Shown here: positions 1 through 64,000 of the stretch, one piece after another
How the letters are laid out: each line of letters starts with the position of its first letter
Numbering within the stretch: position 1 is the first letter of the stretch
Source of the DNA: Escherichia phage 241Ecol014PP
DNA length: 64,000 nucleotides
Reading direction: 5' to 3' (one strand)
Sequence record: OR062943.1
Program-made: the position numbers and the translations under genes
The notes under the pieces: generated by a model
What the model was told of the DNA's origin: nothing
Seen by the model: the letters and a program-made list of their open reading frames with translations, nothing else
Databases searched by the model: none

Positions 1-252
1 GCCAAAGGTGGTTCGACATCTAAAAAGAAAAAGAAAAACCCGAGAGAGGATGTTGGCCTTACTGTAACCACATGCCTTAACGGAGCTATCCTCCCAGAGT
101 CCACTATTTATCTTAAAAGCAAGCAATATACAGGCTTCTATAAGGTGATCACGGTGCATCATAAGGGCACCATAGAAGGTGGTGACTACACTACAGAGCT
201 TGGCCTTGGGGAAACAGTGGGTGGAGTTGTTGACAAAACTGAGGAGGTATAA
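1..252 (+). CDS. 3' end of an upstream structural gene, truncated by window edge
   Basis: Frame 1 is open from position 1 to TAA at 250-252; stop overlaps ATG of next gene; tail ...KVITVHHKGTIEGGDYTTEL...; function not assignable. Confidence 0.4.
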   Translation, partial: AKGGSTSKKKKKNPREDVGLTVTTCLNGAILPESTIYLKSKQYTGFYKVITVHHKGTIEGGDYTTELGLGETVGGVVDKTEEV

Positions 253-929
253 TGGCAATAAATAGGAAAGATGCTGCTGTAAGATCCTTTATAGAAAAAA
301 TAATGAGGGACTACCACACCAGTATCAGGGCCAGAGTTGTCAGTGTAGACTACAGTATCCCTTCTGCAGCCGTGCAGCCAATAGCTGAAACCACGTTTGA
401 TGACGGAGATGTGGAGAGATACCCTCTTATCTATGACGTTCCAATTCAGGTGATGTCTGCAAACAGCGGAAAGGCAAGGTTAACACTCCCTATTAAGGCT
501 GGAGATGTTGTAGGATTGCAGTTTTCAGAGAGAAATGAAAACAATAACGACGATCAACAAACTCACGGCCTGTTTCCAGGGTGGGCAATCACCTCTGTTC
601 ATTCAGACTCAAACGCCTTACAGATCGATCCTGATAACGTAGAGTTATGGAATGATAGGGTTTATTTTAAACTGACACCTTCTGGCGATTTTGAGCTTCA
701 AACACCTGGTGGGACATTACGGTGCGACAGCAGCGGGGAGTTTTCTTTCACTAACGGGTCTGCCAATTTGCGAGCTGCTGTGGATGGGAATATCAGAATG
801 AATGGTGCTACAATAGACCCATCTGGTAGAATTATAACTGCTGCTGGCGTGGATTTGGATTCATTCTATGCAGAATATAAAGGTCATACCCACTCTTGCC
901 CTGATGGCGAGACAAGTGGACCGCACTAA
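252..929 (+). CDS. baseplate central spike-like protein (gpV/gp138-like)
   Basis: 225 aa; RBS GAGGAGG upstream; N-terminal region ARVVSVDYS...GDVVGLQF resembles spike OB domains; C-terminal His-rich tip GHTHSCPDGETSGPH. Confidence 0.4.
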   Translation: MAINRKDAAVRSFIEKIMRDYHTSIRARVVSVDYSIPSAAVQPIAETTFDDGDVERYPLIYDVPIQVMSANSGKARLTLPIKAGDVVGLQFSERNENNNDDQQTHGLFPGWAITSVHSDSNALQIDPDNVELWNDRVYFKLTPSGDFELQTPGGTLRCDSSGEFSFTNGSANLRAAVDGNIRMNGATIDPSGRIITAAGVDLDSFYAEYKGHTHSCPDGETSGPH

Positions 930-941
930 TAGAGGGCTTTC

Positions 942-1658
942 ATGGCTACGCTTTATAGTGATATATTGATGGACCCACAGACAGGCGATTTGGCGATAGA
1001 CAAAGGTCTTGAGTTGATAGATTCAAACCAGGTAAGTCTGCGCCAGCGCTTGTGGATGAGGTTTAATACGTGGAAGGGGAGCTGGTACTTTGACGAACTG
1101 TTTGGCTTCCCTTATATGGACTTTCTCAGTAAGAAGGTCATGAAGACTGTTCTTGATAACAAGATCATGGAAGTGGCAAGACAAGAGCCGGATGTGCTAA
1201 ACATCATAAACTTCCAGTCTACCATGGACCGAAGATCGAGAACATACCAAGCGTTCTTTGAGGTTGTTACCAAAGAGAACGAGATTGTAAGGCTGGCTTT
1301 CGTAGGTCTTGATCAGTTCACCTACCCACAACCTGATTCTGGGACAACCTCTCTCTGTGATGATGAGGGTTGGATTAAGTGGGCTAATAAACTGTACTAC
1401 CTGATCAACTTCAGATTACCTAGAACCGGAGATGCCACATGGTGGAACCAGTATGCTGGTCCTGAGATGGAAAACCCGATCCCTGTAGGCTCTCTGTTGA
1501 CTCAGGATAAAGATCTGCTGATGACTGAGGCAGAACAAACCATTAACCGCAATACCTGGACGCTTGCTCCAGATGAGCGCGAATACTCTGGTGTTATTGC
1601 TACCTCCAATGATGAGGCTATTGCCAACCAGTCTGGTCGTGCTATTGATGTTAACTAA
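942..1658 (+). CDS. baseplate wedge-like protein (gp25/gpW-like or related)
   Basis: 238 aa; N-terminus ...SLRQRLWMRFNTWKGSWYFDELFGFPYMDF resembles baseplate wedge families; position after spike gene. Confidence 0.35.
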   Translation: MATLYSDILMDPQTGDLAIDKGLELIDSNQVSLRQRLWMRFNTWKGSWYFDELFGFPYMDFLSKKVMKTVLDNKIMEVARQEPDVLNIINFQSTMDRRSRTYQAFFEVVTKENEIVRLAFVGLDQFTYPQPDSGTTSLCDDEGWIKWANKLYYLINFRLPRTGDATWWNQYAGPEMENPIPVGSLLTQDKDLLMTEAEQTINRNTWTLAPDEREYSGVIATSNDEAIANQSGRAIDVN

Positions 1659-1667
1659 GGAGAAATC

Positions 1668-2336
1668 ATGGCTGTAGCTTATCCTACAATACCAATTCCA
1701 GATCTTGAAGATGCAGAAACAGTCCTGAGTGATGACTTCTTGGTTGTCAACCAGACTGATGGGACAAGAAAGGCTAAGATTGACGATGTTGTCAACGATC
1801 TTAGTATTACTAAGATAGTCTATTTCACAGAGGGTGGTTATCTTAAGAGCAAGAAGGACTTTGCTTATGACCCAGAGACTAAGCGCTACTACACGTGGAA
1901 CGGGGATTATCCTAAAATAATCCTACCAGACTCCACTGTAGAGGGTGCTGGGGGCGTGTCTGCAAATGCCTGGTCTGTTTTTGGTGAGCTTGCTGCAACT
2001 TCTTCTGGCAGAATAGTTGATTACGGATCTATCGGTGGTCAGCTTGATATGGATCTTGAAGTTGCGGATACCTTTAAGGTTCGACTAACTTCAAATACCA
2101 CAATCTCTTTTGAAAATCAAACAGAAGGTCTTGAAGGGGTGGAGAGAACTATAACCGTATGCATTACTCAGACCTCTGGCGGCAACAAAGTCTATTGGCC
2201 TGGTAATGTTAAATGGTCCTACGGAAGAGATCCTATCCTAACATTTACAGCTGGTGCAACAGATATTTTCAAGTTGGAAACCTACGACAACGGGTTAACT
2301 TGGTACGGGGCACTGATTATCGCAGGAGCTATCTAA
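1668..2336 (+). CDS. tail fibre/adaptor protein sharing N-terminal anchor domain with the 4971 fibre
   Basis: 222 aa; N-terminal ~80 aa (DDFLVVNQTDGTRKAKIDDVV...FTEGGYLK...DFAY) aligns with N-terminus of ORF 4971-8771. Confidence 0.45.
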   Translation: MAVAYPTIPIPDLEDAETVLSDDFLVVNQTDGTRKAKIDDVVNDLSITKIVYFTEGGYLKSKKDFAYDPETKRYYTWNGDYPKIILPDSTVEGAGGVSANAWSVFGELAATSSGRIVDYGSIGGQLDMDLEVADTFKVRLTSNTTISFENQTEGLEGVERTITVCITQTSGGNKVYWPGNVKWSYGRDPILTFTAGATDIFKLETYDNGLTWYGALIIAGAI

Positions 2337-2337
2337 G

Positions 2338-4935
2338 ATGCGTATTCAACATAACATTGATAACGTATTTCAGATGATTGAGGGGCACAGGAAGTGCCTC
2401 GATAACAACACAGGTATTACCAACACCCCTACACAAAATAAGCTAGTAAACCCTGATGGTCTTATAGCTGCAGGGTGGGCAGGTAATAAGATAAATAATG
2501 ATTGGGCAATGCATGAGTCCCAAGCTGTGTTGATTCTGGGATACATTGAAGCATACAGGGCATCGAAAAGCGATTTCTATCTGGATAGGGCAAAAGATGC
2601 TTGGGAAGCTTACAATAGTCATCTTCTTGGTGCATATGCTGTAGAAAGTAAAATGCAAAGATTGTCCCACTACCCTCTATCCACAGACGGGGTTCCATCA
2701 CATGGTGGGTTTAAAGATGTGGTGGTGTCTTTTACCAATGGTAGAGGAAAAATCCCAGCTGGATCTCCGACATGGGGGGAATACCTGGACAAGGCATTCC
2801 AAGCGTATAACGGTGTGTTAGGAAGAAACACTGTAGACTCTGATGTTTACGGTGGCACAGATGCTAACCCAGATTGGACAACATCCGGATTAAGTTGGTG
2901 GGTTGAGTGGTACATAGCATGGGATGGTAACCGCTATTGGGCTAACGGTAGCATAGCCGACAGTGGTCATACGTCTGTAGAGTTCGGCACAATCCAATTA
3001 CAAGATAAGGGTGTTACAGGCAGCCACAAGGTGACCTATTGTGTAAGATTACCTCAAGAGCAGGGTGGATCGGTGATACCTGCAGGATCCCCTGTAATTG
3101 TAAATCCTATAAACGTGGTTGCAGATAATCAAGCCCCGGAGTTGGACGGGGAAGAGATGTGGTGTGACGCTTGTTATCAACTCTACACCTTGACAGGTGA
3201 GGAAAAGTATTACACCGCGTTTGAACAGTCTTACAACAAGTTGCTTAATTTCAGTGATATAAACGCCTACGACAAACTGTTTAGAAAGACCACGTTGATT
3301 AAGGCACCGTTCACAGATGGTACTTGTCTTGTTGCAGGAACAGTTCCTGTCATGAGCAGGGACAGTGACGGGTATATCAATTTTAGAATGAACGCACGCC
3401 AGCCTTGCGAAATAATTCAAAAAGGGACTACATACAAAATAGGCAGAGATGCTGAAATTGTTATGAATTTCGGAGGAGAAGGTGTTCTGTTCCAGCCGCA
3501 TTTCATCCTTAATGATGGCAACAATAACAAAAAACAGTACAGGATAGGTGTCCCTTTTGGAGGTGCAGAGGTAACAGAAATAGTTGCCAAGGTTACTGAT
3601 TTCGTAGAGGTAGTTGGTAAAGACGGTAATCCGTATCTCTTACCTAAAGAGGAAAACATTGCCGTAAGCGGTGGTGCTAGTGTTAGTATGCAGTATGATA
3701 CCGACATTTACAACCACTCTGACAACTTCACCCGTTGTAATATAGCAAGAGGTAAAGTAACTTTCAATTTTGGAAGAGAGATTTCTTTAAACTCAGTAAC
3801 TTATCGATCAGATGATGAGATGGTAAGGGTCAAATTTCTTGACAAAGACAGGTGGTTATGGTATGCTGATCTATATGCCACTAATGGACAATGGATAACA
3901 GAAACTCTTACTCTAGGAGATTTCAAACTAGATCCGACACAGCCTCATCACACCGAAGAAGAGATTAAACCTTTCTTTGCTAATCCTAAGGGGCTCACCT
4001 CTGTAGATTTCAGCCTAAGCGACAGGCAGATAGGTAATGGCTTGTTTGATCTGTATTGCGTCAACACACTGCCGCAATTTTATATTGCAGATAGGGATGC
4101 TTATCTAATCTGGTTTAGCGTATGGATGGCAAGCAAGACAGAATCAACCGCTAAGGTTGGCGATTGCTATGTCAGAAACTACAAGCAAGGTGCATACAGG
4201 CACACACCCGGTGTGTTCCCTGCCGGAAAGGTGATAGATAAGGAAAACTATCTCTTGGAGGAAAGGCCAAATTGGCCCTACCCTGGCATGCAATACCCAG
4301 CAGTCTACTGCATGGGTGCAGAAAACATAGATCGCCATAGATTGTCAAATACAATAGGCTTTCTGTATGACGCTCAAGTCTGGTATAACAATACATTTAA
4401 GACAGAAGGTCCAGTTGCCTCGCGTTATGTATGGCAGAGAGGCAATGAAGGGTTGACTGGTTGGTGGGAGATGGTAGATAACTCTAAACTACAGTCAAGA
4501 TCTTTTGTTGCTGCGTGCCGCACAATATATGAGCTCAAGAAACATAAAGAACCTGTTGATGAAAGACTATTCCTGTTCTGCCAGAAATGGGCATGGTTCC
4601 TCAACAGATTCCAGTCATCTCATTCAGGAAATCTGCCTACAGACTTTAACACCTCTGGGGGATACTCTTATCAAGACAGAGGGGACAGGATGTGGGTGGT
4701 AGGTGAATGGCTTGCAGGTTGCTGCTGGCTAGGTCTGTGCGGGTATTCAGAGACAATACCTCAAATAGATATTGTTGTAGAAGCCTGTGTGAAGCTACTG
4801 CAAAAGCACCACTTCATTAATGGGGATAATATTTTAAACGGCTGCTGGGCAGTTTCTGATCCGGTTGGCTATCACTCTGGCGAAATCCTTCGCGGTCTGG
4901 GCCTTTATGCTCAATACCGTGGATTGTACCTTTAA
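2338..4935 (+). CDS. large tail-associated protein, possible glycoside hydrolase/depolymerase
   Basis: 865 aa, Trp/Tyr-rich; ATG 2 nt after upstream stop; enzymatic assignment speculative. Confidence 0.35.
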   Translation: MRIQHNIDNVFQMIEGHRKCLDNNTGITNTPTQNKLVNPDGLIAAGWAGNKINNDWAMHESQAVLILGYIEAYRASKSDFYLDRAKDAWEAYNSHLLGAYAVESKMQRLSHYPLSTDGVPSHGGFKDVVVSFTNGRGKIPAGSPTWGEYLDKAFQAYNGVLGRNTVDSDVYGGTDANPDWTTSGLSWWVEWYIAWDGNRYWANGSIADSGHTSVEFGTIQLQDKGVTGSHKVTYCVRLPQEQGGSVIPAGSPVIVNPINVVADNQAPELDGEEMWCDACYQLYTLTGEEKYYTAFEQSYNKLLNFSDINAYDKLFRKTTLIKAPFTDGTCLVAGTVPVMSRDSDGYINFRMNARQPCEIIQKGTTYKIGRDAEIVMNFGGEGVLFQPHFILNDGNNNKKQYRIGVPFGGAEVTEIVAKVTDFVEVVGKDGNPYLLPKEENIAVSGGASVSMQYDTDIYNHSDNFTRCNIARGKVTFNFGREISLNSVTYRSDDEMVRVKFLDKDRWLWYADLYATNGQWITETLTLGDFKLDPTQPHHTEEEIKPFFANPKGLTSVDFSLSDRQIGNGLFDLYCVNTLPQFYIADRDAYLIWFSVWMASKTESTAKVGDCYVRNYKQGAYRHTPGVFPAGKVIDKENYLLEERPNWPYPGMQYPAVYCMGAENIDRHRLSNTIGFLYDAQVWYNNTFKTEGPVASRYVWQRGNEGLTGWWEMVDNSKLQSRSFVAACRTIYELKKHKEPVDERLFLFCQKWAWFLNRFQSSHSGNLPTDFNTSGGYSYQDRGDRMWVVGEWLAGCCWLGLCGYSETIPQIDIVVEACVKLLQKHHFINGDNILNGCWAVSDPVGYHSGEILRGLGLYAQYRGLYL

Positions 4936-4938
4936 CAT

Positions 4939-4960
4939 AGGGGGCTGTTTGCCCCCTTTC
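4939..4960 (+). terminator. stem-loop GGGGGC-tgttt-GCCCCC with short T run; weak terminator or RNA processing hairpin
   Basis: 7-bp GC stem immediately after stop of ORF 2338-4935, followed by TTTC then RBS AGGAG of next gene. Confidence 0.3.
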
Positions 4961-4970
4961 AGGAGAAAGA

Positions 4971-7900
4971 ATGGCTGATATTAAAGTTGTCAGAATTGAA
5001 TCTCTTCCTGCCACTACCGCAGTGACAGAGGATGATTACCTGGTTGTTCAGCAACCAGACCTGACCCGTCGTGTAAAAATTGGCGATGTTGTCCATGTGG
5101 ATGGGACTGTTTCTCATGTAATCTCCTTTAAGGAAGGTGGTAAGTTAAACGGCCCAATGGATTTTGCCTACTTCGAAGAGGAAGACCTCTACCTGCGTTG
5201 GAAAGGCGAATTTCCCCACACTGTTCCTGCACTATCTTCACCGTACTCCGATGGTGGGATTACTGACGCTGCATGGATGGTATATACAGATCCGTCCTTA
5301 AGGGAGGAGCTGGAATCTACCATTGGCGCATCTATGATCATGACAGCCGAAGGGCAGTCTGTCCAGGATGTAATGGATGTTACTGTTCAGACAGCTAACG
5401 ATGCTAAAGCACTTGCACAGCGTGTAGATTTTGGTACAGTGCACACCGTAGGCGATGTTATTCACCTTGATAACTTTGTTGGCCCTGCAGTTATTGAAGA
5501 GGGAAGAACCACCAACTACCCTTCTGTAGCAGCTGGTGAAAAATTTCTGAACGGTGTGGTATCTCGCCGTGATACTACAACTGTTGATGGTATTTTCCGT
5601 GGCGCTACCACCGGAGCCATGTACACCATTGCAGTAACCAACGGTGTAGCAACAACGAAAAGAATAGCACTTCGTGATGAATTTAAACGCCTAGAGGCAA
5701 ACAACCCAACAAGAACAGTTATCCGTGCTGGAGATGATTTAAATACGGCAGGGTACTTGCAGCTTGATGCAACAGGCCGTTGGGGTATGTGGAACCAACA
5801 AACAGCTTCGTGGCAACCTCTTGCTATAGAGCAAGGCGGCACAGGGGCTAGAGATGCCGCTGGAGTCCGTATCAATATCGGTGCTTTCTATAAGCAACGT
5901 GCAGCCCTTGAGCCAAATTTCCATATCAATAACTTGACTGGTAATCAGGATGGTGTATACTACCAGCCGATGACTGCTTATGCAACTGAGGCAAATGGTT
6001 ACCCTGCAGGTTCTGGTGCTGGTCACTTGATTGTTTGGCAGAACAATGCTAACGGCGGTACAGGTTGTCGTCAGGAATACTACCCATTCTCTAACGTAGA
6101 TGTTTGGTATTTGAGAACCTATCAGGCCAACACAAATCAGTGGACTGCATGGCAGCCGATGGTTAGACCTCGTAACGATAATACCTTTAGATCGCACATC
6201 GGTCTTGGGCCTAGAAATACCCCTACCTTCGGGCACATTTACCTGTCTCAAAGTTCTGCTGATGTTAAGTCAGCCTCGGGTATTGTTAACGGGGACAAAT
6301 ACAGCGCTGACGGTGTCCTTGAGCATGGATATAGGATCTATTCTGAGGTAAGAAACGACAATAAGGCTTGGTTGACAATCCACCTGCACAAAGGTGCAAA
6401 AGGATCTGAAACTCATAAATATTTAGGTTTCCGCGAAGACGGCGTATTAGACTGCCCTAAATATATGCAGGTTGGGGATCTTACTGGTCAGCTGACAAAC
6501 TGGGGACTTGGAGAATGGATTCGTAGTTCAGGAGCAGAAAGAGGCTTCTGGGGGTCCAAGAAAGCCGCCAAGATGGTTATCTGGGATGGTGGGATGGACG
6601 AATCCGGTAACGGCACTCTGGAATGGGGTGTTTATAACAACCGGAAGGCCAAGTGGGAACCTCTACCTCAAGCCGCAGGTGGCACTGGGGCTACAACTTT
6701 AGCAGATGCTCAGAATCTGTTCAAAGTTCCTATAGCAGCAGGTGTAAAAGACTTCTTAACACTGCCAAGAACCGCAGGGATGGAAGATGGGAAATACTAC
6801 CCAATCATCGTTAGAACAGATCCGTATTACTCCCCTGCGACAGGTGCAGATATTACTATAGTCACCAGGTCTTCATATGGAGATGACCCTATGAACTGTG
6901 CCACCCTGCAGTGTCACTATAGAACTGGCGGCTGGTCGGACAGGGGAGACTCTTTCTACGGGGTAGTAAATTTCTACCAGAATGAAAAAGCACTTCTTGG
7001 GATGGTTGCTCCAACAAGGGGTAAACAAGAGTATGTTGCTTTCTATGCAGAGGCTCGTGCTTTCCCTGTCAGCATATACGCAAGTAGAAATGTTGTCGAA
7101 GTGTTTACCAGAGAGCAAGATTATCAAGTCGGCTCTGTAACAAACAATCAGGATGGGGTTAAGTTCGTTGCACCTCTTCAATCAGCAGATTTGAATCTTG
7201 CTATTCTTGGAGATAACAACACCAATACCAGACCTATTGTTGACTTCAAAGGTACTTCAGGATTCTACACTGGTGGCGGCACACAGTGGCACTATATAGG
7301 TTCTGCTGAACGCTATGCTGTGATGAGCAAAATGAATATGCCAAAAGTCGAGCTATGGGCAGACGGTCTTGACTATTTGTGCTACGGCAGTCCTAGAAAG
7401 GCGTTATTCTCTAATGCAGGATTCCAGTGTGCATCGGAAGGAACAGAGGATCTGATCAACAACACCTTTACCTCTAAATGTGGTAATGGTGCAAGACTGC
7501 AAGGCCAGGCAGAGTTCAGATCTACTCCGGAAGCTGGTCAAGTTATCGTTCGCGATGTTGTAGGTACAGCTCATAAGTTCTACAATTTCAACAAAGACGG
7601 CACATTTTTCCCTCCTGGGGGCTATGTTTGCCAGACAGGTGCTGACTGGAACAATCAGTTTGGTAATACAAACCCCTCCAAGATAATGGCTGGCAATGTC
7701 AACGGGCCGGAAGGTTCGATGGTTGTTGGCGGGGTGTCTGTAGCATTTTCTGGGAACTATGCTTTCCAAATGGCTGGCCGCCTTGATCAGTTATACACCA
7801 GATCTATCGAGGGTGGTAACCATAGAGCGTGGAACAAGGTCATACAACACAGAGGGCAAGGTCTGGGGATTAATGACCTTAACGACTACAAAGGGGATAG

Positions 7901-8771
7901 GGAAGGTTTTTATCATCAGGAGGCCAATGCTCAAGCCACACCCGATAGAAACTACCCATGCTCCCGGGCAGGTACGCTTATCGTGTACAGGAACTACGCC
8001 AATGTTCCAGAGAGTTGCGTACAGGAGTATATATCATATCTTGGGGAAAAATTCCTGCGTTATGGAACAACAATAGGTAGTGTTTTCACATGGGGACCTT
8101 GGCAGCAGCTTGGTGGTAAGGGAATTACTCTTAAAACCGCAGGTTCCAATCTTGACCCAGAGTTCATGATACATACAGGTGGTGGGACCGATGTTACCAA
8201 CACTTCCAACATGCCTTCTAATACAGGCAGAATGTACTACTGGGGTAATGGCGCAGACAGGAAGAACGTGCTTGAGTTTCAGATAAACGACAACGCTACA
8301 TCTGCCAGTTGGGTATGGCATTGTGGTGCTAAGACAGATGAGGCCAAGTCAAGGTACTTTGCTGTCAACGGCGTAGTAGAGTGCACCGCTGTCAGCCAGA
8401 GCTCTGACCGTGACCTGAAGGATAACATAGAGGTTATTCCTAACGCGTTGGAAGCTATCCGTAAGATGAAAGGCTATACCTACACTCTAAAAGAGAATGG
8501 TATGCCTCACGCGGGGGTAATTGCTCAAGAGGTTATGGAAGCATTACCTGAAGCGGTTGGTTCTTTCGTGAAAAGGAAAGAGGTTCCTGGTCCTACTCAA
8601 GATGGTATTCCTCTGATGACCGAGGAAAGATTCTATAATGTTGACTATGCGGCTGTAACAGGATTGCTTGTTCAGGTTTGCAGAGAACAAGATGATAAAA
8701 TAACCGCCCTTGAGGAGCAGGTTAAAAAATTGACAGAGGTTGTTACTGGGTTGCAAGAGAAACTGAAGTAA
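4971..8771 (+). CDS. long tail fibre protein with C-terminal peptidase-S74-type intramolecular chaperone domain
   Basis: 1266 aa; RBS AGGAG; N-terminal anchor shared with ORF 1668; C-terminus SSDRDLKDNIEVIP...YTYTLKENG...AQEVMEALPEAV...LEEQVKKL matches autoproteolytic chaperone domain of endosialidase/T5 pb1-type fibres. Confidence 0.8.
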   Translation: MADIKVVRIESLPATTAVTEDDYLVVQQPDLTRRVKIGDVVHVDGTVSHVISFKEGGKLNGPMDFAYFEEEDLYLRWKGEFPHTVPALSSPYSDGGITDAAWMVYTDPSLREELESTIGASMIMTAEGQSVQDVMDVTVQTANDAKALAQRVDFGTVHTVGDVIHLDNFVGPAVIEEGRTTNYPSVAAGEKFLNGVVSRRDTTTVDGIFRGATTGAMYTIAVTNGVATTKRIALRDEFKRLEANNPTRTVIRAGDDLNTAGYLQLDATGRWGMWNQQTASWQPLAIEQGGTGARDAAGVRINIGAFYKQRAALEPNFHINNLTGNQDGVYYQPMTAYATEANGYPAGSGAGHLIVWQNNANGGTGCRQEYYPFSNVDVWYLRTYQANTNQWTAWQPMVRPRNDNTFRSHIGLGPRNTPTFGHIYLSQSSADVKSASGIVNGDKYSADGVLEHGYRIYSEVRNDNKAWLTIHLHKGAKGSETHKYLGFREDGVLDCPKYMQVGDLTGQLTNWGLGEWIRSSGAERGFWGSKKAAKMVIWDGGMDESGNGTLEWGVYNNRKAKWEPLPQAAGGTGATTLADAQNLFKVPIAAGVKDFLTLPRTAGMEDGKYYPIIVRTDPYYSPATGADITIVTRSSYGDDPMNCATLQCHYRTGGWSDRGDSFYGVVNFYQNEKALLGMVAPTRGKQEYVAFYAEARAFPVSIYASRNVVEVFTREQDYQVGSVTNNQDGVKFVAPLQSADLNLAILGDNNTNTRPIVDFKGTSGFYTGGGTQWHYIGSAERYAVMSKMNMPKVELWADGLDYLCYGSPRKALFSNAGFQCASEGTEDLINNTFTSKCGNGARLQGQAEFRSTPEAGQVIVRDVVGTAHKFYNFNKDGTFFPPGGYVCQTGADWNNQFGNTNPSKIMAGNVNGPEGSMVVGGVSVAFSGNYAFQMAGRLDQLYTRSIEGGNHRAWNKVIQHRGQGLGINDLNDYKGDREGFYHQEANAQATPDRNYPCSRAGTLIVYRNYANVPESCVQEYISYLGEKFLRYGTTIGSVFTWGPWQQLGGKGITLKTAGSNLDPEFMIHTGGGTDVTNTSNMPSNTGRMYYWGNGADRKNVLEFQINDNATSASWVWHCGAKTDEAKSRYFAVNGVVECTAVSQSSDRDLKDNIEVIPNALEAIRKMKGYTYTLKENGMPHAGVIAQEVMEALPEAVGSFVKRKEVPGPTQDGIPLMTEERFYNVDYAAVTGLLVQVCREQDDKITALEEQVKKLTEVVTGLQEKLK
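8394..8768 (+). other. intramolecular chaperone (S74-like) domain of the tail fibre
   Basis: Conserved S-D-x-D-x-K motif block and C-terminal coiled coil within ORF 4971-8771. Confidence 0.65.
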
Positions 8772-8778
8772 CTGTTTT

Positions 8779-8806
8779 GCCCTCGCTTCGGCGGGGGCTT
8801 TTTGTT
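8779..8806 (+). terminator. rho-independent terminator (UUCG tetraloop hairpin + T tract)
   Basis: GCCCTCGC-ttcg-GCGGGGGC followed by TTTTTGTTTG, 8 nt after stop of fibre gene. Confidence 0.7.
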
Positions 8807-8810
8807 TGTA

Positions 8811-8839
8811 TTGCGTATTAACTCAAAATCTGGTAAAAT
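8811..8839 (+). promoter_or_regulatory. sigma70-like promoter TTGCGT-N17-TAAAAT with TGn extended -10
   Basis: TTGCGT 8811-8816, 17-nt spacer ending in TGG, TAAAAT 8834-8839; sits between terminator and ORF 8871. Confidence 0.5.
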
Positions 8840-8870
8840 AGCTATCATGATTGTTTAACCTGGAGGCACA

Positions 8871-9461
8871 ATGTTTTTATGGGAAAGGCCTAGATACCTT
8901 CCAGATATCAGATTGGAGCTGCTGGCAGATATTGTTACGTTTAAAAGTCCGTTTACAGGTAAAACGCAAAAAGTAACCTATGCCACACCTAACTGGAAAG
9001 GCACTTTGACGGTTTCCAATATCAGCGAGTCACAGTTGCTAGAGCTTAAGAGCTTTGTTGATCAGGTGTATAAAGATGGAAACATCTTTCTTATTAAAAC
9101 TTACGGTCACTCAGTAACAGCTAATGAGCCAATCGCCCTTGGGCCTACTGGTAACGACGATTTTTTGAAGACGGTTGGGTGGGAGCCAAACAGAGACATA
9201 GCCAGAGCTGGGGATAAAATATCTGTCAATGATGAATTGAAAGTGGTAACAGCTCCAGTGCGTAGCGATGGTGTTGGGTCTGCTGTTATAAGCATATCTC
9301 CAAGACTTAGAAAACCTATTGCCGCAGGGGACACTATGAAGATAATAACTCAATCCCCGAAGGGTAGGTTTCATATCAGAGATATTTATAAAATTAAGCA
9401 AAAAGTCGATGCTATGCAAAAAGGTGATAATATAGTTATCAACTTCTTTGAGGATTTCTAA
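8871..9461 (+). CDS. minor tail protein (lambda gpM-like N-terminal region)
   Basis: 196 aa; RBS TGGAGG; segment WKGTLTVSNISESQLLELKSFVDQ resembles lambda M from memory. Confidence 0.35.
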   Translation: MFLWERPRYLPDIRLELLADIVTFKSPFTGKTQKVTYATPNWKGTLTVSNISESQLLELKSFVDQVYKDGNIFLIKTYGHSVTANEPIALGPTGNDDFLKTVGWEPNRDIARAGDKISVNDELKVVTAPVRSDGVGSAVISISPRLRKPIAAGDTMKIITQSPKGRFHIRDIYKIKQKVDAMQKGDNIVINFFEDF

Positions 9462-9462
9462 G

Positions 9463-10014
9463 ATGATCAGAGCGCCATTAGATAATTTATTTCTTGAAAA
9501 GCTGGAGCTTGATGGTGTTGAGATCTTAATTGCTGCAAAGCTGGAGCTACCGACAGGAACTGTCAGGGTGTGCTCAGGCACTGGTGTTGTAGTAATTGAG
9601 GGGCAACATTTTATAGGGATAGGTGGATCAGCAACGTTAACTGCTGTGTCTGAGAAAGATGCCACCAACTTCGGATCTGTGGTAGCGACATTGAACGGGT
9701 TTGATCCTAAGTATGTGGGTGATCTTCTGAAGACGGAGTATTCTGGTTGTCGTGCCGCGTTGTACATTACCGCTATGGAGAATGGCTTGCCTGTTACAAC
9801 TAATGGCTTGTTTGACGGACTTATAACAGATATGGCTATTCAGACAGGTGAGAATAGTGCTTTGTCCATATCAATCTCTTCCATCTTCAACAGTTGGTTA
9901 AGAGGTTTTCCTTATCGGTACACGGAGGAAAGTCACAGCTCAAGAAACGATAATGACAGATTTTTTAAATATGTGGATCAGGTGGCGAGCCGCCCGATCA
10001 TTTGGGAGGTTTAA
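9463..10014 (+). CDS. minor tail protein, function unknown
   Basis: ORF-track start 9448 is TTG; ATG at 9463 lies 1 nt after upstream stop; 183 aa; position between gpM-like and gpK-like genes. Confidence 0.4.
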   Translation: MIRAPLDNLFLEKLELDGVEILIAAKLELPTGTVRVCSGTGVVVIEGQHFIGIGGSATLTAVSEKDATNFGSVVATLNGFDPKYVGDLLKTEYSGCRAALYITAMENGLPVTTNGLFDGLITDMAIQTGENSALSISISSIFNSWLRGFPYRYTEESHSSRNDNDRFFKYVDQVASRPIIWEV

Positions 10015-10439
10015 TGAGCACACATCCTCGTCTAGTGGACTGGCAAGAAAGATTGTGGAAAGTATTTGACGAAGAGGCCACCATACCTTTTGAATGGGGA
10101 TTTCACGATTGTTGCACCTTTGCAGCCAAGTGTGTTGATGCCCAATACGGAACAGATTTTCTTTCTAACTTCGAAGGAACGTATAAAACAGAGTTGGAAA
10201 GCAAAAGATGGTGCATGCTTCATTTCAAAACCACACACCTGCCTACTATTTTTGATTTCTTTATGACTCGACTGGATACTCCTAAACAGGTTCAGCGTGG
10301 AGATATTGTCATTTTCGAAGGTCTGAACGGGCTCACCGCTGGTGTGTTCTGGAACAACCAGATTTGGGCTAAAGGTGATAAAGGGGTCTTTATGTTCGAC
10401 ATGAAAGATTCTATCGTTGTTGATGTCTGGAGGTATTAA
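10014..10439 (+). CDS. gpK-like NlpC/P60-fold tail protein
   Basis: ATG 10014 overlaps upstream stop (TAATG), RBS GGGAGG; FHDCCTF (Cys motif) and QRGDIVIF blocks align with lambda K C-terminal domain; second catalytic His not evident. Confidence 0.5.
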   Translation: MSTHPRLVDWQERLWKVFDEEATIPFEWGFHDCCTFAAKCVDAQYGTDFLSNFEGTYKTELESKRWCMLHFKTTHLPTIFDFFMTRLDTPKQVQRGDIVIFEGLNGLTAGVFWNNQIWAKGDKGVFMFDMKDSIVVDVWRY

Positions 10440-13400
10440 TGCCAATTGCAATGATTGATAACATCGTTGCTTCTGCAAGATCTTCAAGTTATGACTGGAA
10501 CGCATCCAAGGCAGCTCTGGCTGACAGCCTGAACACTGTTACCACCAGAACTCTGGATAAGATTTTTGAGGGCAACAAATCTTACAGAAGTCAGCAAGAT
10601 AGACAAAAGCTTCTCAGATCTTCTGCTGCACCTTGCTCTGTAGTGTATGGGAAGACACGCACATCCGGATTGCTTGCGTTTTTGGAGCAGGATAGCGACA
10701 GAACCCTCCATTGTGCTATTGTTCTTGCTAATCATCCTCTGGAAGGTATAGAAGACATACTCATCGACGGTAATCCTATTTCCTCGTATGGAGATCTGGT
10801 ATCGTGGGAGCTACATAACGACAGAAAAACATCTGATCCTTTCATGGGTACACACTGCCCATCATGGTCACCTGACATGATAGGTAGAGGGATTAGTTGG
10901 CTACGTGCCAGTTTCAAGTTTGACCCTAACAAGTTTCCTTTTGGGTTGCCAAACGTTACACTCGTTAAGGTTGGTAAAAAATGCTATGATCCTCGTATCA
11001 GTAAAGAGGTGTACACCAATAACGCAGCCTTGGTGATCCTAGACTATTTAAGAACGTACCTTAAATGTCCTGACGAAACCATCAACTGGGAGTCCTTTAA
11101 GGAGGCTGCCAACATATGCGACGAAGCGGTAAAAAACGCTGACGGAACCAGTGAGCGACGTTACACCATTAACGGTGAGTTCGACATGGATGAGGCTCCA
11201 GCAAGTATTATGGCAGAAATGTTGAAAGCTTGTGGTGCAGATCTCAGTTATGTAGCTGGTAAGTATGGTTTGCTGGTTGGTGCATACTATGGCCCGGCAA
11301 CAATGACACTGAGTGAGGACTGTGTCTGCGGTGAGGTCAAGATCTATCCGGAAGCCTCGTTTGACAAAAGATCCAACACAATAACTGGCAGATTCACTAG
11401 TCCGACCAAAGGGTATTCTGAAACAGATTTTCCATCAGTGTTTGTCCCAGAGTGGATAGAGAAGGATGGAGAAAGAAAGATAATCGATATAGACTATCGC
11501 TTTGTTACCAGCCCTTATCAAGCTCAGCGTGTTTCTGCAATCTTCTTAAGACGTGCTAGAGCTGGCAGGATTATTGAAGTCACCTGCAATATGCGAGGTT
11601 TTAAATTTAAGCCTGGTCGTTATGTTACAATGGACCTCCCAAGTATTGGTATAGTGGGCCAAGAAATGAGGGTTCTTGAATGGGAGTTCACCAAAAAGGG
11701 CGGTGTCAAGGTAAAACTTCGTCAAGATGCTAAAGAGTGGAATGATGCCACAGGGCAACTTCCGGATTCCGGTGATGTAGATATTCCGATATCCCCGTCC
11801 GGTGTAGCTCAGCCGCAAAACTTCAGATACTCCGTTCTCCAAGCTGGGGAAGTAACTCACGGTGTTTTGGCTTGGGACAACGTTGGGACTTACGCTCAAA
11901 ATATTGTGCAAGTAAGAAAGAACGGAGAGATTGTTTGGACAGCACAGACAGTTGAGCAGTTTGTCAGAGTAGAAGGTTTGACCAAAGGGTCATACACAGC
12001 AACCGTGGTTGCAACATCTTATAAAGGTGGTGTATCTCCAGAAGCGTACTGTGAGTTTAACATTCAGGCACCTGAAGCTCCGGTTTCTGTAGAGGTTAAG
12101 CAAGGATACTTTGCTATCACCTTGATTCCGCATAGTAGGGATTTAGCAAGTGTTAGCACCCAGTATGACTTTTGGACATCTGGTATGACAAGGTTGCCCG
12201 ACACCAGTGATGCAACCGTTACTTCAAACGCCACCCGTATGGGTGTTGGTTCAACTTGGACATCTGAAGGCCTGCAGAACGATAAGGTTTATTATTGGTA
12301 TATTCGAACCACAAACGCTTTTGGTAGTTCTCAGTTTGTAGAATGCGCTGCACGTTGCTACACCTCTATTGAGGATTTGATGCCTCAGATAGATGCTGAA
12401 TTCAAAAAGACAGAAACTTATAAAGAGTTGATGAGCACTTTGGATTCCTCTATTGAAGAGGTTGAAAATCGTGTCACAGAACTTAACAGGTACATGGATG
12501 GTAGGGTAGATGAAGCGTTCCAGCAACTTGGGGACAGAATAGGTGCGGTAGTTACAGAAACAACTCAGAAGTTTGAAGATGTCAATGGTAACATTACAGC
12601 GCTGGATAGGAAACTTGTTGCTGCACAGAACAAGTTCACCAACGATCTGAACACTGAAAGTGGAAGATTGGCATCCCTGATTGAGACAACCAATAAAGCA
12701 ACTACTGATCTTCTGAACAAAAAGACAGAGGCTTTAGATGAGAAATTGGTTGCCGCCAAAGGTGAGCTGGTAGAGCAGATAGAGGGAGTTGAGAGCGGGT
12801 ATTTAGCCGGAGATAAAACTCTGGATGGTAAGATCAATACCCAGAGAACAGAACTTGACGCAAGCATCTTGAGCACTAACCAGGCCACTGTGGATCTTTT
12901 GAACAGGACATCTGAAACTCTGGATCAAAAGATCAGTCAGACAAACGCGACGGTATCTAAAAACTATACCACCCTGGATGGCAAGATAACCACCGCAAAA
13001 ACTGACCTCAACACCTTGATTGCCAATACCAACAAGACCACCACTGACTTGTTGAATCAGAAAACATCTGCACTGTCAGAGCAAATAACTTCTGCACGTG
13101 GGGAGATCTCTACCAACAAGCAAGCGATTGATGCTTTGGATGGAAAACTGACCTCCACAAAAACAGCGCTGGATGCTACAATTTCCGATACCAACAAGGC
13201 CACTGTGGACCTTATCAACGGCACAGCGTCAGCTATTCGTCAAGAACTTGCTGTTGCTAAGCAGGAGATCATTGATGATGTTGGAGATGTGTCCGAGATC
13301 AGGGCTGCAGTAGCTACAACATCTAAGGCTGTGACCGACTTAGAGGGTAAAGTAAATGCTCAGTGGGGCACAAAAATACAGGTAGACTCCGCAGGGAATA

Positions 13401-14278
13401 AATATGTTGCAGGTATCCAGTTGGGGATGGAAGGGTCTGGGGGCCAAGTTCAATCCTACTTCATGGTTAGTGCAAACAATTTTGCGGTATACAACCCCGG
13501 CAATGGAACAGCAACCCTTGCTTTCGCAATCAAGAACAACCAAGCATTCTTGAAAGACGCTTTTATAGAGAATGGCACGATCTCCTCTGCCAAGATCGCA
13601 CAAGAAATTTCGTCAAACAACTACGATGGCAACGGGTACCATAAATACGGTTGGTATATTAACAAGAACGGGCACGCCCAATTTATGGATGTGTGGGTGA
13701 AAGGCAACATCAACGCTAGTTCTGGTAACTTCACAGGGGCAGTTAACGCCACTAGTGGTACCTTCCGTGGAGATGTTTATGCCAATAATGGTAGCTTCAG
13801 GGGCACCATAGATGCAACCGGAGGTACCTTCCGTGGGCGTGTAGAAGCTTCTGTTATTCGTGCCAACCAGTTTGAAGGTGCAATTGTTGCACACAGGACT
13901 TACGGGGATTGTGCACCAGTATACAACTCCCGGCAGAGGGTTTGCCGTTGGAGGTGGAGATACGTAGATAACGTTTCAGGTCAGGGTAAGAACGTAACAT
14001 TCTTCTTTAAACTGAACGGTACTCGTGCCAACTCCCAACTAAATGCGTGGATAGCTGGTCATCAACTCCTTGCTGGCAAGAAGTACGGAAACGACAACGA
14101 TGGCATGTGTGCAGTTGGGATAACAGGTCTAGGTGAACAAACTATAGACATTATTATTGAAATCTACACCCCGTGGTCAACGTCAAACGTGACAGGTATT
14201 ACAATATCCTGTCCTACTGTGGTTGTTAGTCGTTCTAACTCCAGCTTCCAGGGACCTTGGAACGAGTCTCACGACTAA
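10439..14278 (+). CDS. lambda gpJ-like tip attachment / central tail fibre protein with inserted coiled-coil repeat stalk
   Basis: 1279 aa; blocks QGYFAITLIPH, YYWYIRTTNAFGSSQFVE, KYVAGIQLGMEG...NNFAVYNPGNG...NNQAFLKDAFI match lambda J from memory; FN3-like region; C-terminal GxFxG repeats. Confidence 0.75.
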   Translation: MPIAMIDNIVASARSSSYDWNASKAALADSLNTVTTRTLDKIFEGNKSYRSQQDRQKLLRSSAAPCSVVYGKTRTSGLLAFLEQDSDRTLHCAIVLANHPLEGIEDILIDGNPISSYGDLVSWELHNDRKTSDPFMGTHCPSWSPDMIGRGISWLRASFKFDPNKFPFGLPNVTLVKVGKKCYDPRISKEVYTNNAALVILDYLRTYLKCPDETINWESFKEAANICDEAVKNADGTSERRYTINGEFDMDEAPASIMAEMLKACGADLSYVAGKYGLLVGAYYGPATMTLSEDCVCGEVKIYPEASFDKRSNTITGRFTSPTKGYSETDFPSVFVPEWIEKDGERKIIDIDYRFVTSPYQAQRVSAIFLRRARAGRIIEVTCNMRGFKFKPGRYVTMDLPSIGIVGQEMRVLEWEFTKKGGVKVKLRQDAKEWNDATGQLPDSGDVDIPISPSGVAQPQNFRYSVLQAGEVTHGVLAWDNVGTYAQNIVQVRKNGEIVWTAQTVEQFVRVEGLTKGSYTATVVATSYKGGVSPEAYCEFNIQAPEAPVSVEVKQGYFAITLIPHSRDLASVSTQYDFWTSGMTRLPDTSDATVTSNATRMGVGSTWTSEGLQNDKVYYWYIRTTNAFGSSQFVECAARCYTSIEDLMPQIDAEFKKTETYKELMSTLDSSIEEVENRVTELNRYMDGRVDEAFQQLGDRIGAVVTETTQKFEDVNGNITALDRKLVAAQNKFTNDLNTESGRLASLIETTNKATTDLLNKKTEALDEKLVAAKGELVEQIEGVESGYLAGDKTLDGKINTQRTELDASILSTNQATVDLLNRTSETLDQKISQTNATVSKNYTTLDGKITTAKTDLNTLIANTNKTTTDLLNQKTSALSEQITSARGEISTNKQAIDALDGKLTSTKTALDATISDTNKATVDLINGTASAIRQELAVAKQEIIDDVGDVSEIRAAVATTSKAVTDLEGKVNAQWGTKIQVDSAGNKYVAGIQLGMEGSGGQVQSYFMVSANNFAVYNPGNGTATLAFAIKNNQAFLKDAFIENGTISSAKIAQEISSNNYDGNGYHKYGWYINKNGHAQFMDVWVKGNINASSGNFTGAVNATSGTFRGDVYANNGSFRGTIDATGGTFRGRVEASVIRANQFEGAIVAHRTYGDCAPVYNSRQRVCRWRWRYVDNVSGQGKNVTFFFKLNGTRANSQLNAWIAGHQLLAGKKYGNDNDGMCAVGITGLGEQTIDIIIEIYTPWSTSNVTGITISCPTVVVSRSNSSFQGPWNESHD
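12600..13290 (+). repeat. in-frame tandem repeats (~45-aa heptad-like units, 4-5 copies) inside the gpJ-like gene
   Basis: Repeated peptide units L(D/N)x(L/I)IxxTNKxTTDLLNxKTxxL...; corresponding nucleotide repeats are visibly similar. Confidence 0.6.
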
Positions 14279-14286
14279 CCTTTAAA

Positions 14287-14312
14287 GCCCCGCTTCGGCG
14301 GGGTTTATTTTT
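14287..14312 (+). terminator. rho-independent terminator (UUCG tetraloop)
   Basis: CCCCGC-ttcg-GCGGGG followed by TTTATTTTTAT, 9 nt after stop at 14278. Confidence 0.7.
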
Positions 14313-14321
14313 ATGCTCAGA

Positions 14322-14350
14322 TTGACTATTGTTACAAAATTTGGTAAAAT
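14322..14350 (+). promoter_or_regulatory. sigma70-like promoter TTGACT-N17-TAAAAT with TGn extended -10
   Basis: TTGACT 14322-14327, spacer 17 ending TGG, TAAAAT 14345-14350; upstream of ORF 14384. Confidence 0.5.
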
Positions 14351-14383
14351 ACCTTGTAGAGATTTTCATACCGGAGGAGTGAC

Positions 14384-15874
14384 GTGGCTAAGTATGGATT
14401 GACAGAGGCTGGTTTCGTTATACCAACCCTAAATGACCTAATCGTTGAAACTAAGCAAAGCCTGATCCGTGCTTTTGGCGAAAACTTCAACGTACAGAGT
14501 AACTCCGTTGCAGATAAGCTGACCACTATCTTCAACGAGCGAGAGTATCAACTTATTCTTATGGCAGCATCTGTATACGCATCACAGACGCTGTATGGGG
14601 CAGAAGGTATTTACCTAGATGAGCTTCTTGGAAGACAGGGTATTTACCGAAGAGGCCGTTCTAAATCATCAGGTACCTGCCAGTTGACAATCAACACAAC
14701 TGTGCCGTACAATATGATTTATGATTCCAAAACTTATACGCTGGACAGTGGCAACTTTGTTCTTAGTAATGATGTGCAAGTAGCAGGGAATCTTATTGCT
14801 CACAGAATAAATGCTCCAGACCTAAGGATTGGGAAATACAACTTCCAAATTACCAACCAAACAGACGGAAGTATCAAAACAAAAAGCCTGGTTTTAACAG
14901 ATAAGTCTCTGGACTCTTCTGATTTGCCAAGCTTTTACGGAGAGATTAAGCAATTCATTGTCGATAATACAACCCTGTTGAACGACGATTTGATTCAGAT
15001 CGATATGTTGACAGGAACGTTGTGGATAGGGTACAATTCGAATCTTGATCAAGTTGGGCTTAACAGCAGGGTAGATTTCAGAGTATCCCCGATTGTAGGG
15101 GAAAGAACTATCACACTGGATGTTATCGCTAACGAGGCTGGTGAGCTGTCAAGAGAGGCAGAAACCGTGACAACAATGTCACCTACTCCCAGTGGATTCA
15201 TCAAGCTTACCAACCGAGAAAGATTCAATGAGGGCAGGGATGTTGAGAAAGACTCAGAGTATCGCTTAAGAGCTTCCAGCACAAAACAGTTAACATCTAA
15301 GGCTACCCGTCCTGCAATCCTTAGCGCTGTAAGCGAGGTGAAAGGTGTTGAGAAAGTGAGAGTGTTCTCCAACAACACCGATAAAACTGATGCTAAAGGT
15401 ATACCTCCTTACAAGTTCCAAGTGGTTGTGTTTGGTGGTGCAACGGAGGACATTTGCCAAGCACTTTACCAAACTATAGCCTGTACGAACAGGACTTATG
15501 GTAATATTTTCTACGATGTAACTACATCTGACGGTCAAACTGAAAGAATTTATTACTCCAAGGCAAATACCTACCGCCTAGATGTAAGAATTACCTACTC
15601 CGGTGCCGCACTTTCCACAACAGAAAAAGATGCCATTGTAGAGGCTCTTTTGCAGGTTGTTAACGGACTGGATGTTGCAGATACGTTGTATAATATCCAA
15701 TTGGTCGGTGCTGCATCTGCTGCTGTGTCAATAGGCAGATTTAATAGACTGGTAATTCAAGTTAAGCCAGTAGGAGCTTCTGATGAAGCTTACACTACAA
15801 ACGATATTGTTGCGAACATGACCGAGGTGTTTGACCTCGACGAAAGTAATATAACTTTCCAACAAACTATTTAA
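14384..15874 (+). CDS. baseplate J-like protein
   Basis: 496 aa; GTG start with RBS GGAGGAG; N-terminal block ...YGAEGIYLDELLGRQGIYRRG... resembles P2 gpJ/baseplate_J from memory; gene order J-I-(x)-H-G-like. Confidence 0.45.
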   Translation: MAKYGLTEAGFVIPTLNDLIVETKQSLIRAFGENFNVQSNSVADKLTTIFNEREYQLILMAASVYASQTLYGAEGIYLDELLGRQGIYRRGRSKSSGTCQLTINTTVPYNMIYDSKTYTLDSGNFVLSNDVQVAGNLIAHRINAPDLRIGKYNFQITNQTDGSIKTKSLVLTDKSLDSSDLPSFYGEIKQFIVDNTTLLNDDLIQIDMLTGTLWIGYNSNLDQVGLNSRVDFRVSPIVGERTITLDVIANEAGELSREAETVTTMSPTPSGFIKLTNRERFNEGRDVEKDSEYRLRASSTKQLTSKATRPAILSAVSEVKGVEKVRVFSNNTDKTDAKGIPPYKFQVVVFGGATEDICQALYQTIACTNRTYGNIFYDVTTSDGQTERIYYSKANTYRLDVRITYSGAALSTTEKDAIVEALLQVVNGLDVADTLYNIQLVGAASAAVSIGRFNRLVIQVKPVGASDEAYTTNDIVANMTEVFDLDESNITFQQTI

Positions 15875-15885
15875 GGCGGCGAGAT

Positions 15886-16572
15886 ATGGCAGAGATTAAG
15901 TCGGATGTTAACCACATCCACACTCTGCCAGATTTTGTTCAGGGGGGTCTTGACTACCTACCTGGAGATTTTCTGGCTGAGAAGGTTAATTTAGTCACAT
16001 TCTTAACCGTATACCTTAAAAGGTTGGAGGATGTTGATAAGATGCTGGTAGGTTTGGCTGAAGGAAGATTGCTTAACAATGCCAGCGGAAGATACCTTGA
16101 CGAAGTTGGTAATCAACTTGGTATTCTTAGGAATGGACTTTCAGATGCTGATTTTCGTGCCACACTAATTATTCAGCAGGCCGCAGCATCAAGGGGCGGG
16201 ACTCGCGAAGATGTCATCTCCACCTTGCGACAATTGTTCGGAAGAGACAATTTCGATACGTGGAAAGGAGACAACTTCAGGTTTGACATAAATATTAGAA
16301 AAACTTGCTTTGACATATTGCAGTCTATCGATCAGATCTTAGATATGCTACCATTGCCTTGTCATTTGCGTCTTACAGAATCGCAAGGGCAAGCTTTTGG
16401 TTTTGAAGGGGACTCTACAGCTCTGGGCTTCGGATCAGTGTGGGAAGAAAACCAATTCGGAGTTGGTGGGCTGGCTACTTTGCTGTATGTTCCTGACGTA
16501 AGACCTGATTGGGACACCACAACCATTTATTGTGAAAGTATTACAGTAAACGCAACTAGACAGGAGGGTTAA
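15886..16572 (+). CDS. baseplate/tail protein (possible gpI/DUF2313-like)
   Basis: 228 aa; RBS GGCGGCGAG region; position directly after J-like gene; weak motif similarity only. Confidence 0.3.
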   Translation: MAEIKSDVNHIHTLPDFVQGGLDYLPGDFLAEKVNLVTFLTVYLKRLEDVDKMLVGLAEGRLLNNASGRYLDEVGNQLGILRNGLSDADFRATLIIQQAAASRGGTREDVISTLRQLFGRDNFDTWKGDNFRFDINIRKTCFDILQSIDQILDMLPLPCHLRLTESQGQAFGFEGDSTALGFGSVWEENQFGVGGLATLLYVPDVRPDWDTTTIYCESITVNATRQEG

Positions 16573-18644
16573 TGGCAACAGCTGTTTTTAAACCTTACCG
16601 TGATTACTCTACAATGGCTGCACAGTTTCATTACCGAACAGTTCAGGATACTGCCGTTCCTGGTAGAGATTATAATCATGTTGAGGGCGATGTAACTATC
16701 CCAATTGGGGCAACCAGTATTGAGATCCCCGTGGAAATTGTTGACAAATTACCCAACAGGTTGCCAAGAAGCTTCTTTATGGAGTTTTCATCAAAATCTC
16801 AAGGGGTAATGATTGGAACACAAAGGGCGAAATGTACAATAGTTTCAGATGAGAATCTCGACAGGATATCTTGGGATACTGTTGAGGAGAGAATGTTCCA
16901 CCCAAGATATTGGGTTACAACTACTCAGCAGACTGAAAGTACCTGTATTGTTGCAGATAACAACTGTTGTATTAACCGTTTAGTGTCAAGAACATATGGA
17001 GGTATGGCTGGGTGCATTTGGGAAACAGTTGACAAGTATGACCATTTCGGCATTGGGTTTGATGATCATTATGAGATGAGAAACACCAAGCTATGGTTCA
17101 GAATGTCAATAACCAACGCCAGCAACTTCTCCACTCCTGAAAAGATGATTATGACTGTAGACCTTGTTGATGGCACAATCATCTATGTTCCTTTAGCTCA
17201 ATATGCTGTCAGCATCTCAGAGGATAAGAATGTTGCAGAAATTCATATTGATTTTGAGGACTGCGTCGGGATGGACCAGAACAACAACATGATGGGTGTT
17301 GATCCTCGGCAGGTGAGAAGGATTTTAATACCACTTATGCCTAAAGACTGGGTAAGTAACAGCACAGACCCGAGAACGGAAAACGTAGAGTGTGAGTTGC
17401 GCCTAGATCTGCTTCAGCCAGACACAGGCTGGAAAATGATGCAACTTAATAATATCCAGGTGAAAGAACACGACGTTGGAATCTGCACAGCATATGACGA
17501 TATGTGGAACGTATCCCCTTTAAGGGTGTTGAACAATATCAAACGTCTGGGCTATACCGGAACCATAAACCATTATGTTGGTATGAGTCATTATTATGAC
17601 TACACATGGTCAGGAACCCAATGGTCTATAAACAAAACAGGAGCGCTAAACGCTGCAGCTTATAAATGGCATGATGATTTTATGTACAATGCCAAACGAC
17701 ATAACTTCGACGTTATGCAATCTGTAAGTTTTGAGCTTTTCAGTGATGCCTGCCCGTTGGAATGGACCCAAAGAGACTGGAACGATAACTACGCTAAAAC
17801 AGGGTATACACCTTGTAGTTACCTCCTGTCTCCAACCATTGAAGAGGGTATGAATTTTCTTACTGCAGTATTTAAGAATTTTGCATCAGCCGCTATGAGA
17901 AACAATCTGCCAGTGATTATGCAGGTTGGTGAACCATGGTGGTGGTACAATACCGATACTCGTAGACCTTGTATTTATGATTACCCTACAAAGCAGGCGT
18001 TTTATGATGAGACAGGTGAGTATGCATTAGATATTGGGACTATTGACGATCCTAAAACTGGCGGTGTTTACGATAAGTATGTAGCATTTTGTCGTGGTAA
18101 GCTTGGCGCTCGTATTGCAGCTATTTCAAAGGCAATAAAGGCACACGCTGCATCAGCTCAGATGACAGCTTTGCTGTTTTTCCCAACCATCATGGAAACC
18201 GAGCTTACACAAAAGCTGAACCTTGCTGACCAATATAAAAAGGAAGCAGGTGCTCTTGATTTCTTCTGTACCGAGTGCTACGATTGGGTGATGCAGGGAG
18301 GTATTGAAAAGGCAAAAGAGTCTGTAAACATACCTATCGTTAAGTTAGGCTGGCAACCGTCTGAAATACAATACCTTGCAGGGTTCGTTCCTAGTAAAGA
18401 GCTTGCTCCGGTATATGGCTACGACCCAACTAGGAATTACCAAGAATTTTTATGGAGATGTATTTGCGGAAACATGGCAACTATAGAGTATAGATACCCT
18501 GAGGTAAAACAGTATGTGTGGGCATACCCGCAAGTAATGTCTGACAGCATCACTGTTACCGCTAGAGATTCTACCGTGCTTCATATGGGGCAGGTTGCTC
18601 TGAAAGGGTATGTAGAAGATGTTGTCCCGCCAGACTTCTCATAA
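16572..18644 (+). CDS. structural protein with N-terminal Calx-beta-like domain, possible tail-associated hydrolase
   Basis: 690 aa; N-terminus TAVPGRDYNHVEGDVTIPIGATSIEIPVEIVDK...CTIVSDENLD fits Calx-beta pattern; remainder Trp-rich. Confidence 0.35.
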   Translation: MATAVFKPYRDYSTMAAQFHYRTVQDTAVPGRDYNHVEGDVTIPIGATSIEIPVEIVDKLPNRLPRSFFMEFSSKSQGVMIGTQRAKCTIVSDENLDRISWDTVEERMFHPRYWVTTTQQTESTCIVADNNCCINRLVSRTYGGMAGCIWETVDKYDHFGIGFDDHYEMRNTKLWFRMSITNASNFSTPEKMIMTVDLVDGTIIYVPLAQYAVSISEDKNVAEIHIDFEDCVGMDQNNNMMGVDPRQVRRILIPLMPKDWVSNSTDPRTENVECELRLDLLQPDTGWKMMQLNNIQVKEHDVGICTAYDDMWNVSPLRVLNNIKRLGYTGTINHYVGMSHYYDYTWSGTQWSINKTGALNAAAYKWHDDFMYNAKRHNFDVMQSVSFELFSDACPLEWTQRDWNDNYAKTGYTPCSYLLSPTIEEGMNFLTAVFKNFASAAMRNNLPVIMQVGEPWWWYNTDTRRPCIYDYPTKQAFYDETGEYALDIGTIDDPKTGGVYDKYVAFCRGKLGARIAAISKAIKAHAASAQMTALLFFPTIMETELTQKLNLADQYKKEAGALDFFCTECYDWVMQGGIEKAKESVNIPIVKLGWQPSEIQYLAGFVPSKELAPVYGYDPTRNYQEFLWRCICGNMATIEYRYPEVKQYVWAYPQVMSDSITVTARDSTVLHMGQVALKGYVEDVVPPDFS

Positions 18645-18656
18645 TCAGGAGATAAA

Positions 18657-19697
18657 ATGTCAAAACCTAGTTTTCCATTAGAGATTTGGGCAGAGGAGGA
18701 TCAGGTTCTGCCTAACACCCACAGACAGAACAGGCTACGCCCGATTGATGATTTGTGGAGAAAAGGTTGGGATCTTGGTCAAAAGCCCTCATGTGAAGAA
18801 CTTAACTATATTTTCAATATGCTCGGGACTTGGGCAAAATACATTGCTGACGAGCAGATCCCCGCTCAAGAAGGCCGTTATCTGGTACGTGATAATAACT
18901 TGAGTGATCTTTTGAACATTCCTGTTGCCCGTAGAAACCTTGGGATTATTACTAAGGAAGAGGCAGACGCCAGGTATGTAAAAGTTACAGGTGATACAAT
19001 GACAGGCCCACTGGGTTTGCAACGTATCAACTTTAAAGCTGCCGAGACAGATAAGGCTTGGATAGAGACAACTATTGGCCCAGATAAGACAACTCTCGAC
19101 TTTGGGTTAAGTGATAATATTGGGTCGTTTGATGATGGTGGCACATCTACAATAGATGCGTTTCGTTGGAGATTCCAGCCAACTCAGCCGGATATTAATC
19201 CAGAGTTCACTTTGATGTACCTTAACGCGATCACGGCTAACCGTGCGCTGTTGAAAGTGGTCGGCAATGTTGAAGTTGTCGATAACATGAGGTGCAATAA
19301 CCTTACTATCAGCAATACAGCAACATTCACCAACTGTAATGTGGCTAGTCAGTTGACGGCTGGGTCAGTATATGTTAATGGTGGTGCAAGTTGTGACAGT
19401 ATGGTTGTAAGAAGCCAGCACTGTGTTGTAGGTAACAGAAATGTGGTTCGCTCTGTGAACGGAGTGACGGCTAACGGTAACGGTGATGTAACGATCACTA
19501 TCCCGCAGACGGGTGTGCAAGACATCAGAATCGGTGCAAGACTTGTGGACGGCGTTTCTGAATCTCCAATCCGCAACGGCTACGTTGTCACAGGCTGGCA
19601 TTTCGGTGACAAAAAAGAGATGCGTGGTTCAACTTACTGGGCAGGACCTTTACAAAAACTTGTAAATGGTCAATGGATCACTGTTAATTATGCATAG
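18657..19697 (+). CDS. side tail fibre protein (P2 gpH / lambda Stf-like C-terminus)
   Basis: 346 aa; C-terminus ...GPLQKLVNGQWITVNYA resembles P2 gpH end (...QKYINGTWYNV...) from memory; followed by Tfa-like gene. Confidence 0.65.
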   Translation: MSKPSFPLEIWAEEDQVLPNTHRQNRLRPIDDLWRKGWDLGQKPSCEELNYIFNMLGTWAKYIADEQIPAQEGRYLVRDNNLSDLLNIPVARRNLGIITKEEADARYVKVTGDTMTGPLGLQRINFKAAETDKAWIETTIGPDKTTLDFGLSDNIGSFDDGGTSTIDAFRWRFQPTQPDINPEFTLMYLNAITANRALLKVVGNVEVVDNMRCNNLTISNTATFTNCNVASQLTAGSVYVNGGASCDSMVVRSQHCVVGNRNVVRSVNGVTANGNGDVTITIPQTGVQDIRIGARLVDGVSESPIRNGYVVTGWHFGDKKEMRGSTYWAGPLQKLVNGQWITVNYA

Positions 19698-19711
19698 ATC
19701 GGAGGACTAGC

Positions 19712-20296
19712 ATGAAAATACTTCAAGAGTTTAAACTTTACCAACCGGGATCTGGCGAATACCACGCCAACAAGGAAACCAAAGAGCTGACCCCTCAAGA
19801 GGTCGAGGATTACACCGCATACACTGGGTATTTTTTACGTAATGATGATGGTGATTGGTATGTGCAGTCACGAACATTACGACAAGAAAATCCAGGGTGT
19901 ATCTTCCTACTTGTTGACGAGAAGGGAATTCTTAAGACATCTACAGAAGAACCTGATGCCTTATGGCCTGCTCCAGGTCTTCGTGTGGTTATCGCCAAAA
20001 AAGAAGAGGTACCAGAAAACATTATGCTTCACCACGACGATTTGCGTTTAGTTGGTGATGAATTTGTCACAGACAATGAATTCTTTGTTCAACAGGCAGA
20101 GGGTGTCATAGAGACAGAACTTGCTTGGGCTACTGCTAGAATTGGTGCCTATCAAGACATGATTGACCTTGAATATGATCTTACTGATGACCAGAAACGT
20201 AACATCAGAGATTTGAAAATGTACAGGGTAAAACTTCTTGAAATAGATACATCTAAAGCCCCTGACATTTTCTTCCCGGAGCGACCTACCCTCTAA
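19712..20296 (+). CDS. tail fibre assembly chaperone (Tfa-like)
   Basis: 194 aa; C-terminal ...DLKMYRVKLLEIDTSKAPDIFFPERP resembles Tfa C-terminal motif; downstream of fibre gene. Confidence 0.6.
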   Translation: MKILQEFKLYQPGSGEYHANKETKELTPQEVEDYTAYTGYFLRNDDGDWYVQSRTLRQENPGCIFLLVDEKGILKTSTEEPDALWPAPGLRVVIAKKEEVPENIMLHHDDLRLVGDEFVTDNEFFVQQAEGVIETELAWATARIGAYQDMIDLEYDLTDDQKRNIRDLKMYRVKLLEIDTSKAPDIFFPERPTL

Positions 20297-20307
20297 GAGG
20301 AGGTGTT

Positions 20308-20622
20308 GTGGAGTTGGATTTGGCGGCATTGTACGGTATCTGCATGGGTACCGTTGTCCCGATCTGTGTATGGGCTTTCAACCAGTGGCACACCAAATGG
20401 AAAGGCATTTCCAAGAGGTTGGAAGAGCTGGAGAAAGACCTCATCTTAGTGAAAAACAGTATGGTTACAAAAGATAAACTTGATTCCGTTATAGAGACCC
20501 GGTTAAGCAAGCTAGAGGCCGATATTAACGACCTTAAGCAGGATGTCAGGACAGATGTCTCCGGCATCAGAGCCGATGTACAAAAGATTTTGCACATGCT
20601 CGTAGAGCATAGTAAAAGGTAA
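20308..20622 (+). CDS. small membrane-anchored coiled-coil protein
   Basis: 104 aa; GTG start with RBS GAGGAGG; N-terminal hydrophobic helix LYGICMGTVVPICVWAF then heptad-rich region. Confidence 0.4.
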   Translation: MELDLAALYGICMGTVVPICVWAFNQWHTKWKGISKRLEELEKDLILVKNSMVTKDKLDSVIETRLSKLEADINDLKQDVRTDVSGIRADVQKILHMLVEHSKR

Positions 20623-20632
20623 ACAAAGGTCA

Positions 20633-20664
20633 GAACGGAAAGGACTCCGTTCTTGCATTTTGTT
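20633..20664 (+). terminator. stem-loop GAACGG-N8-CCGTTC followed by T-rich run
   Basis: 6-bp stem, 8-nt loop, then TTGCATTTTGTT. Confidence 0.4.
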
Positions 20665-20681
20665 CCCTAAAGTGTTAAAAT
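20653..20681 (+). promoter_or_regulatory. sigma70-like promoter TTGCAT-N17-TAAAAT
   Basis: TTGCAT 20653-20658, 17-nt spacer, TAAAAT 20676-20681; upstream of ORF 20709. Confidence 0.45.
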
Positions 20682-20708
20682 AGTCCTAAGGAATTTTCTC
20701 AGGAGAAC

Positions 20709-21755
20709 GTGATGACTAAACCAGTTATCCCTCTTGATATTTGGGCCAATCAGGATGTTGTGCTTGAAAATACGGGAGAGTTGAATAAGTCTCAACCAAA
20801 AAAAGAAGAGAGATTGAAAGGTTGGGATATGACACAAAGAGTGGCATGTGAAGTTGTTAACTTTGAACTTCACATGCTTTCTGCGTGGTTAAAGCATTTA
20901 ACAGAAGATGTTGTCCCAGGATGGGATAATAGATTCTTAAGGGTCACTAATAATCTAGCAGACGTTCCAGACAAAGCTGCTGCACGTCAAGTTCTCAATG
21001 TATACTCGCCTGAAGAAATGGACGATCTGTATGTTGACAAGTCTGGAGACATAATGACTCAGACTCAAACTTTAGGCCTTCAAAGAATCGAGTTTGCATC
21101 TGCGTCAACAGACAATGCGGCAATATATACCACCATAACTCCAGACAAGACGACGATGGACTTCTGGATTATGGACAACATCGGTGGTGCTGACGGCACA
21201 GACCTTGATGATCCTTCTCACCAAATAGACGGGTTCCGTTGGAGATTTCAACCTTCTGGTGGGCAGCCTGTGTTTTCGGCTATGAAGCTCAATGCTATAA
21301 CTGCCAACCGTGCAAGACTGGCTATCCAAGGAAATCTTGAATGCAACGATGCAAAAAGTTCCTCTGCAAATGCCAATGCGGTCACGATACCAAGAGCCAC
21401 TGTTAACGGACAACAATCCTGCGGAAGCGCTCAAATAGGTGGAAGAGTTGATTGTAACGATGAAACCGTTAGAGGCCAATATGCAACCGTTGGTGGAAGA
21501 AACGTGGTCCGCAGGGTAAACGGTAACAGCGCAGACGGTAGTGGTAACCTTACTGTCCCTATGCCCAGTAGAGGGGTTGACGATGTAAGGATAGCGAACC
21601 GTTTCAAAACCACCTACAGAGAGTCAAGAGTCTACCCTGGACATGTGATGTGCTCTGGTAACTACGCTTATAAACACCCTTATCAAGGTGATTACTGGAC
21701 AGGTGCTATCCAAAAACTTGTAAACGGTCAATGGATCACTATATCTTATGCTTAA
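20709..21755 (+). CDS. second side tail fibre protein (gpH/Stf-like), paralog of 18657-19697
   Basis: 348 aa; N-terminus PLDIWANQDVVLEN and C-terminus TGAIQKLVNGQWITISYA parallel ORF 18657; central region diverged. Confidence 0.65.
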   Translation: MMTKPVIPLDIWANQDVVLENTGELNKSQPKKEERLKGWDMTQRVACEVVNFELHMLSAWLKHLTEDVVPGWDNRFLRVTNNLADVPDKAAARQVLNVYSPEEMDDLYVDKSGDIMTQTQTLGLQRIEFASASTDNAAIYTTITPDKTTMDFWIMDNIGGADGTDLDDPSHQIDGFRWRFQPSGGQPVFSAMKLNAITANRARLAIQGNLECNDAKSSSANANAVTIPRATVNGQQSCGSAQIGGRVDCNDETVRGQYATVGGRNVVRRVNGNSADGSGNLTVPMPSRGVDDVRIANRFKTTYRESRVYPGHVMCSGNYAYKHPYQGDYWTGAIQKLVNGQWITISYA

Positions 21756-21766
21756 AAAGAGGGTAA

Positions 21767-22033
21767 ATGAAACTAACTCAGTTTTTATGGGGACTGGTTG
21801 CGGCATCTGATGACCCTACGAAAGTATCCCAATCTAAGCTATGGTCGAACATAGGCATGGCGGTGATGACTGGGGTGTTTATTCATATGGGGTATAATGA
21901 TACGCTTCCTGAATGGTATGCGTGGATATATGCACCTTCAGTAGCCTGCCCCCAGCTTATTAGCAAATTCATCTCGCTCCGGTGGGGTTGCCAGCACCCT
22001 GACCACGTTAAAAACGAAGAGCAAAAAGCTTAA
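21767..22033 (+). CDS. small hydrophobic protein, function unknown
   Basis: 88 aa; two hydrophobic segments. Confidence 0.35.
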   Translation: MKLTQFLWGLVAASDDPTKVSQSKLWSNIGMAVMTGVFIHMGYNDTLPEWYAWIYAPSVACPQLISKFISLRWGCQHPDHVKNEEQKA

Positions 22034-22042
22034 GGAGAAATC

Positions 22043-23788
22043 ATGGCGCAAGACATGACAAGCTTCGAGCAGGCGGTAGATCAAGTAATTGTTGATTCTG
22101 AACGTTTGCACTTGATTGTCAACGGTAACGCTGTGGATGAAGTTGTCGTAGAGGATGGGACCACTATCCCTACGGTACGAAAAGCCATGCTTGACACCCT
22201 TTATTTTAAAACGCCACCAATCCCTTGGGCGTATGGTGCATCCACAACAGTTTTTAACCAGTTGTATGAGTTTAAAGGGGATACAGGCACTCAGTGGTGG
22301 TACGCCCCAGCAGCATCAAAATCTAACCCGGTTAGAATGCCAGCAGATCCTTCACAATCTCCAAACTGGAGATTATACACCGACTCTGCAGTAATGGCAA
22401 AATACTACGCAAAACTTAACAGCCCAAGGTTCGAAGGTGACCCGCGAGTACCTACACCTCCAATGGACGATAAGTCAGAGTCCATAGCAAACACAGAGTT
22501 TGTTGTTGACTATGTTGATAGCATATTTAAAGCCATGGAGGGGATGAAAGTTACTGTAGGATCTTTGGTGGTAAAAGGTCTTACAGAACTCGCTAACACT
22601 ATAGTTGGTGGCACCCTTACCTTACATGGACCTGTTAATGGGGCAGATTCTACTGCACGCTTTAGGAATCTAATCCTCACGGCAAATACTTCTACACTTA
22701 CTTTTGCGTGGAGCGATCCTAAGCATGCAGACTGGAGAAGTACAGAGCTGCAACCTCATGAAGTGTCCACCCACAGGGTTATAGCTGACACTATAACTTC
22801 TGGGAAACCAGTGGCTAATAATAACGATGTGCATTTTGATGGTCTGGGTAATAACTTTTTTGACTACGTGTACATTCGTGGTAATGCCATGAAGGCAGCA
22901 ACCGAGCCGACATTGCAGGTCGATGGGACCGCCAGGGTTAAGAACCTTGAGGTGACAGGCACCGTTACAGGGATAACATACTCTGTCGATGGCACCATGA
23001 TCTACCCTAGCTATATTGAAAGCACGGGTGATGCATTGATAAATGGCGATTTGGAGGTTGGCGGATCTGTAGTTATTCGAGGTACAGCCTCTATCCAAAA
23101 CATAGCTCTGAATACCCTAAGAGTCAATGAGCGTGCAACTTTTGAAGGGGAAGGACTTACAGCCAACAAAGGTGTAATTACCGAGCTGACAACCACTACT
23201 TTAACTGCAACAACTGCAAACTCTGAAAACTGCAACGTTACCAGAAACTTGCAGGTAAATGGAGATGTTAGTTTAAACGCAGCAGGGACGGGCACCACCT
23301 ACCTTCACAACCTTGAAATATCCGGCACAGTGACTGGGTGGCTGCCAGACTTCTCTAATGTCAACTTTGTTTGTAATGGCATTAACTCCAGTGGCAAGAT
23401 AACCACCTCTCAAGAAATTGAGGCGGGTAAAACCATTACTGCCCCTACTTTCCACGCAGGAAAGGTAGATTTTGATTTAGAGGAGGTTGACGCGTCCAGT
23501 GGGACATGGACACCTAACGGGCAGGCCAGTATGTATGTTGTCCACGCGAAAGGGGATTTTACAATAGGACAATGGCCTGGGACATCAGCGGAAGATAAAC
23601 CTTATCCATTCACTGCAGTTATCTATGTCATTCAGGATGCTGTAGGTCACAACGTGACTTTGCACGATAAGTATGCTATCCTGTCGGCAACACCTGTTAT
23701 TAACAACAAGGCTAACAGTGTTACCTTGCTGCAATTAACGTATTGTGGTGTTGGTGATATTGTAGACGTAGTAATTGCACAACGTTAA
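22043..23788 (+). CDS. tail fibre/structural protein
   Basis: 581 aa; RBS AAGGAG; Thr/Asn/Gly-rich repetitive beta-like sequence typical of fibre shafts. Confidence 0.4.
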   Translation: MAQDMTSFEQAVDQVIVDSERLHLIVNGNAVDEVVVEDGTTIPTVRKAMLDTLYFKTPPIPWAYGASTTVFNQLYEFKGDTGTQWWYAPAASKSNPVRMPADPSQSPNWRLYTDSAVMAKYYAKLNSPRFEGDPRVPTPPMDDKSESIANTEFVVDYVDSIFKAMEGMKVTVGSLVVKGLTELANTIVGGTLTLHGPVNGADSTARFRNLILTANTSTLTFAWSDPKHADWRSTELQPHEVSTHRVIADTITSGKPVANNNDVHFDGLGNNFFDYVYIRGNAMKAATEPTLQVDGTARVKNLEVTGTVTGITYSVDGTMIYPSYIESTGDALINGDLEVGGSVVIRGTASIQNIALNTLRVNERATFEGEGLTANKGVITELTTTTLTATTANSENCNVTRNLQVNGDVSLNAAGTGTTYLHNLEISGTVTGWLPDFSNVNFVCNGINSSGKITTSQEIEAGKTITAPTFHAGKVDFDLEEVDASSGTWTPNGQASMYVVHAKGDFTIGQWPGTSAEDKPYPFTAVIYVIQDAVGHNVTLHDKYAILSATPVINNKANSVTLLQLTYCGVGDIVDVVIAQR

Positions 23789-23797
23789 TATATCTAA

Positions 23798-23822
23798 CCG
23801 CTCCTGACGGGGCGGTTTTCTT
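23798..23822 (+). terminator. rho-independent terminator
   Basis: CCGCTCC-tgac-GGGGCGG followed by TTTTCTT, 10 nt after stop. Confidence 0.65.
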
Positions 23823-23836
23823 ATCTGGAGAACACA

Positions 23837-26800
23837 ATGCTTCCAATCCCTTTGCTAAAACTTGGTCGTCATTTCCTCGATAAGAGGGGTGGAATTAAGG
23901 AACTTGCTGTTCTGTCATACCCAATAGACAACAGTGATGGTACAAGCAACACAGTATCCTATGTAAATAGCTTAGCTATACTTTTTGATGATGGTCAGCT
24001 TAATATTACTGGCTATAATAGGTTCGGAGAGTGTCGGACTGGAGATCTTGATACAATAAACTATCCTAATGAGGCTGCCTGGAACGTTGATCATGTGTGG
24101 AGAGCAGACCGTGCGTTTGTGATCCGAACTTTTGATAACCAGTTTTTCTACATCGGCTGCACTGCAGGGCTTATTGGGTCTGATGCTGCAGGCGGTAATG
24201 ATGTTTGTGTAAGAGAGTGGACACCTCTTCCTGAACAGATCGTTAAAGGGTTGCACCTTGACACCCACCCAGAGCGCCTTATTGAGGTGATGGGTGGTAT
24301 TAACAACACTGTCTGGGTTATTGCAGAGGCAGAAGGCACTGGCATACTTAACCTGTATGGATCTGGTAACAACACCTACGGATCTTTGCATGTAGATAAA
24401 AACCAGCATGCAACCCCTGTAAAGATTGGTGAGACATCGGAAAATCCTGAAACAGGCCCTTGGAAAAACCCAAGCATCAACTGTGAGGTGCATGACAACT
24501 CTGTTATTTTCGGTGGTCCTAGGGGTTTCTGGATTGCTGGATACGACTTTCTAAGAAATAACAGTAGAAACGACCTTGTTTGGCCTCCTGTGCAGATTAC
24601 TCGTAACGATTTGAGAGGCATTCCTGCAGATGAGGAGTGGAAAGGGTTTATGTGCGGTCCTAACGGGGCAATAATTGCCACACAGAGGATGCACACACCT
24701 AATGACCAGCAGCTTGTTAACGTATTCTACGGGCAAGACGTTTGGGGAGATGACACATGGCGTTCCTTAAATATCACCTACACCCATGAGGTGATAATGG
24801 CTCGTGGATACGGCACAAGTGGCATTTTCTTCAATAATGGCACTAAACAGTATCGTGGATTCTCTCGCAACTTGTGTAATGATATTGGTGCACAATCTGC
24901 AAACAATAGCCCTAGGGCTAATTTTATCCACTATCAGGCTCTTGCTACAGCTAAATATGTTGAGCAACGCCTGCCAGTTAGCTGGACAGAGAGTGTTTAT
25001 TTCCAAGGCATCCACAGGGAAGGTTTCTTAGGAACCTTTACTGTTGTTAATGGCAAACTTTGGTGGTCAGGCATCCCAAGGGGAAGTTTTGCAGGCTCTA
25101 ACAACCTGTTTGGCGGCAGACTTAATAGCCAGGGGTTCACAGAGGTTCCTGAGAATTGGTATAAAAATGTCCCGGTAGATAGTTGGGGTGTTGATGATAT
25201 TTTCGACGTTAACGGTGTTAGCAGCGTTAGCAATATTTACATTGGTGACACGGTCAAGATGAAATTGAAGCCTCAGCCAGAGGGGGCTACGTTCATTATT
25301 GACAAGATTGAACTGGTAAATGCTGCAGGCACGGTTGTTACAGATGCAAATTACCAATTCTCCACCAACTGGAACCACGGCGGGGCCAACGAAGTTGTTG
25401 TTACCCAATATAACAGAAATGTTAACAGACGTGGACTGTACTCTGTAAAAATAACCTATCATGACAAACATGGCACAGGCAGAACCCACACAACAAGGAC
25501 TTTGAACTGGAACACTATCGTCCCAGCGTACCCGTCTGATGGTAAATGGCATACTGTCGGTAGAAACAAACAGTTCCATGTTAATGATACTGTATACTTT
25601 GGGCTGAATGCGGCTCAGCCTGCAGTAGAAGGGGATACATCGTATATGGTCAGACTCCACAGAATGGATGCTGGATCAGTAACTTATGATGTTACCCAAG
25701 AGATTTATAATCAGCGACGAAATACCTATGATAACTTGGTGCAGACACAGGCCTTATGGGAGTTCAACCCAAACGGCAGAGGTGGTAAAATGTTGCAGGT
25801 CAATGAACAAAACGGGACATCGTTGACTGTCCATGAACATCCAAATCCTTGGCCTGATCCTGGAAAACCTAACTCTGGTGCTCGTACACTGAAAATTGTT
25901 AGCCATGATGCAGGATATTTCGGAATACGCTGGGAAGCCACAGTAAGATATGCCGACGGGACAACAAACAATATAGGGATCACCCTTGGTGGCACTAGTG
26001 AGGATAACTCACTGAAAATTGCCTACACCCCTAGAGGCATCTCTATTGACAATATGGATGTTGTTCGCAACGGTTACGGCGATGTGAATGTCAAAGTTAC
26101 TCTTGGCGAACATCTTGGTGGGGAAAGGATCATCATGTATGCCTTTGATCATGATCCGCGCACCAATGGGACTTATGCAAATCAGGCATGGAGTTATCTG
26201 ATAAATGCACCTGAGCCGAATACTAAAGAGTTCTACTACGGTATGAAGCGAGATGTGTGCAAGAAAACAGGAACACATGACTGGATTGCTATCTGCGTTA
26301 AAGATGAGCGCACAGCTTGGGATGAGCCTGTTAACAGATGGTTCATAGGTATTCCTACCAGAAGTGATAAGTATGTCGCAGAATATATTGTATGCATGGG
26401 CGGTACCAACCTAAACATGTGTTGGAACGAAGATGTAAACAAATACTCTGATTATGACTATATGAGGGATTACTCTTGTAATTTGTGGTTTAACCAAACT
26501 ACAGGTTACCCTCCGCGTCAGGCAAGGGTAAATCCTGCAATCTTTACAGATACGCAGGTTTTCTTGACAAAACAGGCCAACGAGGTCCAGACCTTCAAGA
26601 ACAAATACGACCCTAATAAGTGGTTCTATAACTGCTATGGGGCATTTTTCTGGGGACCTGGAGAATTACCTGGTGGTGGCTCTTGTTTTGAGGCTGCAAC
26701 TTACGCCAGTGACAGATTTATGGGCCAGGTCAAGAAATACAAGATAATTCCAGGGCCTGAAACTTTAGGCAACGCTGTCGACCCCTATATCATCATGAGT

Positions 26801-29473
26801 GATCTAAGATCGAACATGGATGGAACATCCATATCTATGCAAGTTCCGGTAACAAACGGATACAAGCGTGTTGTGATGATCATTAAGTGCGATCTGATAG
26901 GTAAGCAAGTTCTTGCAGAGAACGGAACTTCCACCCACCTATTTGAGACTGCTCTGCACTATCAGTTTGCTGATTCACCTTTTGCAGGGGATAAGAGAAT
27001 ATCTGACACAGACGCTGTGCGATGCAAGAAATTTATGCTAGGTGGTGGGTGGTGGTGGTATGAATTTGACTTAACAGACAAATTCACCGACACGTCTAAA
27101 GTAGTGACGGGGCTTCGTCTAGACCTTGGCGAAAACATGCACAAAAGTGTTTGTGATGGCACCTACGGTGACCCAACAATCTACTTAAAGTATGTCTCTT
27201 TTGAGCACCCAGAGGATGTTGTTTATGGTCCAAAACTGAGACTGTTTGGCAATTGGATTGCTAAAGACAGGGTAGGTATGGGCAAGAAGGTAAGAGGCTT
27301 CTTAATGGATGCCGGTACAGAGGACATGCTAGTCAATGCAGTGTGGCCTGAATTACCTGGGACTCAGTGGAACAACTCAGCCAAATCTATAAACTGGTTC
27401 AATATCCACAGGGCTATGTGGACAACCAACTGTTACCTGTGGAAAGAGCTGAATGACGGCGCTTTCGGGTTCACAGGCGGCAGAAGAATGGCAATCATTT
27501 GCTGGACAACGTTGCAAAGATGTTATGACCATGACTACGAGATTGGAGGTAGGGCATGGAAAAATATTAGGGATAGAATCATAACCAACTTTGCAGATCC
27601 TAACGGTGGTGGAGCGTATGGCTTCGACTGCAGCAGGCTCATCCATTTGAACGGATCCTCTGCCTACAAGAAAGAAGGTTACTCTGGGTCTATGATAGAA
27701 TGGGGCCTGGTGAAAGATGCTCGCGTGCTGATGGGTCAACAACTTGCTGCTGCAATAGGTCCTAATGCAGTGCAATCTGTTAAACCTGCGTGGTTTGATA
27801 TCCCATTGTGGTCATCCGGTACACCAGGAACTGCTGCAATCAACCCTACCACGGGGGATCTGGAAATCTCTTGGGAGGACTTGAAGCAGGTTGGAGGCTG
27901 GGATAAAACAGGGTATCAGGTCCAGTGGTGGAGGGCTGATGGATCTTTAGCCGCTGATGAGTTTGTTAAGGACAATTTCTACACCATGTCCTCTGCAAAA
28001 GCACAGCAATTATTTGGTCAGGCCACTCCGTCAACGATCACCATGTCTATGTGCTGTAAAGACAACAGGACTGGAGCTTTGGGGCCAAGGGTTGCTAAGG
28101 TTTTCTCAGGTATTAAATGGAATCTCCCTGTTCAAAGTGTTTCATGGAAGCAAATAGGTGATAACAAGCTGCTGGTTACCCCTGCCTGTCAGTTCAACGC
28201 AACTCTTAACGTTGATCCTGCTGTTGCGGCAAACTCAGCTAAAGCTTCTGACTTCTCTGTGTCTAACACTGCTATGGCAGATGTGAGGAAGATTGACACA
28301 CTGAACGCCAGAATTACCTGTAAAAACACTTATGGCACATTCCAAATCATCAACAACTTCACAGATGCTGATTCTAAGGTAGTAAGGACAGCAAGCCAGA
28401 CTCTGAGTTTAGGGACTCTAGCCTATGCGGCCATGATCACCGAACAGTCGGCAACACTCCAAGGAGGCGGTGTAGGCAAGTCCATTGCAACACCTGTGTG
28501 GAAGCCGAATGAGTGGGTTGTGTTTGATTTGACTGTGGACTTCTCCAGTGATAATAACTGGACATGGGTAAGGAATTGTTTGTCACAGTTGATGGGCGGT
28601 CCAAGCTCCATTAGCGATAGTCACGACTCTACTGACCCGAGCGTGTTCCAGGTGGGTAAAACTCACCCAGAGACTGGAGAAACGTTGCCTGACAGGAAGT
28701 ATGCTTTGGTTTGCATCTCTTACGGGAAGGCAGATGTCACCTTCTCAGGGACACACACTTATAACGGAACCTACAACTTCTCAAGGAAGTATAGTCTCAA
28801 AGCAGGGAACATTGTAGACGAGGTTGGTGTGCTGTATAATCCAGGTAACGGCATAGGGATTGTGGGTGGTAAACTGCAGATGCAGGAACCTTCTATTACC
28901 CCTTCCAACGTATCCGGTATTAGAAAGACTTGGGAAAGTAGTAATACCAACATTGCAACAGTGGATGCTGCCACAGGGCTGGTAACATTTAAAGCTACTG
29001 GGAATGTCACCATAAAGTTTGTAGTTACTGATGATGCAGGGCGCAAAACGTCTTCAACATCTTTTACTGTCAAACAGATGGCACCACAGTGGAGAATGTG
29101 GATAGGTACAGCAACAAACGGGGCATACCCTAATCCGGCAGGTACTTCTGGTATGAAGACTTTCTCTACAAGCAAACCGATGGAGTACGGCAGCGGTCCT
29201 AAGGTAGGGCAGATGGTGTACTTTGGTGCGTATATTCCTGAAATTATAGGGCTTCCTAGAAGTCAGCTTCAGTTGCTGTTTGGGGCTGGTGTTGACGATC
29301 TTGCCACTTTCGGGTATAGCGACAACATCGAGGCTGCAAGGAGTTCAGGATGGGTAGGGTTCAGAATGGAGTCTGGAAAGGAAGGCAGGATTCTAGGGAC
29401 AGCCTCTATAGGTGTTATGTTCCCTGGTGACCAGCAGTATCGTCTAGAAGCCTACGCAACCTTTTCTCGTTAA
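23837..29473 (+). CDS. giant adhesin/tail fibre-like protein with C-terminal bacterial Ig-like (Big_2-like) domain
   Basis: 1878 aa; RBS GGAG; segment SGIRKTWESSNTNIATVDAATGLVTFKATGNVTIKFVVTDDAGRKTSSTSFTV fits Big_2 pattern. Confidence 0.5.
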   Translation: MLPIPLLKLGRHFLDKRGGIKELAVLSYPIDNSDGTSNTVSYVNSLAILFDDGQLNITGYNRFGECRTGDLDTINYPNEAAWNVDHVWRADRAFVIRTFDNQFFYIGCTAGLIGSDAAGGNDVCVREWTPLPEQIVKGLHLDTHPERLIEVMGGINNTVWVIAEAEGTGILNLYGSGNNTYGSLHVDKNQHATPVKIGETSENPETGPWKNPSINCEVHDNSVIFGGPRGFWIAGYDFLRNNSRNDLVWPPVQITRNDLRGIPADEEWKGFMCGPNGAIIATQRMHTPNDQQLVNVFYGQDVWGDDTWRSLNITYTHEVIMARGYGTSGIFFNNGTKQYRGFSRNLCNDIGAQSANNSPRANFIHYQALATAKYVEQRLPVSWTESVYFQGIHREGFLGTFTVVNGKLWWSGIPRGSFAGSNNLFGGRLNSQGFTEVPENWYKNVPVDSWGVDDIFDVNGVSSVSNIYIGDTVKMKLKPQPEGATFIIDKIELVNAAGTVVTDANYQFSTNWNHGGANEVVVTQYNRNVNRRGLYSVKITYHDKHGTGRTHTTRTLNWNTIVPAYPSDGKWHTVGRNKQFHVNDTVYFGLNAAQPAVEGDTSYMVRLHRMDAGSVTYDVTQEIYNQRRNTYDNLVQTQALWEFNPNGRGGKMLQVNEQNGTSLTVHEHPNPWPDPGKPNSGARTLKIVSHDAGYFGIRWEATVRYADGTTNNIGITLGGTSEDNSLKIAYTPRGISIDNMDVVRNGYGDVNVKVTLGEHLGGERIIMYAFDHDPRTNGTYANQAWSYLINAPEPNTKEFYYGMKRDVCKKTGTHDWIAICVKDERTAWDEPVNRWFIGIPTRSDKYVAEYIVCMGGTNLNMCWNEDVNKYSDYDYMRDYSCNLWFNQTTGYPPRQARVNPAIFTDTQVFLTKQANEVQTFKNKYDPNKWFYNCYGAFFWGPGELPGGGSCFEAATYASDRFMGQVKKYKIIPGPETLGNAVDPYIIMSDLRSNMDGTSISMQVPVTNGYKRVVMIIKCDLIGKQVLAENGTSTHLFETALHYQFADSPFAGDKRISDTDAVRCKKFMLGGGWWWYEFDLTDKFTDTSKVVTGLRLDLGENMHKSVCDGTYGDPTIYLKYVSFEHPEDVVYGPKLRLFGNWIAKDRVGMGKKVRGFLMDAGTEDMLVNAVWPELPGTQWNNSAKSINWFNIHRAMWTTNCYLWKELNDGAFGFTGGRRMAIICWTTLQRCYDHDYEIGGRAWKNIRDRIITNFADPNGGGAYGFDCSRLIHLNGSSAYKKEGYSGSMIEWGLVKDARVLMGQQLAAAIGPNAVQSVKPAWFDIPLWSSGTPGTAAINPTTGDLEISWEDLKQVGGWDKTGYQVQWWRADGSLAADEFVKDNFYTMSSAKAQQLFGQATPSTITMSMCCKDNRTGALGPRVAKVFSGIKWNLPVQSVSWKQIGDNKLLVTPACQFNATLNVDPAVAANSAKASDFSVSNTAMADVRKIDTLNARITCKNTYGTFQIINNFTDADSKVVRTASQTLSLGTLAYAAMITEQSATLQGGGVGKSIATPVWKPNEWVVFDLTVDFSSDNNWTWVRNCLSQLMGGPSSISDSHDSTDPSVFQVGKTHPETGETLPDRKYALVCISYGKADVTFSGTHTYNGTYNFSRKYSLKAGNIVDEVGVLYNPGNGIGIVGGKLQMQEPSITPSNVSGIRKTWESSNTNIATVDAATGLVTFKATGNVTIKFVVTDDAGRKTSSTSFTVKQMAPQWRMWIGTATNGAYPNPAGTSGMKTFSTSKPMEYGSGPKVGQMVYFGAYIPEIIGLPRSQLQLLFGAGVDDLATFGYSDNIEAARSSGWVGFRMESGKEGRILGTASIGVMFPGDQQYRLEAYATFSR

Positions 29474-29482
29474 CAAGGGGGT

Positions 29483-29518
29483 AAATAAAAAAGGGGCCGT
29501 TTGGCCCCTTTCTTTTTA
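29483..29518. terminator. bidirectional rho-independent terminator between converging transcription units
   Basis: AAATAAAAAAGGGGCC-gttt-GGCCCCTTTCTTTTTAT: A tract, 8-bp stem, T tract; + gene ends 29473, - gene ends 29522. Confidence 0.75.
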
Positions 29519-29521
29519 TAG

Positions 29522-29722
29522 TTAGTAATACTCCCAACATGCCCCATCTTCAGACGGCTTGACGCGCTTACCTTTATGGTCAACATAGGTATAGCCACAA
29601 CCTTCACAAATAACAGGTGCTGCATAGCCTTCCTTCCACTGATCCTCAGTGATCAGACCTTCCAAATCTTTGCAGTCAAAGCCAAACAACTCTTCAGAAC
29701 AGTCTTTACAAAAATCAGCCAT
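29522..29722 (-). CDS. small zinc-ribbon-like protein
   Basis: 66 aa; Cys pairs CKDC ... CEGCGY. Confidence 0.45.
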   Translation of the reverse strand: MADFCKDCSEELFGFDCKDLEGLITEDQWKEGYAAPVICEGCGYTYVDHKGKRVKPSEDGACWEYY

Positions 29723-29791
29723 CTCTATCAGTCTCCATATTTAACCAATCTATATTACATATTGCCGAAGAAACAGTATTTCATTTCATCA

Positions 29792-30010
29792 TCACAGATC
29801 TCCAACAACTTCCCAAATACCCCAGTGAGCATCTATATCCTTGATAAAGTATCTTTCTCCACGGTTTGTCCACACACCTATCCCAACTTTACCATCTATC
29901 CCATTGTATACATCTGCCTCATACTCTTTGCCCGGTGTAAAGTGTACACCCATCATAAGGGCTGTTATTCCATTAGGATTTTTAAATTTAACAAATTTTA
30001 CTTTGCTCAT
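29792..30010 (-). CDS. hypothetical protein
   Basis: 72 aa ORF in co-oriented leftward operon. Confidence 0.4.
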   Translation of the reverse strand: MSKVKFVKFKNPNGITALMMGVHFTPGKEYEADVYNGIDGKVGIGVWTNRGERYFIKDIDAHWGIWEVVGDL

Positions 30011-30011
30011 A

Positions 30012-30341
30012 TTACTTAATCCTTGCAGTTACAGTAGCGCTATACCCCATGTAGTTATGAGACATAAAGAATGTAAGCCCTTTAAGTTCAGGATTCTTTC
30101 TAAGAAATCGTTTCAATTTTCGAATGCAATTAACACCATGATCATAGTTTGAGAAATTAAATTTAATACCCTGCTCCATCATAGTGCACACTTCTTCATG
30201 GGTATGCCATTGTCTATCGTGGTCACAAAACCAGTAACCAATACCTTCTTTTTCTTGGATATGCAATCCCCAAAATACTTTATGCATTGGATATTTTGGT
30301 TTTCTACCATGATAATGTAGTTTAATATTCACATGTGCCAT
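30012..30341 (-). CDS. hypothetical protein
   Basis: 109 aa; His/Cys-containing; RBS GGAG upstream on minus strand. Confidence 0.45.
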   Translation of the reverse strand: MAHVNIKLHYHGRKPKYPMHKVFWGLHIQEKEGIGYWFCDHDRQWHTHEEVCTMMEQGIKFNFSNYDHGVNCIRKLKRFLRKNPELKGLTFFMSHNYMGYSATVTARIK

Positions 30342-30377
30342 TTTTTTTTGTTACTCCGTTCTGTATCTGTGATAATG

Positions 30378-30407
30378 AGAATAGCAAACTGGGGTGTGTG
30401 CTGTCAA
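30378..30407 (-). promoter_or_regulatory. possible internal promoter TTGACA-N18-TATTCT (minus strand)
   Basis: Reverse complement of 30402-30407 is TTGACA; -10-like TATTCT at 30378-30383. Confidence 0.25.
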
Positions 30408-30512
30408 CAACATTTTTAAGCGTTTTGGGGAAGTTTTTTGAAAGGTGGGTGTAATCACAAGAGAGGGTGGAGTTATTGAAGGCACAGGCCTCTTTTGAGG
30501 CCTTAAAATCGA

Positions 30513-30893
30513 TTATGACACTTTGACGTAGCGCTCTGACAGAGCTGGAAAGCCAAAAGCAGTACCTATACTACCGTATGCTACCCACCATTGAAGTTCA
30601 TCGTGACACCATTTTCCGATCAGGAAGGTGCTGGGGTAGCGGGTCAGTATTTTGGCATAAGCTTTAGGGTCTGCATCTTCTGGGATAATGATACTTGGAA
30701 CATCTTTGTTATGGCCACAGCAGCAGTTTAGAGTTTTCAATCCTGCCGCCCATAGACTCATGATAGGCTTAGCCATGCACTTATCAAGGCACACACGTTT
30801 TTTGCCGTCACGGAGCTTTTTAGGCACATCAACGATAACATTTTGATGCTTGGCACCTTTCACTTTCCAATTATAGGATTTACACTTGCACAT
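30513..30893 (-). CDS. cysteine-rich protein, probable metal-binding, function unknown
   Basis: 126 aa; CKCK, CLDKC, NCCCGH, WCHDE motifs. Confidence 0.45.
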   Translation of the reverse strand: MCKCKSYNWKVKGAKHQNVIVDVPKKLRDGKKRVCLDKCMAKPIMSLWAAGLKTLNCCCGHNKDVPSIIIPEDADPKAYAKILTRYPSTFLIGKWCHDELQWWVAYGSIGTAFGFPALSERYVKVS

Positions 30894-30923
30894 TTAATCA
30901 GTCTCCATCTAGAAAGTAATACT

Positions 30924-31094
30924 TTACTTAAAATCTTTGTCACCTATTACGATTGCACGAATCCACTCATTGTGATGTTCAATGGCGGTAAGGTGTAACA
31001 TAATGCAGTGATTGTCATTACCAAACACGGTGCGGTAAGCTTTAGCAGCACCATGATATAACTTCCACATCAGGTAATGATATCTTCGCCTCAT
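30924..31094 (-). CDS. possible small ORF (56 aa) below ORF-track threshold
   Basis: ATG with GGAG 8 nt upstream on minus strand, fills gap between 30893 and 31100; hand-translated, not verified. Confidence 0.25.
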   Translation of the reverse strand: MRRRYHYLMWKLYHGAAKAYRTVFGNDNHCIMLHLTAIEHHNEWIRAIVIGDKDFK

Positions 31095-31099
31095 GGCTC

Positions 31100-31564
31100 T
31101 TACTCCGGTTCAGGATCTGGGTAATCTTCAATAATAAAGGGCCATCCGTTCCGCTTAGCCTCAGACTTATACTCGATCTCCTTCATTGCAAACTCTAACT
31201 GATTCTTAGCCGGAATACATGCCGGAGAATCATCAATCCAGATATCTGGGTAGATATCAAACTGCGCCAGATAGGCTGCCTTCTGAACACCACCAGTATA
31301 AAACACACCAACATCGAGCTCCTTGCGCCAATACTCAATGTCTACATTGTCTTGAGTAATGAATCGGAAAGTTACAAGGTAGACTGTCCACCCCTCATTC
31401 TTTAGATCCCTGATCAGGCGGGAGAAGATGAAAGGGCTCGCATTAAACGTTCCATCAAAGTCAATGGCAATGATGTGCGTGCCGTGGCGAGTCTCATATG
31501 GATTGCTAGTGGTAAGATTGCTGTAGTTAAAAGGAACTTCTTCCCCGCAGTAGCTGTAGTCCAT
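31100..31564 (-). CDS. HAD-superfamily 5'(3')-deoxyribonucleotidase-like phosphatase
   Basis: Start taken as ATG at 31564 (track GTG at 31570), 2 nt after upstream stop; motif I IAIDFDGTF and motif IV IWIDDSP. Confidence 0.55.
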   Translation of the reverse strand: MDYSYCGEEVPFNYSNLTTSNPYETRHGTHIIAIDFDGTFNASPFIFSRLIRDLKNEGWTVYLVTFRFITQDNVDIEYWRKELDVGVFYTGGVQKAAYLAQFDIYPDIWIDDSPACIPAKNQLEFAMKEIEYKSEAKRNGWPFIIEDYPDPEPE

Positions 31565-31566
31565 AT

Positions 31567-31842
31567 TCACACCTTCTCGTTGATAAATTTACGGGCGGTT
31601 TGGTGAGTTGTTTCTGCTGTCTTCAGAATGATATTAATTTTATTGTCAAGATCATTCATCTCTGCAGTTAATTCAGGAATCTCTCCGGCATGCATAGTGA
31701 AATCATACATAGACATTCCCAGAATCTCATTGATGCGGCGGTTGCATTCTGCAGCACGCTGGTTCATTTTCCAAGCTAACACCAAAGCCTCCTGCGTAGC
31801 CTCTAGTGCAAAATCTAATACGTCGGCCTCTTCTTTCGTCAT
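31567..31842 (-). CDS. hypothetical protein
   Basis: 91 aa, helical/charged. Confidence 0.4.
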   Translation of the reverse strand: MTKEEADVLDFALEATQEALVLAWKMNQRAAECNRRINEILGMSMYDFTMHAGEIPELTAEMNDLDNKINIILKTAETTHQTARKFINEKV

Positions 31843-31899
31843 GTCAGTCTCTCCTGTTGTATTGTTGGTAGGTGTATGAATACCTTATAACTCACCTTT

Positions 31900-32466
31900 T
31901 TATTCAAACTGCAATAGTAAATCCACCACCGCGCTAGGTCTGTCAACAAATTCCCCTGGCCCACATGCCCATAAAGGGTATCCGTCTACATACCGCCAAA
32001 TCCAACCTGCAGTGTGGAGTTCGAGCAGGGCAGTACCGTCCTTGCTGTCAACCACTCTTTCCCACAGTGTTGGGCAGCGAAGCTTGAGAATCGGATCACC
32101 TCCCTTATACCCATCCATGTAGATACCCATTGCAAAGTTCAGCATCATCTTTTTGTGCACCGATCTCTTACTGAGGGTGCTCATCACTTCCTCTTTGTGA
32201 ATGTTTGTAAGCCTCTCCTTGGCTACCCGCAGATCGTTGCAACCATTGTTCAGCAGATCTTCCAGACACTTGATCCGAAGGTCGTGAATGTCTTTGTCGT
32301 GTACCGTTGGCACAGGGTCGTAGCGGTATAGCACTGTTGATACAAGGTTGCTCGGGTGTGGGTCTGACAGCAACCCATAACCCCAATACTCTTCTGTATC
32401 TGAAAGGACAAGACACCCAATGTCTCTGTCAAGCTTTCCTGTGTTGTAAGCCACATTGACCGCCAT
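31900..32466 (-). CDS. hypothetical protein
   Basis: 188 aa ORF in operon. Confidence 0.45.
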   Translation of the reverse strand: MAVNVAYNTGKLDRDIGCLVLSDTEEYWGYGLLSDPHPSNLVSTVLYRYDPVPTVHDKDIHDLRIKCLEDLLNNGCNDLRVAKERLTNIHKEEVMSTLSKRSVHKKMMLNFAMGIYMDGYKGGDPILKLRCPTLWERVVDSKDGTALLELHTAGWIWRYVDGYPLWACGPGEFVDRPSAVVDLLLQFE

Positions 32467-32468
32467 GA

Positions 32469-32714
32469 CTATAGCTCCACTAGCAAAGTGCTTTCAAAGT
32501 GCCGTTCATGCAGACCGTTGTAAGGAACCACTTCTACAACGCCATCACGGACATATGAGGCCATCATGGTGGTATAATCTCCAAACGGGTTGGTATTGTC
32601 ACTAACCACAACCACCTTCTGCCCTTCCTTGGCAGAGTGCCAAATAGATCTGCACTTCATCAGGTGTTCGAGAGCTCCAGGTAAAATTTTGTTACGTTCT
32701 TTACGGGTCTTCAT
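32469..32714 (-). CDS. hypothetical protein
   Basis: 81 aa; 4-nt overlap with upstream gene. Confidence 0.4.
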   Translation of the reverse strand: MKTRKERNKILPGALEHLMKCRSIWHSAKEGQKVVVVSDNTNPFGDYTTMMASYVRDGVVEVVPYNGLHERHFESTLLVEL

Positions 32715-33160
32715 AACAGATATAGCTCCTTATGAAAGTGGTCTTTTAATTTCTCACTGAGAAACTTCTTGATACCTTCCTCTAAAGTGTTTTCGATGTA
32801 GTCCAGCTTAACTGCTTCGATGGACATATCATAGATCGCCAGCTCTAAGCTGTCAAGTCCCATCATAGCATGAACCATAAGATTTTCATCTTCAGATACA
32901 TTTAGGGGACTTCCTATAACATCTGGAGGCAGAATAGTTTCCCAATTATTCTGGGTGGTAGTTCTCCCTCCCTCTACTTTACGGCGCAGTTCGAATGTGT
33001 TCTTAGTGTAGAACACTTCATAAGAAACGATACGACTGTCGCTCTCATAATAAACGAAGTTCAGGTAGGAGCCTAGCCGCAGTCGGCAAACTTCCACCCC
33101 AAACCATTGTTTCTTATAAGAATTCAGGCTAATGCTGTCGCATTCACGTTTGCTCAACAC
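32711..33160 (-). CDS. hypothetical protein
   Basis: 149 aa. Confidence 0.4.
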   Translation of the reverse strand: MLSKRECDSISLNSYKKQWFGVEVCRLRLGSYLNFVYYESDSRIVSYEVFYTKNTFELRRKVEGGRTTTQNNWETILPPDVIGSPLNVSEDENLMVHAMMGLDSLELAIYDMSIEAVKLDYIENTLEEGIKKFLSEKLKDHFHKELYLL

Positions 33161-33176
33161 GGCTCTCTCCTTTTTG

Positions 33177-33410
33177 TTAATCTTCGTAAATCAGGATTTC
33201 TGCTTTAGGTTTTCGTGCTTTCAGGTCCAGCTCTATCCAGTGCACCATAGCTGTTTCAAGAAAAACAGCTTGGATGCATCCGTCCTCAGCGTGCCCCACC
33301 AACATAACAAGATCTTCACCTTCGTCATCTGCATCACGAACATACAGAATCTCTCCAGATTCAAAGTCTTTCACAACCTGATTGTTGGATAATTTACGAA
33401 TTTTTGCCAT
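33177..33410 (-). CDS. small protein, member of dispersed small paralog family
   Basis: 77 aa; FESGEILYVRDADDEGEDLVMLVGHAEDG matches F-x-x-G-x-x-Y/V...D-(D/E)-x-G family motif. Confidence 0.45.
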   Translation of the reverse strand: MAKIRKLSNNQVVKDFESGEILYVRDADDEGEDLVMLVGHAEDGCIQAVFLETAMVHWIELDLKARKPKAEILIYED

Positions 33411-33411
33411 A

Positions 33412-33675
33412 TCAGAAACCCTCTAAAAAGCTCTTGTAGAAAACAATCTCAGTATCAACACCAGTAACGATCTTGTCGTTCCTGATTTCATCCGTAAGGT
33501 AGGTGTCAAAACGCAGAACCTGTGTGGTATTGTCACACATCCACTCAGCTGTGACCATAGCGAAAATCTTAGCATCTTCATTATCTGGTGTGAATGTTAC
33601 CACCTCGCCGCATTTAAACTTTTCGATGGGTTGAGTGTTAGCTTTCGGTTCTGCAATGGTGATTTTCGTGGTCAT
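33412..33675 (-). CDS. small protein, member of dispersed small paralog family
   Basis: 87 aa; FKCGEVVTFTPDNEDAKIFAMV. Confidence 0.45.
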   Translation of the reverse strand: MTTKITIAEPKANTQPIEKFKCGEVVTFTPDNEDAKIFAMVTAEWMCDNTTQVLRFDTYLTDEIRNDKIVTGVDTEIVFYKSFLEGF

Positions 33676-33935
33676 TACTCTTCCTCCATAGTTTCACCAA
33701 ATACTTCGATACGAGCATCGAGCTCGGTTGCTTTCAGCTCTCCAACAAAATCTTTTAGTTCTTTCTCGTCCAGATCGTAAGCCCACACACAAGAGGAACA
33801 TGCAGATTTCACAATCAGCAGCGTAGATACACGGCCTGACTCTGTGATCATGCTCACAATGGTTCCCACAGGGAACGTGTTGATAGCTTTTTTTTTAACT
33901 GGGCGTTCAGATTTGATTACTACTTCTGTTGCCAT
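33675..33935 (-). CDS. small protein, member of dispersed small paralog family
   Basis: 86 aa; FPVGTIVSMITESGRVSTLLIV. Confidence 0.45.
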   Translation of the reverse strand: MATEVVIKSERPVKKKAINTFPVGTIVSMITESGRVSTLLIVKSACSSCVWAYDLDEKELKDFVGELKATELDARIEVFGETMEEE

Positions 33936-33950
33936 AAATAACGTCCTCTC

Positions 33951-35411
33951 TTACTTGGCGTACTCGATTAATTCCACAGTTTTCCCAAAGCTAGGGATAT
34001 AATTTTTATTATACCCTTCAGTGAGAACCCATAAAGTATCGTACTTTTTCCACTTATTGTCAACAGCCTTTTGTTCAAAGTTATGCTCAAAGTATAGGTC
34101 GGTCAGGACGATGACATCTTTTGCATTCGGTATGTTGGCATCCAGATACTCGAACACGCAAGCAGCTGTTGTGCCCCATGTTGAGTGGACCTCATAGTTG
34201 ATCATCTCATCTATGTTACCGCGAGTGTATACTTTGACCTCTCCAACCTCGGTTGACCAACAGAACATCGTAACCTTAAACTCTTTATACAGATTGCACA
34301 ATCCGGTGATTTCATTGAACATTTTCTTTAAAGTTCTTTGAGATATCGAGCCAGAAACGTCTAAAGCTACAACAATATCTATAGTGTTTTCAGGATTACG
34401 ACCGGGAACAATAACGTGCTGGTTCTTGTTTATAGCCCCAACTTTTCGCATTGTGCTGGTCAAAGAACCAGATCGGCGACCAGGTTTTCTGTAGGTCAGT
34501 TCAGCCTTTCGTTTAGACAACATGCGTTGCTTAATAATGTCTATATAGTTGATTACAGGCTTACCTCTGTTCTTGACAAACTCACGCACCGCCTCAGGGC
34601 AACGACCTCCGGAAGCTTGCATTGCTGCCTCCAGCATGTCACCAGAGTCCTGCATGGCCTGATCTTTATCAGATTGGCTGATTACAGGTTGTGGCTGATC
34701 ATATCCCAGAGCCTTTCCAAGATCATCACTGGTGCCACCGTTCCCACTCATGTGATCATCGGTTTGTCGCTTATCCCCTTGAGAGTTCTCACCTTTACCG
34801 CTCTTACTTTTACCGTTATTCTGATCTCTTTGCTTATCAAGAACTGCATAGACGTTCTCAGCAATCCACCCATGAAACTTCATGTCGCAGTAGCAGCTGG
34901 CTAAGAAGCCAAAAGGCTTACCTTTCACAAACGTAGTGCTTTTCCCCTTCGGGAAGAAAACACAAGGGGGCTTGCTAAAGTCAACCACAAGACCTGTGTT
35001 GATAACGTGATCACAAGCAATATTGAACAGTTCCGGCTCAAAGCTTTTGCCACGGACCAGGTGATCACAGATAATATGCCCCACCTCATGTGACAGAAGG
35101 AAAGCCACCTCTTTCACAGATTTGGGGGAATAGAAAACTTCAGCCATCTCAAACTGCTCGCCAGTTAGAGAGGCCTTAAGAATAGCCTTGCGTTCATCAG
35201 CCAACCCCATAATGAACTCAGGACTGTAATAGATGCGTTTATGGTCGGTTGCCATGGTGGAGCACCATGTGTGGTTTTCTACGAACTGTAACCCTGACAG
35301 CAGTGTGCCATAAAACGGCAGCTTTTCAAGGAGATACATACGTGCAGCCTGTAACATTCTCAGGGCATCATCTTTCTGTGAGGCAATGATTTCTGAACTT
35401 CTGCTATCCAT
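33951..35411 (-). CDS. putative metallopeptidase (HExxH) + von Willebrand factor A domain protein (MoxR/CobS-partner type)
   Basis: Start taken as ATG at 35411 (GGAG 5 nt upstream; track start 35432 lies in a hairpin); HEVGHIICDH motif; VWA-like VVALDVSGSISQ... Confidence 0.6.
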   Translation of the reverse strand: MDSRSSEIIASQKDDALRMLQAARMYLLEKLPFYGTLLSGLQFVENHTWCSTMATDHKRIYYSPEFIMGLADERKAILKASLTGEQFEMAEVFYSPKSVKEVAFLLSHEVGHIICDHLVRGKSFEPELFNIACDHVINTGLVVDFSKPPCVFFPKGKSTTFVKGKPFGFLASCYCDMKFHGWIAENVYAVLDKQRDQNNGKSKSGKGENSQGDKRQTDDHMSGNGGTSDDLGKALGYDQPQPVISQSDKDQAMQDSGDMLEAAMQASGGRCPEAVREFVKNRGKPVINYIDIIKQRMLSKRKAELTYRKPGRRSGSLTSTMRKVGAINKNQHVIVPGRNPENTIDIVVALDVSGSISQRTLKKMFNEITGLCNLYKEFKVTMFCWSTEVGEVKVYTRGNIDEMINYEVHSTWGTTAACVFEYLDANIPNAKDVIVLTDLYFEHNFEQKAVDNKWKKYDTLWVLTEGYNKNYIPSFGKTVELIEYAK

Positions 35412-35424
35412 TAAAACTCCAGAA

Positions 35425-35442
35425 GGGGCCATTGGCCCCTGT
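35425..35442 (-). terminator. intergenic GC hairpin, possible weak terminator/processing site
   Basis: GGGGCC-attg-GGCCCC; near-identical to stem of terminator at 29483-29518; flanking T run weak on minus strand. Confidence 0.3.
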
Positions 35443-35444
35443 TA

Positions 35445-36422
35445 TTATTTAACGTGTTTGAAAATACCTGCCAACTCGGTCATTGTCATGCGGGTGGTCT
35501 TCATAAGATCTGTCATAGCTTTCTCCATAATTGGGGATACTACCATAAAGTTTCCTTTAGTGAAACCTTTATTCCAGTCGGTCACTAACAGGGGTTTAAG
35601 TCCAGCTCCGAGACGTTCACCAGTTAAAGCACAGCATTTGCGAATATACAAACTCTTAAATTGGCTGAACGACAGATCAACCTTCATACCTGCATCGTAG
35701 AACGTTTGACAATAGAAAGTGTAAGCCTTAGCAACCTCAACATCATCAGGCAGTGCAGGAACCTCTTCTGCAATCTCCTCTTCGACCTCCTGAGGCTCTT
35801 TTTCCTCTTCAGAGTTCTGTTCTTCAATTTCTTCTGTCACAGTTTCGTTTACGATGTCTGAAATGTGTTTGTTGGCTGCACGATCAGCCATGAAATTTTT
35901 AAAGTCCTGCATTGGTGACATATCTTCTTCCTCTTCGTCAAAAAGTGCTAGTTTATCTTCTTCTGTCCCGTATTGCAAGATGAAATCTTCAAAAGTATAA
36001 TCACCTTTCAATTTCTCCATACGCTCTTCGCTCAGGTGGAGCATCATCTGCTGGACAATTTTTCGATCAGTTTCGTCTTTAATCAAGACTGCAGTCTTTT
36101 TATCTACCAGACAGTCCTTCAGAGCGTTGCACCTCAACCCTACCACACAACAATTATCAATTGCGTAAGGACCTTCATCATCTATCCGCTCCAGAGATGG
36201 GTAGAAAGGATTTCCCAGTCCGTTTTCATCTGTGTGCGTGTCGAAAGGTATAAGGGTATAGTCGCATACCCCTTCTCCTAAAAGTTTTTTACCAAATAGG
36301 AGGTATTCTTCCCACGACAGTTCGAACTCTATATCTCGTTTCCGTGCATTATTCTTTTTGCGTCTATATTTTTTGAGCAGGCGCTCTAACTCTTCTGTTG
36401 TATAATATTTTTCAAGATTCAT
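35445..36422 (-). CDS. protein with two degenerate HNH-like repeats separated by an acidic linker
   Basis: Start uncertain (36422 ATG downstream of predicted promoter, or 36485/36488); repeats ...SLERIDDEGPYAIDNCCVVGLRCNALK and CALTGERL...LLVTDWNKGFTKGNFMVV...K; Glu-rich linker. Confidence 0.45.
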   Translation of the reverse strand: MNLEKYYTTEELERLLKKYRRKKNNARKRDIEFELSWEEYLLFGKKLLGEGVCDYTLIPFDTHTDENGLGNPFYPSLERIDDEGPYAIDNCCVVGLRCNALKDCLVDKKTAVLIKDETDRKIVQQMMLHLSEERMEKLKGDYTFEDFILQYGTEEDKLALFDEEEEDMSPMQDFKNFMADRAANKHISDIVNETVTEEIEEQNSEEEKEPQEVEEEIAEEVPALPDDVEVAKAYTFYCQTFYDAGMKVDLSFSQFKSLYIRKCCALTGERLGAGLKPLLVTDWNKGFTKGNFMVVSPIMEKAMTDLMKTTRMTMTELAGIFKHVK

Positions 36423-36453
36423 GAGTTGTCTCTCGTGCTCTGTAAGTGAAGAA

Positions 36454-36482
36454 ATCGTATCAATTGTCTCAACAGATGTCAA
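36454..36482 (-). promoter_or_regulatory. leftward promoter TTGACA-N17-TACGAT
   Basis: Minus-strand TTGACA = revcomp of 36477-36482; TACGAT = revcomp of 36454-36459. Confidence 0.45.
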
Positions 36483-36495
36483 CATCAAGAACGTG

Positions 36496-36524
36496 TTGAC
36501 TTTACTCTAAATCTCCGATATAGT
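36496..36524 (+). promoter_or_regulatory. rightward promoter TTGACT-N17-TATAGT
   Basis: TTGACT 36496-36501, spacer 17, TATAGT 36519-36524; 40 nt upstream of ORF 36565. Confidence 0.6.
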
Positions 36525-36564
36525 GCACCCATTCGAAAGAAAACCAACATAGGAGCACTCACTC

Positions 36565-37464
36565 ATGGCAAATCTTAACAGTTTTAGTACTCGGTGGCAA
36601 CAGGATATAACAACCAATCTCTCGGCTGGAGACATTCTTTCTGCAATTTACGAGGCTTTAGATGCTAAAGCTACTTCAAAAGCGGTTTGTACCAACCCCC
36701 TAATCCCTGTAGTGATGAAGGTGATTGAGCGTAGATTGGTATCTGGGTCTGATAAGTGGACATATTTAGATAATGAAGGACACACCTATTCCAATGGGTA
36801 TGTCGATATAAAAGTAGAATACGCGGTATCATACCGCCGGAGCGGTTCTGTAACTTTCAACTTCTCTGGAGGTTTTCGATCTCTGGCTACCTCACCTTTT
36901 GTTTCCTCAGAGGAGAAGTATGAGCTGCCATTTCTTTGGATGATGGCTAACGCGACAGGAAAAACCCCCGTTAGCATCCGAGTAGAATACAACTACAACG
37001 GATCTAGTAAGATCTATGCCGAAAGTGTCTCAGCAAGTTTTTATTTTGTGATGGGGGATGGAATCCTCAAACATATAAAGATGTGTGATATGCATGATGT
37101 TATAAATGAAGTGACTGATAAGAATGTTCTAGTGAAAGACCTCAACAATTTTTATACACCCGGAGACTATTACGTCAGCCGTCCACTGTGCATCTTTAAT
37201 GCCGCACATCCTCTAGGTGAGTATTTGATCGCCAATAGCGATATTGCCAATAACCGCTTCGAGGTAGCAAGAGTTCAGAATGAGGTATTGACATCTTGTA
37301 AGAGCGGTGATAAGTTTACCGAAGAAGAGATGGGTGTTTTAGAAATGATGGGATATAAGTGTAGCCTTTGGGTAGATGAGGTGTTCAATGATTGCATCTA
37401 TGGACAGGATATTTACCCATTAAAGAAGTATACTGATTCCAGTTTAATTTACGCGGAGATTTGA
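36565..37464 (+). CDS. hypothetical protein (first gene of rightward operon)
   Basis: 299 aa; RBS AGGAG. Confidence 0.5.
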   Translation: MANLNSFSTRWQQDITTNLSAGDILSAIYEALDAKATSKAVCTNPLIPVVMKVIERRLVSGSDKWTYLDNEGHTYSNGYVDIKVEYAVSYRRSGSVTFNFSGGFRSLATSPFVSSEEKYELPFLWMMANATGKTPVSIRVEYNYNGSSKIYAESVSASFYFVMGDGILKHIKMCDMHDVINEVTDKNVLVKDLNNFYTPGDYYVSRPLCIFNAAHPLGEYLIANSDIANNRFEVARVQNEVLTSCKSGDKFTEEEMGVLEMMGYKCSLWVDEVFNDCIYGQDIYPLKKYTDSSLIYAEI

Positions 37465-37739
37465 CTATGATGAAGTCATGTGGTAGTGTATATTATGTTG
37501 GTGAGAATGTTCAGGCAGATAGTGTGTGGAAATCCATTAAGTCCACCACCGATGATGCCTTTCTGAGCGGGTTATGTTTTCCCAGCCCAGGGGACACTCT
37601 CCCTTACCCTGGAGATTTTGTTGTCAACAAGATGGACGGTTATACCGTGTGCCTGATGGTTGAAAAAATCTTTTTAGACACTAGACACAATCACCGTCTT
37701 GTGTTAAAATTTCAAGAATGTAAAATGACAATTGCCTAA
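37461..37739 (+). CDS. hypothetical protein
   Basis: 92 aa; ATGA overlap with upstream gene. Confidence 0.4.
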   Translation: MTMMKSCGSVYYVGENVQADSVWKSIKSTTDDAFLSGLCFPSPGDTLPYPGDFVVNKMDGYTVCLMVEKIFLDTRHNHRLVLKFQECKMTIA

Positions 37740-37752
37740 GGAGACCTTGCCG

Positions 37753-38109
37753 ATGTCTAAAGTTACTTATCGTGCAGCTATTTACTGCAATGAACACCCA
37801 ATCAATAATGATGGTCACTGCCTTTTTAAAGAAAATCAATTGGGCTGTATTGTCCTCCCTGATGAAGGGGAAGGTTATCTGATTGCATTGACAGGGTTTG
37901 AACCTGAGGCTCTGGAAGCCAATCTGGACTACCTGGTAGAAGAGGGTGCTGCAGACCTGGTTGCCAATGGCCTCTCCATAAGCCTTGACGAAGTGGAGCG
38001 CTTCATGGGTAATTACCGTGTAGTGCGTGAGTTTACTATCGAGGTTGAAACTCCAGAGTGGGGCAGCCCTGAAACTAATGTCGAAGAAAAAGAAGAGGAG
38101 GTAGAATAA
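37753..38109 (+). CDS. acidic small protein
   Basis: ATG 37753 with RBS AAGGAG 37738-37743 (track TTG start 37732 less likely); Glu/Asp-rich C-terminus EEKEEEVE. Confidence 0.4.
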   Translation: MSKVTYRAAIYCNEHPINNDGHCLFKENQLGCIVLPDEGEGYLIALTGFEPEALEANLDYLVEEGAADLVANGLSISLDEVERFMGNYRVVREFTIEVETPEWGSPETNVEEKEEEVE

Positions 38110-38366
38110 TGAAAGTGCAGATCTTGACTAATGCCGAGAAGATGTTTATTGAAGATACACCTTTTGAAGCTGGTGAGCTACAGTTCGTTTATTTTGTTGA
38201 CTTAGATAAGGTGTTTCCTGCACTGAATCTAGGTTTTGATGAAGTTCCTCATAAGGTTTTGTGCCAAGTTGTTCGTGCCTTAGCGGCAGAGGGGGAGTTC
38301 CGCACCCTTCAAGATGTCCAGACCTACGGGTACCTTGAACTACAACGAGAAGAAGAGGTGGACTGA
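38109..38366 (+). CDS. acidic small protein
   Basis: 85 aa; overlapping stop/start; ends REEEVD. Confidence 0.4.
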   Translation: MKVQILTNAEKMFIEDTPFEAGELQFVYFVDLDKVFPALNLGFDEVPHKVLCQVVRALAAEGEFRTLQDVQTYGYLELQREEEVD

Positions 38367-38368
38367 TA

Positions 38369-38749
38369 ATGGCTCAGTGGAAGACAACAGTTGACCTTCA
38401 TGATCAGTGGTTAGGACGCATCACTGAAGACGGGAAGCTAGTGGAGTGGGACAATAAGCATGTTAGCGAGTTGGCAAGTATTGTGGCTGGTAAGTTACGC
38501 TCCAAGTTCCCTGAACAACTGGATCCTGATAGTTCAAAGTTCGATCCTGAGTTGGAGGATGTTGTATACTACTTCGATACCGTGGATGACTACGATGCGT
38601 GGTTTGCAGCACGGGAGCTTTACCCACAAGGCTCTGCTATGCGCCAGATGGAAGAAGATTATCCTCCGTGTGAGCAATTCAATAGTGCAATGACTTGCCT
38701 CTATGATTGGGCAGATAAGAACCTTGTCTGGATTCGGACTGCATTTTAG
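38369..38749 (+). CDS. hypothetical protein
   Basis: 126 aa. Confidence 0.45.
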   Translation: MAQWKTTVDLHDQWLGRITEDGKLVEWDNKHVSELASIVAGKLRSKFPEQLDPDSSKFDPELEDVVYYFDTVDDYDAWFAARELYPQGSAMRQMEEDYPPCEQFNSAMTCLYDWADKNLVWIRTAF

Positions 38750-38793
38750 TGGGCAGGAATGGCGGCAAGGATGCTGCTTAAGGAGTAGTAGAG

Positions 38794-39063
38794 ATGTTAT
38801 ACCAGCAATATGAACTTCGTGCAGAAAAAGAGTTAAATTTTGACAAAGATATTCACAGATATTATTATGGGAAAGTTAGAGGGCAAGCAAGAAAGTGTAC
38901 TCCAACACTCTTTTATGCCAGCAGACGACTAGCGCCAGAAGAGGCAACAGCAGAAAGGGTTGCGTTCAACTGGAAAGTCACGTATGATATTGACAGATCC
39001 GATGTGATATCTGTTTTGGAAAACTTTGAAAACACTTACACACAAGTAGAGGACTTTTACTAA
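38794..39063 (+). CDS. hypothetical protein
   Basis: 89 aa; RBS AAGGAG. Confidence 0.4.
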   Translation: MLYQQYELRAEKELNFDKDIHRYYYGKVRGQARKCTPTLFYASRRLAPEEATAERVAFNWKVTYDIDRSDVISVLENFENTYTQVEDFY

Positions 39064-40247
39064 TGTCAAGAAACGTATTCGAAAGTGGTCAAATCACTGT
39101 CCGTGAGTTGCCAGCTATTATTCAGTTTGCCCAACGTCATAGCCGATCTGTCCTAATTTTGGGACCAATGGGTGTGGGTAAAAGCCAGGTGATGAAGCAG
39201 ATCGCTGATAATATGTTCGGTGAGCGAGATGACAACCTTATTGACGTGCGACTGTCAGATAAAGATCCTGCCGACTTATCTGGGCTACCTATCCCTGTAG
39301 AAGCGGATGGAACTACACGTACAGTGTTTGCAATTCCAGAATTTTGGCCTGCGGATCCTGACTGGAGCGGAATTATCTTTCTGGATGAGCTCACTCATGC
39401 AGATAACTACCTGCAAAAGGTTGCAATGCAAATTATGCTTGACCACAAGTGCGGCACCTATGCATTCCCTAAGGGTTCTGTTTTTGTGGCTGCGGGTAAC
39501 CGTTCTACAGATGGTGCGGTTCTTTCGGCGCTCGAAGCCCCTCTGGCTAACCGTTTTATCATTGTAGAGGTTACAAGCAATGCAGAGGTGTTTATTGAGG
39601 ACTACGCATTCCTTAATGGGGTGCATTCCTCTGTAATTGGATATTTGAAAAGAGTTCCCTCAGCTATCGATAATTATGAGGCCATGGCTGAGATTAATTG
39701 TCCATCTTTTGCCACACCGCGATCTTGGGTTGCTGCATCTGATATCTTGCACGATTTTGACAGCGGTATTATTTCTGACGCTATGGCCCGTGTTCTTCTG
39801 CAAGGTGCTATTGGTCACACTGCAGCGGTAGAGATCTGGACCTACCACACCAAGAAGCGCAACTTACCGGAAATTGGTCGGATTATGGCAGGGGGTTGCA
39901 AAGAATACGTCGGTCCTAAACAGCCAGACATCTTGTGGATTCTTGGATCTGAAGGTTGTATCGCTATTCGTAATATGATGGAAAATGCAAGTATCTCAGA
40001 CGAAGATCTTGTCAGCTGCGTGGCAAACTTCCTTGATTTCCTTTGGGAAAACTTCAAGGACGAGAACCGAGATTTTGTATTCTCAGTCTTTATGGCGATG
40101 ATGAAACCTAATGCCTTAGGAAATGCCTTGCTTATCGGTAAAGGGCGTGACAAGATCGTTGCTCAACTGATCAAAGCGTATCCAAACCTGATGAAGATTG
40201 TAAAAGAGTTTGGTGAAGAGTTTAGCGCCATTTTAGCTAAAGCTTGA
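39063..40247 (+). CDS. MoxR/CobS-like AAA+ ATPase (AAA_5 type)
   Basis: 394 aa; Walker A LILGPMGVGKSQ, Walker B IIFLDELTHA. Confidence 0.75.
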   Translation: MSRNVFESGQITVRELPAIIQFAQRHSRSVLILGPMGVGKSQVMKQIADNMFGERDDNLIDVRLSDKDPADLSGLPIPVEADGTTRTVFAIPEFWPADPDWSGIIFLDELTHADNYLQKVAMQIMLDHKCGTYAFPKGSVFVAAGNRSTDGAVLSALEAPLANRFIIVEVTSNAEVFIEDYAFLNGVHSSVIGYLKRVPSAIDNYEAMAEINCPSFATPRSWVAASDILHDFDSGIISDAMARVLLQGAIGHTAAVEIWTYHTKKRNLPEIGRIMAGGCKEYVGPKQPDILWILGSEGCIAIRNMMENASISDEDLVSCVANFLDFLWENFKDENRDFVFSVFMAMMKPNALGNALLIGKGRDKIVAQLIKAYPNLMKIVKEFGEEFSAILAKA

Positions 40248-40256
40248 GGAGGTTGT

Positions 40257-40637
40257 ATGGCTAAAGTAGGTAAGCGGGGAAACTACTTGGTAGTATTGAC
40301 CGAGGAGCCGGAGAAGGAGTACGAATGCAGCTCCACTTGCGTGATCGATATCCGAGAAAAAGATGTAGATGAAATCTGGTTTGAAATATTAGACGCTTGC
40401 GACAGCAGTGATTATTTCTTCATCTATGTCAACGATAAGGCTGGGTTCTTCCATGACGACGGAGAGTTGCCATATGAAATCTATGAACTTGTAGAGGCTT
40501 GCCATCGTGGAGATGCAGAGTTGTTTGGCCTACGGCTGAAAAGTGGTAAATTCTTCTATCAAGATGAGTGCATGAATCTTCATAACTTTGTAGAGGGAAC
40601 TTGCAACGATGGAGAGATTTTGGCACACTACGATTAA
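40257..40637 (+). CDS. hypothetical protein
   Basis: 126 aa; RBS GGAGG. Confidence 0.45.
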   Translation: MAKVGKRGNYLVVLTEEPEKEYECSSTCVIDIREKDVDEIWFEILDACDSSDYFFIYVNDKAGFFHDDGELPYEIYELVEACHRGDAELFGLRLKSGKFFYQDECMNLHNFVEGTCNDGEILAHYD

Positions 40638-40649
40638 TTTCTAAGACAC

Positions 40650-40676
40650 CCCCGCTTCGGCGGGGATTTTCTATTT
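40650..40676 (+). terminator. rho-independent terminator (UUCG tetraloop)
   Basis: CCCCGC-ttcg-GCGGGG then ATTTTCTATTT. Confidence 0.7.
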
Positions 40677-40685
40677 GGAGTTATT

Positions 40686-41186
40686 GTGAAAATTAAGATC
40701 TTTGCTATTATTTTGAGCGCATTTTTATCGCTGCCTGTTGTTGCAGCACCAAAACAAAAAGTATATCATACTTGCAAGCCCTCAGATACTAAGGAAAACA
40801 TTCTGGCATGCAATATCTACAGGGAAGCTAGAGGAGATGGCACGATGGGTATGCTGGCATCTGGGTTTGCCACACTGAACAGGAAATCCCACCCTAAATA
40901 CCCAGACACTATAAGAAAGATTGTCTACCAACCTAACCAATTTTCGTGGACAAACCACGGCAAAACTTTTAAGGTGACAGAAAAAGATTCATGGGATCAC
41001 GCTAAAAGTCTTGCAAAGATGCTTCTAAAGGTTTATAATAACAACCATGTTGCATACATGGCTATGGATATAACAGGTGGAGCAACACACTACCATACAA
41101 CCAAAGTACGACCGAAATGGGCAAAAAAGATGCAGAGGACAGCTCAATTCGGGAACCATATCTACTACAAGGAGCGCAATAAATGA
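40686..41186 (+). CDS. secreted cell-wall hydrolase, SleB/Hydrolase_2-like (candidate endolysin)
   Basis: 166 aa; GTG start with GGAG; N-terminal signal-like KIFAIILSAFLSLPVVAAP; motifs YREARGDG, NQFSW, ATHYH. Confidence 0.65.
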   Translation: MKIKIFAIILSAFLSLPVVAAPKQKVYHTCKPSDTKENILACNIYREARGDGTMGMLASGFATLNRKSHPKYPDTIRKIVYQPNQFSWTNHGKTFKVTEKDSWDHAKSLAKMLLKVYNNNHVAYMAMDITGGATHYHTTKVRPKWAKKMQRTAQFGNHIYYKERNK

Positions 41187-43165
41187 TTGTAAACAGTAAT
41201 GAAACTAAAGCAGTGCTAACCGGAAATATGGAGGTCACCAGGGGCTCAATTTCTCTGAACAAAGAGACTTTTGGGCTAATCATTAAAGGGATTTACGAAG
41301 ATAAGGTGCTGGCAAGCTGCCGTGAACCAATCTTCAATGCTGTAGACTCCCATGTTGAGTCTGGACGGGGTGATGTACCGATCATCATTCACTCCCCTAC
41401 AGACCTTGAACCATACTTCTTTGTGCAGGACGTTGGATTGGGCATGTCAGAAGAGATGGTCCGCAACACGTTCATGAACCTTGGAGAGTCAACCAAGCGC
41501 AACAGCAACGCTCTGGTAGGTAATAAAGGTGTTGGTTCAAAGGCTCCGTTCAGCATGGTGGACACTTTCGATGTTATCAGTGTGCACAATGGTGTTGAAA
41601 GCACATATCTATTGTTCTTGGATCAGGGTATCCCAAACGTTACCAAGATCCGCGAGCGGAAGACTAAAGAGCACAACGGGGTAAAAGTTCAGTTTCATGT
41701 TAAGAAAGAGCATGTCCTGAAATATCGCACTGCTATTGCATCGTGCTTACGCTACGCGAAGTTTCCGTTCACCGTCACCGATCCCATGACCAGTAAGATG
41801 CTGGAAGGTGACAAGGTTGAGGCGCAGTATCAATACGAGAAAGATGGTTGGAAAATGACCATCCTGAAAGGTTATACCAGCTCTGACGAGAGTCGCGTGG
41901 TAATGGGTCACCAACCTTACCGCTCCAAGTTCCTGGAAACATTAACCGATTATCCTGCGATCTGTGTAGAAATCCCTATCGGGGATTGCAATATTAACCC
42001 TGGGCGCGAATGGACCATAGAGGGTCACGACGATGGTGGATTCCAAGAGCGTTTGGAGGCTTTTGTCAAAGAAGGTATCCGTCTTCGTGGGGCAGAAGTT
42101 GTTGCAGAACTGGAGACGGCAAAAACCTCCGCAGAAGCACGTGAAATGATGAAGAATAGTGGAGTGTTCGGACACATCTTCGGCAAAAACTTTATGTGGA
42201 ACCGTTGGGAAGAAACAGGGCTTGGCGACTTAGGCGATTGTGAAATTTTCGCTGGCGGCTTAAATAAAGGCCGCATAGGCTATGCTCGTTACGGAAAGTC
42301 GGAGTTCTTACGGGGGGTCTACTTAGTATTTAACGACGGAGACGGCAAATATAACCGAAATAAGTGTAACTACTTAAGCGAGATCACCGGACGCAACGTT
42401 TTCTATTGCCGTAACACGGATCTGGTGGAAGAGTTTAAAGAAGCGGCACACCACCCGTTCTTTGCAGATACGGTCAAATTGTTATCAGAGCTCCCTCGCC
42501 GACCTGTAAAGAAAGGTGAAACAAAAACTCACTATGAGCCAGGGTATTGGGTTAAAAAACTTGAGAAAGACGGTTACTTCCGTCGTGAGCGTATTACTAA
42601 GGCAGAGTTCAAGAAGATTAAGCACTGCATTCCTTATGAGGGTGATATCCAACGTGGAAGTTGTTGGCTGGGACAGCTAAGTAACATCTACCAGCAAAAT
42701 TATGACCGTGTGCGTGCGGCACTCCAGATTCCTGAAGGGGAAGATCTGTACCTGGTATCAGAATCTCGTCTGCTTTGGACTGATCCTGATTGCCAGTATG
42801 TTACAGAGAAGAATGTGGAACATTTGTTGAAAGAGGATGCTTGGAAATTCTTACTAACTCGCGCAGCAAATGAAACTTCATATGACAGCCTGTATAGACA
42901 ATTAGGGAAAATTATCCCCATGCAAGATTTTGGAAATTATCAGCCACATTTCCACAAGTGGGAAGGTAACACCACGTGGAAGCACAGTGAGCTAAATCAT
43001 CGTGCCAAAATCTTAATCGCCAACCGAGTCAAGTGCGGGAAGGCCTATATTGCAAGATTGGAAAAGAAATACCCACTTTTGAAGCATGTAGGCTTGAAAT
43101 ATTGGGACACCCCTGCTATGATTGAATACCGTGAACTGATTGACACAAAGAATAACACCAACTAA
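41183..43165 (+). CDS. rIIA: rIIA-like protein with GHKL/HATPase_c fold
   Basis: 660 aa; N-terminus MIVNSNETKAVLTG resembles T4 rIIA start; Bergerat motifs FNAVDSH, VQDVGLGMS, GNKGVGSKAPFS. Confidence 0.7.
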   Translation: MIVNSNETKAVLTGNMEVTRGSISLNKETFGLIIKGIYEDKVLASCREPIFNAVDSHVESGRGDVPIIIHSPTDLEPYFFVQDVGLGMSEEMVRNTFMNLGESTKRNSNALVGNKGVGSKAPFSMVDTFDVISVHNGVESTYLLFLDQGIPNVTKIRERKTKEHNGVKVQFHVKKEHVLKYRTAIASCLRYAKFPFTVTDPMTSKMLEGDKVEAQYQYEKDGWKMTILKGYTSSDESRVVMGHQPYRSKFLETLTDYPAICVEIPIGDCNINPGREWTIEGHDDGGFQERLEAFVKEGIRLRGAEVVAELETAKTSAEAREMMKNSGVFGHIFGKNFMWNRWEETGLGDLGDCEIFAGGLNKGRIGYARYGKSEFLRGVYLVFNDGDGKYNRNKCNYLSEITGRNVFYCRNTDLVEEFKEAAHHPFFADTVKLLSELPRRPVKKGETKTHYEPGYWVKKLEKDGYFRRERITKAEFKKIKHCIPYEGDIQRGSCWLGQLSNIYQQNYDRVRAALQIPEGEDLYLVSESRLLWTDPDCQYVTEKNVEHLLKEDAWKFLLTRAANETSYDSLYRQLGKIIPMQDFGNYQPHFHKWEGNTTWKHSELNHRAKILIANRVKCGKAYIARLEKKYPLLKHVGLKYWDTPAMIEYRELIDTKNNTN

Positions 43166-43175
43166 GGAGACCAAG

Positions 43176-44381
43176 ATGATTTTCATCTACGAACATTTCA
43201 AAACTCGTAAAGAAGCACGCGACCGCCGTGCAGAACTTGAGAGGAAGGGTTTCACATGTGCCATTGAGAAAGGTAACACAACCTGGACACTGGCAGTGGG
43301 TGCCCCAGAGGTGTTCGATCCTGACCGTGACAGCGTCTGCTACACCCGTGAGGATTTTGAAACCCGTGAAGAGGCCCGTTTATTCCGCTATGGACTGGAA
43401 GACAACGGTAAGTACGCCATGATCTTAGACTTAGGTGAGGGTTCCGTTAAACGTTGGGGTGTGGTATACCCACTGTGTGTTGTTCACGGTGTGGGGTTCA
43501 CTGGGGTGGCAATCAAGTCAGAAGAACCTTTAGTAGAAGTCAAAGATCCGGTGCTGGAGGTGGTGAGCAGTGTGTCTCAGCAACAGACTCGAAGCATCGA
43601 GCCTTTAGTGGTTATTTGCGGGGAACTCCTCCAGATCACCTGCAACGAAGGCATTTTTGAAATTCGCCGCAGTGAAAGTGAGGAAGTTTACCAGAAAGTC
43701 TTCGACCATATCTCTGTTCAGGAATATGACGAGGCAATTGGTGAAATCCTTGTCTGGTTGGAACGCAAGAATGAGTTCACCACACTTGCAGACAACCTGA
43801 TCATGAAGGATGGTAAGCTCTACTACTACGGTGTAGAGATGCGATCCACCATTGCAAAGAAAATTGAGAAAGATTATGCAGACGGAACACTGGATGACCG
43901 CTATGTGAAATTCTTAGTTCGCCTGCTACGCAATCCTTCTGCAAAATCTGTAAACATGCTCTACGATTTTATGCAGGCCAATGATATTCAGATTGCAGAA
44001 GATGGTCGAATCATTTGCTACAAAGGGGTTCAGTTTAACGGAAGCAAGTGGGTGGACTGGCACAGTGGTAAAGTTCCACAATACCAGGGTGCTTTTGTAT
44101 CCATGCCTCGTAACTTTGTAGAGGATGATCCGGAAGCTGCGTGCTCCTATGGCTTACACTGCGCCAGCAAAGAGTATGCAAAGAGCTACGGTACTGTAAT
44201 GACTGTCATGGTTGATCCTGCAGATGTGGTTAGTGTGCCATACCAACACAATAGCGCCAAGTGCCGTGCATGCCGATATGAGATTGTGGTAGCTCCGGAA
44301 GCACGCAAGGACGGAGACCCGATTGAATACGTGGTTGACCGAGACGGCAACACTATCGACATTCTTTACGAGGAGGCGTAA
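43176..44381 (+). CDS. rIIB: rIIB-like protein
   Basis: ATG 43176 with RBS AAGGAG (track start 43140 overlaps rIIA); C-terminal blocks LYDFMQANDIQIAEDGRIICYKGV, CSYGLHCASKEY, DVVSVPYQHNSAKCRACRYEIV match T4 rIIB from memory. Confidence 0.6.
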   Translation: MIFIYEHFKTRKEARDRRAELERKGFTCAIEKGNTTWTLAVGAPEVFDPDRDSVCYTREDFETREEARLFRYGLEDNGKYAMILDLGEGSVKRWGVVYPLCVVHGVGFTGVAIKSEEPLVEVKDPVLEVVSSVSQQQTRSIEPLVVICGELLQITCNEGIFEIRRSESEEVYQKVFDHISVQEYDEAIGEILVWLERKNEFTTLADNLIMKDGKLYYYGVEMRSTIAKKIEKDYADGTLDDRYVKFLVRLLRNPSAKSVNMLYDFMQANDIQIAEDGRIICYKGVQFNGSKWVDWHSGKVPQYQGAFVSMPRNFVEDDPEAACSYGLHCASKEYAKSYGTVMTVMVDPADVVSVPYQHNSAKCRACRYEIVVAPEARKDGDPIEYVVDRDGNTIDILYEEA

Positions 44382-45751
44382 TGGAAAAAGGGCAGTATGA
44401 TGTAGGCACAGATGCTGCCCTCGTTGCAATCATGAGCGGTGAGAATGTCTTCGTTTCAGGACCTGCAGGTTGTGGGAAGACGTACCTCATCAACATGATC
44501 CAGTCAATGTATGGGGACTCTTGCATAACGGTTGCCCCGACAGGGGTAGCCGCTTTAAACGTTAATGGAGCAACAGCACACCGAACCTTCGATCTTGCAG
44601 CAGGTGTGAGCATGGAGTCAGACTGGACCGCAATAAGGGCAAAAACAGCAAAGCCTTTGAAAAGCAAGGCATTTACCATCCTAATTATCGATGAAATCTC
44701 TATGATCCGTGCTGATAAGTTTATAGAGATGGATAGGAAACTTCGCTTCCTTCGAAAAAATGACAAACCTTTCGGAGGCATACAGGTCATATTGTTTGGC
44801 GATTTTTACCAGGCACCTCCTGTTGTCTCTTCTATGGAGAAGGAGGCCTACTTCAACTTCTACCATACAGACCTGTGTTGCTATACCGAATCTTGGAAAG
44901 AGCTTGACCTCCACAACATAGCCCTAATAGATCAGTTCCGACAGGAGTCTATTCGATTTGCCACAATGCTCAACTGTGTTCGTGAGGGTCGTCGCATAAA
45001 AGAGGTTGTAGCAGAGCTTAATGCTCGCTGTTACAAAGGTGGTGTACCAACAGACGCTCTCACAATTTGCGCCACCAACAAACAAGCAGAGGAAGTGAAC
45101 AGAAGGTTCTATGATGCCATCAACGCCCCAGAGAAGGTATACACTGGTGAAATGAAGGGTAAGTTTCCCTCCACCCTGCCAGTTGAGCAGGAGATGAAGT
45201 TGAAAATTGGCATGAAAGTTATGATAACCGCCAACGATGTTGACCCGACGCACAAAGTACCTTATTATGTTAACGGAACACGTGCCACAATTGTTAAATT
45301 TAAGAACAAGGCGGTGGTGGTAGAGCTTGAAGATGGAACACAGGTTGACATAGAGCAGAGGTTATGGGAGAATAACGAGTATAAGCCATCTCAGAGATAC
45401 AACATTGCAGAAAGGAAGATGGAGAAGTTTATAGAGAGGGTAGTGATTGGGTCATACAAGCAACTTCCTCTGAAATCTGGGTACGCCGTAACATCTCATA
45501 AAAGTCAAGGACTTACGCTAGATTGTTACAACCTAGACCTTGGAAAGAACGGAGCTTTCTCTCCTGGGATGACATATGTCGCTTTGAGTAGAGTTAAGAC
45601 AATACAAGGAATAAACTTGTTGCGTCCACTAAGAGAAGTTGACATTATTGTTGACCCGCGAGTCGTAGAGTTTTACAATACAACATTCCCTGACTTAGAC
45701 AAAATTGTCAGGAAAGATTTTGAAACCAGAGCCGAAGAGGGGGACGTATGA
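44381..45751 (+). CDS. Dda/Pif1/RecD-family SF1 helicase
   Basis: 456 aa; Walker A GPAGCGKTY; C-terminal YAVTSHKSQGLTLD. Confidence 0.75.
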   Translation: MEKGQYDVGTDAALVAIMSGENVFVSGPAGCGKTYLINMIQSMYGDSCITVAPTGVAALNVNGATAHRTFDLAAGVSMESDWTAIRAKTAKPLKSKAFTILIIDEISMIRADKFIEMDRKLRFLRKNDKPFGGIQVILFGDFYQAPPVVSSMEKEAYFNFYHTDLCCYTESWKELDLHNIALIDQFRQESIRFATMLNCVREGRRIKEVVAELNARCYKGGVPTDALTICATNKQAEEVNRRFYDAINAPEKVYTGEMKGKFPSTLPVEQEMKLKIGMKVMITANDVDPTHKVPYYVNGTRATIVKFKNKAVVVELEDGTQVDIEQRLWENNEYKPSQRYNIAERKMEKFIERVVIGSYKQLPLKSGYAVTSHKSQGLTLDCYNLDLGKNGAFSPGMTYVALSRVKTIQGINLLRPLREVDIIVDPRVVEFYNTTFPDLDKIVRKDFETRAEEGDV

Positions 45752-46089
45752 GTTTGTGGAGAAATATAGTTAACTACGTGTGTGGCAATCCAACTCCTGA
45801 AGAGAAGGATGTTGTGATTCACGATTTTACTAAAAGATCTCGTGAAAAAGATCTACTGCTAACAAAGGTGACTGATAAAGATCCTGCAGTAGGGGACTGG
45901 GCAGGTTTTGCGTTCACATCGGACAAATACACCTTTAACAAAGGTGACTACCTTGTTGTGGATTTTAACGAGGACATCGAGGGTGCTGAACCTTACTATC
46001 AGACCCTTATCGTTGCAGGGTGTGTTAATCTCTCTGCAGGTGTGCACAGTTTGATTCTTTTTGAGCTTGACTCTGAAGACCTCCAGTAG
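45748..46089 (+). CDS. hypothetical protein
   Basis: 113 aa; overlapping stop/start. Confidence 0.4.
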   Translation: MSLWRNIVNYVCGNPTPEEKDVVIHDFTKRSREKDLLLTKVTDKDPAVGDWAGFAFTSDKYTFNKGDYLVVDFNEDIEGAEPYYQTLIVAGCVNLSAGVHSLILFELDSEDLQ

Positions 46090-46106
46090 TAAGATGTGAG
46101 TATAAA

Positions 46107-46124
46107 GGGGAGGCACTCCTCCCC
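46107..46124 (+). other. intergenic GC stem-loop without downstream T tract
   Basis: GGGGAGG-cact-CCTCCCC between ORFs 45748-46089 and 46150-46452. Confidence 0.3.
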
Positions 46125-46149
46125 ACAAAAACTAAGGAAGCACTGAACG

Positions 46150-46452
46150 ATGAAACGTTATAAACCATACACTTTTGAAATCGATTTCGAACTTGACGAT
46201 ATGTTCACTGTAGAAGCTCAGGCAGTTGTCCAGTTGCCAGACCCGGAGTGCCGTGATTCTGATGTTGACTATTACGGATTTAGACAAATTACCGATGTGC
46301 ATGTTTACCACAACGGTGAAGAGGTGGACTTCCACAAACTGCCAAACGATATGCGCCACTCAATTTACAAACGTGCAGCCCGTGAACTAGAGTCCTATCT
46401 GGATGCAGCGACGACAGCAGCTGCATTTGCTGAAGAAGTGGGAGGTTTCTGA
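46150..46452 (+). CDS. hypothetical protein
   Basis: 100 aa; RBS AAGGAAG. Confidence 0.4.
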   Translation: MKRYKPYTFEIDFELDDMFTVEAQAVVQLPDPECRDSDVDYYGFRQITDVHVYHNGEEVDFHKLPNDMRHSIYKRAARELESYLDAATTAAAFAEEVGGF

Positions 46453-46847
46453 TGATTACAGGTGTGAAGGTTATCCAATACCACTTAACCAAATTGGAAG
46501 ATGCTGAAAAAGAGCTTGCAGAAGTTCTGAATAGTGGATATACTTTGCTATCATGCGCCTGCTCAGACACCTACGTTGTGTGGACACTTATCCGGAAGGA
46601 AGAGCCTGCAGGGATCTTGGTGCCAAACCATAAGATTATTAGTGAGGTGGATGACTACTCTCAGGACGGACTGCCGGAAGTATGGGAAGTATGGGAAGGT
46701 GGTGAAAATCCTGCACCAGGTAAGTGGGTAAAATACAAACTACGTAGCGGTGCACAGTACGCTGACTACTCTGATGACCTAGACTGGAGTCATTCTTCAC
46801 CAGGATCATCTGCAAGTTCATATGATATCATAGCTTTTCAGGAATAA
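46452..46847 (+). CDS. hypothetical protein
   Basis: 131 aa. Confidence 0.4.
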   Translation: MITGVKVIQYHLTKLEDAEKELAEVLNSGYTLLSCACSDTYVVWTLIRKEEPAGILVPNHKIISEVDDYSQDGLPEVWEVWEGGENPAPGKWVKYKLRSGAQYADYSDDLDWSHSSPGSSASSYDIIAFQE

Positions 46848-46859
46848 GGAGAAGAAGGT

Positions 46860-47342
46860 ATGTCAGATTTTATGTGGAAAGTAGGTTACGCAACCCCTGA
46901 AATGTGTGAGGCTTGCTTTGTTAAAATAGGCCGCGAGGATATCGACAAAGTGATCCTTAAGTTTCGTGATGTGGCTGTGATCGGCAACCGAGTGCTTAAG
47001 CACTTAAAGAATCTGAAGCTCACCAAAAAGAAGTTCTTCGGACTTTTCGAAGAGAAGGTTGATGCTTGGACTCATTGCATTCAGGAAGCCAAATCTCACT
47101 ACAGTGCCATCGTTACTCCAGAACGGGTAGCAAAGATGGAAGGATTCATCAACAGCACAGAATTTGAGTGCCTAAAGGCTGCCCTTGATAGCTATCCAAA
47201 GTGCCTCAAACACCTTGACAAGTATGCAGAAAAGGATGGTGAAATGTATCTCACCCTGGACGCATATTATGAGATGCAAGAAATTTTAAATTTAGATTTG
47301 ACATTGGTATCCACCGAGTATACAATAGGTATCCGGGTTTAA
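46860..47342 (+). CDS. hypothetical protein
   Basis: 160 aa; RBS GGAGAAGAAGG. Confidence 0.45.
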   Translation: MSDFMWKVGYATPEMCEACFVKIGREDIDKVILKFRDVAVIGNRVLKHLKNLKLTKKKFFGLFEEKVDAWTHCIQEAKSHYSAIVTPERVAKMEGFINSTEFECLKAALDSYPKCLKHLDKYAEKDGEMYLTLDAYYEMQEILNLDLTLVSTEYTIGIRV

Positions 47343-47348
47343 CACTAG

Positions 47349-47376
47349 GCCCTGCCCGAAAGGGTGGGGCTTTTTG
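47349..47376 (+). terminator. rho-independent terminator (GAAA tetraloop); identical hairpin recurs at 59993
   Basis: GCCCTGCCC-gaaa-GGGTGGGGC then TTTTTGCATT. Confidence 0.7.
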
Positions 47377-47393
47377 CATTAGGAGACAGCAAA

Positions 47394-48158
47394 TTGAAAT
47401 TTATCTACAAAGAACACTACCACAAAGGTGTTGTGTGGAGTCTATTTGACGGATCTGGTGGTGCAGTCATTGACTGGGCAAAAGCTGGGTACCTGTGCCT
47501 GTGCTTTAATGCAGAAGGTGCTGATCACGGCAGTTATGCAGAGGTGATAACCGATCATCACAACATTCACTATGTGGATTATTGGATTGACCCATGGTTC
47601 CCTCAGGAAACTTTTTGCATGTACCCAGCTCCAGACTTTATTCTTGCATTTCCTCCGTGCACGCATTTAGCGGTATCGGGTGCTGCACATTTTAAGAAAA
47701 AGCTGGCTAAGGACCCCATGATCCAAATTAATGCTGTAAAGGATGCTCGGGTTGCGGAAGAGCTGGGAGAGATTTACGATTGCCCGTGGCATGTAGAGAA
47801 TCCTGTTGGTGTTATGTCCACACTGTGGCGCAAACCTGATTACCGTTTTCATCCTTCTGACTATGGCGGGTATTTACCGGAGGATGATGTAAACCCCTGG
47901 TTTCCTGAATTTATAGCTCCACGTGATGCCTATCCAAAAATAACTTGCGGCTGGATAGGTAATGGATTTATAATCCCGGCCACAAAACCTGTCCCGCAAA
48001 TAGTTGACGCGGTTAGTGGGTATTCAATGCAACACGCCAAGCTGGGTGGAAAGAGTGCAAGAACGAAGATGATTCGAAGCCTCACACCACGTGGCTGGGC
48101 AAAAGCCGTATTCTTAGCAAACGAGCCTGCAGTAAGGAGCAGAATTAATGGGAAGTAA
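47394..48158 (+). CDS. DNA (cytosine-5)-methyltransferase-like protein
   Basis: Start taken as TTG 47394 with RBS AGGAGA (track GTG 47364 lies inside terminator stem); motif I LFDGSGG, motif IV FPPCTHLAVSG, motif VI-like HVENPVG. Confidence 0.5.
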   Translation: MKFIYKEHYHKGVVWSLFDGSGGAVIDWAKAGYLCLCFNAEGADHGSYAEVITDHHNIHYVDYWIDPWFPQETFCMYPAPDFILAFPPCTHLAVSGAAHFKKKLAKDPMIQINAVKDARVAEELGEIYDCPWHVENPVGVMSTLWRKPDYRFHPSDYGGYLPEDDVNPWFPEFIAPRDAYPKITCGWIGNGFIIPATKPVPQIVDAVSGYSMQHAKLGGKSARTKMIRSLTPRGWAKAVFLANEPAVRSRINGK

Positions 48159-50226
48159 ATTTATGGCATCTGCATACAACCGTTTCGGTGAGCCAAACCC
48201 GGTTGCAACAAGATACAAAAGTGGGGGTAGTATGAAACGAGACTATCGTGATGAAAAAGAGGTTGAAACTGTAGAGACTGTTTTAGAAAATACTAAAATT
48301 GTCCCTGTCCCACAACAAAATATCGGTCTGATGGCTGCACAATATTTTGGTGTGCGATCAGCATTGTCCCAAGAAGACGGTGTGACAGTCACTGCAACAT
48401 ATTTCCCATATTACGACCGCTACGGGAATCTGTCCGGTTTCAAAAAGCGTGACTGGACTAAGCCGAAAGAGCAGAAAGGACACTGGTCTGTAGTAGGCAT
48501 CGTAAAGGCCAACTCCCAGATGTTTGGTCAAAAGTTGTGTGCATCTTCCAACAACCGTAAGCAGATTAACGTTTGTGAGGGGGAAGGCGATGTTATTGCA
48601 GCATGGCAGGCTGCATATCAGATACAGGTAAAAGGGATTCTCACCAACGCTAAAGCTCCGGCAAAGGTGAAGCAGTGGGCTAAAGAGGTCCAGGACGGGA
48701 TCGACGCAGTTATCAACGGTGGTGATCTGGCAGGAAAACCCTGCCTGCCTTTTGTTGGAATTAACTGTGGATGTGCAAACGCAGTAGATACTTTTGCAAA
48801 CAATGAGAAGTTTATCCGTAGCTATGGAACAGTTGTGCTGGCAATGGATAACGATGCAGCTAACGAGGTAGAAAAGCAAAAACACGTCATTAAAGGTGTT
48901 GAGGCAACTCACAATATCGCAGCATTTTTGATGGCTGATAACGTTTACCACGTAGAATATCCCGGTGAGGTAAACGATCCTGACGGTGTAAAAGATATCC
49001 GTGACATGCTGAAGGCTAAAAAGCTAGAAGATATTGTCAACATGTTCCGGCATCCTGTTAAATATGTACCTGATGCTGTGTCGGATTTAGAAGACTTCTC
49101 TATCGAGTCTTTGCGGAAAAAGACTTCCAACGGGGTGGATATCAGCGCAGAGTTCCCAAAACTGCAAAAAATGCTAAAAGGCTTGCACAAAGGGACACTC
49201 GTAATGCTTACAGGTCCATCGGGGGGCGGTAAAACAACTATAGCTAAAAAACTGGAACACTGTATTGCAAGATACCTAATGGACCCAACATGCCCGAAGG
49301 CTGATGACTACGAGGAGGATGATCGTCTATGCATGATCCATCTTGAGGAGGACCCAGAGGAAGCAATTAACTCCTTGTATGCAAACCAGTTGGGGTTCGA
49401 TGTTAAAGAGTTTGTTGAAGATCCTAGCCGGTTTTTAACTGATCAGGAACACGCAGAGATTCACCAATCATGGGCAAAAGCCGGAAAAATCAAAGTGTTC
49501 AAACATTTCGGGTCTATTCCGGTGGACGAGTTGATTACCAAGCTTAAGCAAATGGTTTGCCTGTACCATTGCCGTTATATTGTGCTGGATCACCTGTCCA
49601 TGGTAATTTCAGGGCTTAATGTTAAGGATGAGCGAAAAGAACTGGACATGGCTATGACCCAACTGGCTGCGTTTTGTAAGCAGTTTAATGTGTTTATCTT
49701 GGTGATCGCTCACCTCAAACGTACAGAGATTGTGCCCCCTAAGGACAAGGATGGTAACCCGTTACCTTTCTGGTATCCTGTGCGAAAAGAGAATTTGCGA
49801 GGATCGGCTGGGCTTGAGCAGTTGAGTTGGGTAGTCATAGGTGTCGAGGCCGAAGAAATGGTGGATCGTTCTCGTGGGCGTGTCCGTCTGGTAAGTCTTA
49901 AAAACCGTCCAGCAAAAACTTTAGGTATTGCTGACACTTTAGTTATGGACCCGCACACAGGTAAGTTCCATGATGCCAGTAATTGGTACTGGGACAAAGA
50001 AATGCAGATGTTTACAGACGGAGAAGGTGGGGAGGTTGTTTGGAGACCTCAGGCTATGTTTGAGGATCAGGAGCATGCAGTTGTAGAAACACCTGTTGGC
50101 AAGGTTGTGGCTGATAAGGTTGTAACTTCTACTGTTAAACCTGTTGACACGCAGGAAGACCTCCAGTACGATGATCCATCCTCTGACCCTGTCCCTGGTT
50201 TTGAGGATGATGAAACGCCTTTTTAA
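48148..50226 (+). CDS. primase-helicase (T7 gp4-like; toprim + DnaB-family helicase)
   Basis: 692 aa; RBS AAGGAG; toprim-like CEGEGD; Walker A GPSGGGKTT. Confidence 0.75.
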   Translation: MGSKFMASAYNRFGEPNPVATRYKSGGSMKRDYRDEKEVETVETVLENTKIVPVPQQNIGLMAAQYFGVRSALSQEDGVTVTATYFPYYDRYGNLSGFKKRDWTKPKEQKGHWSVVGIVKANSQMFGQKLCASSNNRKQINVCEGEGDVIAAWQAAYQIQVKGILTNAKAPAKVKQWAKEVQDGIDAVINGGDLAGKPCLPFVGINCGCANAVDTFANNEKFIRSYGTVVLAMDNDAANEVEKQKHVIKGVEATHNIAAFLMADNVYHVEYPGEVNDPDGVKDIRDMLKAKKLEDIVNMFRHPVKYVPDAVSDLEDFSIESLRKKTSNGVDISAEFPKLQKMLKGLHKGTLVMLTGPSGGGKTTIAKKLEHCIARYLMDPTCPKADDYEEDDRLCMIHLEEDPEEAINSLYANQLGFDVKEFVEDPSRFLTDQEHAEIHQSWAKAGKIKVFKHFGSIPVDELITKLKQMVCLYHCRYIVLDHLSMVISGLNVKDERKELDMAMTQLAAFCKQFNVFILVIAHLKRTEIVPPKDKDGNPLPFWYPVRKENLRGSAGLEQLSWVVIGVEAEEMVDRSRGRVRLVSLKNRPAKTLGIADTLVMDPHTGKFHDASNWYWDKEMQMFTDGEGGEVVWRPQAMFEDQEHAVVETPVGKVVADKVVTSTVKPVDTQEDLQYDDPSSDPVPGFEDDETPF

Positions 50227-50284
50227 TGTTTAACCAAGAGTGGGAGGGGTAGTACAACCGCCTCCCCTTTAAGGAGAACACTTT

Positions 50285-53200
50285 ATGAGCATGTATAGCT
50301 TCGATTTTGAGGCCTCCGGGCTTTTGGAAGACCCAGATCTTTATTACCACTGCGGCCTGTTTAAAGAGCTGAATAAGAACCGTTTTATGCTGTTCCTCCC
50401 TCTAAATGACCGCACACACTACTCCGAGGAGGATATAGAGAAGGCTAAGAACTTCATTCTGGCAAAGAAAACTCTTTATAAAGATTTTGAAGTTCGCATA
50501 GCAGATTTTTCGGAGTTGGAAGGTTGGCTTACAGGCAATTCCGACTGGTCACCAACAGCTTTGAACTGCCATAACTGCTACAGTTATGACTTTATGCTGA
50601 TGGAGAAATTATCCGGTATTCATTTTGATATGTTCCGTGATCCTAAATGCATGGGTACTATCAACGATCACCAGGTTAACCTGTTCGATACGTTGGCGAT
50701 GAGCCGAATCTTGTGGCCTGATCGCCCTTTACCAAAAGGTTGTCCGGACTCTGTATTCAACCCGGTTACTAAGAAAATGCAGCCTGTTGGTGCCCACGGC
50801 CTTATGGCATGGGGCTACGCCCTTGGTAACCAGAAAGTTCAAATTGATGACTGGCGTGATCTTCCGTTGTGGAAGTATGTGGATCGTGTATTCGAGGACG
50901 TTATCATCCAGGAGCTGCTCTGGAAAGAGCTGGTAGCGGAATCAAAAGGTGTATTCTACGGCAAATCTGACATGCAGAACTTTATGTACGATCCTGCCAA
51001 AGAGAAGCCGAAAGGGTTCAAGAAGATCACCTGGAAGAACGCATTACGCCGGGGTATGCTGCAGCACTTCCTGATGGAGCTGCAGGCCCGTCAGGGTGTA
51101 TACTTCGACATAGATGGAGCTATTGCTTTACGTGACCGTTGCGATGCGTGGATGAAAGAGATCGCTGATCGTGTTGAACCTCAACTTCCTTTAAAAGAGT
51201 TGTCAATGTCTCAGCGGCCCAAGTTCCCTGAAAAGCCGTTTAACCAAGATGGGACAATCTCCAATAATGGTTGGAAATGGTTAAAAGATAAGCTTGGCTA
51301 TCCTGTGGACATGAGTGCTTTAGAGTTCAAAGCCCCGCCTAAGCGAGCATTTACCTCCACAGGAGATGTCAGCAAGATGGGGATAAAATGGTGTGAAGAG
51401 ATGGGCTGCAAAGACCCCGATAAGATGGCTGATTTCTTGAGAGGCTATATTAAGGGCACTTCCACACCACACCCTTTACCTAAAGAGCTGATGGATCAGG
51501 CGATAAGTGATCTACAGCAGAAGCGAATGCCGGACTGCAAGATACCTATGAAAATCAGCAATCAGGACGACATTAAGCGATACCTGATCAGTGCTGGTTG
51601 GCTTCCGACAATGTGGAGAACTAAGGATGTAACTAAAGACAGCAAGAAGAAAGCTCTACCTGATGCAGATGTTGATGCACGAGTATATGCATATATGGAC
51701 GAGCTTTTAGAGTCAGAGTATTGTGATCTGATTATCAACTTCTGGAACAAAACTGATGCTAAGTTCCAGACAACCGTGCACAAGTTCCGAAGCTTTCCTA
51801 ACTCCGAAAGGATTAAAAAGGAAGTGTTCGGGAAAATACGTAGAAAAGCCAGAGCACTTATTACTTCTCCGCAGCTGAAAGATACGTTTGGACACCTATG
51901 CCCAAATCTTGAAAAATTGAACGGAGAGATGGCTAAAGATATCGTCTTGTGGTTATCATTGCGAAACCGCAGATCGGTCCTTGATCCAATCAAGGAGGAT
52001 AAGGTTGATACTGGTCTTCTTAATCACCCACGTTTGAAGATTGACCATAAGCTTCCTGCTAAAAGTTCTGGGTTAACAAACACTTCCCGACAGAAACACA
52101 GTATTTGTGCAAACATGCCTAAACCATCTCCTAAAGTGGTTATGGGTAAAGAGATGCGTAGTCTGTGGGGTGTTCCTCCAGGATACTTTGAGATCGGTAT
52201 TGACGGGTCCAACTTAGAGCAGCTTATCGGGGCTTGGGGTGCCTTTGAGTTCGACAACGGCCTGTATTATGATGTTGTAAGTAACGGCGATGCACACTGT
52301 TATTCAGGAGATACACAAATTCTCACGGAGAAAGGGTGGGTGAGGTTTGAAGATCTTGATCCGGGAACACAAGTGTTCCAGTACGATCACAACACCTCGT
52401 CGATGAACCTTGTTACTCCATTAAATTACGTTAAGCGTAGTTATTGTGGGGATATGTATCATTTCCACAACAGCAGTGTGGATTTTATGGTTACAGATCA
52501 ACACAGGATGCTGACCGTGGATCACAGAAGCAATAAATTGTTTGAAGATTTGGCAAAAGACCTGAAAGCAGGTAAAGGGTCTAATTCAGGAAGAAGGTTT
52601 ATCCATGCGGCAGAGTTTTATGGGAATACAACCTTATCTCCTGCCCAGATTAATTTGCTTATTGCTATTCACGATGATGGGCACTTGCATACAAATAAGG
52701 ACGGCAGCATCGTGTGCAGGATTCAGGTCGGGAAGGGCAGAAAAGTTGCAACGCTTTTAGATACTTTTTCTGCTCTAAGCCTTAGTTATGTAGAGCAGAG
52801 CGGGAAAACCACAAAAGGGGGCTTACTGGCGAGAAGGTTCCAATTCCACGTTCCGTCCTGGGTATTTGAGTTTTTGGACAGCAATAAGGATTTCACCTAC
52901 AACCTGATGGACCTTGATAAAGAATCTAAAAACCTGTTTATAGCTTCTTTATCTAACTGGGACGGATGGGTATCTTCCGAAGGTGGAAAAGTTGCCTACT
53001 ACTCTCAGTCCGAGTGCAGGAAGAAATCTGTAGAGGTTGTGTCTGCGCTGGCTACTCAGTGTGGTTTACGGAATAATACGGTGGCGATTCACAAAAAAGG
53101 TCGTTCCGTACAGCACAGAATCACGATTGGTAGCAAACAGAGAGCAGGGTTGCTGACACTATCTAAAGAGTCTGTCGAGGTGAGTGGTTCTTTGGTTTAT

Positions 53201-53677
53201 TGCGTTACCGTCCCTTCTGGAGCAATCATTGTGAGAAGGAATGGTAAAGTGGCAGTGTGCGGTAACTGTAATAACGCCAAAGCTTACTCTTCTGTAGCAG
53301 GCAAGGAGATTTCCCGTAACGATGGTAAGCCTGTCACGTATGGGGTTATGTACGGGGCACAAAAAGATAAAGTTGCAGATATGCTGGATATCTCCCCAGA
53401 GTTGGGGCAAAGGGTGATCGATGCACTTTGGGATGCCAACCCCGGTCTTAAGGGGCGCAAAGAGGATCTGGAGAAATTCTGGGAAGCAACAGGTAAGAAG
53501 TTTATCTACTCTTTTGATGGTCATGCTATCTGGACTCGATCTAAACACTCTTTACTTAATGCATACCAACAAAATGGTGGTGCATCGCTGTGTGACTTAG
53601 TTGGGATACTCATGCACCACCAAATGGTGAAGCGTGGGTGGTACGATGAAGGTGTTCGTCGTATTATTTATTACCAT
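50285..53677 (+). CDS. family A (T7-like) DNA polymerase, exon 1 (contains an in-frame intein)
   Basis: RBS AAGGAGAA; exo motif FDFEASG; motif A region IGIDGSNLEQL; after intein motif B KPVTYGVMYGA; ORF stops at 53683 before motif C, implying an intron. Confidence 0.8.
52298..53266 (+). mobile_element. intein (about 323 aa) with LAGLIDADG-type homing endonuclease domain, inserted between polymerase motifs A and B
   Basis: Begins CYSGDTQIL (block A) with MVTDQHRMLTVDH (block B, TxxH); ends ...VAVCGN followed by +1 Cys (CNNAKAY); internal LLIAIHDDGH and LFIASLSNWDGW motifs; host junction NGDAH/CNNAK parallels T7 NGDIHTKNQ. Confidence 0.7.
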
Positions 53678-53953
53678 AAATAACATTGTGGCTTCATAGA
53701 GTAATCTATGTCGAATAACCTCTTTAACTGCGGGAAGCCTAAACCTTATGGCAAGGTAATCCGCAACGAAGCGCTCAAAAGAGCGAACGCTCAGAGGCCA
53801 TTCCGAAAGGAAGTAGACCAGCAAGTGCGGTCGAAATGGGAGGATTCCTGTGGTTGCTTATCATAGGAATATGAGATGGTCCGATCCTACGTGAAAACGT
53901 ATGGCTATGCACGTAATGGTGCGGGGTAGCTTAACGACCTACCTGAACTATTG
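53678..53953 (+). mobile_element. ORF-less group I intron (276 nt) splitting the DNA polymerase gene just before motif C
   Basis: Exon 1 ends ...YYH (last nt U at 53677), exon 2 begins DEYQIQV at 53954 giving HDE motif C; intron last nt G at 53953; intron GUGG (53688-53691) can pair with exon CCAU (P1 with U.G); in-frame stops inside. Confidence 0.6.
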
Positions 53954-54307
53954 GATGAGTACCAAATTCAAGTCCCTGACACGCCTAAGTATAAGACTGT
54001 GTACACCTTCGACACAATTGAAGAACTGGAAGCATTTAAGGCAGAGCAGGAGGCCAAACTTCATGTGTTTGACGGTCATAAGTACAAAAAGGCACGCAAG
54101 GATGAGAACGGAAACGAAGTGGTTGACAGAGACGGAAACACGGTGTACGATCCTATCCTGAACGATGACGGAAAGCTTGAACTTATCTGGAGCCCTGTGG
54201 GTGAAATGGTGGTGCATTGCTTCTGGCAAGCTTCTAAAATGATGGGCGTCCCGTTCCAGATCACAGGTGAATACTTGTGTGGGGCTAATTGGGGTAGTTG
54301 CCATTGA
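53954..54307 (+). CDS. DNA polymerase exon 2 (motif C to C-terminal His)
   Basis: DEYQIQV...GEYLCGANWGSCH parallels T7 polymerase C-terminus HDEIQV...WAICH from memory. Confidence 0.7.
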   Translation, partial: DEYQIQVPDTPKYKTVYTFDTIEELEAFKAEQEAKLHVFDGHKYKKARKDENGNEVVDRDGNTVYDPILNDDGKLELIWSPVGEMVVHCFWQASKMMGVPFQITGEYLCGANWGSCH

Positions 54308-54327
54308 TCTGATAAGAGATATTTGCT

Positions 54328-54975
54328 ATGGAAGAATGGAGAAAACTGGTTGGCAGGGAGGCCAACTATGAAGTTAGCAGTAAAGGAAGGATTAAAAGGC
54401 TGTCTTACCTGAGGAAGTACAGTAACCAAACAGGTAAAGTTACTTTCAAAGCTGTCCCTGACAGGATTTTAAAAGGTAGCGTAGACAGTAGCGGTTACAT
54501 TCAAGTAAATGTAGATGGAAGATCGGAATTGCTTCACAGGTTAATTGCCGAGACCTTTCTAGAGCCTCCTTCAAAAGAGCTTGTAGAGGAATGTAAGGCA
54601 GCAGGGCTGGACTATGTGCCGATCAATCATAAAGACCATAACCGCCTAAACAATGCTGCTGACAACCTTGAATGGGCCTCGCCTTCAAAAAATGCACAAG
54701 ATGTGGACTACGACTACCATAAAACAAGAGGGGAAAGTTCATACTGTGCAAAACTTAAAGAGCGAGATGTTGACGAAATATTAAAGCTTTCCAAAACAGG
54801 TATGTCACAGCAAGCTATAGCAGATCTTTTCGGTGTTAATCAGATAACCATTTCCAATATCTTGACAGGTAGGAGTTGGGCATGGTACACTGGGATACCT
54901 AAAACCGCAAGGTGTAAAAACAAAAGGGGGAGATCCCCGAAAAGCATGTCTGAGCAAAATTTCTCTGTAAGCTGA
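54328..54975 (+). CDS. free-standing HNH homing endonuclease (NUMOD4-like N-terminus + HNH + C-terminal HTH)
   Basis: 215 aa; EEWRKLVGREANYEVSSKGRIKR; INHKDHNRLNNAADNLEWASPSKN; C-terminal MSQQAIADLFGVNQITISNIL. Confidence 0.75.
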   Translation: MEEWRKLVGREANYEVSSKGRIKRLSYLRKYSNQTGKVTFKAVPDRILKGSVDSSGYIQVNVDGRSELLHRLIAETFLEPPSKELVEECKAAGLDYVPINHKDHNRLNNAADNLEWASPSKNAQDVDYDYHKTRGESSYCAKLKERDVDEILKLSKTGMSQQAIADLFGVNQITISNILTGRSWAWYTGIPKTARCKNKRGRSPKSMSEQNFSVS

Positions 54976-55034
54976 TTGTCACTAATGTAAACTATCAACA
55001 CATGGAAGTGTTGTTGAGCAAAGAGGAGACTTTT

Positions 55035-55319
55035 ATGGTAGTAGAACCAACAAAAACATTTACATCTATGACTATCCCTGTTATTATGCAGGTGGAGTGT
55101 GTTCAGGTATCTCAAGTGTGGCCTGGCACCAAAATCCCAACAGGGCCTGATTTCTTTCAGGTTGGCAAAGTGTACAATGTCTGGAAGGCACCAGATTGTT
55201 ACCCTTTCATTAAAGATGACCGTGGGATGCTGTGGTATCTTGGAAATGATTTGACACTGCACCTTGGGAATGCTATTATTGCAGTATTCAGACTTAACAA
55301 GAAGGAGACCGATCAATGA
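55035..55319 (+). CDS. small protein, paralog-family member
   Basis: ATG 55035 with RBS AGAGGAG (track start 55002 less likely); FQVGKVYNVWKAPDCYPFIKDDRGMLWY. Confidence 0.4.
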   Translation: MVVEPTKTFTSMTIPVIMQVECVQVSQVWPGTKIPTGPDFFQVGKVYNVWKAPDCYPFIKDDRGMLWYLGNDLTLHLGNAIIAVFRLNKKETDQ

Positions 55320-55543
55320 CAACTTTGGTTAAAGCTACTTTTGTAGAAGAAAAGATGACAGACCTGTCCTTCTTTAAAGAAGGAAAGACCTACGAGGTTT
55401 ATTACGATAAAGATCGTGCAAACAAGATGATTAAAGACGAGGAAGGGATTGCCTGGTTTATCTCCCATCTGGCAAACGGTGAGTATCATATCTACGGAAC
55501 CACCCTGCTTGCCAAGTTTGTAGCTGTCGAAGAGGACCTATGA
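55316..55543 (+). CDS. small protein, paralog-family member
   Basis: 75 aa; FKEGKTYEVYYDKD...DEEGIAWF. Confidence 0.4.
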   Translation: MTTLVKATFVEEKMTDLSFFKEGKTYEVYYDKDRANKMIKDEEGIAWFISHLANGEYHIYGTTLLAKFVAVEEDL

Positions 55544-55734
55544 AAGTAAAGTATCTGGCTGAGGGCATGAGCAGGTATTTTACCCTTGGTGAAGAATATT
55601 GGCCCTTTACAAACAACGGTGATGTCTACGTGAAAGATAATTTCGGCACGCCGTGGTTTCTGCACTCTAATGGGCTGGGATACTCCATTTACTGCGGTGC
55701 AGTGAACAACACAACTCTTGCAGAGTTCGTTTAG
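55540..55734 (+). CDS. small protein, paralog-family member
   Basis: 64 aa; FTLGEEYWPFTNNGDVYVKDNFGTPWF. Confidence 0.4.
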   Translation: MKVKYLAEGMSRYFTLGEEYWPFTNNGDVYVKDNFGTPWFLHSNGLGYSIYCGAVNNTTLAEFV

Positions 55735-55744
55735 AGGAGGTAGG

Positions 55745-56116
55745 ATGTTAGTAAAAGGTACCCACACAGTCAAACAACGTATTGAAGTTGAGATTGATGA
55801 TTGTGAGCTGAAGCATATTTTACGGTCATGCTCCAACGTTTTGCTCCTTAGTATTCTTCAGGAGCGAGCGGAGAACGAGTTCTTAAATGCACTGGCAGGC
55901 CGTCCTGGTGACTTCTGTGTGCGTAAGCGTGGTGACAACAAGTCATGGCTGTGGGAAATCGATGCCGACTGGGATTACCACAAAAATGAGGGTATAGATG
56001 AGCCTATTCGTGAACTGACGGACAAAGAGGTTCAGATGTACAATGAAGTTTGTCAGTGGGCAAAAAGTCAACAAACTTATCTTGATCCTTGGTGGATGAT
56101 CGAAAATAGTCGTTGA
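55745..56116 (+). CDS. hypothetical protein
   Basis: ATG 55745 with RBS AGAGGAGG (track start 55718). Confidence 0.45.
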   Translation: MLVKGTHTVKQRIEVEIDDCELKHILRSCSNVLLLSILQERAENEFLNALAGRPGDFCVRKRGDNKSWLWEIDADWDYHKNEGIDEPIRELTDKEVQMYNEVCQWAKSQQTYLDPWWMIENSR

Positions 56117-56141
56117 CAGGAAGTAAGATTAGATATAAGAT
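56113..56141 (+). promoter_or_regulatory. sigma70-like promoter TTGACA-N17-TAAGAT
   Basis: TTGACA 56113-56118; -10 candidates TAAGAT 56136-56141 or TATAAG 56134-56139. Confidence 0.5.
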
Positions 56142-56192
56142 GCTTCACACAAACAGAGCGTTGATTGTTTAACACTTAAGGAGACCGCTAAG

Positions 56193-56447
56193 ATGAAAAT
56201 CATGTTGAAACCAGAGTGCGTTGCAAATGACCGAGCTTTTAAAGATTGCACGCTTGGTGCTATTTATGAAGCCGAGTTTTGTGATAACCCTCTGGTAAAA
56301 GCTCTCCTGGAAGAGGGTGCCCCTTTATCTCAAGAAGAGATTGATGAACTGGAAAACTCAGCCCAGTGCCTTACCTTTAAAGATGATGAAGGAGATTCTG
56401 TCTGGTGCACCGTTAACGAAGTGGTTTTTGTAAAACCTGAACATTAA
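56193..56447 (+). CDS. small acidic protein, paralog of 56511-56771
   Basis: 84 aa; KPECVANDRAFKDCT...DDEGDSVWCT. Confidence 0.45.
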   Translation: MKIMLKPECVANDRAFKDCTLGAIYEAEFCDNPLVKALLEEGAPLSQEEIDELENSAQCLTFKDDEGDSVWCTVNEVVFVKPEH

Positions 56448-56450
56448 TAC

Positions 56451-56479
56451 TTGACAAGAAAGATGGGACCTATTATAAT
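56451..56479 (+). promoter_or_regulatory. perfect-consensus sigma70 promoter TTGACA-N17-TATAAT
   Basis: TTGACA 56451-56456, spacer 17 nt, TATAAT 56474-56479. Confidence 0.7.
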
Positions 56480-56510
56480 GGCCCTATCAAAACGAAAGGG
56501 GACCACAGTA

Positions 56511-56771
56511 ATGACCAAACAATATCAACGAATTAAAGCCAAGGTTAAGCCAGACTATCTGGAGAAGGACTCTGCTTTTCGGGACTGCACAGCCGACAAA
56601 GTTTACACAGGAGCTGTCCTGTTGAACGATAAACTTGAAGTAGATGTGCTGGGTAAAGAGGCCGTTATCGAGGATGACAACGGTGACTGTGTTTTCTGCA
56701 CCACACGGGAGCTGGAAGTCTTAGAATACTTCGGTGAAATCTTCAACTCCTTAGACGACGAGGAAGCGTGA
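56511..56771 (+). CDS. small acidic protein, paralog of 56193-56447
   Basis: Start moved to ATG 56511 because track start 56451 coincides with promoter; KPDYLEKDSAFRDCT...EDDNGDCVFCT. Confidence 0.45.
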   Translation: MTKQYQRIKAKVKPDYLEKDSAFRDCTADKVYTGAVLLNDKLEVDVLGKEAVIEDDNGDCVFCTTRELEVLEYFGEIFNSLDDEEA

Positions 56772-57160
56772 TGAAAAATATTTGGGATATTGATATCTTT
56801 GAAGCCTCTAAGCTTGACGGTGCTGATGGAGTTATTATGGTGTCTGATGGCAAGGCAACACTAACTTCTGGAGATATCATCTATGCCTTGGACGAGCTGG
56901 CGCTTCTGAAATCTACCGGTAACACTTTAGAGGAGCGTCTTCAAGGCTTCGCCTTCAAAGAAGGCACAAATACCGCCATGATGTGCACCACACGGACAGT
57001 TCAGGTTGGTAACGGTGTCTATATGATCATTGCTGTGTGTCCTAAATTCAGCAACGTCAATAAAGATGATGCTGACGCTGTCAACGATGGGGTTGTTCTC
57101 TTCGTGGGTGACGCTATGGCAGATCTGATGAATGCAGGAGAAGCAGCAAATGAAGACTGA
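56768..57160 (+). CDS. hypothetical protein
   Basis: 130 aa; ATGA overlap. Confidence 0.45.
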   Translation: MMKNIWDIDIFEASKLDGADGVIMVSDGKATLTSGDIIYALDELALLKSTGNTLEERLQGFAFKEGTNTAMMCTTRTVQVGNGVYMIIAVCPKFSNVNKDDADAVNDGVVLFVGDAMADLMNAGEAANED

Positions 57161-57452
57161 AAACATCACCCCAGCAGGGTTTTTAAAAGTATACCGTGAA
57201 CTGCTATATACTACAGAGGACAGTGTTCTAGAGTATCCAGAATATCTTTTGCTGTATAAGTATCTGCAGGAGGCTGGTGAAAATCTGCCAGTTAGTGCAG
57301 AAGGTGGTCCGAACTGGATATACAGCGCATGGAGAAAGGTTGACATTCTCCCAGATCCAGGTAAAGATATGGTAGTTTGGCAGCTTATCAACAACATCGG
57401 GATTCCAATCTTTGATGAAGCTGTTAAAATCTATTTTGAACTTGACGATTAA
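57132..57452 (+). CDS. hypothetical protein
   Basis: 106 aa. Confidence 0.4.
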   Translation: MQEKQQMKTENITPAGFLKVYRELLYTTEDSVLEYPEYLLLYKYLQEAGENLPVSAEGGPNWIYSAWRKVDILPDPGKDMVVWQLINNIGIPIFDEAVKIYFELDD

Positions 57453-57469
57453 TATCAGGAGACCTTAAG

Positions 57470-57715
57470 ATGACTGAAGTAGTTGCTCGCGCAGGACAGA
57501 AAGTACGTTGTGTTGAAGTAGGTTTTGGTGGCAAAGGGTGTCAAAACTTGACTCAAGGTAAGGAATACGCTGTTATTTCTGGTGGTGGCGACGAAAGTAT
57601 TGTGTTCGAGGGCCACATCCTGGATGCTGAAAACTTTGAAATCTTTGACGACGATGGGGATCCGATCACCTGCCTGCTGGACGGGAATTGGGGAACTTTC
57701 GAAGTGATTGGCTAA
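57470..57715 (+). CDS. small protein, paralog-family member
   Basis: 81 aa; RBS AGGAGA; LTQGKEYAVISGGGDESIVFEGH...DDDGD. Confidence 0.4.
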   Translation: MTEVVARAGQKVRCVEVGFGGKGCQNLTQGKEYAVISGGGDESIVFEGHILDAENFEIFDDDGDPITCLLDGNWGTFEVIG

Positions 57716-57725
57716 CAAATACCTA

Positions 57726-57754
57726 TTGTAATTTACAGAAGGGGATGCTAAAAT
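57726..57754 (+). promoter_or_regulatory. promoter-like TTGTAA-N17-TAAAAT
   Basis: Upstream of ORF 57799. Confidence 0.4.
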
Positions 57755-57798
57755 AGTGTCTCCTTCTATGTTGTTCAAATAAAATCGGAGATTCCATA

Positions 57799-58164
57799 AT
57801 GGAACAAATGAACGATCAAGCGTCGGTTGCGATGAACGAGCAAGAACAACCTCAAGAATTTTTCTTAGGGTTAAGTAAAGATCAAGTGTCTCTTTTGCTA
57901 GTGCTTTCTTCTTTCATGGGAAGACTTCAGGAGCTCACACAACAGCCGGAGGCTGAACAATTATTTCAGGCTCTGCGTGAAGAAGAAAAATATCGTCGTT
58001 TGGACTATGCCTTAGGTTGGGTAGCTCAACAACGAGATATGCTGATGGCCCTCTCTGGGACCACAAGTTTTGCAATGGGCCTGTTGGCTCAAGTTCAGGA
58101 CAAATTAATTCAAGCAGGGTTTGCACACACGGCAAACACTAACGAAGAACAAGGAGACAAATAA
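57799..58164 (+). CDS. hypothetical helical protein
   Basis: 121 aa; RBS GGAG. Confidence 0.45.
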   Translation: MEQMNDQASVAMNEQEQPQEFFLGLSKDQVSLLLVLSSFMGRLQELTQQPEAEQLFQALREEEKYRRLDYALGWVAQQRDMLMALSGTTSFAMGLLAQVQDKLIQAGFAHTANTNEEQGDK

Positions 58165-59390
58165 TGAGCGTTATTCAACAATTCGCTAACCCGATGAATC
58201 CGCGTGAAACTGTTTTACTGGCTCACGGCATGATTAAACGCGTCAGCATCAAGCCTATCAAAGGTGCTGATCCTACAACAGGTATTAAAACCACTGTGTG
58301 GCAAGGTAAGAAAATTGAGTCCAGCCACACCATCTCTTTACTGATTTCTGAACTGGATTCCTCTGATAACCTGCTTCAAGGTGGTGAAGAAGTCTGGATC
58401 AGCATGGGTGATAAACTGCTTAAACCGGGTCATCAAGACTCTGTCTCTGTTAAAATTGATGACAAGTGGGAAACCGTAACACCGGGATGGATCGTAAATA
58501 TTCCTTTGAAGGCAAACGAGCATAACGGTAAGACCTATTACAAAGGCTCACTGGCTAAGATGGTCAAGCTGGGTGCAGGAGAGGCTCCAGCAGCGACTCA
58601 GCAGCAAAAACAGCAACAAGGTGCACAATCACAAGGCCAGAAGCAGAAACCTCAGCAGAATGCCAATCAGGACGTTTTACGCATCTACGGTGATGTGACT
58701 CAGATTGTTGGCAACGTGGTTACTGTTAATGACCACAAGATTGGCGAAGGTGCTATGGTTGTCACTGATGAGCAGCTTAAAGACCTGGTGGTGGGTGGTC
58801 GTGTTGCCGCCATTGTTGACAAAGACACCGGAAACATTATCAGTGGTTTCAAAGCCTATCCACCTAAGGCAGAGAACGGCACTCAAGGCTCTGGTGGCAA
58901 GCGTAAATCATCTTACGACCCTATCGGTGTGGAAACGGGGCATAGCATCAATGCGTTGCAGATCATCCTGGATCGCGGGTTTAAGGTAGACGACCCACTG
59001 GGCGTGGCTAAAACACTGCACGTAGTCACCATTGAGCTTAAGAAAGAGTATGCTCAAGCCACCAACCGAACTGAAGATGAAGTAGGTGCCAGTGTCGGTA
59101 ATGCGGTGTTGAACGCTTGTCGCCGTATTGACAAGAAAACGAAAGTTGATGATTTTGCAGCGGCAATTACTGCAGAAGCAAAAGATGTCTTGACTAATCT
59201 GGCTGAACCGTTGTACGATTGGATCAAGAACGGTGCTGGGTCAACCGACCATCAAGAACCTCAGGCTGCCAAACAGGAAGCAGCTCCACAGCAAAACACT
59301 GTAGACGCTCCTCCTGTAAATGATGAGGGAGATGACCCGATGGATCAGAATCCAGCACAGTATGAGTTCGATGACTCGATCCCTTTCTGA
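58164..59390 (+). CDS. protein with SSB-like Gln/Gly-rich linker and acidic C-terminal tip (...EFDDSIPF); possible single-stranded DNA-binding protein or SSB-tail mimic
   Basis: 408 aa; RBS AAGGAG; C-terminus DDPMDQNPAQYEFDDSIPF parallels E. coli SSB ...DFDDDIPF; poly-Q linker; N-terminal OB fold not recognisable by eye. Confidence 0.5.
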   Translation: MSVIQQFANPMNPRETVLLAHGMIKRVSIKPIKGADPTTGIKTTVWQGKKIESSHTISLLISELDSSDNLLQGGEEVWISMGDKLLKPGHQDSVSVKIDDKWETVTPGWIVNIPLKANEHNGKTYYKGSLAKMVKLGAGEAPAATQQQKQQQGAQSQGQKQKPQQNANQDVLRIYGDVTQIVGNVVTVNDHKIGEGAMVVTDEQLKDLVVGGRVAAIVDKDTGNIISGFKAYPPKAENGTQGSGGKRKSSYDPIGVETGHSINALQIILDRGFKVDDPLGVAKTLHVVTIELKKEYAQATNRTEDEVGASVGNAVLNACRRIDKKTKVDDFAAAITAEAKDVLTNLAEPLYDWIKNGAGSTDHQEPQAAKQEAAPQQNTVDAPPVNDEGDDPMDQNPAQYEFDDSIPF

Positions 59391-59398
59391 GGTCAGTT

Positions 59399-59977
59399 AT
59401 GAAATGCAAACGTTGTGGAGAGGACAAGGAGGCCTCCGACTTCTACACCAGTAACAAATCAACGTGCAAAGAGTGTTGCAAGAAGGCCAGCAGGGAGGCT
59501 GACCAATTTGCTAAAGACTCTTCAGAAAAAGGTGTAATACGCGTGCTGTACAAGTCTCAAAAGTGCAACAGCAAGCAAAGAGGTCACCCTCCTCCGACTT
59601 ACACCAAAAAAGAGTTTAAGGAGTGGCTATACCTGAACGGTTACAAAGAGTTGTATGATCAGTGGGTAGCCAGCGGATACGACAAAAGGAAAAAGCCTTC
59701 TTGTGACAGGATAGATGATTTCAAAGGGTACTCTTTTGATAATATCCGTTTAACGACTTGGGGAGAAAATAAAGACAAGCAGACAGAAGATATTCTGTTA
59801 CATAGAAGCACCAGCGGTAGACGGTGCAAAAATGTAAGGAGGTTGGACATGAATGGTAACGTTCTTAAAGAATGGGTATCCCACAACTCTTGTAGCAGAG
59901 AAACCGGAATATATATTGGTTACTACATTCATGAAAAAATTCCAGCTCCAGATGGATACTTCTATGAATACTTTTAG
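59399..59977 (+). CDS. putative HNH-family endonuclease-like protein with N-terminal zinc finger
   Basis: 192 aa; CKRCGEDK...CKECC; degenerate HNH block SCDRIDDFKGYSFDNIRLTTWGEN. Confidence 0.4.
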   Translation: MKCKRCGEDKEASDFYTSNKSTCKECCKKASREADQFAKDSSEKGVIRVLYKSQKCNSKQRGHPPPTYTKKEFKEWLYLNGYKELYDQWVASGYDKRKKPSCDRIDDFKGYSFDNIRLTTWGENKDKQTEDILLHRSTSGRRCKNVRRLDMNGNVLKEWVSHNSCSRETGIYIGYYIHEKIPAPDGYFYEYF

Positions 59978-59992
59978 CACCTAACTGACATA

Positions 59993-60020
59993 GCCCTGCC
60001 CGAAAGGGTGGGGCATTTTT
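59993..60020 (+). terminator. rho-independent terminator; 22-nt hairpin identical to 47349-47370
   Basis: GCCCTGCCC-gaaa-GGGTGGGGC then ATTTTTGTAT. Confidence 0.7.
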
Positions 60021-60039
60021 GTATAAGGAGATCTGAAAA

Positions 60040-60456
60040 ATGACATTAGAAGATATCATTGTTAAGCCTGAGAACTATGACCAATACAACCTGTCAACTC
60101 AATCTGTAGACCTCGGATGCGCCACAGTCAGTGCATGGCTGGTTAACGGAAAAGAGCTTGACGAGTGCCTGGAAGCACACATGTCGGTGAATAAATTCCT
60201 TGATGAAAATACCCACTGGCTAGAGGGTGCAGGAGTATATGCTTCATGGTTGGAGAGTATGGGATTCAACTACCAATCTGAAGAGGGGTGGTGGAGCTAT
60301 TTAGCTATCTGCCCAGAGACGCTGCAATGCTTCATGAAATATTCTGAAGATTTGGAGTACCGGGCGGTGGTTGATAGTGCTATTGCCCGTTATAGCCGTA
60401 AACCTTTTTCCCACGACATTAAAACTGTGGAAGAATTTGTTGAAGTTTTCTGTTGA
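60040..60456 (+). CDS. hypothetical protein
   Basis: 138 aa; RBS AAGGAGA. Confidence 0.45.
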   Translation: MTLEDIIVKPENYDQYNLSTQSVDLGCATVSAWLVNGKELDECLEAHMSVNKFLDENTHWLEGAGVYASWLESMGFNYQSEEGWWSYLAICPETLQCFMKYSEDLEYRAVVDSAIARYSRKPFSHDIKTVEEFVEVFC

Positions 60457-60481
60457 CACAGGTTGAAAGGTGTGCAATTAT
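60453..60481 (+). promoter_or_regulatory. promoter-like TTGACA with weak -10 (AATTAT)
   Basis: TTGACA 60453-60458 overlapping stop of upstream gene. Confidence 0.35.
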
Positions 60482-60505
60482 AACTTCATAGAACGGGAGG
60501 ACGTG

Positions 60506-60532
60506 ATGAACGAAGAAAACTGGGATGTATAA
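60506..60532 (+). other. 8-codon mini-ORF (MNEENWDV) with its own RBS in the leader of ORF 60553
   Basis: GGGAGG 5 nt upstream of ATG 60506; stop 20 nt before next start. Confidence 0.2.
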
Positions 60533-60552
60533 CTAACAGGAGGCCACTGCCC

Positions 60553-60750
60553 ATGATTTATCGAATCCGTGTAAGAGAAGATGCACCAGGCTGTTACTTT
60601 GACTGGCGTGGGTGGTGGTTTCTCCACCCGATGGATGGACTCACAGATAGAATGCTGGATGCTGCCCTTTATACAGATACCGATATAGAATATAATCTCT
60701 ATCTGAAGGACGGTATAGATAACGGCCTATTTGAAGCAATTCCTGTGTAA
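60553..60750 (+). CDS. hypothetical small protein
   Basis: 65 aa; RBS AGGAGG. Confidence 0.4.
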   Translation: MIYRIRVREDAPGCYFDWRGWWFLHPMDGLTDRMLDAALYTDTDIEYNLYLKDGIDNGLFEAIPV

Positions 60751-60818
60751 GAGACTGTGATAGCTATGTTTTATGATCTTCCTGTAGCGCCACCACCTGT
60801 TGAACCCGGAGAACTAAG

Positions 60819-61244
60819 ATGATCTATGAAATGCCAAAACTGATTCGTGACGATGCCCAAAACGCTCACACCATTATTATGGGCAAACGCATGGATATTA
60901 TTTGTCATAAAGATTTCTGGGAAGGAAGTTACTTCACAGAGTATTTTGGTAAACTGGACAATGGTCTGCTGATCCAGTTCTACACCGATGCGGAAAACAA
61001 CATTCCCTGGGAGTTCGAAACTGAAGATGTCAATAAACTTTTCACCTTCCTCGGTATTAAGGTTAAGGCCAAGTTTGAAGAAGGTGAGTGCGACGATTGT
61101 GGATTTTATGAGGTAACAGATTTCTACCTTCCTAGCGGTAAGAACCTTTACTATGAAAGCCACTTCGGTAACTCCAATATGCCACAGTGCTGGACTGAGT
61201 TTTTTGAAATTGCGGAAGAGGAGCTGGCTTACCGTGATTATTGA
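60819..61244 (+). CDS. hypothetical protein translationally coupled to downstream macrodomain gene
   Basis: 141 aa; RBS CCGGAG; 3' end overlaps predicted macrodomain start by 11 nt. Confidence 0.45.
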   Translation: MIYEMPKLIRDDAQNAHTIIMGKRMDIICHKDFWEGSYFTEYFGKLDNGLLIQFYTDAENNIPWEFETEDVNKLFTFLGIKVKAKFEEGECDDCGFYEVTDFYLPSGKNLYYESHFGNSNMPQCWTEFFEIAEEELAYRDY

Positions 61245-61692
61245 TACTGTAGAGGGAGATTTAATCTCCCTTTTTAAGAGCGGTGCTGGTCACCTGATCC
61301 ACGGTTGTAACTGCTTCCACACAATGGGCAAGGGTATAGCAAAACAGATTGCCCGTGAGTTTCCTCAAGCACTGTCAGCCGACAAAGAGACTAGATACGG
61401 TTGCCTAAGTAAACTGGGTGCGTTCTCCCGATGGGAGCACTTATCTCCGATAGGTATTGTCTACGGAATCAATCTATATACCCAGTTCTACCCAGGACCT
61501 AATGCTGAGTATTTCTCAATCCTGAAAGGCTTTGAGCTAGTCAATGAAGTATTCAGCGGATCGACTTTACCATTCTACATCCCTAAGATCGGGTGCGGCA
61601 TAGGCGGTTTGAAGTGGGAACACGTAGAGGACGTTATTAACCTTGCCACTTTCGACATAGATATTGTCGTGGTGGAGTACAAAAAGTGTTGA
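61234..61692 (+). CDS. macrodomain protein (TARG1/OARD1-like, ADP-ribose processing)
   Basis: Start uncertain (GTG 61234 with RBS AAGAGGAG; track start 61153 would overlap upstream gene); GDLISLF...AGHLIHGCNCFHTMGKGIAKQIAREFP resembles TARG1-type macrodomain. Confidence 0.55.
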   Translation: MIIDTVEGDLISLFKSGAGHLIHGCNCFHTMGKGIAKQIAREFPQALSADKETRYGCLSKLGAFSRWEHLSPIGIVYGINLYTQFYPGPNAEYFSILKGFELVNEVFSGSTLPFYIPKIGCGIGGLKWEHVEDVINLATFDIDIVVVEYKKC

Positions 61693-61717
61693 CGACCATC
61701 TTCTGAGGTGATATAGT
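61689..61717 (+). promoter_or_regulatory. sigma70-like promoter TTGACG-N17-TATAGT
   Basis: TTGACG 61689-61694, spacer 17, TATAGT 61712-61717. Confidence 0.55.
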
Positions 61718-61746
61718 TTCCACGACAACTAAGAGAGGAGAGCACT

Positions 61747-61917
61747 GTGGAGACTAAAATCTTAATTCTTGCTGTGGTAGATACAACCGAAGGAGCTATA
61801 TTCGAATCTGCAGGAGGGTATTTCTACCTACCATACGGAAAAAGAACTTCCGAGCCAAGTAAAGATTCAATCCTCAAAGTGTTCCCGTGTGCTTTCTGGC
61901 TGGAGATTTTGGTATAA
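61747..61917 (+). CDS. possible small ORF (56 aa) below ORF-track threshold
   Basis: GTG with RBS AGAGAGGAG; METKILILAVVDTTEGAIFESAGG...; hand-translated. Confidence 0.25.
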   Translation: METKILILAVVDTTEGAIFESAGGYFYLPYGKRTSEPSKDSILKVFPCAFWLEILV

Positions 61918-61943
61918 GATTGCAGAGGATTTGGGAGAGAATT

Positions 61944-62138
61944 ATGAGAAACAAGAAAGAACTTTACTCCGGTGAGTGGATCAACGATCAACAGGTGGGA
62001 GAGGTAACCTGCTTCCGATGTTTTACCAGGTACAATCTTAAAACTGCACCAAAAAGTGTTCCAAAGACTGACGGTTACTACATAAAAGAACCTCATTGCC
62101 CAAAATGTAAATGCCGATTGTACTGGAGCAATCTATAA
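61944..62138 (+). CDS. small zinc-ribbon protein
   Basis: ATG 61944 with RBS GGAGAGA; CFRC ... CPKCKC. Confidence 0.4.
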   Translation: MRNKKELYSGEWINDQQVGEVTCFRCFTRYNLKTAPKSVPKTDGYYIKEPHCPKCKCRLYWSNL

Positions 62139-62142
62139 GAGG

Positions 62143-62170
62143 TTGACATCTGAAAACTGCAGTGTATAGT
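62143..62170 (+). promoter_or_regulatory. sigma70-like promoter TTGACA-N16-TATAGT
   Basis: TTGACA 62143-62148, TATAGT 62165-62170. Confidence 0.55.
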
Positions 62171-62201
62171 ATACGCATAAACTAACAGAGAGCGATGTAT
62201 T

Positions 62202-62393
62202 ATGGTAATTTTTAACCGGGATGGTATCATAGTTAGACAGCACCCGTTCCTTGAATACTATCAAATTGAGCAATGGTGCTACGGGGATTGCAGTCACTCC
62301 TATGGGCAAAGTTGGGGATATCGTACAGTTTTTGAATCAACAGACCTTGACAAAGTAAGACAGAAAGTTTTAGAACTTATTAACAACAAGTGA
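62202..62393 (+). CDS. hypothetical small protein
   Basis: 63 aa. Confidence 0.35.
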   Translation: MVIFNRDGIIVRQHPFLEYYQIEQWCYGDCSHSYGQSWGYRTVFESTDLDKVRQKVLELINNK

Positions 62394-62402
62394 GTATGAT
62401 AT

Positions 62403-62735
62403 ATGGTAACATTAGAAAGACGTAAAGCTATCGCCGCCACACTGGCAGACATCTTTTGGGATTGCAACTTAAAAGATACCCGAAATTGTGGCGCATCTGT
62501 AGATGTATTATTCCCACGGCCCACCATTGTTGCAATGGGAAACCTGTTAAACGTAGTGTACGGAGCATGGGACAAAGAAGGTGGATTCTATGTCTGGCAA
62601 CCTGACTACGGAGCCTGGAAAGAGGTAAGGGGTGCGGATGACTTTGGGCCTACAGTTGCTAAGATGGATGGCTGGCAAATTTATGTTGGAAACGACATGG
62701 AACTGAAAGGCGAAATTGTTTACTGGTTACCTTAA
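62403..62735 (+). CDS. hypothetical protein
   Basis: 110 aa. Confidence 0.4.
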   Translation: MVTLERRKAIAATLADIFWDCNLKDTRNCGASVDVLFPRPTIVAMGNLLNVVYGAWDKEGGFYVWQPDYGAWKEVRGADDFGPTVAKMDGWQIYVGNDMELKGEIVYWLP

Positions 62736-62755
62736 GAAAGTGCAGGAGATAAAGC

Positions 62756-63001
62756 ATGAACAAAGAATGGACATTAGTAGACGGCGTTAAAAACATGCCT
62801 CTCGGAAAGTATATCGTAGCCATGACGGATGAGAATGGCAATGTGGATTTCGGAGCTTGCGAGGTTGTTCTTGCAGGATCTGGTAACTACGTGGACAAAA
62901 CTGGGATAATTAACGGTCAGTTCTACTTTGATCACAACCCTGTTGTAGCGTATATGGCTATGCCAGAGTTCAAGCTACCAAAGGAGTGCGCTAATGTTTA
63001 A
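62756..63001 (+). CDS. small protein, paralog-family member
   Basis: 81 aa; RBS AGGAGA; MPLGKYIVAMTDENGNVDFG. Confidence 0.4.
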   Translation: MNKEWTLVDGVKNMPLGKYIVAMTDENGNVDFGACEVVLAGSGNYVDKTGIINGQFYFDHNPVVAYMAMPEFKLPKECANV

Positions 63002-63191
63002 GCTAAAATCCGCATGGAACATTGCTGTAGGAGATGAGATCCGCATCCCAGGCGGGAAGACCATTATGAAGATATCTCGTATTGAGTACGAAGGTGACCG
63101 TGTATTCCACATCTTTGCAGAAGATGGTCGAGAAATTTATGTGCAGGCAGGCTCTCACATCTATATCCGTAAGAAAGGAGATGACAAATGA
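62994..63191 (+). CDS. small protein, paralog-family member
   Basis: 65 aa; IAVGDEIRIPGGKTIMKISRIEYEGDRVFHIFAEDGREIYV. Confidence 0.4.
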   Translation: MFKLKSAWNIAVGDEIRIPGGKTIMKISRIEYEGDRVFHIFAEDGREIYVQAGSHIYIRKKGDDK

Positions 63192-63514
63192 CAGAGATCA
63201 TCATTTCAACTGCAGGGTATGTATTCCTGACAATCCTTGCGCTGACTATTTTGGTGGTGGTATATGGGATTGTTATTCTCCCTATTCTTGAGACAATTAG
63301 TTTGTGTCGGTGTTGGAGAAAGGCTTACGGTCCACAGCCGTGGAAGGACTGGCCCCACCTGGTGCACATAGCGTTCTCTTATGCCTACGATCACTCTAGC
63401 AGTGCATGCATAACCGGATACCACGCCCACAATTGGAGATGGGAAGGGTTGAGGAAGTGGAATGTTACAAAGACTATACCTCTGCGCATGTACAAAGGAA
63501 AAAGGAGGGATTGA
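63188..63514 (+). CDS. small membrane protein
   Basis: 108 aa; N-terminal hydrophobic helices YVFLTILALTILVVVYGIVILPIL. Confidence 0.4.
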   Translation: MTEIIISTAGYVFLTILALTILVVVYGIVILPILETISLCRCWRKAYGPQPWKDWPHLVHIAFSYAYDHSSSACITGYHAHNWRWEGLRKWNVTKTIPLRMYKGKRRD

Positions 63515-64000
63515 TGGGAATACCTGTTAAAGACAGAAAAATATGTGGTCGTGGAGTAAACGATTTAAAAGACAAAGTCCCAATGTACCAATCTGTTAAT
63601 GGTAAGAGAGTACCAGAACCTCACTATGCTACATGGAAAGCATTATTCCAGAGGTGCTACGGCGATAACTCAAAGTACCATACAGGTTGTGAAGTTGTAG
63701 AAGATTGGTGGTTGTTCTCAGAATTCTGGAAATGGATGGATACACAAGAGTGGAAAAGAAACGCTAAGAAGTTCACTCTTGACAAAGATCTGAAAATCCC
63801 CGGAAACAGAATATACTCCCCAGAAACATGTATGTTTGCTCCACCACAAATAAACACCTTATTTGGCATAAGACAGGCAGCACGAGGGGATTTACCTTTG
63901 GGTGTGACACTTAGAAAAGATGTAAACAAGTACCTCGTGCATTGTCATCAAGATGGAAAAATTGTTCATGGTGGTCATTTCGCTGATCCGCAGATAGCAC
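63514..64000 (+). CDS. 5' part of an HNH/AP2-type endonuclease-like gene, truncated by window end
   Basis: ATG 63514 with RBS AGGAGG; hand-translated frame stays open to 64000; LDKDLKIPGNRIYSPETC (degenerate HNH_3-like) and LPLGVTLRKDVNKYLVHCHQDGKIVHGGHF (AP2-like). Confidence 0.4.
   Translation, partial: MGIPVKDRKICGRGVNDLKDKVPMYQSVNGKRVPEPHYATWKALFQRCYGDNSKYHTGCEVVEDWWLFSEFWKWMDTQEWKRNAKKFTLDKDLKIPGNRIYSPETCMFAPPQINTLFGIRQAARGDLPLGVTLRKDVNKYLVHCHQDGKIVHGGHFADPQIA

Follow-up and report, generated by a model that had tools for sequence, protein, structure and literature searches.

An intein, a group I intron and a free-standing HNH endonuclease gene at the DNA polymerase locus of an rV5-like Vequintavirus

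Results

The polymerase gene and its interruptions

The source phage is an rV5-like Vequintavirus, an Escherichia coli myophage of ~138 kb, and its DNA polymerase is a T7-like family A enzyme; the label 'T7-like' in an initial annotation of this DNA thus holds for the polymerase and not for the phage. Within the window, the whole 64-kb stretch analysed here, the polymerase gene contains an in-frame intein and a group I intron and is followed by an HNH endonuclease gene (Table 1). The polymerase ORFs, intron, intein and HNH ORF all lie where the initial annotation had placed them; its observation of three elements is confirmed at those positions, and its interpretation of them is supported.

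Table 1. Features of the polymerase locus (positions in the window).
Feature	Position	Strand	Remarks
Polymerase exon 1, N-extein part	50285..52297	+	Exonuclease domain through motif A; ends ...NGDAH
Intein, 323 aa (969 nt), in frame	52298..53266	+	HINT splicing domain with inserted LAGLIDADG homing endonuclease
Intein C1	52298-52300	+	Splicing residue
Intein T66/H69 (T66xxH69)	52493-52504	+	Splicing residues
Intein LAGLIDADG Asp residues	D127 52676-52678; D222 52961-52963	+	Both catalytic Asp present
Intein block F C302	53201-53203	+	Key residue
Intein G322-N323	53261-53266	+	Key residues, C-terminal end
Polymerase exon 1, C-extein part	53267..53677	+	Motif B; last residue is the His of motif C HDE
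+1 Cys (C-extein)	53267-53269	+	Gln in intein-less alleles
Co-conversion tract of C-extein, including +1 Cys	53267..53330	+	Travels with intein
Group I intron, 276 nt, without endonuclease ORF	53678..53953	+	Rfam RF00028; empty-site alleles; covariation
Polymerase exon 2	53954..54307	+	DE of motif C to C-terminus; 117 aa plus stop
Recoded polymerase 3' end, GANWGSCH, stop CAT TGA	54281..54307	+	Imported with HNH cassette
Spacer, 20 nt, polymerase stop to HNH start codon	54308..54327	+	Shine-Dalgarno-like AAGAG; read from sequence
Free-standing HNH homing endonuclease gene, 215 aa	54328..54975	+	NUMOD4, HNH, C-terminal helix-turn-helix
HNH motif His101	54628-54630	+	Present
Original polymerase 3' end remnant GATTGTCACTAA	54974..54985	+	Downstream of inserted cassette

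Taken as open reading frames, the gene falls into an ORF of 1132 aa (50285-53683) that ends ...IIYYHK* and a TTG-initiated ORF (53951-54307) that opens L-DEYQIQV. With intein and intron removed, exon 2 continues in frame from exon 1 and the polymerase is 925 aa long. Aligning this spliced, intein-free protein was a check proposed in the initial annotation; no gaps arise against the polymerases of DrSchubert and rV5_ev156, which are uninterrupted (98.3-98.4% identity), and the protein also aligns with T7 gp5 over motifs A, B and C. Only the 925-aa product matches the uninterrupted homologs end to end, which bears out the view that the ORF track alone gives a wrong picture of the gene. The N-extein part shares 96-97% identity with four of the first five relatives compared, and 92.9% with the fifth, rV5.

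By the T7 gp5 alignment, the intein follows the His that corresponds to T7 H506 and lies, as proposed, between motifs A and B. The intron lies between T7 H653 and D654-E655, and so splits motif C as H|DE rather than standing just before it, as had been described.

Group I intron

The intron region matches Rfam RF00028 at 53668-53903 with 64.7 bits (E 4e-14), above the gathering score of 50 bits, and a search of the 64-kb window against Rfam returned no other match. Intron-less DrSchubert and rV5_ev156 read unbroken across the site (...TATTACCAT|GATGAG...); because these sister phages are contiguous at ...CAT|GAT..., the intron boundaries are exact, and the end of exon 1 is set by the same alleles. 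P1 is formed by 53674-53679 paired with 53686-53691 and includes a U53677-G53688 wobble, U53677 being the last exon base; this U-G pair at the 5' splice site is kept in five homologs. The terminal intron base is G53953. Across the five homologs 99.4% of cells are paired, and 26 of the 64 intron pairs carry compensatory changes; in slid controls the number never exceeds 6. Judged by its sequence, the intervening segment is a complete group I ribozyme, with compensatory changes preserving its helices across genera. Rfam score, exact empty-site alleles and compensatory pairs together uphold the group I assignment of the initial annotation. The predicted junction in spliced RNA is ...UAUUACCAU-GAUGAGUAC....

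The element is 100% identical to the introns of rV5 and YP-6, and ~60% of the genus carry an intron at the H|DE site. Some GenBank records already annotate it as a join. It had been described as ORF-less; it does contain a 52-aa ORF (53708-53866), in which no endonuclease similarity was found and which is probably spurious.

The two ORFs could also be read as a split gene that is not spliced at all, giving an exon 1 product and a second protein from 53951 in the manner of Aeh1 NrdA/mobE. The TTG-initiated ORF does exist, and one intervening sequence of Certrevirus CB7 stayed unspliced in RT-PCR, with Aeh1 cited as precedent (PMC7344957); however, the TTG consists of the last three intron bases and has no Shine-Dalgarno sequence upstream, the break falls between the His and the Asp-Glu of a catalytic motif, the ribozyme is complete with its helices maintained, and intron-less relatives encode the polymerase as a single continuous protein. 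We regard two separate polypeptides as highly improbable, and retain the reading of one gene interrupted by an intron that would be spliced out.

Intein

The intein is missing to the base in phita32, rV5, HeinrichReichert, DrSchubert and rV5_ev156. In Foldseek its AF2 model (pLDDT 93.9) comes closest to the inteins TliVMA, PI-SceI and PI-PfuI (E 1e-14 to 3e-12), from which we assign it a HINT splicing domain and a LAGLIDADG endonuclease; the middle domain is matched by I-DmoI and I-SceI. C1, T66xxH69, N323 and the +1 Cys are all in place, invariants common to 129 homologs. Its exact, frame-preserving absence from relatives, the presence of the splicing residues and the high-confidence model agree with the earlier call of a LAGLIDADG intein. 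Pfam LAGLIDADG_3 reaches its threshold in only 5 of 22 family members and not in this intein, so the endonuclease call is based on predicted fold and conserved motifs. Gly322 replaces the usual penultimate His and block F has Cys in place of Asp, given which the splicing chemistry may be non-canonical.

Sequence on the C-terminal side has travelled with the element. The first 64 nt of the C-extein are 97-100% identical to intein-bearing phages versus 64-69% to intein-less ones, and encode CNNAKAYSS where empty sites have QNNAEAYTK.

HNH endonuclease gene

The HNH protein scores above the Pfam cut-offs for NUMOD4 (34.0 bits; cut-off 23.4) and HNH_3 (28.5 bits; cut-off 24.8), and its only PDB sequence match, which is weak (E 0.004), is I-HmuI (1u3e). 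The cassette, ~680 nt long with its left edge at the polymerase stop codon, occurs in only one other record of the phage collection, phita32; four of the first five relatives compared lack it, as do DrSchubert and rV5_ev156. Domain scores, closest solved structure and this presence/absence polymorphism sustain the identification of an HNH endonuclease 20 nt after exon 2. Downstream of the cassette, the remnant of the polymerase 3' end is identical to the polymerase terminus of HNH-less relatives, and upstream the recoded tract is 100% identical to phita32 versus 83-88% to HNH-less relatives. Homologous cassettes have spacers of a similar kind.

Homologs of this HNH protein (~50% identity) lie directly 3' of the polymerase gene in nine carriers. 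Among the Vequintavirinae, the polymerase ends CAT TGA in 8 of 8 HNH carriers and CAY TAA in 10 of 10 non-carriers, a correlation over 18 genomes from which the HNH target is inferred; part of this recoded signature can occur without the cassette, since JEP1 has no HNH gene and yet shows part of the recoded terminus. Because the lineage always sits at the polymerase stop codon, whether or not an intron is present, these data speak for intronless homing rather than for a collaboration between HNH gene and intron.

Collaborative homing in trans, in which the HNH enzyme would cut intron-less polymerase genes at H|DE while the intron shields its carrier and both are copied together, is known from F-CphI and the psbA intron of cyanophage S-PM2 and from a second phage system, and its textbook layout pairs an ORF-less intron with an endonuclease gene that stands free immediately 3' of the interrupted gene, as here (PMC3984707). 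Relatives bear an HNH ORF of the same family inside the P6 loop of the H|DE intron (33% identical to the free-standing protein, E 3e-15), resembling what has been proposed as the final stage of that pathway. The two Vequintavirus genomes that have the cassette, this phage and phita32, also carry the intron, a co-occurrence without weight because ~60% of the genus has an intron at this site anyway. Against collaboration, H|DE is uninterrupted in five of the nine carriers, the carrier-specific changes lie at the stop codon, ~350 nt downstream of H|DE, and two Seunavirus genomes, EspYZU14 with and Salmonella phage 40 without the HNH gene, do not differ over the 90 nt that surround H|DE. If the reported ability of I-HmuI-type enzymes to cleave alleles both with and without an intron (PMC3428280) applies here, this identity is not strictly decisive. 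On balance we consider collaborative homing unlikely and favour independent homing of the HNH gene to the polymerase 3' end.

Distribution among related phages

Presence and absence of the three elements vary independently among sister phages, with gene-conversion tracts beside the elements: YP-6 has intein and intron, NHEP1 the intein and, judged by match length, no intron, phita32 intron and HNH gene, rV5 the intron only, and DrSchubert none. Of the 16 amino-acid differences from DrSchubert, 9 lie in the foreign tracts beside intein and HNH gene.

The same patchiness might be left by ordinary recombination and deletion among co-circulating phages if the elements were fixed relics with dead endonucleases. 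Decay after fixation is what the homing-cycle model predicts (PMC1654191), and the endonuclease-less intron here, the existence of a 328-nt form of the HNH-bearing intron that lacks the ORF, and the sub-threshold Pfam score of the intein would fit such loss. The intein, however, is rare (6 of ~116 related records) and yet at least 99.0% identical in five, which indicates recent invasion rather than old fixation: it is 99.3-99.6% identical in YP-6 and Mangalyan, where the flanks are only 93-97% identical, and in three further records it stands at 99.4% (two) and 99.0% (one). Its LAGLIDADG-domain family invariants D127, K149, K197 and D222 are all retained, and the HNH ORF is intact, has its motif His and encodes a protein 98% identical to that of phita32. 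We consider it unlikely that the elements are mere leftovers.

Discussion

We conclude with considerable confidence that the family A polymerase gene of this phage hosts three independent selfish elements and that two processing steps would yield the working enzyme. Element boundaries, folds and families, presence/absence polymorphism, conversion tracts and RNA covariation are shown here by computation; RNA and protein splicing, endonuclease activity and cleavage sites are predictions. At the RNA level, the 276-nt intron would excise itself from the transcript, joining His to the Asp-Glu of motif C; translation of unspliced RNA would stop in frame within the first two intron codons (AAA TAA), leaving a polymerase without motif C. 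At the protein level, a 1248-aa precursor would lose the 323-aa intein, joining ...NGDAH to CNNAKAY... in a polymerase of 925 aa. The intein most likely spreads when its LAGLIDADG endonuclease cuts intein-less polymerase alleles during co-infection and the element is then copied in, together with ~64 nt of donor C-extein that supplies the +1 Cys missing from the empty site. The endonuclease-less intron would have to move passively by recombination or with endonuclease help in trans. The I-HmuI-like HNH enzyme most likely homes alone to the polymerase 3' end by intronless homing, without partnership with the intron.

Each element has known counterparts. Group I introns occur in the phage family A polymerase genes of T7-like PhiI and W31, Pf-WMP3, SPO1/SP82 and Certrevirus CB7, and these are, as here, self-splicing-type group I introns in a conserved catalytic segment. 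The present copy differs in having no endonuclease ORF, and its host is a myovirus of ~138 kb instead of a podovirus. Bonocora and Shub reportedly described the introns of PhiI and W31 in 2004; the ORFs of these two lie in P6a, comparable to the P6-loop HNH ORF in relatives of this phage. Site 881 in E. coli Pol I numbering we take to be the His of HDE. For PhiI and W31 the reported intron position in the polymerase is 'site 881' (PMC3428280), which by the published numbering appears to be the same as the H|DE site.

The intein shares with PI-SceI, PI-PfuI and TliVMA a two-domain plan of HINT interrupted by a double-motif LAGLIDADG domain (TM 0.63-0.72, Foldseek) and, like inteins of the PI-SceI type, occupies a catalytic site of a replication enzyme. 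It differs from the three in sequence (only 11-14% identity), from that type in having Gly322 for the penultimate His and Cys for Asp at block F position 4, and from PI-SceI in lacking the extra DNA-recognition region (323 aa versus ~450). The closest solved sequence relative (profile E 6e-11) is AceL NrdHF (PDB 6zgq), an atypical class 3 intein proven by experiment. The two have an unusual arrangement of the active site in common: both end block B in H-R-M, have Cys at block F position 4, lack His at F:13 and at the penultimate position, and terminate in [T/C]-G-N. AceL NrdHF, however, has Ala1 and +1 Ser, is naturally split and has no endonuclease domain, whereas the phage intein is contiguous, contains a LAGLIDADG domain and has Cys1 and Cys at G:5 and +1.

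The HNH protein shares NUMOD4, HNH and C-terminal helix-turn-helix with enzymes of the I-HmuI type, and is free-standing where I-HmuI is intron-encoded. F-CphI belongs to another nuclease family, being Endo VII-like (PMC6083498); in contrast to the F-CphI/psbA pair, the HNH lineage adjoins an uninterrupted polymerase gene as often as an interrupted one, and its carrier-specific changes lie at the stop codon rather than the intron site.

In Certrevirus CB7, of the same subfamily, two HNH-bearing polymerase introns splice by RT-PCR, and a free-standing HNH gene (CB7_54) adjoins the polymerase gene as it does here (PMC7344957). With this kind of arrangement already published and the intron join in GenBank, the initial annotation overrated how unusual the locus is. 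Its term 'hotspot' is justified and, if anything, understated: polymerase genes of related phages are invaded comparably or more heavily, with up to two HNH-bearing introns and an HNH gene on each side. The triple-element polymerase gene is thus not a novelty; it is a well-known kind of selfish-DNA hotspot.

A split polymerase gene in an rV5-like phage

By sequence comparison, the locus is the family A DNA polymerase gene (pol) of an rV5-like phage. In a megablast search, 133 records of the phage collection match 50285-54975, the best being Escherichia phages in Vequintavirus, a genus of rV5-like myoviruses of ~138 kb, at ~94-97% identity, and none of the 133 covers the full query from end to end. 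The label T7-like in the initial annotation suits the enzyme, whose best solved relative is T7 gp5 (E 1.5e-13), and does not suit the phage itself, an rV5-like Vequintavirus. Sixteen of the matching records, within MG065635-MG065690, are named as Campylobacter phages, and 15 of these give Campylobacter jejuni as host; among the matches listed they are ~96-97% identical to the pol locus, and they resemble rV5-like coliphages, so that the host label is doubtful.

Joining the two pol exons keeps the frame and gives a 1248-aa product with the junction ...RRIIYYH-DEYQIQV..., from which removal of residues 672-994, the intein, leaves 925 aa. This conceptual product has the length of the uninterrupted polymerases of the relatives DrSchubert and rV5_ev156 and aligns with them end to end without a gap, at 98.3-98.4% identity and with the part encoded by 53954-54307 included. 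The ORF list, the Rfam match, the in-frame join and the gap-free alignment thus agree on the ORF layout and the split polymerase that had been proposed. Sixteen residues differ from DrSchubert, seven of them in the 23-residue stretch that follows the intein site and two among the last seven residues, beside the HNH cassette; as read from the alignment, these clustered substitutions are protein-level footprints of the intein and HNH conversion tracts. The correct polymerase needs one predicted RNA splice and one predicted protein splice.

Features of the pol locus and other ORFs discussed
Feature	Position	Strand	Description
264-aa ORF	47364-48158	+	upstream of primase-helicase
Primase-helicase	48148-50226		upstream of pol; Pfam DnaB_C and AAA_25
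ORF, 1132 aa	50285-53683		ORF list; ends ...IIYYHK, stop
pol exon 1	50285-53677		
Intein	52298-53266		969 nt, in frame
RF00028 match	53668-53903		full model, 1-253
Group I intron	53678-53953		276 nt
52-aa ORF	53708-53866	+	wholly inside intron; 'hypothetical protein' rv5_gp222 in rV5 RefSeq
ORF, 118 aa	53951-54307		ORF list; begins L-DEYQIQV
pol exon 2	53954-54307		
HNH cassette	54296-54973		~680 nt
ORF, 215 aa	54328-54975		ORF list; HNH gene
Former pol terminus	54974-54985		GATTGTCACTAA, just 3' of HNH ORF
ORF at 63514	63514 to beyond 64000	+	MGIPVKDRK..., runs past window end

Promoter and terminator counts in a scan of 50000-55400 are the same as in shuffled sequence, and separate transcription of the HNH gene is therefore left unclaimed. 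A tRNA scan of the window found no tRNA genes. The 264-aa ORF upstream of the primase-helicase, which has no Pfam match at E up to 0.001, carries one of two labels in relatives, Dcm-like cytosine methyltransferase or homing endonuclease.

A group I intron within motif C

The Rfam group I model, RF00028, matches over its full length at 64.7 bits (gathering score 50, E 4e-14) and is the only Rfam model to score above its gathering threshold anywhere in the window. A protein query spanning the junction finds a single unbroken 519-nt match in several close relatives. In the DNA of DrSchubert and rV5_ev156, ...TATTACCAT runs directly into GATGAG... with zero bases between the flanks, and because these genomes are contiguous where the window holds 276 nt, the intron is exactly 53678-53953. 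The spliced RNA is predicted to carry the junction ...UAUUACCAU-GAUGAGUAC... and to be 276 nt shorter than the genomic sequence. U53677, the last exon base, pairs with G53688 in the P1 hairpin, a U-G pair kept in 5/5 homologs, and G53953 is the terminal intron base, directly before exon 2; inspection by eye found no convincing P10 pairing of the guide sequence with the start of exon 2. The unspliced RNA would meet a stop (AAA TAA) two codons into the intron.

Against RF00028, homologs in four phages besides the window's score 70-91 bits. Introns occupy the same point in JEP1 (328 nt), TH18 (317 nt), Klebsiella phage KP12 (343 nt) and Vibrio phage K412 (254 nt). In an alignment of these four with the window's intron, the 64 pairs of ten helices, including the P7 pseudoknot strand, are paired in 99.4% of cells, and 26 of the 64 have changed on both sides. 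Sliding the partners as a control gives 34-41% pairing and at most six both-side changes, and none of 500 shuffles reaches the observed values. One compensatory pair lies in P7, in the P3/P7 pseudoknot core. Because 26 of 64 pairs are compensatory against at most six in the slid controls, the intron is, on this comparative evidence, a ribozyme under selection for its structure.

Aligned with T7 gp5, the intron interrupts motif C between H653 and D654-E655, at what we call the H/DE site (CAT/GAT). In E. coli Pol I numbering the His of HDE is 'site 881', and by the published numbering the introns of PhiI and W31 appear to share the window's site. The Pf-WMP3 intron paper places both at polymerase 'site 881' (PMC3428280).

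The intron had been described as ORF-less. This is literally untrue, given the 52-aa ORF within it, and is fair in sense, because that ORF, which overlaps the ribozyme core, shows no similarity to endonucleases; it is most likely not a gene.

Intron variants and annotation in the genus

Twenty-two records have the 276-nt form at 99% identity or more, with 100% in rV5, LL12 and YP-6, despite surrounding exons that differ by 2-5%. A second lineage, ~85% identical, comprises the 328-nt ORF-less form of JEP1 and an ~843-nt form in Mangalyan and HeinrichReichert, the latter with ~514 extra nt in the P6 loop that include a 168-aa HNH ORF. Among ~116 records with a pol C-terminus at least 90% identical to that of the window, ~70 have an intron at H/DE.

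Records of the BASEL collection already give pol as a two-part join, with intron boundaries that the BASEL paper set by comparison. The polymerase of the original rV5 paper, at 775 aa, is exon 1 alone; the terminase is the only gene for which that paper mentions introns. Many GenBank records present pol as two 'DNA polymerase' fragments or as 'hypothetical proteins'; in the rV5 RefSeq record, gp221 and the pair of CDSs named 'DNA polymerase' are by-products of the unrecognised intron as well. Automated annotation mis-describes this gene.

An intein between motifs A and B

By blastn, the intein is absent to the base from phita32, rV5, HeinrichReichert, DrSchubert and rV5_ev156. The empty site reads ...NGDAH-QNNAEAYTK... 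and the filled site ...NGDAH-(CYSGD...VCGN)-CNNAKAYSS..., the insertion following the His aligned with T7 H506, between motifs A and B. Only six records of the phage collection carry it, five at 99.0% identity or more to the window copy; in YP-6 and Mangalyan, the intein is 99.3-99.6% identical and its flanks 93-97%. The 64 nt 3' of the intein are 97-100% identical to intein-bearing phages and 64-69% to intein-less ones, and the intein therefore arrived with a piece of foreign C-extein. On the same comparison, this tract also supplied the +1 Cys, for which the empty allele has Gln. Together, the identity of at least 99.0% in 5/6 records and the 64-nt tract indirectly support site-specific cleavage of the empty allele by the predicted intein endonuclease.

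A word-indexed protein search with the intein gave no matches. An exhaustive HMMER search of public data recovered a family of ~7,750 representative proteins, many matching over the full length of the intein, inside ribonucleotide reductase (RNR) small subunits, primase-helicases, NAMPT and other family A polymerases. Positions invariant or nearly so across 129 aligned members are C1, T66-x-x-H69, D127, D222, K149, K197, C302 and G322-N323. The splicing residues C1, T66-D-Q-H69 (block B, with H69 invariant in 129/129), N323 and C+1 are in place; the penultimate His (block G position 6) is missing, its position held by Gly322, a Gly in 120/129 members, and 109 of 128 homologs end in GN.

The initial annotation had called the element a LAGLIDADG intein, and this is confirmed because fold matches and conserved motifs agree. 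Alone in Pfam and NCBIfam searches, it gives weak Hint and intein N-terminal matches only, with no LAGLIDADG match, and LAGLIDADG_3 (Pfam) does not match it even at E up to 5. LAGLIDADG_3 does match 5 of 22 homologous inteins (best E 4.8e-5), as well as intein segments of full-length homologs. Two LAGLIDADG-type helices, LLIAIHDDG (D127) and LFIASLSNWDG (D222), lie ~95 residues apart, each ending in an acidic residue that is nearly invariant in the family. A single-sequence AlphaFold model was unusable (pLDDT 35); with a 22-sequence family alignment, the AF2 model has a pLDDT of 93.9 and a pTM of 0.91. Foldseek aligns it to the TliVMA, PI-SceI and PI-PfuI inteins in the PDB (E 1e-14 to 3e-12, TM 0.63-0.72, probability 1.00) and its middle domain to I-DmoI, I-SceI and I-Tsp061I (E 4e-6 to 5e-5).

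An active site resembling that of an atypical class 3 intein

Among solved relatives, the AceL NrdHF intein (6zgq) is the nearest to the window intein in sequence (profile E 6e-11). AceL NrdHF, which experiments assign to class 3 as an atypical member, has Ala1, Met rather than Trp at B:12, a branch-point Cys at F:4 and a T-G-N end, and its Arg at B:11 compensates for the lack of His at F:13 and at the penultimate position (PMC7891396). The window intein shares H69-R70-M71, C302 at F:4 and the absence of His at F:13 and the penultimate position, and its R70, at B:11, is of the same residue type as the compensating Arg. In contrast to AceL NrdHF, it ends in C-G-N rather than T-G-N and retains Cys1, a Cys in 124/129 family members, where AceL NrdHF has Ala1.

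In two papers, class 3 is defined by the lack of a Cys, Ser or Thr nucleophile at intein position 1 (PMC2807308, PMC7891396). With Cys1 kept, the window intein is not class 3 by that published definition. The class 3 Cys at block F position 4 is present as C302, invariant in 129/129; the rest of the WCT triplet is missing, with M71 at B:12 instead of Trp and C321 at G:5 instead of Thr, a position held by Ser, Thr or Cys in the family. The absolute conservation of the block F Cys suggests that this residue does something. It is possible, if somewhat doubtful, that the intein belongs to a large, essentially uncharacterised clade combining an AceL NrdHF-type active site with a retained Cys1, a clade marked by H-R-M in block B, the invariant F:4 Cys, no His at F:13 or the penultimate position, and an [S/T/C]-G-N terminus. 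With ~7,750 representative proteins in the intein family, this ambiguity of splicing class concerns a large group that has yet to be studied. If the block F Cys were a working branch-point nucleophile despite Cys1, splicing would be of a class 3 or hybrid type, the absence of an N-terminal nucleophile would no longer be a sharp rule for class 3 inteins, and an easy E. coli phage test system would be at hand. The unusual active site is a secondary point of this analysis, which mutagenesis could test.

A free-standing HNH cassette at the 3' end of pol

The 215-aa HNH protein matches NUMOD4 (34.0 bits, cut-off 23.4) and HNH_3 (28.5 bits, cut-off 24.8) in Pfam, with a C-terminal helix-turn-helix match under its cut-off (21.2 against 24.6 bits). 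The HNH motif His101 is present, and I-HmuI is the protein's sole PDB sequence match. The cassette is absent from YP-6, Mangalyan, rV5, HeinrichReichert, DrSchubert and rV5_ev156, and within the phage collection its DNA is shared only with phita32, at 97.3% identity. The former pol terminus persists as an insertion scar beyond the HNH ORF, and the functional terminus upstream of the cassette is recoded, reading ...GANWGSCH and ending CAT TGA.

Phages of Seunavirus and Mydovirus, with related Klebsiella, Salmonella, Cronobacter and Raoultella phages, encode homologs of ~50% identity directly after pol, and at least three Vequintavirinae genera are represented. Another such homolog stands at this place in Vibrio phage PWH3a-P1, a phage with a pol of only ~30% identity over a 173-aa C-terminal query. 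As traced by these comparisons, this HNH endonuclease lineage accompanies family A pol genes at their 3' end in phages that are distant from one another. The recoded terminus and spacer of the window resemble the Klebsiella-phage type, and this resemblance suggests that the cassette, along with ~27 nt of donor pol, came in from another genus. The free-standing HNH protein and the intron-borne one of Mangalyan (33% identity, E 3e-15) are of one family, and neither is a recent copy of the other.

A 215-aa HNH protein encoded after the pol of Vibrio phage K412 was considered as a homolog on length and position; BLASTP finds the two unrelated. By tblastn, the ORF at 63514 is 36% identical across 140 aa (E 4e-21) to the HNH protein downstream of K412 pol, and is probably a second free-standing homing endonuclease gene, of another HNH type than that at 54328.

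JEP1 lacks the cassette and yet has GANWGS at its pol end (2153-2182 of its locus, L008, against 54278-54307 of the window), combining this variant, common to both cassette-bearing phages, with a non-carrier CAC TAA terminus; this may be what a lost cassette left behind, or a partial conversion tract. HNH-less Mydovirus and Seunavirus loci have a terminator-like GC-rich hairpin, GGGGCTTCGGCCCC, after the pol stop, followed by a T-run in the Mydovirus ones. Since no such hairpin stands just after the pol stop in the HNH-cassette genomes, cassette insertion may change termination after pol.

The likely target of the HNH endonuclease

An ORF-less intron and a free-standing endonuclease gene beside the interrupted pol are both present in the window, and because this layout fits the collaborative homing model (PMC3984707), we examined that model by sequence. 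It would make the intron insertion site the target of the HNH enzyme, with the intron conferring immunity. Among nine carriers of this HNH lineage, the window phage, phita32, Klebsiella phage K54_rec6 and AV124 have the H/DE intron, and H/DE is uninterrupted in the other five (SPLA5a, EspYZU14, Ro1, NDO71 and PWH3a-P1). I-HmuI-type enzymes are reported to cut both allele types (PMC3428280), which keeps H/DE among the candidate targets.

The Mydovirus comparison of HNH-plus and HNH-minus loci was dropped because it is confounded by the other exon 2 type (HDEIQVQ...) of the carriers Ro1 and NDO71, and a Seunavirus trio was used. There, 90 nt around H/DE are identical between HNH-minus Salmonella phage 40 and HNH-plus EspYZU14, and the carrier-specific differences are concentrated in the last 36 nt of pol. 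Over 18 loci, pol ends in CAT TGA in 8/8 Vequintavirinae carriers and in CAY TAA in 10/10 non-carriers. With the carrier-specific changes at the pol stop codon and not at H/DE, we consider collaborative homing unlikely. On the simplest reading, which is intronless homing, the left edge of the cassette would be the pol stop codon, and both the HNH target and the changes conferring immunity would lie there.

Independent assortment and significance

The three elements occur in varied combinations among relatives, indicating that they move independently of one another.

Combinations of intein, intron and HNH cassette in the window phage and its relatives
Elements at pol	Phage
None of the three	DrSchubert, rV5_ev156
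Intron only	rV5
Intein and 276-nt intron	YP-6
Intein and 328-nt intron	JEP1
Intein and HNH-bearing intron	Mangalyan
Intein, no intron judging from the 3,735-nt match span	NHEP1
Intron and HNH cassette	phita32
All three	window phage only

The initial annotation saw in this co-occurrence a mobile-element hotspot. The three elements are indeed present; their accumulation is not unusual. All three kinds of element are established already: group I introns in the family A polymerase genes of phages, HNH genes standing free beside such genes, and LAGLIDADG inteins in replication proteins, DNA polymerase I included. Certrevirus CB7, of the same subfamily, has two RT-PCR-verified HNH-bearing introns in pol, a free-standing HNH gene beside it and inteins in other genes (PMC7344957). 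The pol of K54_rec6 (locus L013, 1-5136) lies in three exons, with an HNH ORF in both intervening sequences and HNH genes immediately up- and downstream, four endonuclease genes around pol and a heavier load than that of the window. What is new is the particular three-way combination, together with the Vequintavirus intein at this site of pol, for which we found no paper. Correct as it is, the finding is ordinary in kind, and the intein active site is a secondary curiosity.

Its value lies in the annotation fix and in a convenient natural series for homing experiments. At one locus, Vequintaviruses offer an empty site, two ORF-less intron forms and the same intron with an HNH gene in P6, and vary further in whether the intein is present and whether the downstream HNH cassette is. 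As these are easily grown E. coli phages, the series suits simple co-infection crosses, in which homing, co-conversion tract length and the interference of adjacent selfish elements with one another could be measured, and which could probe how endonuclease genes come to reside in introns.

What the first reader, a model, noticed from the sequence alone, without database searches (positions are those of the whole stretch)
52298..53266. Intein in the polymerase with non-canonical C-terminal GN instead of HN
The insert starts with Cys (CYSGDTQIL) and contains a TxxH block and two LAGLIDADG-like motifs, but ends ...VAVCGN followed by +1 Cys rather than the usual His-Asn. Inteins lacking the penultimate His are known but uncommon, and the C-terminal boundary is therefore uncertain by a few residues.
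Basis: partly seen in the sequence, partly recalled or inferred. Interest (0 to 1): 0.5.

Follow-up and report, generated by a model that had tools for sequence, protein, structure and literature searches.

The report
Ordinary phage intein, glycine-asparagine end explained
The insert in this rV5-like coliphage DNA polymerase is a real self-splicing intein with a built-in homing endonuclease, and its odd Gly-Asn ending is the normal ending of a large, already studied group of phage inteins.

Summary
Window 52298-53266 is an in-frame 969-nt (323-codon) insert in the family A DNA polymerase of a Vequintavirus (rV5-like coliphage). It is absent from rV5 and from 127 of 133 related genomes. It sits after the active-site His of the GDxH motif (T7 His506|Thr507).

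It is a bifunctional intein. An AlphaFold model (pLDDT 93) matches PI-SceI and the TliVMA intein. Full-length relatives at 25-40% identity sit inside many unrelated phage proteins.

The Gly-Asn end is not an anomaly. Among 251 non-redundant relatives, Gly is penultimate in 244, Cys is at block F position 4 in 246, and Cys1 is present in 250. Two clade members have published biochemistry. The Bethlehem RDF intein splices fully, and changing its Gly to His slows it. The AceL NrdHF intein (PDB 6ZGQ) is killed by the same change, and its block B Arg takes over the His role. The window intein has that Arg (R70).

The C-terminal boundary is therefore exact. The intein brings its own Cys+1, replacing Gln, together with a recoded flank.

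This is a new, unannotated member of a known kind, of modest interest. In passing: the same gene also carries a group I intron and is followed by a free-standing HNH endonuclease gene.

The parts
50285..52297 (+). N-extein: DNA polymerase A exon 1 up to ...SNGDAH (motif A IDGSNLEQL lies just upstream)
   Evidence: ORF. Colinear with rV5. The spliced protein aligns to T7 DNA polymerase, NGDAH|C matching T7 NGDIH|T.
52298..53266 (+). Intein, 323 aa (Cys1...Asn323): HINT splicing domain with an inserted LAGLIDADG endonuclease
   Evidence: Exactly 969 nt absent from rV5. Full-length homologues in unrelated host proteins. AF2 pLDDT 93.4. Foldseek hits to TliVMA, PI-SceI and PI-PfuI inteins at E 1e-16 to 1e-12.
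52298..52336 (+). Block A, CYSGDTQILTEKG, with Cys1 (52298-52300)
   Evidence: Cys1 is present in 250 of 251 relatives.
52493..52510 (+). Block B core, T66-D-Q-H69-R70-M71 (B:7, B:10, B:11, B:12)
   Evidence: Thr 238/251, His 251/251, Arg 130/251, Met 106/251. Same [S/T]xxHRM pattern as AceL NrdHF S65/H68/R69/M70 (PMC7891396).
52613..53149 (+). LAGLIDADG homing endonuclease domain (about residues 106-284). Motif helices end at D127-G128 (52676-52681) and D222-G223 (52961-52966).
   Evidence: Secondary structure. Foldseek hits to I-DmoI and I-SceI. Acidic residue conserved: D/E 234/251 and D 235/251. dN/dS 0.078. Pfam LAGLIDADG_3 hits in 5 of 16 relatives. Domain limits are approximate.
53192..53233 (+). 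Block F, LVYCVTVPSGAIIV, with Cys302 at F:4 (53201-53203) where standard inteins have Asp
   Evidence: Cys in 246 of 251 relatives. This is the position of the essential C124 of AceL NrdHF (PMC7891396).
53246..53266 (+). Block G, KVAVCGN: Cys321 (G:5), Gly322 (G:6, penultimate), Asn323 (G:7)
   Evidence: Gly in 244/251. The terminal dipeptide is GN in 147/165 and 96/104 relatives, and HN in only 1 of each set.
53267..53293 (+). Cys+1 (53267-53269) and the recoded start of the C-extein (CNNAKAYSS, versus QNNAEAYTK in empty alleles)
   Evidence: All 6 intein-bearing alleles share TGT AAT AAC GCC AAA GCT TAC TCT TCT (EcoM-WM differs at 3 bases of this tract). All 3 empty Vequintavirus alleles read have CAA AAC AAT GCT GAG GCA TAT ACA AAA (EmilHeitz differs at 1 base).
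53267..53677 (+). C-extein, rest of polymerase exon 1 (motif B RNDGKPVTYGVMYG ... IIYYH)
53678..53953 (+). Group I intron without an ORF (276 nt), splitting motif C YYH|DE. Not part of the intein, but needed to make the polymerase.
   Evidence: Rfam RF00028, 64.7 bits (gathering 50), at 53668-53903. Exact ends come from the intron-less NHEP1 allele: CAT|AAATAA...CTATTG|GATGAG.
53954..54307 (+). Polymerase exon 2 (DEYQIQV...GANWGSCH, stop)

Best explanation
Window 52298-53266 encodes a splicing-competent, mobile intein in the family A DNA polymerase of a Vequintavirus. The polymerase is made as a 1248-aa precursor, after the group I intron at 53678-53953 has been removed from the mRNA. The 323-aa intein folds into a HINT domain carrying a LAGLIDADG endonuclease. 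It excises itself and joins His671 to Cys+1, giving a 925-aa polymerase with the junction ...SNGDAH-CNNAK.

Likely chemistry (inferred): Cys1 makes the N-terminal thioester with help from T66 and H69. The N-extein is passed to Cys+1. Asn323 cyclises to release the intein. In this clade the cyclisation is not helped by a penultimate His. The residue there is Gly322, which leaves room for the block B arginine (R70) to contact the C-terminal scissile carbonyl, as seen in the crystal structure of the clade member AceL NrdHF. The nearly invariant block F Cys302 sits where standard inteins have Asp. It is also required, either as an assisting residue or as a relay nucleophile.

The freed intein is a LAGLIDADG homing endonuclease. 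In mixed infections it cuts intein-less polymerase alleles at ...GACGCACAC|CAAAACAATGCT.... Repair copies in the intein together with about 10 nt upstream and 27 nt downstream of flank. That flank supplies the obligatory Cys+1 (Gln in empty alleles) and destroys the target site.

Shown here: boundaries, fold, family membership, conservation, purifying selection and the signature of horizontal spread. Inferred: splicing, the order of the chemical steps, endonuclease activity and its target.
For: Exact 969-nt presence/absence polymorphism. The insert follows the active-site His of GDxH, and the spliced sequence aligns without a gap to T7 DNA polymerase at E 1.2e-13. The Pfam DNA_pol_A score rises from 17.6 bits over 57 residues to 28.3 bits over 203 residues once the intein and intron are removed, though it stays below the 34.3-bit cut-off. 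Full-length relatives occur in at least 15 unrelated host proteins, with 2205 representatives at E<=1e-10. AF2 model pLDDT 93.4, pTM 0.92. Foldseek: TliVMA, PI-SceI, PhoVMA and PI-PfuI at E 3e-16 to 2e-12; AceL NrdHF TM 0.84 normalised to the target; I-DmoI and I-SceI for the middle domain. Clade signature over 251 relatives: C1 250, T(B:7) 238, H(B:10) 251, C(F:4) 246, G(G:6) 244. The ends are GN or GQ followed by C, S or T. The Bethlehem RDF intein (VWCLRVPNG...TGN|S) matches the clade HMM at 1e-38; it splices to completion, and G316H accumulates precursor (PMC5050341). AceL NrdHF is the best PDB sequence match (E 3.4e-12); G145H abolishes activity through a modelled clash with R69, R69A slows splicing, and C124A/S is dead (PMC7891396). 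dN/dS is 0.08 in both the splicing and endonuclease domains against the EcoM-WM copy. The intein is 99.3-99.6% identical among phages whose flanking polymerase differs by 2.4-9.3% (Fisher p 1e-5 to 2e-16). A recoded flank is shared by all intein-bearing alleles. Six independently isolated, propagating phages carry it in their polymerase gene.
Against: No experiment exists on this intein. Curated profiles fall below their cut-offs on this sequence alone: Pfam Hint_2 23.7 versus 28.4 bits, TIGR01445 14.3 versus 24.5, and no LAGLIDADG hit. Arg at B:11 is present in only 130 of 251 clade members (Lys in 29), so it cannot be the universal substitute for the missing His. The AceL NrdHF paper itself says the activation of Asn is not fully explained. 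The roles of Cys1 and Cys302 cannot be separated by sequence analysis.
Confidence: 0.88

Rival explanations
1. The intein splices by a class 3 or hybrid route. Block F Cys302, not Cys1, attacks the N-terminal scissile bond, or receives the acyl group from Cys1 as an obligatory relay, and forms a block F branched thioester before transfer to Cys+1.
For: Cys at F:4 is 98% conserved in the clade, where class 1 inteins normally have Asp (PMC2807308). AceL NrdHF, the closest solved relative, has Ala1 and was shown to use C124 (F:4) as its first nucleophile. The full-length clade member in Corynebacterium phage Darwin RNR starts with Ala1 and still ends ISGN|C. G:5 is Cys, Ser or Thr in 224 of 251 relatives; class 3 inteins have Thr there.
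Against: Cys1 is conserved in 250 of 251 clade members, which would not be expected if it were dispensable. Class 3 inteins vary at position 1. The Trp of the WCT triplet is absent (Met71). Cys+1 is common in the clade, whereas classic class 3 inteins almost always have Ser or Thr at +1 (PMC2807308). Kelley et al. treat the Bethlehem RDF relative as class 1.
Confidence: 0.25
2. The splicing domain is active, but the LAGLIDADG domain is no longer a working endonuclease, so the intein is now inherited only vertically or by ordinary recombination.
For: Pfam LAGLIDADG models do not hit this sequence at E<=0.01. Many inteins carry decayed endonucleases. D126-D127 departs from the commoner A-D at that position.
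Against: Both catalytic acidic residues are present. dN/dS of the endonuclease domain is 0.078, as low as that of the splicing domain. Near-identical inteins sit in diverged polymerase backgrounds, and all carriers share a co-converted flank. The predicted I-DmoI-like fold has high confidence.
Confidence: 0.12
3. The insert is a permanent, non-splicing domain insertion or a dead intein, and the polymerase works with it in place or is non-functional.
For: The textbook penultimate His and the block F His are absent. No curated intein model passes its threshold.
Against: All other catalytic positions are intact and under purifying selection. The insert separates the active-site His of GDxH from the rest of the fingers subdomain, between motifs A and B. 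Clade members with the same Gly-Asn end splice efficiently in experiments (PMC5050341, PMC7891396). Carriers are viable isolates.
Confidence: 0.02
4. The true C-terminal splice junction lies a few residues away from Asn323|Cys+1 (for example after the second Asn of CGNCNN).
For: The local sequence GNCNN offers more than one Asn.
Against: The insert relative to empty alleles is exactly 323 codons, with NNA conserved on the extein side. All 16 aligned relatives and more than 250 database relatives end at the aligned G-N/Q followed by C, S or T. A junction after CN would put Asn at +1, which is not a nucleophile.
Confidence: 0.01

Closest known systems
Mycobacteriophage Bethlehem RDF (metallophosphoesterase, gp51/52) intein (Kelley et al. 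2016, PMC5050341)
   Same: Same clade (A1 profile E 1e-38). Shares Cys1, block F V-W/Y-C-x-x-V-P-x-G, the end TGN|S, an in-frame LAGLIDADG domain and a size of about 317 aa. It shows experimentally that a penultimate-Gly phage intein splices to completion and that Gly-to-His slows it.
   Different: Different host protein and insertion site. Only about 25% identity. Ser rather than Cys at +1. Actinophage rather than coliphage.
AceL NrdHF split intein, PDB 6ZGQ (Hoffmann et al. 2020, PMC7891396)
   Same: Best solved-structure match by sequence profile (E 3.4e-12), and a close fold match for the splicing domain (TM 0.84 normalised to the target). Shares [S/T]xxH-R-M in block B, Cys at F:4, Pro 4 residues after it, and Gly-Asn at the end. 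It explains why His is excluded at G:6.
   Different: AceL NrdHF is naturally split, has no LAGLIDADG domain (a GIY-YIG gene lies between the halves), and starts with Ala1, so it is obligately class 3. It has Thr at G:5, where the window intein has Cys.
PI-SceI (Sce VMA), TliVMA and PI-PfuI bifunctional inteins
   Same: Same overall architecture: a HINT domain interrupted by a two-motif LAGLIDADG endonuclease. These are the top Foldseek hits (E 3e-16 to 2e-12, TM 0.6-0.7 normalised to the query).
   Different: These are canonical class 1 inteins with His-Asn ends and Asp at F:4 (recalled from the literature, not checked here). They are larger (about 430-450 residues in the matched chains). Sequence identity is 11-13%.
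Class 3 (WCT) inteins, e.g. MP-Be DnaB (Tori et al. 2010, PMC2807308)
   Same: Cys at block F position 4. Phage association. A hydroxyl or thiol residue at G:5.
   Different: Class 3 inteins are defined by having no N-terminal nucleophile, and they have Trp at B:12 and usually His at G:6. The window intein has Cys1, Met71 and Gly322.
Allelic inteins at the GDxH|[C/S/T]xNA site of other family A polymerases (metagenomic proteins P0116, P0121, P0123, P0130, P0173, P0222, P0010)
   Same: Same insertion point after the GDxH histidine, same clade, same GN end. P0116 is 88% identical and shares the CNNAKAY C-extein start.
   Different: Apart from P0115 and P0116, identity is 32-40% and the polymerase backgrounds differ. 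+1 is Thr, Ser or Cys.

Membership tests
Intein (HINT protein-splicing element) | In-frame insertion in a conserved host protein, absent from orthologues | tested here: met
   Exactly 969 nt absent from rV5, EduardKellenberger and EmilHeitz, and from 127 of 133 records.
Intein (HINT protein-splicing element) | Nucleophile at position 1, block B TxxH, C-terminal Asn (or Gln/Asp), and Cys/Ser/Thr at +1 | tested here: met
   C1, T66/H69, N323 and C+1. These columns are 95-100% conserved in 251 relatives.
Intein (HINT protein-splicing element) | Penultimate His (typical but not defining) | tested here: not met
   Gly322, and Gly in 244 of 251 clade members. Published clade members splice without it (PMC5050341, PMC7891396).
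Intein (HINT protein-splicing element) | HINT fold | tested here: met
   AF2 pLDDT 93.4. Foldseek probability 1.00 to solved inteins. The family profile hits the AceL NrdHF, Spl DnaX, TliVMA and Mja KlbA inteins. Curated Pfam and NCBIfam models are below threshold on the single sequence.
Intein (HINT protein-splicing element) | Protein splicing actually occurs | not testable with these tools
   Inferred from viable carrier phages, dN/dS 0.087 in the splicing domain, and experiments on two clade members.
LAGLIDADG homing endonuclease (two-motif, intein-borne) | Two LAGLIDADG helices, each ending in an acidic residue followed by Gly, in an alpha-beta-beta-alpha-beta-beta-alpha fold | tested here: met
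   Helices at intein residues 115-127 and 208-221, followed by D127-G128 and D222-G223. Foldseek hits to I-DmoI and I-SceI at E about 1e-6. LAGLIDADG_3 hits in 5 of 16 relatives.
LAGLIDADG homing endonuclease (two-motif, intein-borne) | Site-specific cleavage of the empty allele, and homing | not testable with these tools
   Indirect only: the intein is 4-15 times less diverged than its flanks, all carriers share a recoded flank, and dN/dS is 0.078.
Class 1 intein | Cys/Ser at position 1 initiates splicing by an N-S/O acyl shift | tested here: inconclusive
   Cys1 is present and 99.6% conserved. Whether it is the initiating nucleophile cannot be decided in silico. The typical Asp at F:4 is replaced by Cys.
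Class 3 intein | No N-terminal nucleophile | tested here: not met
   Cys1 is present. By the definitions in PMC2807308 and PMC7891396 this excludes formal membership.
Class 3 intein | WCT triplet: Trp B:12, Cys F:4, Thr G:5 | tested here: not met
   The window has Met71, Cys302 and Cys321, so only the Cys matches. The variant M-C-T is known in AceL NrdHF.
Cys1 / Cys F:4 / Gly-Asn phage intein clade (Bethlehem RDF, AceL NrdHF, Alice NT, Darwin RNR inteins) | Profile match over the full length, plus the signature C1...TxxH...VYCVTVPxG...VRRNG...[C/S/T]GN|[C/S/T] | tested here: met
   The alignment of 16 phage inteins shows every signature element. 114 and 2205 database relatives. Census.
Group I intron (neighbouring element, not the finding) | Rfam RF00028 match above gathering score; exon U before the 5' splice site; terminal intron G; precise absence from an intron-less allele | tested here: met
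   64.7 bits against a gathering score of 50. CAU|...UUG| and a 276-nt gap relative to NHEP1. Self-splicing was not tested.

The most novel reading that the evidence does not exclude
This intein belongs to a very large clade (over 2000 representative sequences) that keeps both Cys1 and a block F Cys, together with an obligatory penultimate Gly. The clade may splice by a mechanism that is neither class 1 nor class 3. One possibility is a three-thiol relay (Cys1 to Cys F:4 to Cys/Ser/Thr+1). Another is two redundant initiation routes. In either case the rare Ala1 members (AceL NrdHF, Darwin RNR) would be the step by which class 3 chemistry arises from class 1 inteins in phages. A cultivable coliphage polymerase intein would then be a convenient in vivo system for testing this.
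Probability: 0.2. Interest if true: 0.55.

Novelty: new member of a known kind. Interest (0 to 1): 0.3.

Why it matters
The six GenBank records that carry this insert call the gene only 'DNA polymerase' or 'hypothetical protein', so the intein is not annotated. Curated Hint and intein models miss it at their thresholds, which suggests the whole Gly-Asn clade is under-annotated in phage genomes. For the phage, active polymerase requires RNA splicing of a group I intron and protein splicing of the intein in the same gene. That makes the gene a compact, genetically tractable E. coli example of stacked selfish elements in an essential gene. The alleles show clear signs of recent homing: a near-identical intein in diverged backgrounds, and a co-converted flank that installs the required Cys+1. 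For intein chemistry, this is a natural Cys1-bearing, full-length relative of the AceL NrdHF split intein, useful for asking what the conserved block F Cys does when Cys1 is present. None of this overturns current understanding.

Tried and rejected
1. A word-indexed search of the 5.8-billion-protein set with the single intein sequence returned nothing at E<=1e-5. This was a prefilter limitation. The same database gave 114 hits when queried with a 16-sequence profile.

2. Pfam and NCBIfam scans of the window sequence gave only sub-threshold Hint_2 and intein_Nterm hits and no LAGLIDADG hit. They could not settle the question on their own.

3. I built a 'mini-intein' profile (endonuclease domain removed) to force a residue-by-residue alignment of blocks F and G to 6ZGQ. 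HMMER aligned only blocks A and B. The equivalence of Cys302/Gly322/Asn323 with C124/G145/N146 therefore rests on the paper's motif numbering and the fold match, not on a printed alignment.

4. The predicted-model coordinates are not exposed, so active-site distances could not be measured.

5. The paper by Tori and Perler (2011) on class 3 inteins that carry Ser1 or Cys1 is not in the held library. What I recall of it is treated as a lead only.

6. Considered and rejected: a shifted C-terminal boundary, a permanent domain insertion, and reverse-strand ORFs overlapping the insert (for example 53159-53548 on the minus strand). That ORF is one of many short antisense ORFs in the mechanical ORF list and was not tested further.
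Full report
**What is there.**
The window is from a Vequintavirus, an rV5-like E. coli myophage. The region 50285-54400 matches 133 phage records, most at 95-99% identity. ORF 50285-53683 (+) is a family A DNA polymerase, downstream of a primase-helicase gene.

Translating 52298-53266 gives 323 sense codons, CYSGDTQIL...VAVCGN, followed by Cys. BLASTN against phage rV5 shows that the polymerase is colinear on both sides. The window stretch 52298-53293 (996 nt) faces only 27 nt in rV5, so the window has a net extra 969 nt, which is 323 codons. The junctions read ...SNGDAH|[insert]|CNNAKAY in the window and ...SNGDAH-QNNAEAY in rV5. Only 6 of the 133 related records carry the insert.

**It is an intein with a homing endonuclease.**
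- *Relatives in unrelated hosts.* tblastn finds relatives covering all 323 residues at 25-30% identity. They sit inside ribonucleotide reductase (RNR) alpha and beta subunits, nicotinamide phosphoribosyltransferase (NAPRT), PhoH, thymidylate synthase, RtcB and a nucleotidyltransferase of unrelated phages. Finding the same element in unrelated host proteins is the hallmark of an intein. Some of those records already say 'intein' or 'Hint'.
- *Database size of the family.* A 16-sequence profile finds 114 proteins at E<=1e-10 in the word-indexed set. A full phmmer scan finds 2205 cluster representatives at E<=1e-10.
- *Structure.* An AlphaFold2 model of the intein with five extein residues on each side has mean pLDDT 93.4 and pTM 0.92. 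Its best Foldseek matches in the PDB are the bifunctional inteins TliVMA, PI-SceI, PhoVMA and PI-PfuI (E 3e-16 to 2e-12). Next come the AceL NrdHF intein for the splicing domain (TM 0.84 normalised to the target) and I-DmoI and I-SceI for the middle domain.
- *Endonuclease motifs.* The two LAGLIDADG helices end in D127-G128 and D222-G223.
- *Why annotation missed it.* Curated profiles alone would not have found it. Pfam Hint_2 scores 23.7 bits against a 28.4-bit cut-off, and TIGR01445 scores 14.3 against 24.5. This probably explains why no GenBank record annotates the intein.

**Where it sits in the enzyme.**
After removing the intein and the intron in silico, the 925-aa product aligns to T7 DNA polymerase (E 1.2e-13) straight through both junctions. 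NGDAH|C corresponds to T7 NGDIH|T, and YYH|DE corresponds to the T7 motif C WVHDE. The intein therefore follows a conserved active-site histidine between motifs A and B, a typical intein location. Other family A polymerases in the databases carry clade members at the same GDxH|[C/S/T]xNA point.

**The Gly-Asn end.**
All 15 phage relatives that I aligned end in G-N followed by Cys, Ser or Thr. The terminal dipeptide counts are:

| Set | Ends scored | GN | GQ | HN |
|---|---|---|---|---|
| Profile hits | 104 | 96 | 5 | 1 |
| Full-length inteins in the best 150 representatives | 165 | 147 | 12 | 1 |

A column census over 251 relatives gives:

| Position | Residue | Count of 251 |
|---|---|---|
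| 1 | Cys | 250 |
| B:7 | Thr | 238 |
| B:10 | His | 251 |
| B:11 | Arg | 130 (Lys in 29 more) |
| B:12 | Met | 106 |
| F:4 | Cys | 246 |
| G:6 | Gly | 244 |

The missing penultimate His is thus a defining trait of a large clade, not a peculiarity of this copy, and the aligned family fixes the C-terminal boundary.

**Published experiments on clade members.**
- *Bethlehem RDF intein.* The mycobacteriophage Bethlehem RDF/phosphoesterase intein (C95...TGN411|S, block F VWCLRVPNG) matches my clade HMM at 1e-38. Kelley et al. showed that it splices to completion and that changing the penultimate Gly316 to His causes precursor to accumulate. They note that the penultimate His is poorly conserved in phage inteins (PMC5050341).
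- *AceL NrdHF intein.* The best solved-structure match by sequence is AceL NrdHF (6ZGQ, E 3.4e-12). Hoffmann et al. describe S65/H68/R69/M70 in block B, C124 at F:4, a P128-G129 kink in block F, and T144-G145-N146 at the end. G145H abolishes activity, with modelling suggesting a clash with R69. R69 lies 2.5 Å from the C-scissile carbonyl, and R69A slows splicing. C124A/S is dead. Because that intein starts with Ala1, it uses C124 as its first nucleophile, which is the class 3 mechanism (PMC7891396).
- *The window intein.* It has T66/H69/R70/M71, C302, P306-S-G308 and C321-G322-N323. This is the same set of residues, plus a Cys1.

**Mechanism and its uncertainty.**
The most likely course is ordinary intein chemistry started by Cys1, with R70 rather than a penultimate His assisting Asn323 cyclisation, and with Cys302 in the place of the usual block F Asp.

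What Cys302 does when Cys1 is present is open. Both residues are nearly invariant, so both appear to be needed. Ala1 members exist: AceL NrdHF, and the Darwin RNR intein. This shows that the block F Cys in this scaffold can reach the N-scissile bond. By the published definitions (no N-terminal nucleophile, WCT triplet) the window intein is not a class 3 intein. I give a class 3-like or relay route about 0.25.

Arg at B:11 occurs in only about half of the clade, so it cannot be the whole explanation for the missing His.

**Evidence that the element is alive and mobile.**
- *Purifying selection.* Against the most divergent Vequintavirus copy (EcoM-WM, 88% nucleotide and 92% amino-acid identity), dN/dS is 0.087 in the splicing domain and 0.078 in the endonuclease domain.
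- *Separate history from the host gene.* In the same comparison, dS of the intein (0.54) greatly exceeds dS of the flanking polymerase (0.06 upstream, 0.21 downstream), so the intein and the host gene have different histories.
- *Recent spread.* The intein is 99.3-99.6% identical among JEP1, Mangalyan, YP-6, NHEP1 and the window, while their flanking polymerase sequences differ by 2.4-9.3% (Fisher p 1e-5 to 2e-16). YP-6, NHEP1 and Mangalyan were isolated in China, India and the USA.
- *Recoded flank.* All intein-bearing alleles share a recoded flank, GGC GAT GCA CAC|...|TGT AAT AAC GCC AAA GCT TAC TCT TCT, with EcoM-WM differing at 3 bases. All three intein-less Vequintavirus alleles read have GGA/GGG GAC GCA CAC|CAA AAC AAT GCT GAG GCA TAT ACA AAA, with EmilHeitz differing at 1 base. 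Several of the changes are synonymous. The non-synonymous ones include Gln to Cys at +1, which the intein needs.
- *Native +1 residue elsewhere.* Other Vequintavirinae genera have Ala or Ser at that position, and T7 has Thr.

This is what co-conversion during homing would produce, and it would also protect carriers from the endonuclease. Endonuclease activity and its target are nevertheless inferred, not shown.

**Surroundings.**
The ORF stops at 53683 only because a group I intron interrupts motif C. Rfam RF00028 scores 64.7 bits. The intron-less but intein-bearing phage NHEP1 fixes the intron at 53678-53953 (276 nt, CAU|...UUG|).

Exon 2 runs 53954-54307. Its last 12 nt and the next gene, 54328-54975 (NUMOD4 + HNH_3 + HTH, a free-standing HNH endonuclease), lie in a 677-nt insertion absent from rV5, Mangalyan, YP-6 and NHEP1. 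Mangalyan instead has an HNH gene inside the intron.

A related Certrevirus is reported to have two spliced introns and a free-standing HNH gene at its polymerase, and inteins in other genes (PMC7344957). I found no paper in the held library that describes a polymerase intein in Vequintavirus.

**Verdict.**
The finding is real and correctly interpreted. The feature that made it look unusual is the norm for a well-populated, experimentally sampled clade of phage inteins, and the boundary is exact. It is a new, unannotated member of a known kind. Residual interest lies in the clade's double-cysteine signature and in the clear homing footprint in a tractable coliphage.

Noticed in passing
window 53678-53953 (+): A group I intron without an ORF (276 nt) splits polymerase motif C between His and Asp (IIYYH|DEYQ), which is why the polymerase ORF appears to end at 53683. 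Rfam RF00028 scores 64.7 bits. The exact ends come from comparison with the intron-less phage NHEP1. The intron follows a U and ends in G.
   Followed up: partly
window 54296-54972, gene 54328-54975 (+): A 677-nt insertion relative to rV5, Mangalyan, YP-6 and NHEP1 carries a free-standing HNH endonuclease gene (NUMOD4 + HNH_3 + HTH). It also supplies the last four codons and the stop of the polymerase. This is a third selfish element at the same locus.
   Followed up: partly
L003 (phage Mangalyan) 4954-5602, CDS 5035-5541: In Mangalyan the polymerase intron is longer and contains an annotated HNH homing endonuclease ORF. The window, rV5 and YP-6 have the short ORF-less form, and JEP1 has yet another length. 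The intron is therefore polymorphic in content across the genus.
   Followed up: no
window 53267-53293 and 52288-52297, versus L001, L022, L023: A recoded tract from about -10 to +27 around the intein site is shared by all intein-bearing alleles and absent from all intein-less ones. It contains five synonymous changes plus Q->C, E->K, T->S and K->S. This fits co-conversion and target-site immunity. The metagenomic protein P0116, whose polymerase background differs, has the same CNNAKAY start and may resemble the donor lineage.
   Followed up: partly
L015 (Corynebacterium phage Darwin RNR) 301-1287: A full-length, endonuclease-containing member of the same intein clade begins with Ala instead of Cys (AFSGDTELL...VISGN|C). 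It would be a cis-splicing counterpart of the Ala1 split intein AceL NrdHF.
   Followed up: no
proteins P0119, P0127, P0135, P0171, P0179: Several metagenomic proteins carry two or three inteins of this same Gly-Asn clade in one polypeptide, in some cases separated by only 2-7 extein residues (for example P0119...FSGN|SE|CYDKETQIL...).
   Followed up: no
L001 (rV5 RefSeq NC_011041) 1501-3931: The rV5 reference annotates the polymerase from locus position 1604, with a separate 27-aa ORF upstream. The window-versus-rV5 alignment of this stretch contains a single 1-nt indel (2013 versus 2014 nt). This suggests a frameshift or sequencing error in the old reference rather than a real difference.
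   Followed up: no
hits H9-H14, H17-H18, H23: Sixteen records named 'Campylobacter phage' (host C. jejuni) are 96-97% identical to this E. coli Vequintavirus polymerase. They look like rV5-like coliphages that were mislabelled or carried over as contaminants.
   Followed up: no

Follow-up and report, generated by a model that had tools for sequence, protein, structure and literature searches.

A very probable self-splicing, ORF-less group IA2 intron within a Vequintavirus gene for DNA polymerase, with a separate HNH cassette downstream

Group I introns in phage DNA polymerase genes have been described in the podoviruses PhiI and W31, where they lie at 'site 881' (E. coli numbering; PMC3428280). 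The intron described here is in a 64,000-nt stretch of DNA from Escherichia phage 241Ecol014PP (OR062943.1; referred to as the window), which is a Vequintavirus, that is, an rV5-like coliphage of the Vequintavirinae. It is like the PhiI and W31 introns in site and description: all are of subgroup IA2 with P7.1 and P7.2, and an endonuclease ORF, where present, is in P6a. By contrast, the PhiI and W31 introns encode an endonuclease, whereas the window is from a myovirus and its intron is ORF-less. Site 881 in E. coli Pol I numbering is presumably the His/Asp junction of polymerase motif C, and alignment to T7 supports this. Phage T3 reportedly has a free-standing gene 5.3 and no intron, as Bonocora and Shub are said to have described in 2009. 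In the T3 RefSeq record, the polymerase is indeed one unbroken CDS, and an HNH gene comes next. The initial annotation had compared the window with collaborative homing in T3/T7-like polymerase genes, an attribution that is loose since the endonucleases of PhiI and W31 are inside the intron P6a (PMC3428280).

ORF-less introns with an adjacent free-standing endonuclease gene occur in psbA of cyanophage S-PM2 (F-CphI) and in terL of ICP1 (a T5orf172 gene) (PMC3984707, PMC10448857). These systems and T3 gene 5.3/PhiI are like the window in having an endonuclease gene beside an essential gene that hosts an intron. However, the S-PM2, ICP1, and T3/PhiI endonucleases have been shown or argued to cut the intron site, whereas the evidence for the window HNH points to the polymerase 3' end as its probable target. 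In T4, the free-standing HNH gene mobE is likewise beside a gene with a non-autonomous intron (nrdB), which is mobilised by co-conversion (PMC2790892). By contrast, the recent histories of the window intron and HNH differ, and there is no sign of a link even as loose as this one. The window HNH shares domains and a motif with the I-HmuI family (NUMOD4/HNH_3) but is free-standing rather than intron-encoded. Some enzymes of this family cut intron-containing and intron-less alleles alike (PMC3428280).

Closer relatives are found within the Vequintavirinae. In rV5 (NC_011041) and ~18 other Vequintavirus records, including the BASEL phages MaxTheCat and RudolfGeigy, there is an intron at the same site that is 100% identical over 276 nt. 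According to the rV5 genome paper, the polymerase has 775 aa; this intron is not mentioned there (PMC3606486). The intron boundaries of the BASEL phages were set by comparative genomics (PMC8594841), and the MaxTheCat polymerase is a two-piece joined CDS with exactly 276 nt removed. The rV5-type genomes differ from the window in having no downstream HNH cassette and, except for JEP1-like ones, no intein. The second polymerase intron of the Pectobacterium phage CB7 (Certrevirus, Vequintavirinae; HNH CB7_50) is ~75% identical over the ribozyme parts, with the same junction (YYH/DEYQ) and the same guide (ATTGTGG), and has been found to splice in vivo by RT-PCR and Sanger sequencing (PMC7344957). 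It has a 127-aa HNH ORF between the P4 3' strand and J6/7 (the P6a region), where the window has a 5-bp P6a hairpin. The window intron is ordinary and already recognised, a textbook example of a phage IA2 intron in a polymerase position known to host introns; no publication on the ribozyme anatomy of the rV5-type intron was found in the literature searched.

The polymerase locus of the window has the following features, with the basis for each in parentheses.

50285-53677, plus strand: family-A DNA polymerase exon 1, last codon CAT (motif C His), with a 323-aa intein (ORF list, weak DNA_pol_A match)
52298-53266, plus strand: intein in exon 1, 323 aa, Cys1 ... GN/Cys+1 (alignment to phita32 polymerase, weak Hint_2 match)
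53678-53953, plus strand: ORF-less group I intron assigned to subgroup IA2, 276 nt, from A53678 to terminal G53953 (Rfam, indel, covariation, MFE z-score)
53954-54307, plus strand: DNA polymerase exon 2, 117 aa (DEYQ...GANWGSCH) and stop, the last 13 nt (54295-54307) from the HNH cassette
54295-54972, plus strand: free-standing HNH cassette of 678 nt, inserted at the polymerase stop codon (alignments and junction sequences)
54328-54975, plus strand: HNH homing-endonuclease gene, 215 aa, with NUMOD4, HNH_3, and a C-terminal HTH (Pfam)
54973-54985, plus strand: native polymerase 3' end remnant TGATTGTCACTAA, displaced by the cassette (identical to the rV5 and JES2013 polymerase ends)

Exon 1 aligned to residues 517-659 of T7 DNA polymerase, and the window polymerase is colinear with those of rV5, phita32, APECc02, and JES2013. 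In JEP1, exon 1 is likewise 1132 aa.

The initial annotation had proposed a group I intron at 53678-53953. The Rfam family RF00028 matched the proposed intron at 64.7 bits (threshold 50; E 4e-14), the covariance-model match covering the full model (positions 1-253 of 253), and intron homologues scored 57-91 bits. DNA alignment to the intron-less JES2013 allele gave the same boundaries to the base: window 53294-53677 corresponds to 2231-2614 of the JES2013 locus and window 53954-54294 to 2615-2955, leaving 53678-53953 as the indel. The 3' end of exon 1 reads ...CGT ATT ATT TAT TAC CAT with U53677 as its last base. Without splicing, the polymerase frame runs on into AAA TAA and stops at 53681-53683. 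Exon 2 begins GAT GAG TAC CAA at 53954, right after G53953. Joining U53677 to G53954 restores motif C in frame, as had been claimed, and gives a single open frame of 1248 aa with the C-terminus ...GANWGSCH followed by the stop codon. The spliced junction YYH/DEYQ is motif C of the family-A polymerase and YYHDEYQ aligns to WVHDEIQ of T7 (H653-D654-E655), which places the intron between the His and Asp codons. The peptide across the junction is an unbroken 98.9% match to intron-less relatives. The ligated junction of the polymerase mRNA is predicted to be ...UAUUACCAU/GAUGAGUAC....

The ends of the intron follow the group I rules, as the initial annotation had noted: U53677 ends the 5' exon and forms a U.G wobble in P1, and G53953 ends the intron. 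Both the wobble and the terminal G are invariant in 8/8 homologues and in all 15 loci examined. The splice context (CCAT/AAA..[AT]TTGTGGC and TG/GATGA) is common to the window and 14/14 related intron-containing loci examined. Vibriophages and an Avunavirus are among the loci that share it. The description of the intron as ORF-less also holds. No ORF inside it reaches 80 aa, the longest one wholly inside being 52 aa (53708-53866) with no Pfam match, and the only other is an out-of-frame ORF that runs into exon 2. The intron thus has no endonuclease of its own for autonomous homing. In relatives, P6a contains an HNH ORF (127-181 aa).

The ribozyme elements placed in the intron are as follows.

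53684-53691, plus strand: internal guide sequence 5'-CAUUGUGG-3' (sequence and Rfam P1)
53695-53710, plus strand: P2 hairpin (53695-99 with 53706-10), compensatory changes in 3/5 pairs
53719-53843, plus strand: region enclosed by the P3 strands, with P4, P5, P6, P6a, the P7 5' strand, P7.1, GUA, and P7.2
53719-24 with 53838-43, plus strand: P3, 2 compensatory pairs (RNAalifold)
53729-34 with 53760-65, plus strand: P4, 2 compensatory pairs jointly with P5
53737-39 with 53755-57, plus strand: P5, counted jointly with P4
53767-68 with 53788-89, plus strand: P6, 6 compensatory pairs jointly with P6a
53772-76 with 53781-85, plus strand: P6a, counted jointly with P6; a tight hairpin of 5 bp whose loop is AAAA, without an ORF remnant
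53796-53881, plus strand: P7 pseudoknot (53796-800 with 53877-81), 5 pairs, 100% paired in 8 sequences
53801-04 with 53809-12, plus strand: P7.1 with a GAAA loop, without covariation support, the variants not being alignable there
53813-15, plus strand: GUA linker between P7.1 and P7.2, GUAG being invariant in the alignment
53816-19 with 53829-32, plus strand: P7.2, 2 compensatory pairs
53844-52 with 53862-70, plus strand: P8, inside P7, 5 compensatory pairs
53886-53944, plus strand: P9-P9.2 region (pair counts, RNAalifold)
53886-92 with 53897-904, plus strand: P9 with a GAAA loop, 5 compensatory pairs
53909-12 with 53919-22, plus strand: P9.1, 1 compensatory pair
53925-29 with 53939-44, plus strand: P9.2, 3 compensatory pairs

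Covariation was assessed with 8 diverged ORF-less homologues. Among these, 98.3% of pair-cells were paired compared to 34-41% in slid controls, and compensatory changes were seen in 30/68 pairs, including P3 (2) and P7 (1). The observed covariation score was reached by 0/500 shuffles. The change in P7 is C53799-G53878 in the window where others have U-A. This helix should hold the guanosine-binding site, a pair assigned by homology to the Rfam consensus. The initial annotation had suggested that a fold of P1-P9 be modelled, and that failure to find a P3/P7 core would count against an intron. All of the helices were placed, and the core of P3-P8 and P4-P6 folds and covaries with its P3/P7 pseudoknot. 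P7.1 and P7.2 come after the 5' strand of P7 and before the 3' strand of P3 and are joined by GUA, which agrees with the definition of subgroup IA2 (extra P7.1 and P7.2 with G-U-A between them) quoted in PMC3428280. Two RNAalifold consensus helices (columns 155-157/162-164 and 279-283/356-360) were rejected as spurious; they occupy the P7 strands, and the P7 pseudoknot tested well instead. The single-sequence MFE fold of the intron had z = -2.83 and recovered P2, P4-P5, P6a, P7.1, P8, and P9, but missed the long-range P3 and the P7 pseudoknot.

The P1 helix is as initially predicted. GUGG at 53688-53691, which starts after 10 nt of intron (intron nt 11-14), pairs with CCAU at the end of exon 1 (53674-53677), including U53677.G53688. 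The Rfam alignment draws the same pairing, and it is invariant in 8/8 homologues. Exon 2 GAUG (53954-53957) pairs with guide CAUU (53684-53687) over 4 bp as P10, so that the one guide serves both P1 and P10. Exon 2 starts with GAUGA in 15/15 intron-containing alleles and some intron-less alleles have GAC.

These data support the idea that 53678-53953 is a self-splicing, ORF-less group I intron of subgroup IA2 and that the downstream HNH is a separate cassette, and we regard this as very probable. Catalysis by the intron in 241Ecol014PP is what we infer from its sequence. Because the identical intron occurs in rV5 and ~18 other viable isolates, the polymerase must be expressed from the intron-containing allele. 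In the pre-mRNA, the guide would pair with the last four bases of exon 1 to form P1, with U53677.G53688 marking the 5' splice site. The core with its P3/P7 pseudoknot would bind free guanosine, which would attack after U53677. The guide would next pair with exon 2 to form P10, the terminal G53953 would move into the G site, and the exons would be ligated, restoring the frame and bypassing the stop at 53681-83. The intron would be a non-autonomous member of a lineage in which other members at the same site loop an HNH gene out of P6a, and it may persist and move when co-infecting relatives recombine.

The HNH gene is downstream of the intron as the initial annotation had stated (ORF 54328-54975). 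The accompanying comparison to collaborative homing is not supported, as the gene is in a separate cassette and the intron mostly occurs without it. This cassette is missing from JES2013, rV5, MaxTheCat, APECc02, and JLBYU08, and the equivalent gap in JEP1 is 54298-54975. Its ends are the same against five relatives and are offset by 3 nt in JEP1. On either side is the polymerase end, repeated imperfectly over 13 nt, the recoded end TAGTTGCCATTGA being supplied by the cassette. Only the window and phita32 have it. Counting the intein in exon 1, the polymerase gene is host to three selfish elements that are independent of one another, the other two being the ORF-less intron and the free-standing HNH cassette.

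In the HNH ORF, NUMOD4 (34.0 bits) and HNH_3 (28.5 bits) were both above the Pfam cut-off. The match to I-HmuI (PDB 1U3E) was weak (E 0.004) with the NHKD..NN..NLEW..KN motif kept. The ORF starts 21 nt past the polymerase stop codon, adjacent to the intron-containing gene as in collaborative homing. A scan for sigma-70 promoters and terminators around the cassette gave 5 compared to 2.8 and 2 compared to 1.8 in shuffled sequence, which is nothing above expectation. No match at 1e-3 was found between the window HNH and either T3 gp5.3 or the gene downstream in phage K470; the equal length of the window HNH and the K470 protein (215 aa) is a coincidence. In five other phages, a homologue with 48-52% identity comes immediately 3' of the polymerase, and in Ro1, VIK251, SPLA5a, and PWH3a-P1 that polymerase is uninterrupted. 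Judging by these homologues and by substitution patterns, the target of the window HNH is most probably the 3' end of the polymerase gene (...GGGGTGATTGTCACTAATG... region) in cassette-less genomes.

Comparisons between genomes bear on whether the intron and the HNH travel together. The intron is present in ~23 records and phita32 is the only other one that also has the HNH, so the two are not jointly inherited. VIK251, which has an HNH homologue, and VLCpiM5a, which does not, show no difference in the interval from -90 to +24 nt of the intron site, and 16/32 mismatches between them are within the final 124 nt of the polymerase (binomial p 1e-11). If the window HNH, like I-HmuI, cuts both types of allele, this identity would be compatible with a target at the intron site. 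Between the window and phita32 there were 1/276 differences in the intron, 8/341 in exon 2, and 18/678 in the cassette, the low divergence of the intron being partly due to purifying selection on the ribozyme. These comparisons speak against the intron and the HNH working as a pair, and at most the cassette may occasionally drag the intron along by co-conversion.

One alternative concerns only the origin of the intron and is compatible with the explanation we prefer. The 276-nt intron could be an APECc02/CB7-type intron that has lost the HNH from P6a, with the free-standing HNH arriving later and being unrelated. ORF-containing and ORF-less versions at the same site share their 5' and 3' ribozyme segments, the genus contains 29 intron-less, 15 ORF-less, and 16 split alleles (n=60 sampled records), and such a model has been proposed for loci of this kind (PMC10448857). 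However, the tight P6a hairpin of the window shows no trace of a former ORF, and the present data give no direction to the change, whether ORF loss or gain. We put this origin at slightly less than an even chance.

A second possibility is that the HNH mobilises the intron in trans. It would cut or nick at the polymerase 3' end and resection would sometimes span the 341 nt between the intron and the left edge of the cassette, co-converting the intron as with T4 MobE and the defunct nrdB intron. This distance is well inside the tracts of up to 2 kb known for T4 co-conversion (PMC2790892), and a target at the 3' end of the polymerase agrees with the Mydovirus mismatch cluster. By contrast, the cluster in VIK251 spans only ~125 nt and does not come closer than ~195 nt to the intron site. 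The intron patch (342 nt identical to rV5) differs in age from exon 2 and the cassette when the window is compared to phita32, and most genomes with the intron are missing the HNH. These points make mobilisation in trans rather unlikely.

Strict collaborative homing is less probable still. Here the intron would split the target site of the HNH, protecting its own genome, and repair would copy the intron and HNH together. The ORF-less intron and the HNH gene are 374 nt apart on the same strand, and the insertion site is that of PhiI and W31, site 881 (PMC3428280). The HNH gene of T3 is 166 nt from the equivalent position, and the vibriophages K470 and L025 also have an ORF-less intron followed by an endonuclease-type or endonuclease-annotated gene. 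The window HNH is also 33% identical to the same-site intronic HNH of APECc02 (E 2e-14, 18-sequence set), but this is no higher than its identity to many unrelated phage HNH_3 genes, and a target shared with the APECc02 enzyme was rejected as a reading of this similarity because it is non-specific. Other evidence is also against strict homing. The HNH accompanies the intron in only one of the ~23 records, its homologues follow uninterrupted polymerases whose intron-site DNA is the same as that of HNH-less relatives, and the substitution cluster adjoins the HNH insertion point rather than the intron site. The unequal divergence of intron and cassette between the window and phita32 also counts against it, and the slot behind the polymerase is filled or empty regardless of the state of the intron. 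We therefore consider strict collaborative homing improbable. It is just as doubtful that the window HNH is, unlike its Mydovirus homologues, pre-adapted to cut intron-less Vequintavirus polymerases at His/Asp. We give almost no credence to the idea that there is no splicing and that the polymerase works as two polypeptides (genes in pieces, like Aeh1 NrdA): rV5 RefSeq annotates two separate polymerase CDSs and there is an in-frame TTG codon at 53951, but no Shine-Dalgarno sequence lies upstream of this codon, the motif C His would be parted from the catalytic Asp-Glu, the RNA contains an entire ribozyme core that covaries and an exact P1/P10 guide, and the CB7 homologue splices (PMC7344957).

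For annotation, the self-splicing intron is of practical value. The rV5 RefSeq entry and several other records split the polymerase into two CDSs and have spurious 'hypothetical' ORFs in the intron, and the 775-aa polymerase of the rV5 paper ends short of motif C's catalytic Asp-Glu; knowing the exact junction corrects this. For the Vequintavirinae more broadly, the intron site and the slot behind the polymerase are polymorphic in nearly every combination. If the HNH cuts at His/Asp, the window and phita32 would be a case of collaborative homing in myoviruses. The subfamily would then hold all of the Bonocora-Shub intermediates for the birth of a mobile intron: the empty site, the free-standing endonuclease with an intron-less polymerase, the ORF-less intron alone, and the intron with an endonuclease in P6a. 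As these phages grow readily on E. coli, collaborative homing and endonuclease turnover could be told apart by simple crosses.

The phage of the window is a Vequintavirus (rV5-like myovirus) and its nearest record is phita32 (97.7%). Exon 1 of the family-A DNA polymerase gene (ORF 50285-53683) reads ...TAT TAC CAT and then AAA TAA, with the stop codon at 53681-53683. Excision of 53678-53953 puts CAT next to GAT GAG TAC CAA and yields a single open frame of 1248 aa ending in GANWGSCH and the stop. The polymerase is uninterrupted in the close relatives JES2013, slur12, and rV5_ev147, and an 88-aa peptide across the junction matched these three in one piece (98.9%). In a DNA alignment to the JES2013 locus (L010), window 53294-53677 corresponded to 2231-2614 and window 53954-54294 to 2615-2955, leaving exactly 53678-53953 as the indel. 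The frame and the indel both bear out the splice joint U53677/G53954 proposed in the initial annotation. The boundary bases and P1 that it had described also hold. The last base of exon 1 is U53677, that of the intervening sequence is G53953, and exon CCAU pairs with GUGG at 53688-53691, U.G wobble included. Directly 5' of GUGG, CAUU at 53684-53687 pairs with GAUG, the first four bases of exon 2, to form P10. Because the two motifs are contiguous, a single guide, 5'-CAUUGUGG-3', aligns both exons.

The spliced protein aligned with residues 517-659 of T7 DNA polymerase, where YYHDEYQ faces WVHDEIQ (H653-D654-E655). The intron therefore separates the motif C His from the catalytic Asp-Glu. The corresponding residues of Pol I are H881-D882-E883, so the window intron would be at 'site 881' of the E. 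coli numbering. PMC3428280 assigns to that site the introns that the T7-like phages PhiI/W31 carry. Across the first codons of exon 2, JES2013 (L010 2615-2627) and the intron-bearing alleles (window 53954-53966) show four consecutive third-codon differences, GAC GAA TAT CAG versus GAT GAG TAC CAA. The first exon 2 codon was GAU, as P10 requires, in 15 of 15 intron-containing alleles, and GAC is the corresponding codon in some intron-less alleles (JES2013, SalP219, and PWH3a-P1).

An Rfam scan of the whole window gave one match above threshold, Intron_gpI at 53668-53903 (64.7 bits with a gathering score of 50; E 4e-14), which covered the entire model and contained P1 as drawn from the sequence. 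Homologues were drawn from GenBank phages and IMG/VR contigs. The junction context CCAT/AAA..[AT]TTGTGGC ... TG/GATGA[AG] occurred in 14 loci plus the window, vibriophages and an Avunavirus among them. Eight ORF-less members (253-329 nt, mean column identity 72%) were aligned with 10-nt exon flanks, and RNAalifold recovered P1, P2, P3, P4, P5, P6/P6a, P7.2, P8, P9, P9.1, and P9.2. With these helices plus the P7 pseudoknot, minus two spurious helices, 98.3% of 543 pair cells were paired in the eight sequences as compared to 34-41% when partners were slid by 1-3 columns. Both-sided changes were found in 30 of 68 pairs, and the covariation score lay above those of all 500 shuffles. A conserved P3/P7 core, whose absence would have told against the initial annotation, can be folded, with two compensatory pairs in P3 (C-G/U-A to U-A/C-G in vibriophages) and one in P7 (C-G in the window versus U-A elsewhere). 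The single-sequence fold was modestly stabler than shuffles (z = -2.83). Two hairpins, P7.1 and P7.2, separate the 5' strand of P7 from the 3' strand of P3, and their GUA linker is invariant. This arrangement is a criterion for subgroup IA2 (quoted in PMC3428280), to which the intron is therefore assigned. Judged from sequence, 53678-53953 is a group I intron.

Same-site introns of 690-850 nt are found in APECc02, GEC_vB_MG, K54_rec1, CB7, and three IMG/VR contigs. Their ribozyme ends and those of the window intron are homologous. An HNH ORF of 127-181 aa is looped out of P6a in these introns, in the interval from the P4 3' strand to J6/7, where the PhiI/W31 endonucleases are also placed (PMC3428280). 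By contrast, the window intron has a 5-bp P6a hairpin at the position where the APECc02/CB7-type introns carry the ORF. In an evenly spaced sample of 60 of the 114 Vequintavirus records, 29 were intron-less, 15 had the short ORF-less intron, and 16 were split with an ORF-containing size, and thus all stages of a homing cycle coexist in the genus. Endonuclease loss or turnover (PMC10448857), with no direction polarised, is a plausible origin of the ORF-less form. The window and rV5 differ at 17/384 and 13/341 positions in the flanking exons and at 0/276 in the intron (Fisher p 9e-5), with an identical patch of 342 nt from 53624 to 53965. This pattern fits a recent intron transfer with a very short co-conversion tract, and selection on the ribozyme contributes too.

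Exon 1 of the window polymerase also contains an intein:
52298-53266, + strand, intein of 323 aa with a weak Hint_2 match
It starts CYSGDTQILT and finishes ...VCGN before Cys+1, with a penultimate Gly rather than the usual His. The polymerases of phita32, rV5, and APECc02 lack it and have the allele DAH/QNNAEAY, with Gln rather than Cys at +1; exon 1 of JEP1 is likewise 1132 aa, consistent with the same intein. A second, upstream polymerase intron occurs in CB7, GEC_vB_MG, K54_rec1, and 18-1-2. It contains an unrelated ORF, about 150 aa long but 133 aa in GEC_vB_MG, which is annotated as an HNH endonuclease in the first three. In CB7 it ends just before an exon starting MYGAQ..., the motif B region as read from the T7 alignment. 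No intron is present at that point in the window, but the intein is located some 27 codons before it.

Copies of the 276-nt sequence with 100% identity occur in rV5 and about 18 further records, and 23 records have it at 97.5% identity or more. RefSeq NC_011041 (rV5) gives the polymerase as two CDSs (gp223 and gp220) with 'hypothetical' ORFs between them, and the rV5 paper presents the polymerase as a protein of 775 aa, with introns in the terminase only (PMC3606486). That 775-aa protein ends before the catalytic Asp-Glu of motif C. The 'hypothetical protein' genes rv5_gp222 and gp221 (rV5 locus L001, 4809-5262) fall within the intron or extend across it, and they are likely to be spurious. 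In the BASEL phage MaxTheCat the polymerase is annotated as a joined two-piece CDS whose span exceeds the length of the JES2013 polymerase by 276 nt; intron boundaries were derived from comparative genomics, according to the BASEL paper (PMC8594841). Certrevirus CB7, of the same subfamily, has a homologous intron with the same YYH/DEYQ junction and the same guide; this intron, with its HNH gene CB7_50, splices as determined by RT-PCR and Sanger sequencing (PMC7344957). Public annotation thus already recognises the interruption, there is experimental validation for a homologue, and neither the class nor the site goes beyond the textbook. This is an ordinary element, and both the earlier observation and its core interpretation are correct. 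At the polymerase locus, about 16 GenBank 'Campylobacter phage' records (MG0656xx; stated host Campylobacter jejuni) have almost the same sequence as E. coli Vequintaviruses, which suggests mislabelled hosts or contaminating coliphages.

An HNH endonuclease gene does lie just downstream of the intron, as first noted:
54328-54975, HNH ORF with NUMOD4, HNH_3, and a C-terminal HTH
54295-54972, HNH cassette, a discrete insertion of 678 nt
The ORF aligns weakly with I-HmuI (PDB 1U3E) and retains the catalytic motif. The cassette is shared with phita32 only (98%) and is absent from JES2013, rV5, MaxTheCat, APECc02, JLBYU08, and also JEP1, where the gap is offset by 3 nt. Its left edge lies 13 nt ahead of the polymerase stop codon. 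It supplies its own recoded end, TAGTTGCCATTGA, and the native end, TGATTGTCACTAA, is kept directly after the HNH stop. These ends (S-C-H-stop and the displaced D-C-H-stop) form a 13-nt imperfect direct repeat at 54295-54307 and 54973-54985. The empty site of JEP1, GGGGTAGTTGTCACTAA, resembles a hybrid of both ends, such as recombination between the repeats might leave. A likeness of the HNH to the same-site intronic HNH of APECc02 (33%) was set aside because many unrelated phage HNH_3 genes score no lower.

The intron is present in about 23 records and the HNH gene in just one of those. HNH homologues (48-52% identity) directly follow an uninterrupted polymerase CDS in Ro1, VIK251, SPLA5a, and vibriophage PWH3a-P1. 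Another follows the polymerase gene of K54_rec1, which has two ORF-bearing introns. Mydovirus VIK251, with the HNH, and its close relative VLCpiM5a, whose slot after the polymerase stop codon is empty, show no differences from -90 to +24 nt of the intron site. Their polymerase genes have 32 mismatches, of which 16 lie within the last 124 nt (VIK251 locus L013, 3351-3474), adjoining the HNH (binomial p 1e-11). This is the pattern that homing usually leaves around a target and its co-conversion tract, here at the polymerase 3' end. The 16-substitution tract has the look of homing co-conversion or of immunity. Between the window and phita32, differences number 1/276 in the intron, 8/341 in exon 2, and 18/678 in the cassette (Fisher p 0.018), and therefore the intron and cassette did not arrive jointly in the latest transfer. 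The slot is a general endonuclease hot spot irrespective of intron state. Its occupants include CB7_48 (HNH_3), a NUMOD4 gene in a vibriophage locus (L025), T3 gene 5.3, and, in K470 and KpS8, a gene of another type that has no Pfam match and is called an HNH endonuclease in K470's record only. The slot is empty in rV5, JEP1, JLBYU08, locus L023, 18-1-2, and VLCpiM5a. Across phages (loci L007, L016, L017, L025, and L026) at least four unrelated small genes occupy it: the window-type NUMOD4/HNH_3/HTH gene, CB7_48, the K470/KpS8 type, and T3 5.3. In SalP219 it holds a 280-aa Gly-rich ORF with no Pfam match.

The account with the most support combines a self-splicing, non-autonomous IA2 intron, which would leave the polymerase mRNA at UAUUACCAU/GAUGAG, with a free-standing HNH cassette that would be an independent element, probably targeting the polymerase 3' end. 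It is possible that the HNH occasionally co-converts the intron by trans-homing, for which T4 MobE and nrdB are a precedent (PMC2790892) and the distance of 341 nt is mechanistically feasible, but the histories of the intron and HNH do not reflect co-conversion. Strict collaborative homing, with the HNH cleaving at the intron site, seems improbable; that part of the initial annotation was an analogy that the comparative data do not favour. A split polymerase that does not splice is very unlikely. The remaining value of this locus lies in annotation repair and in a tractable natural system for the association of introns with homing endonucleases.
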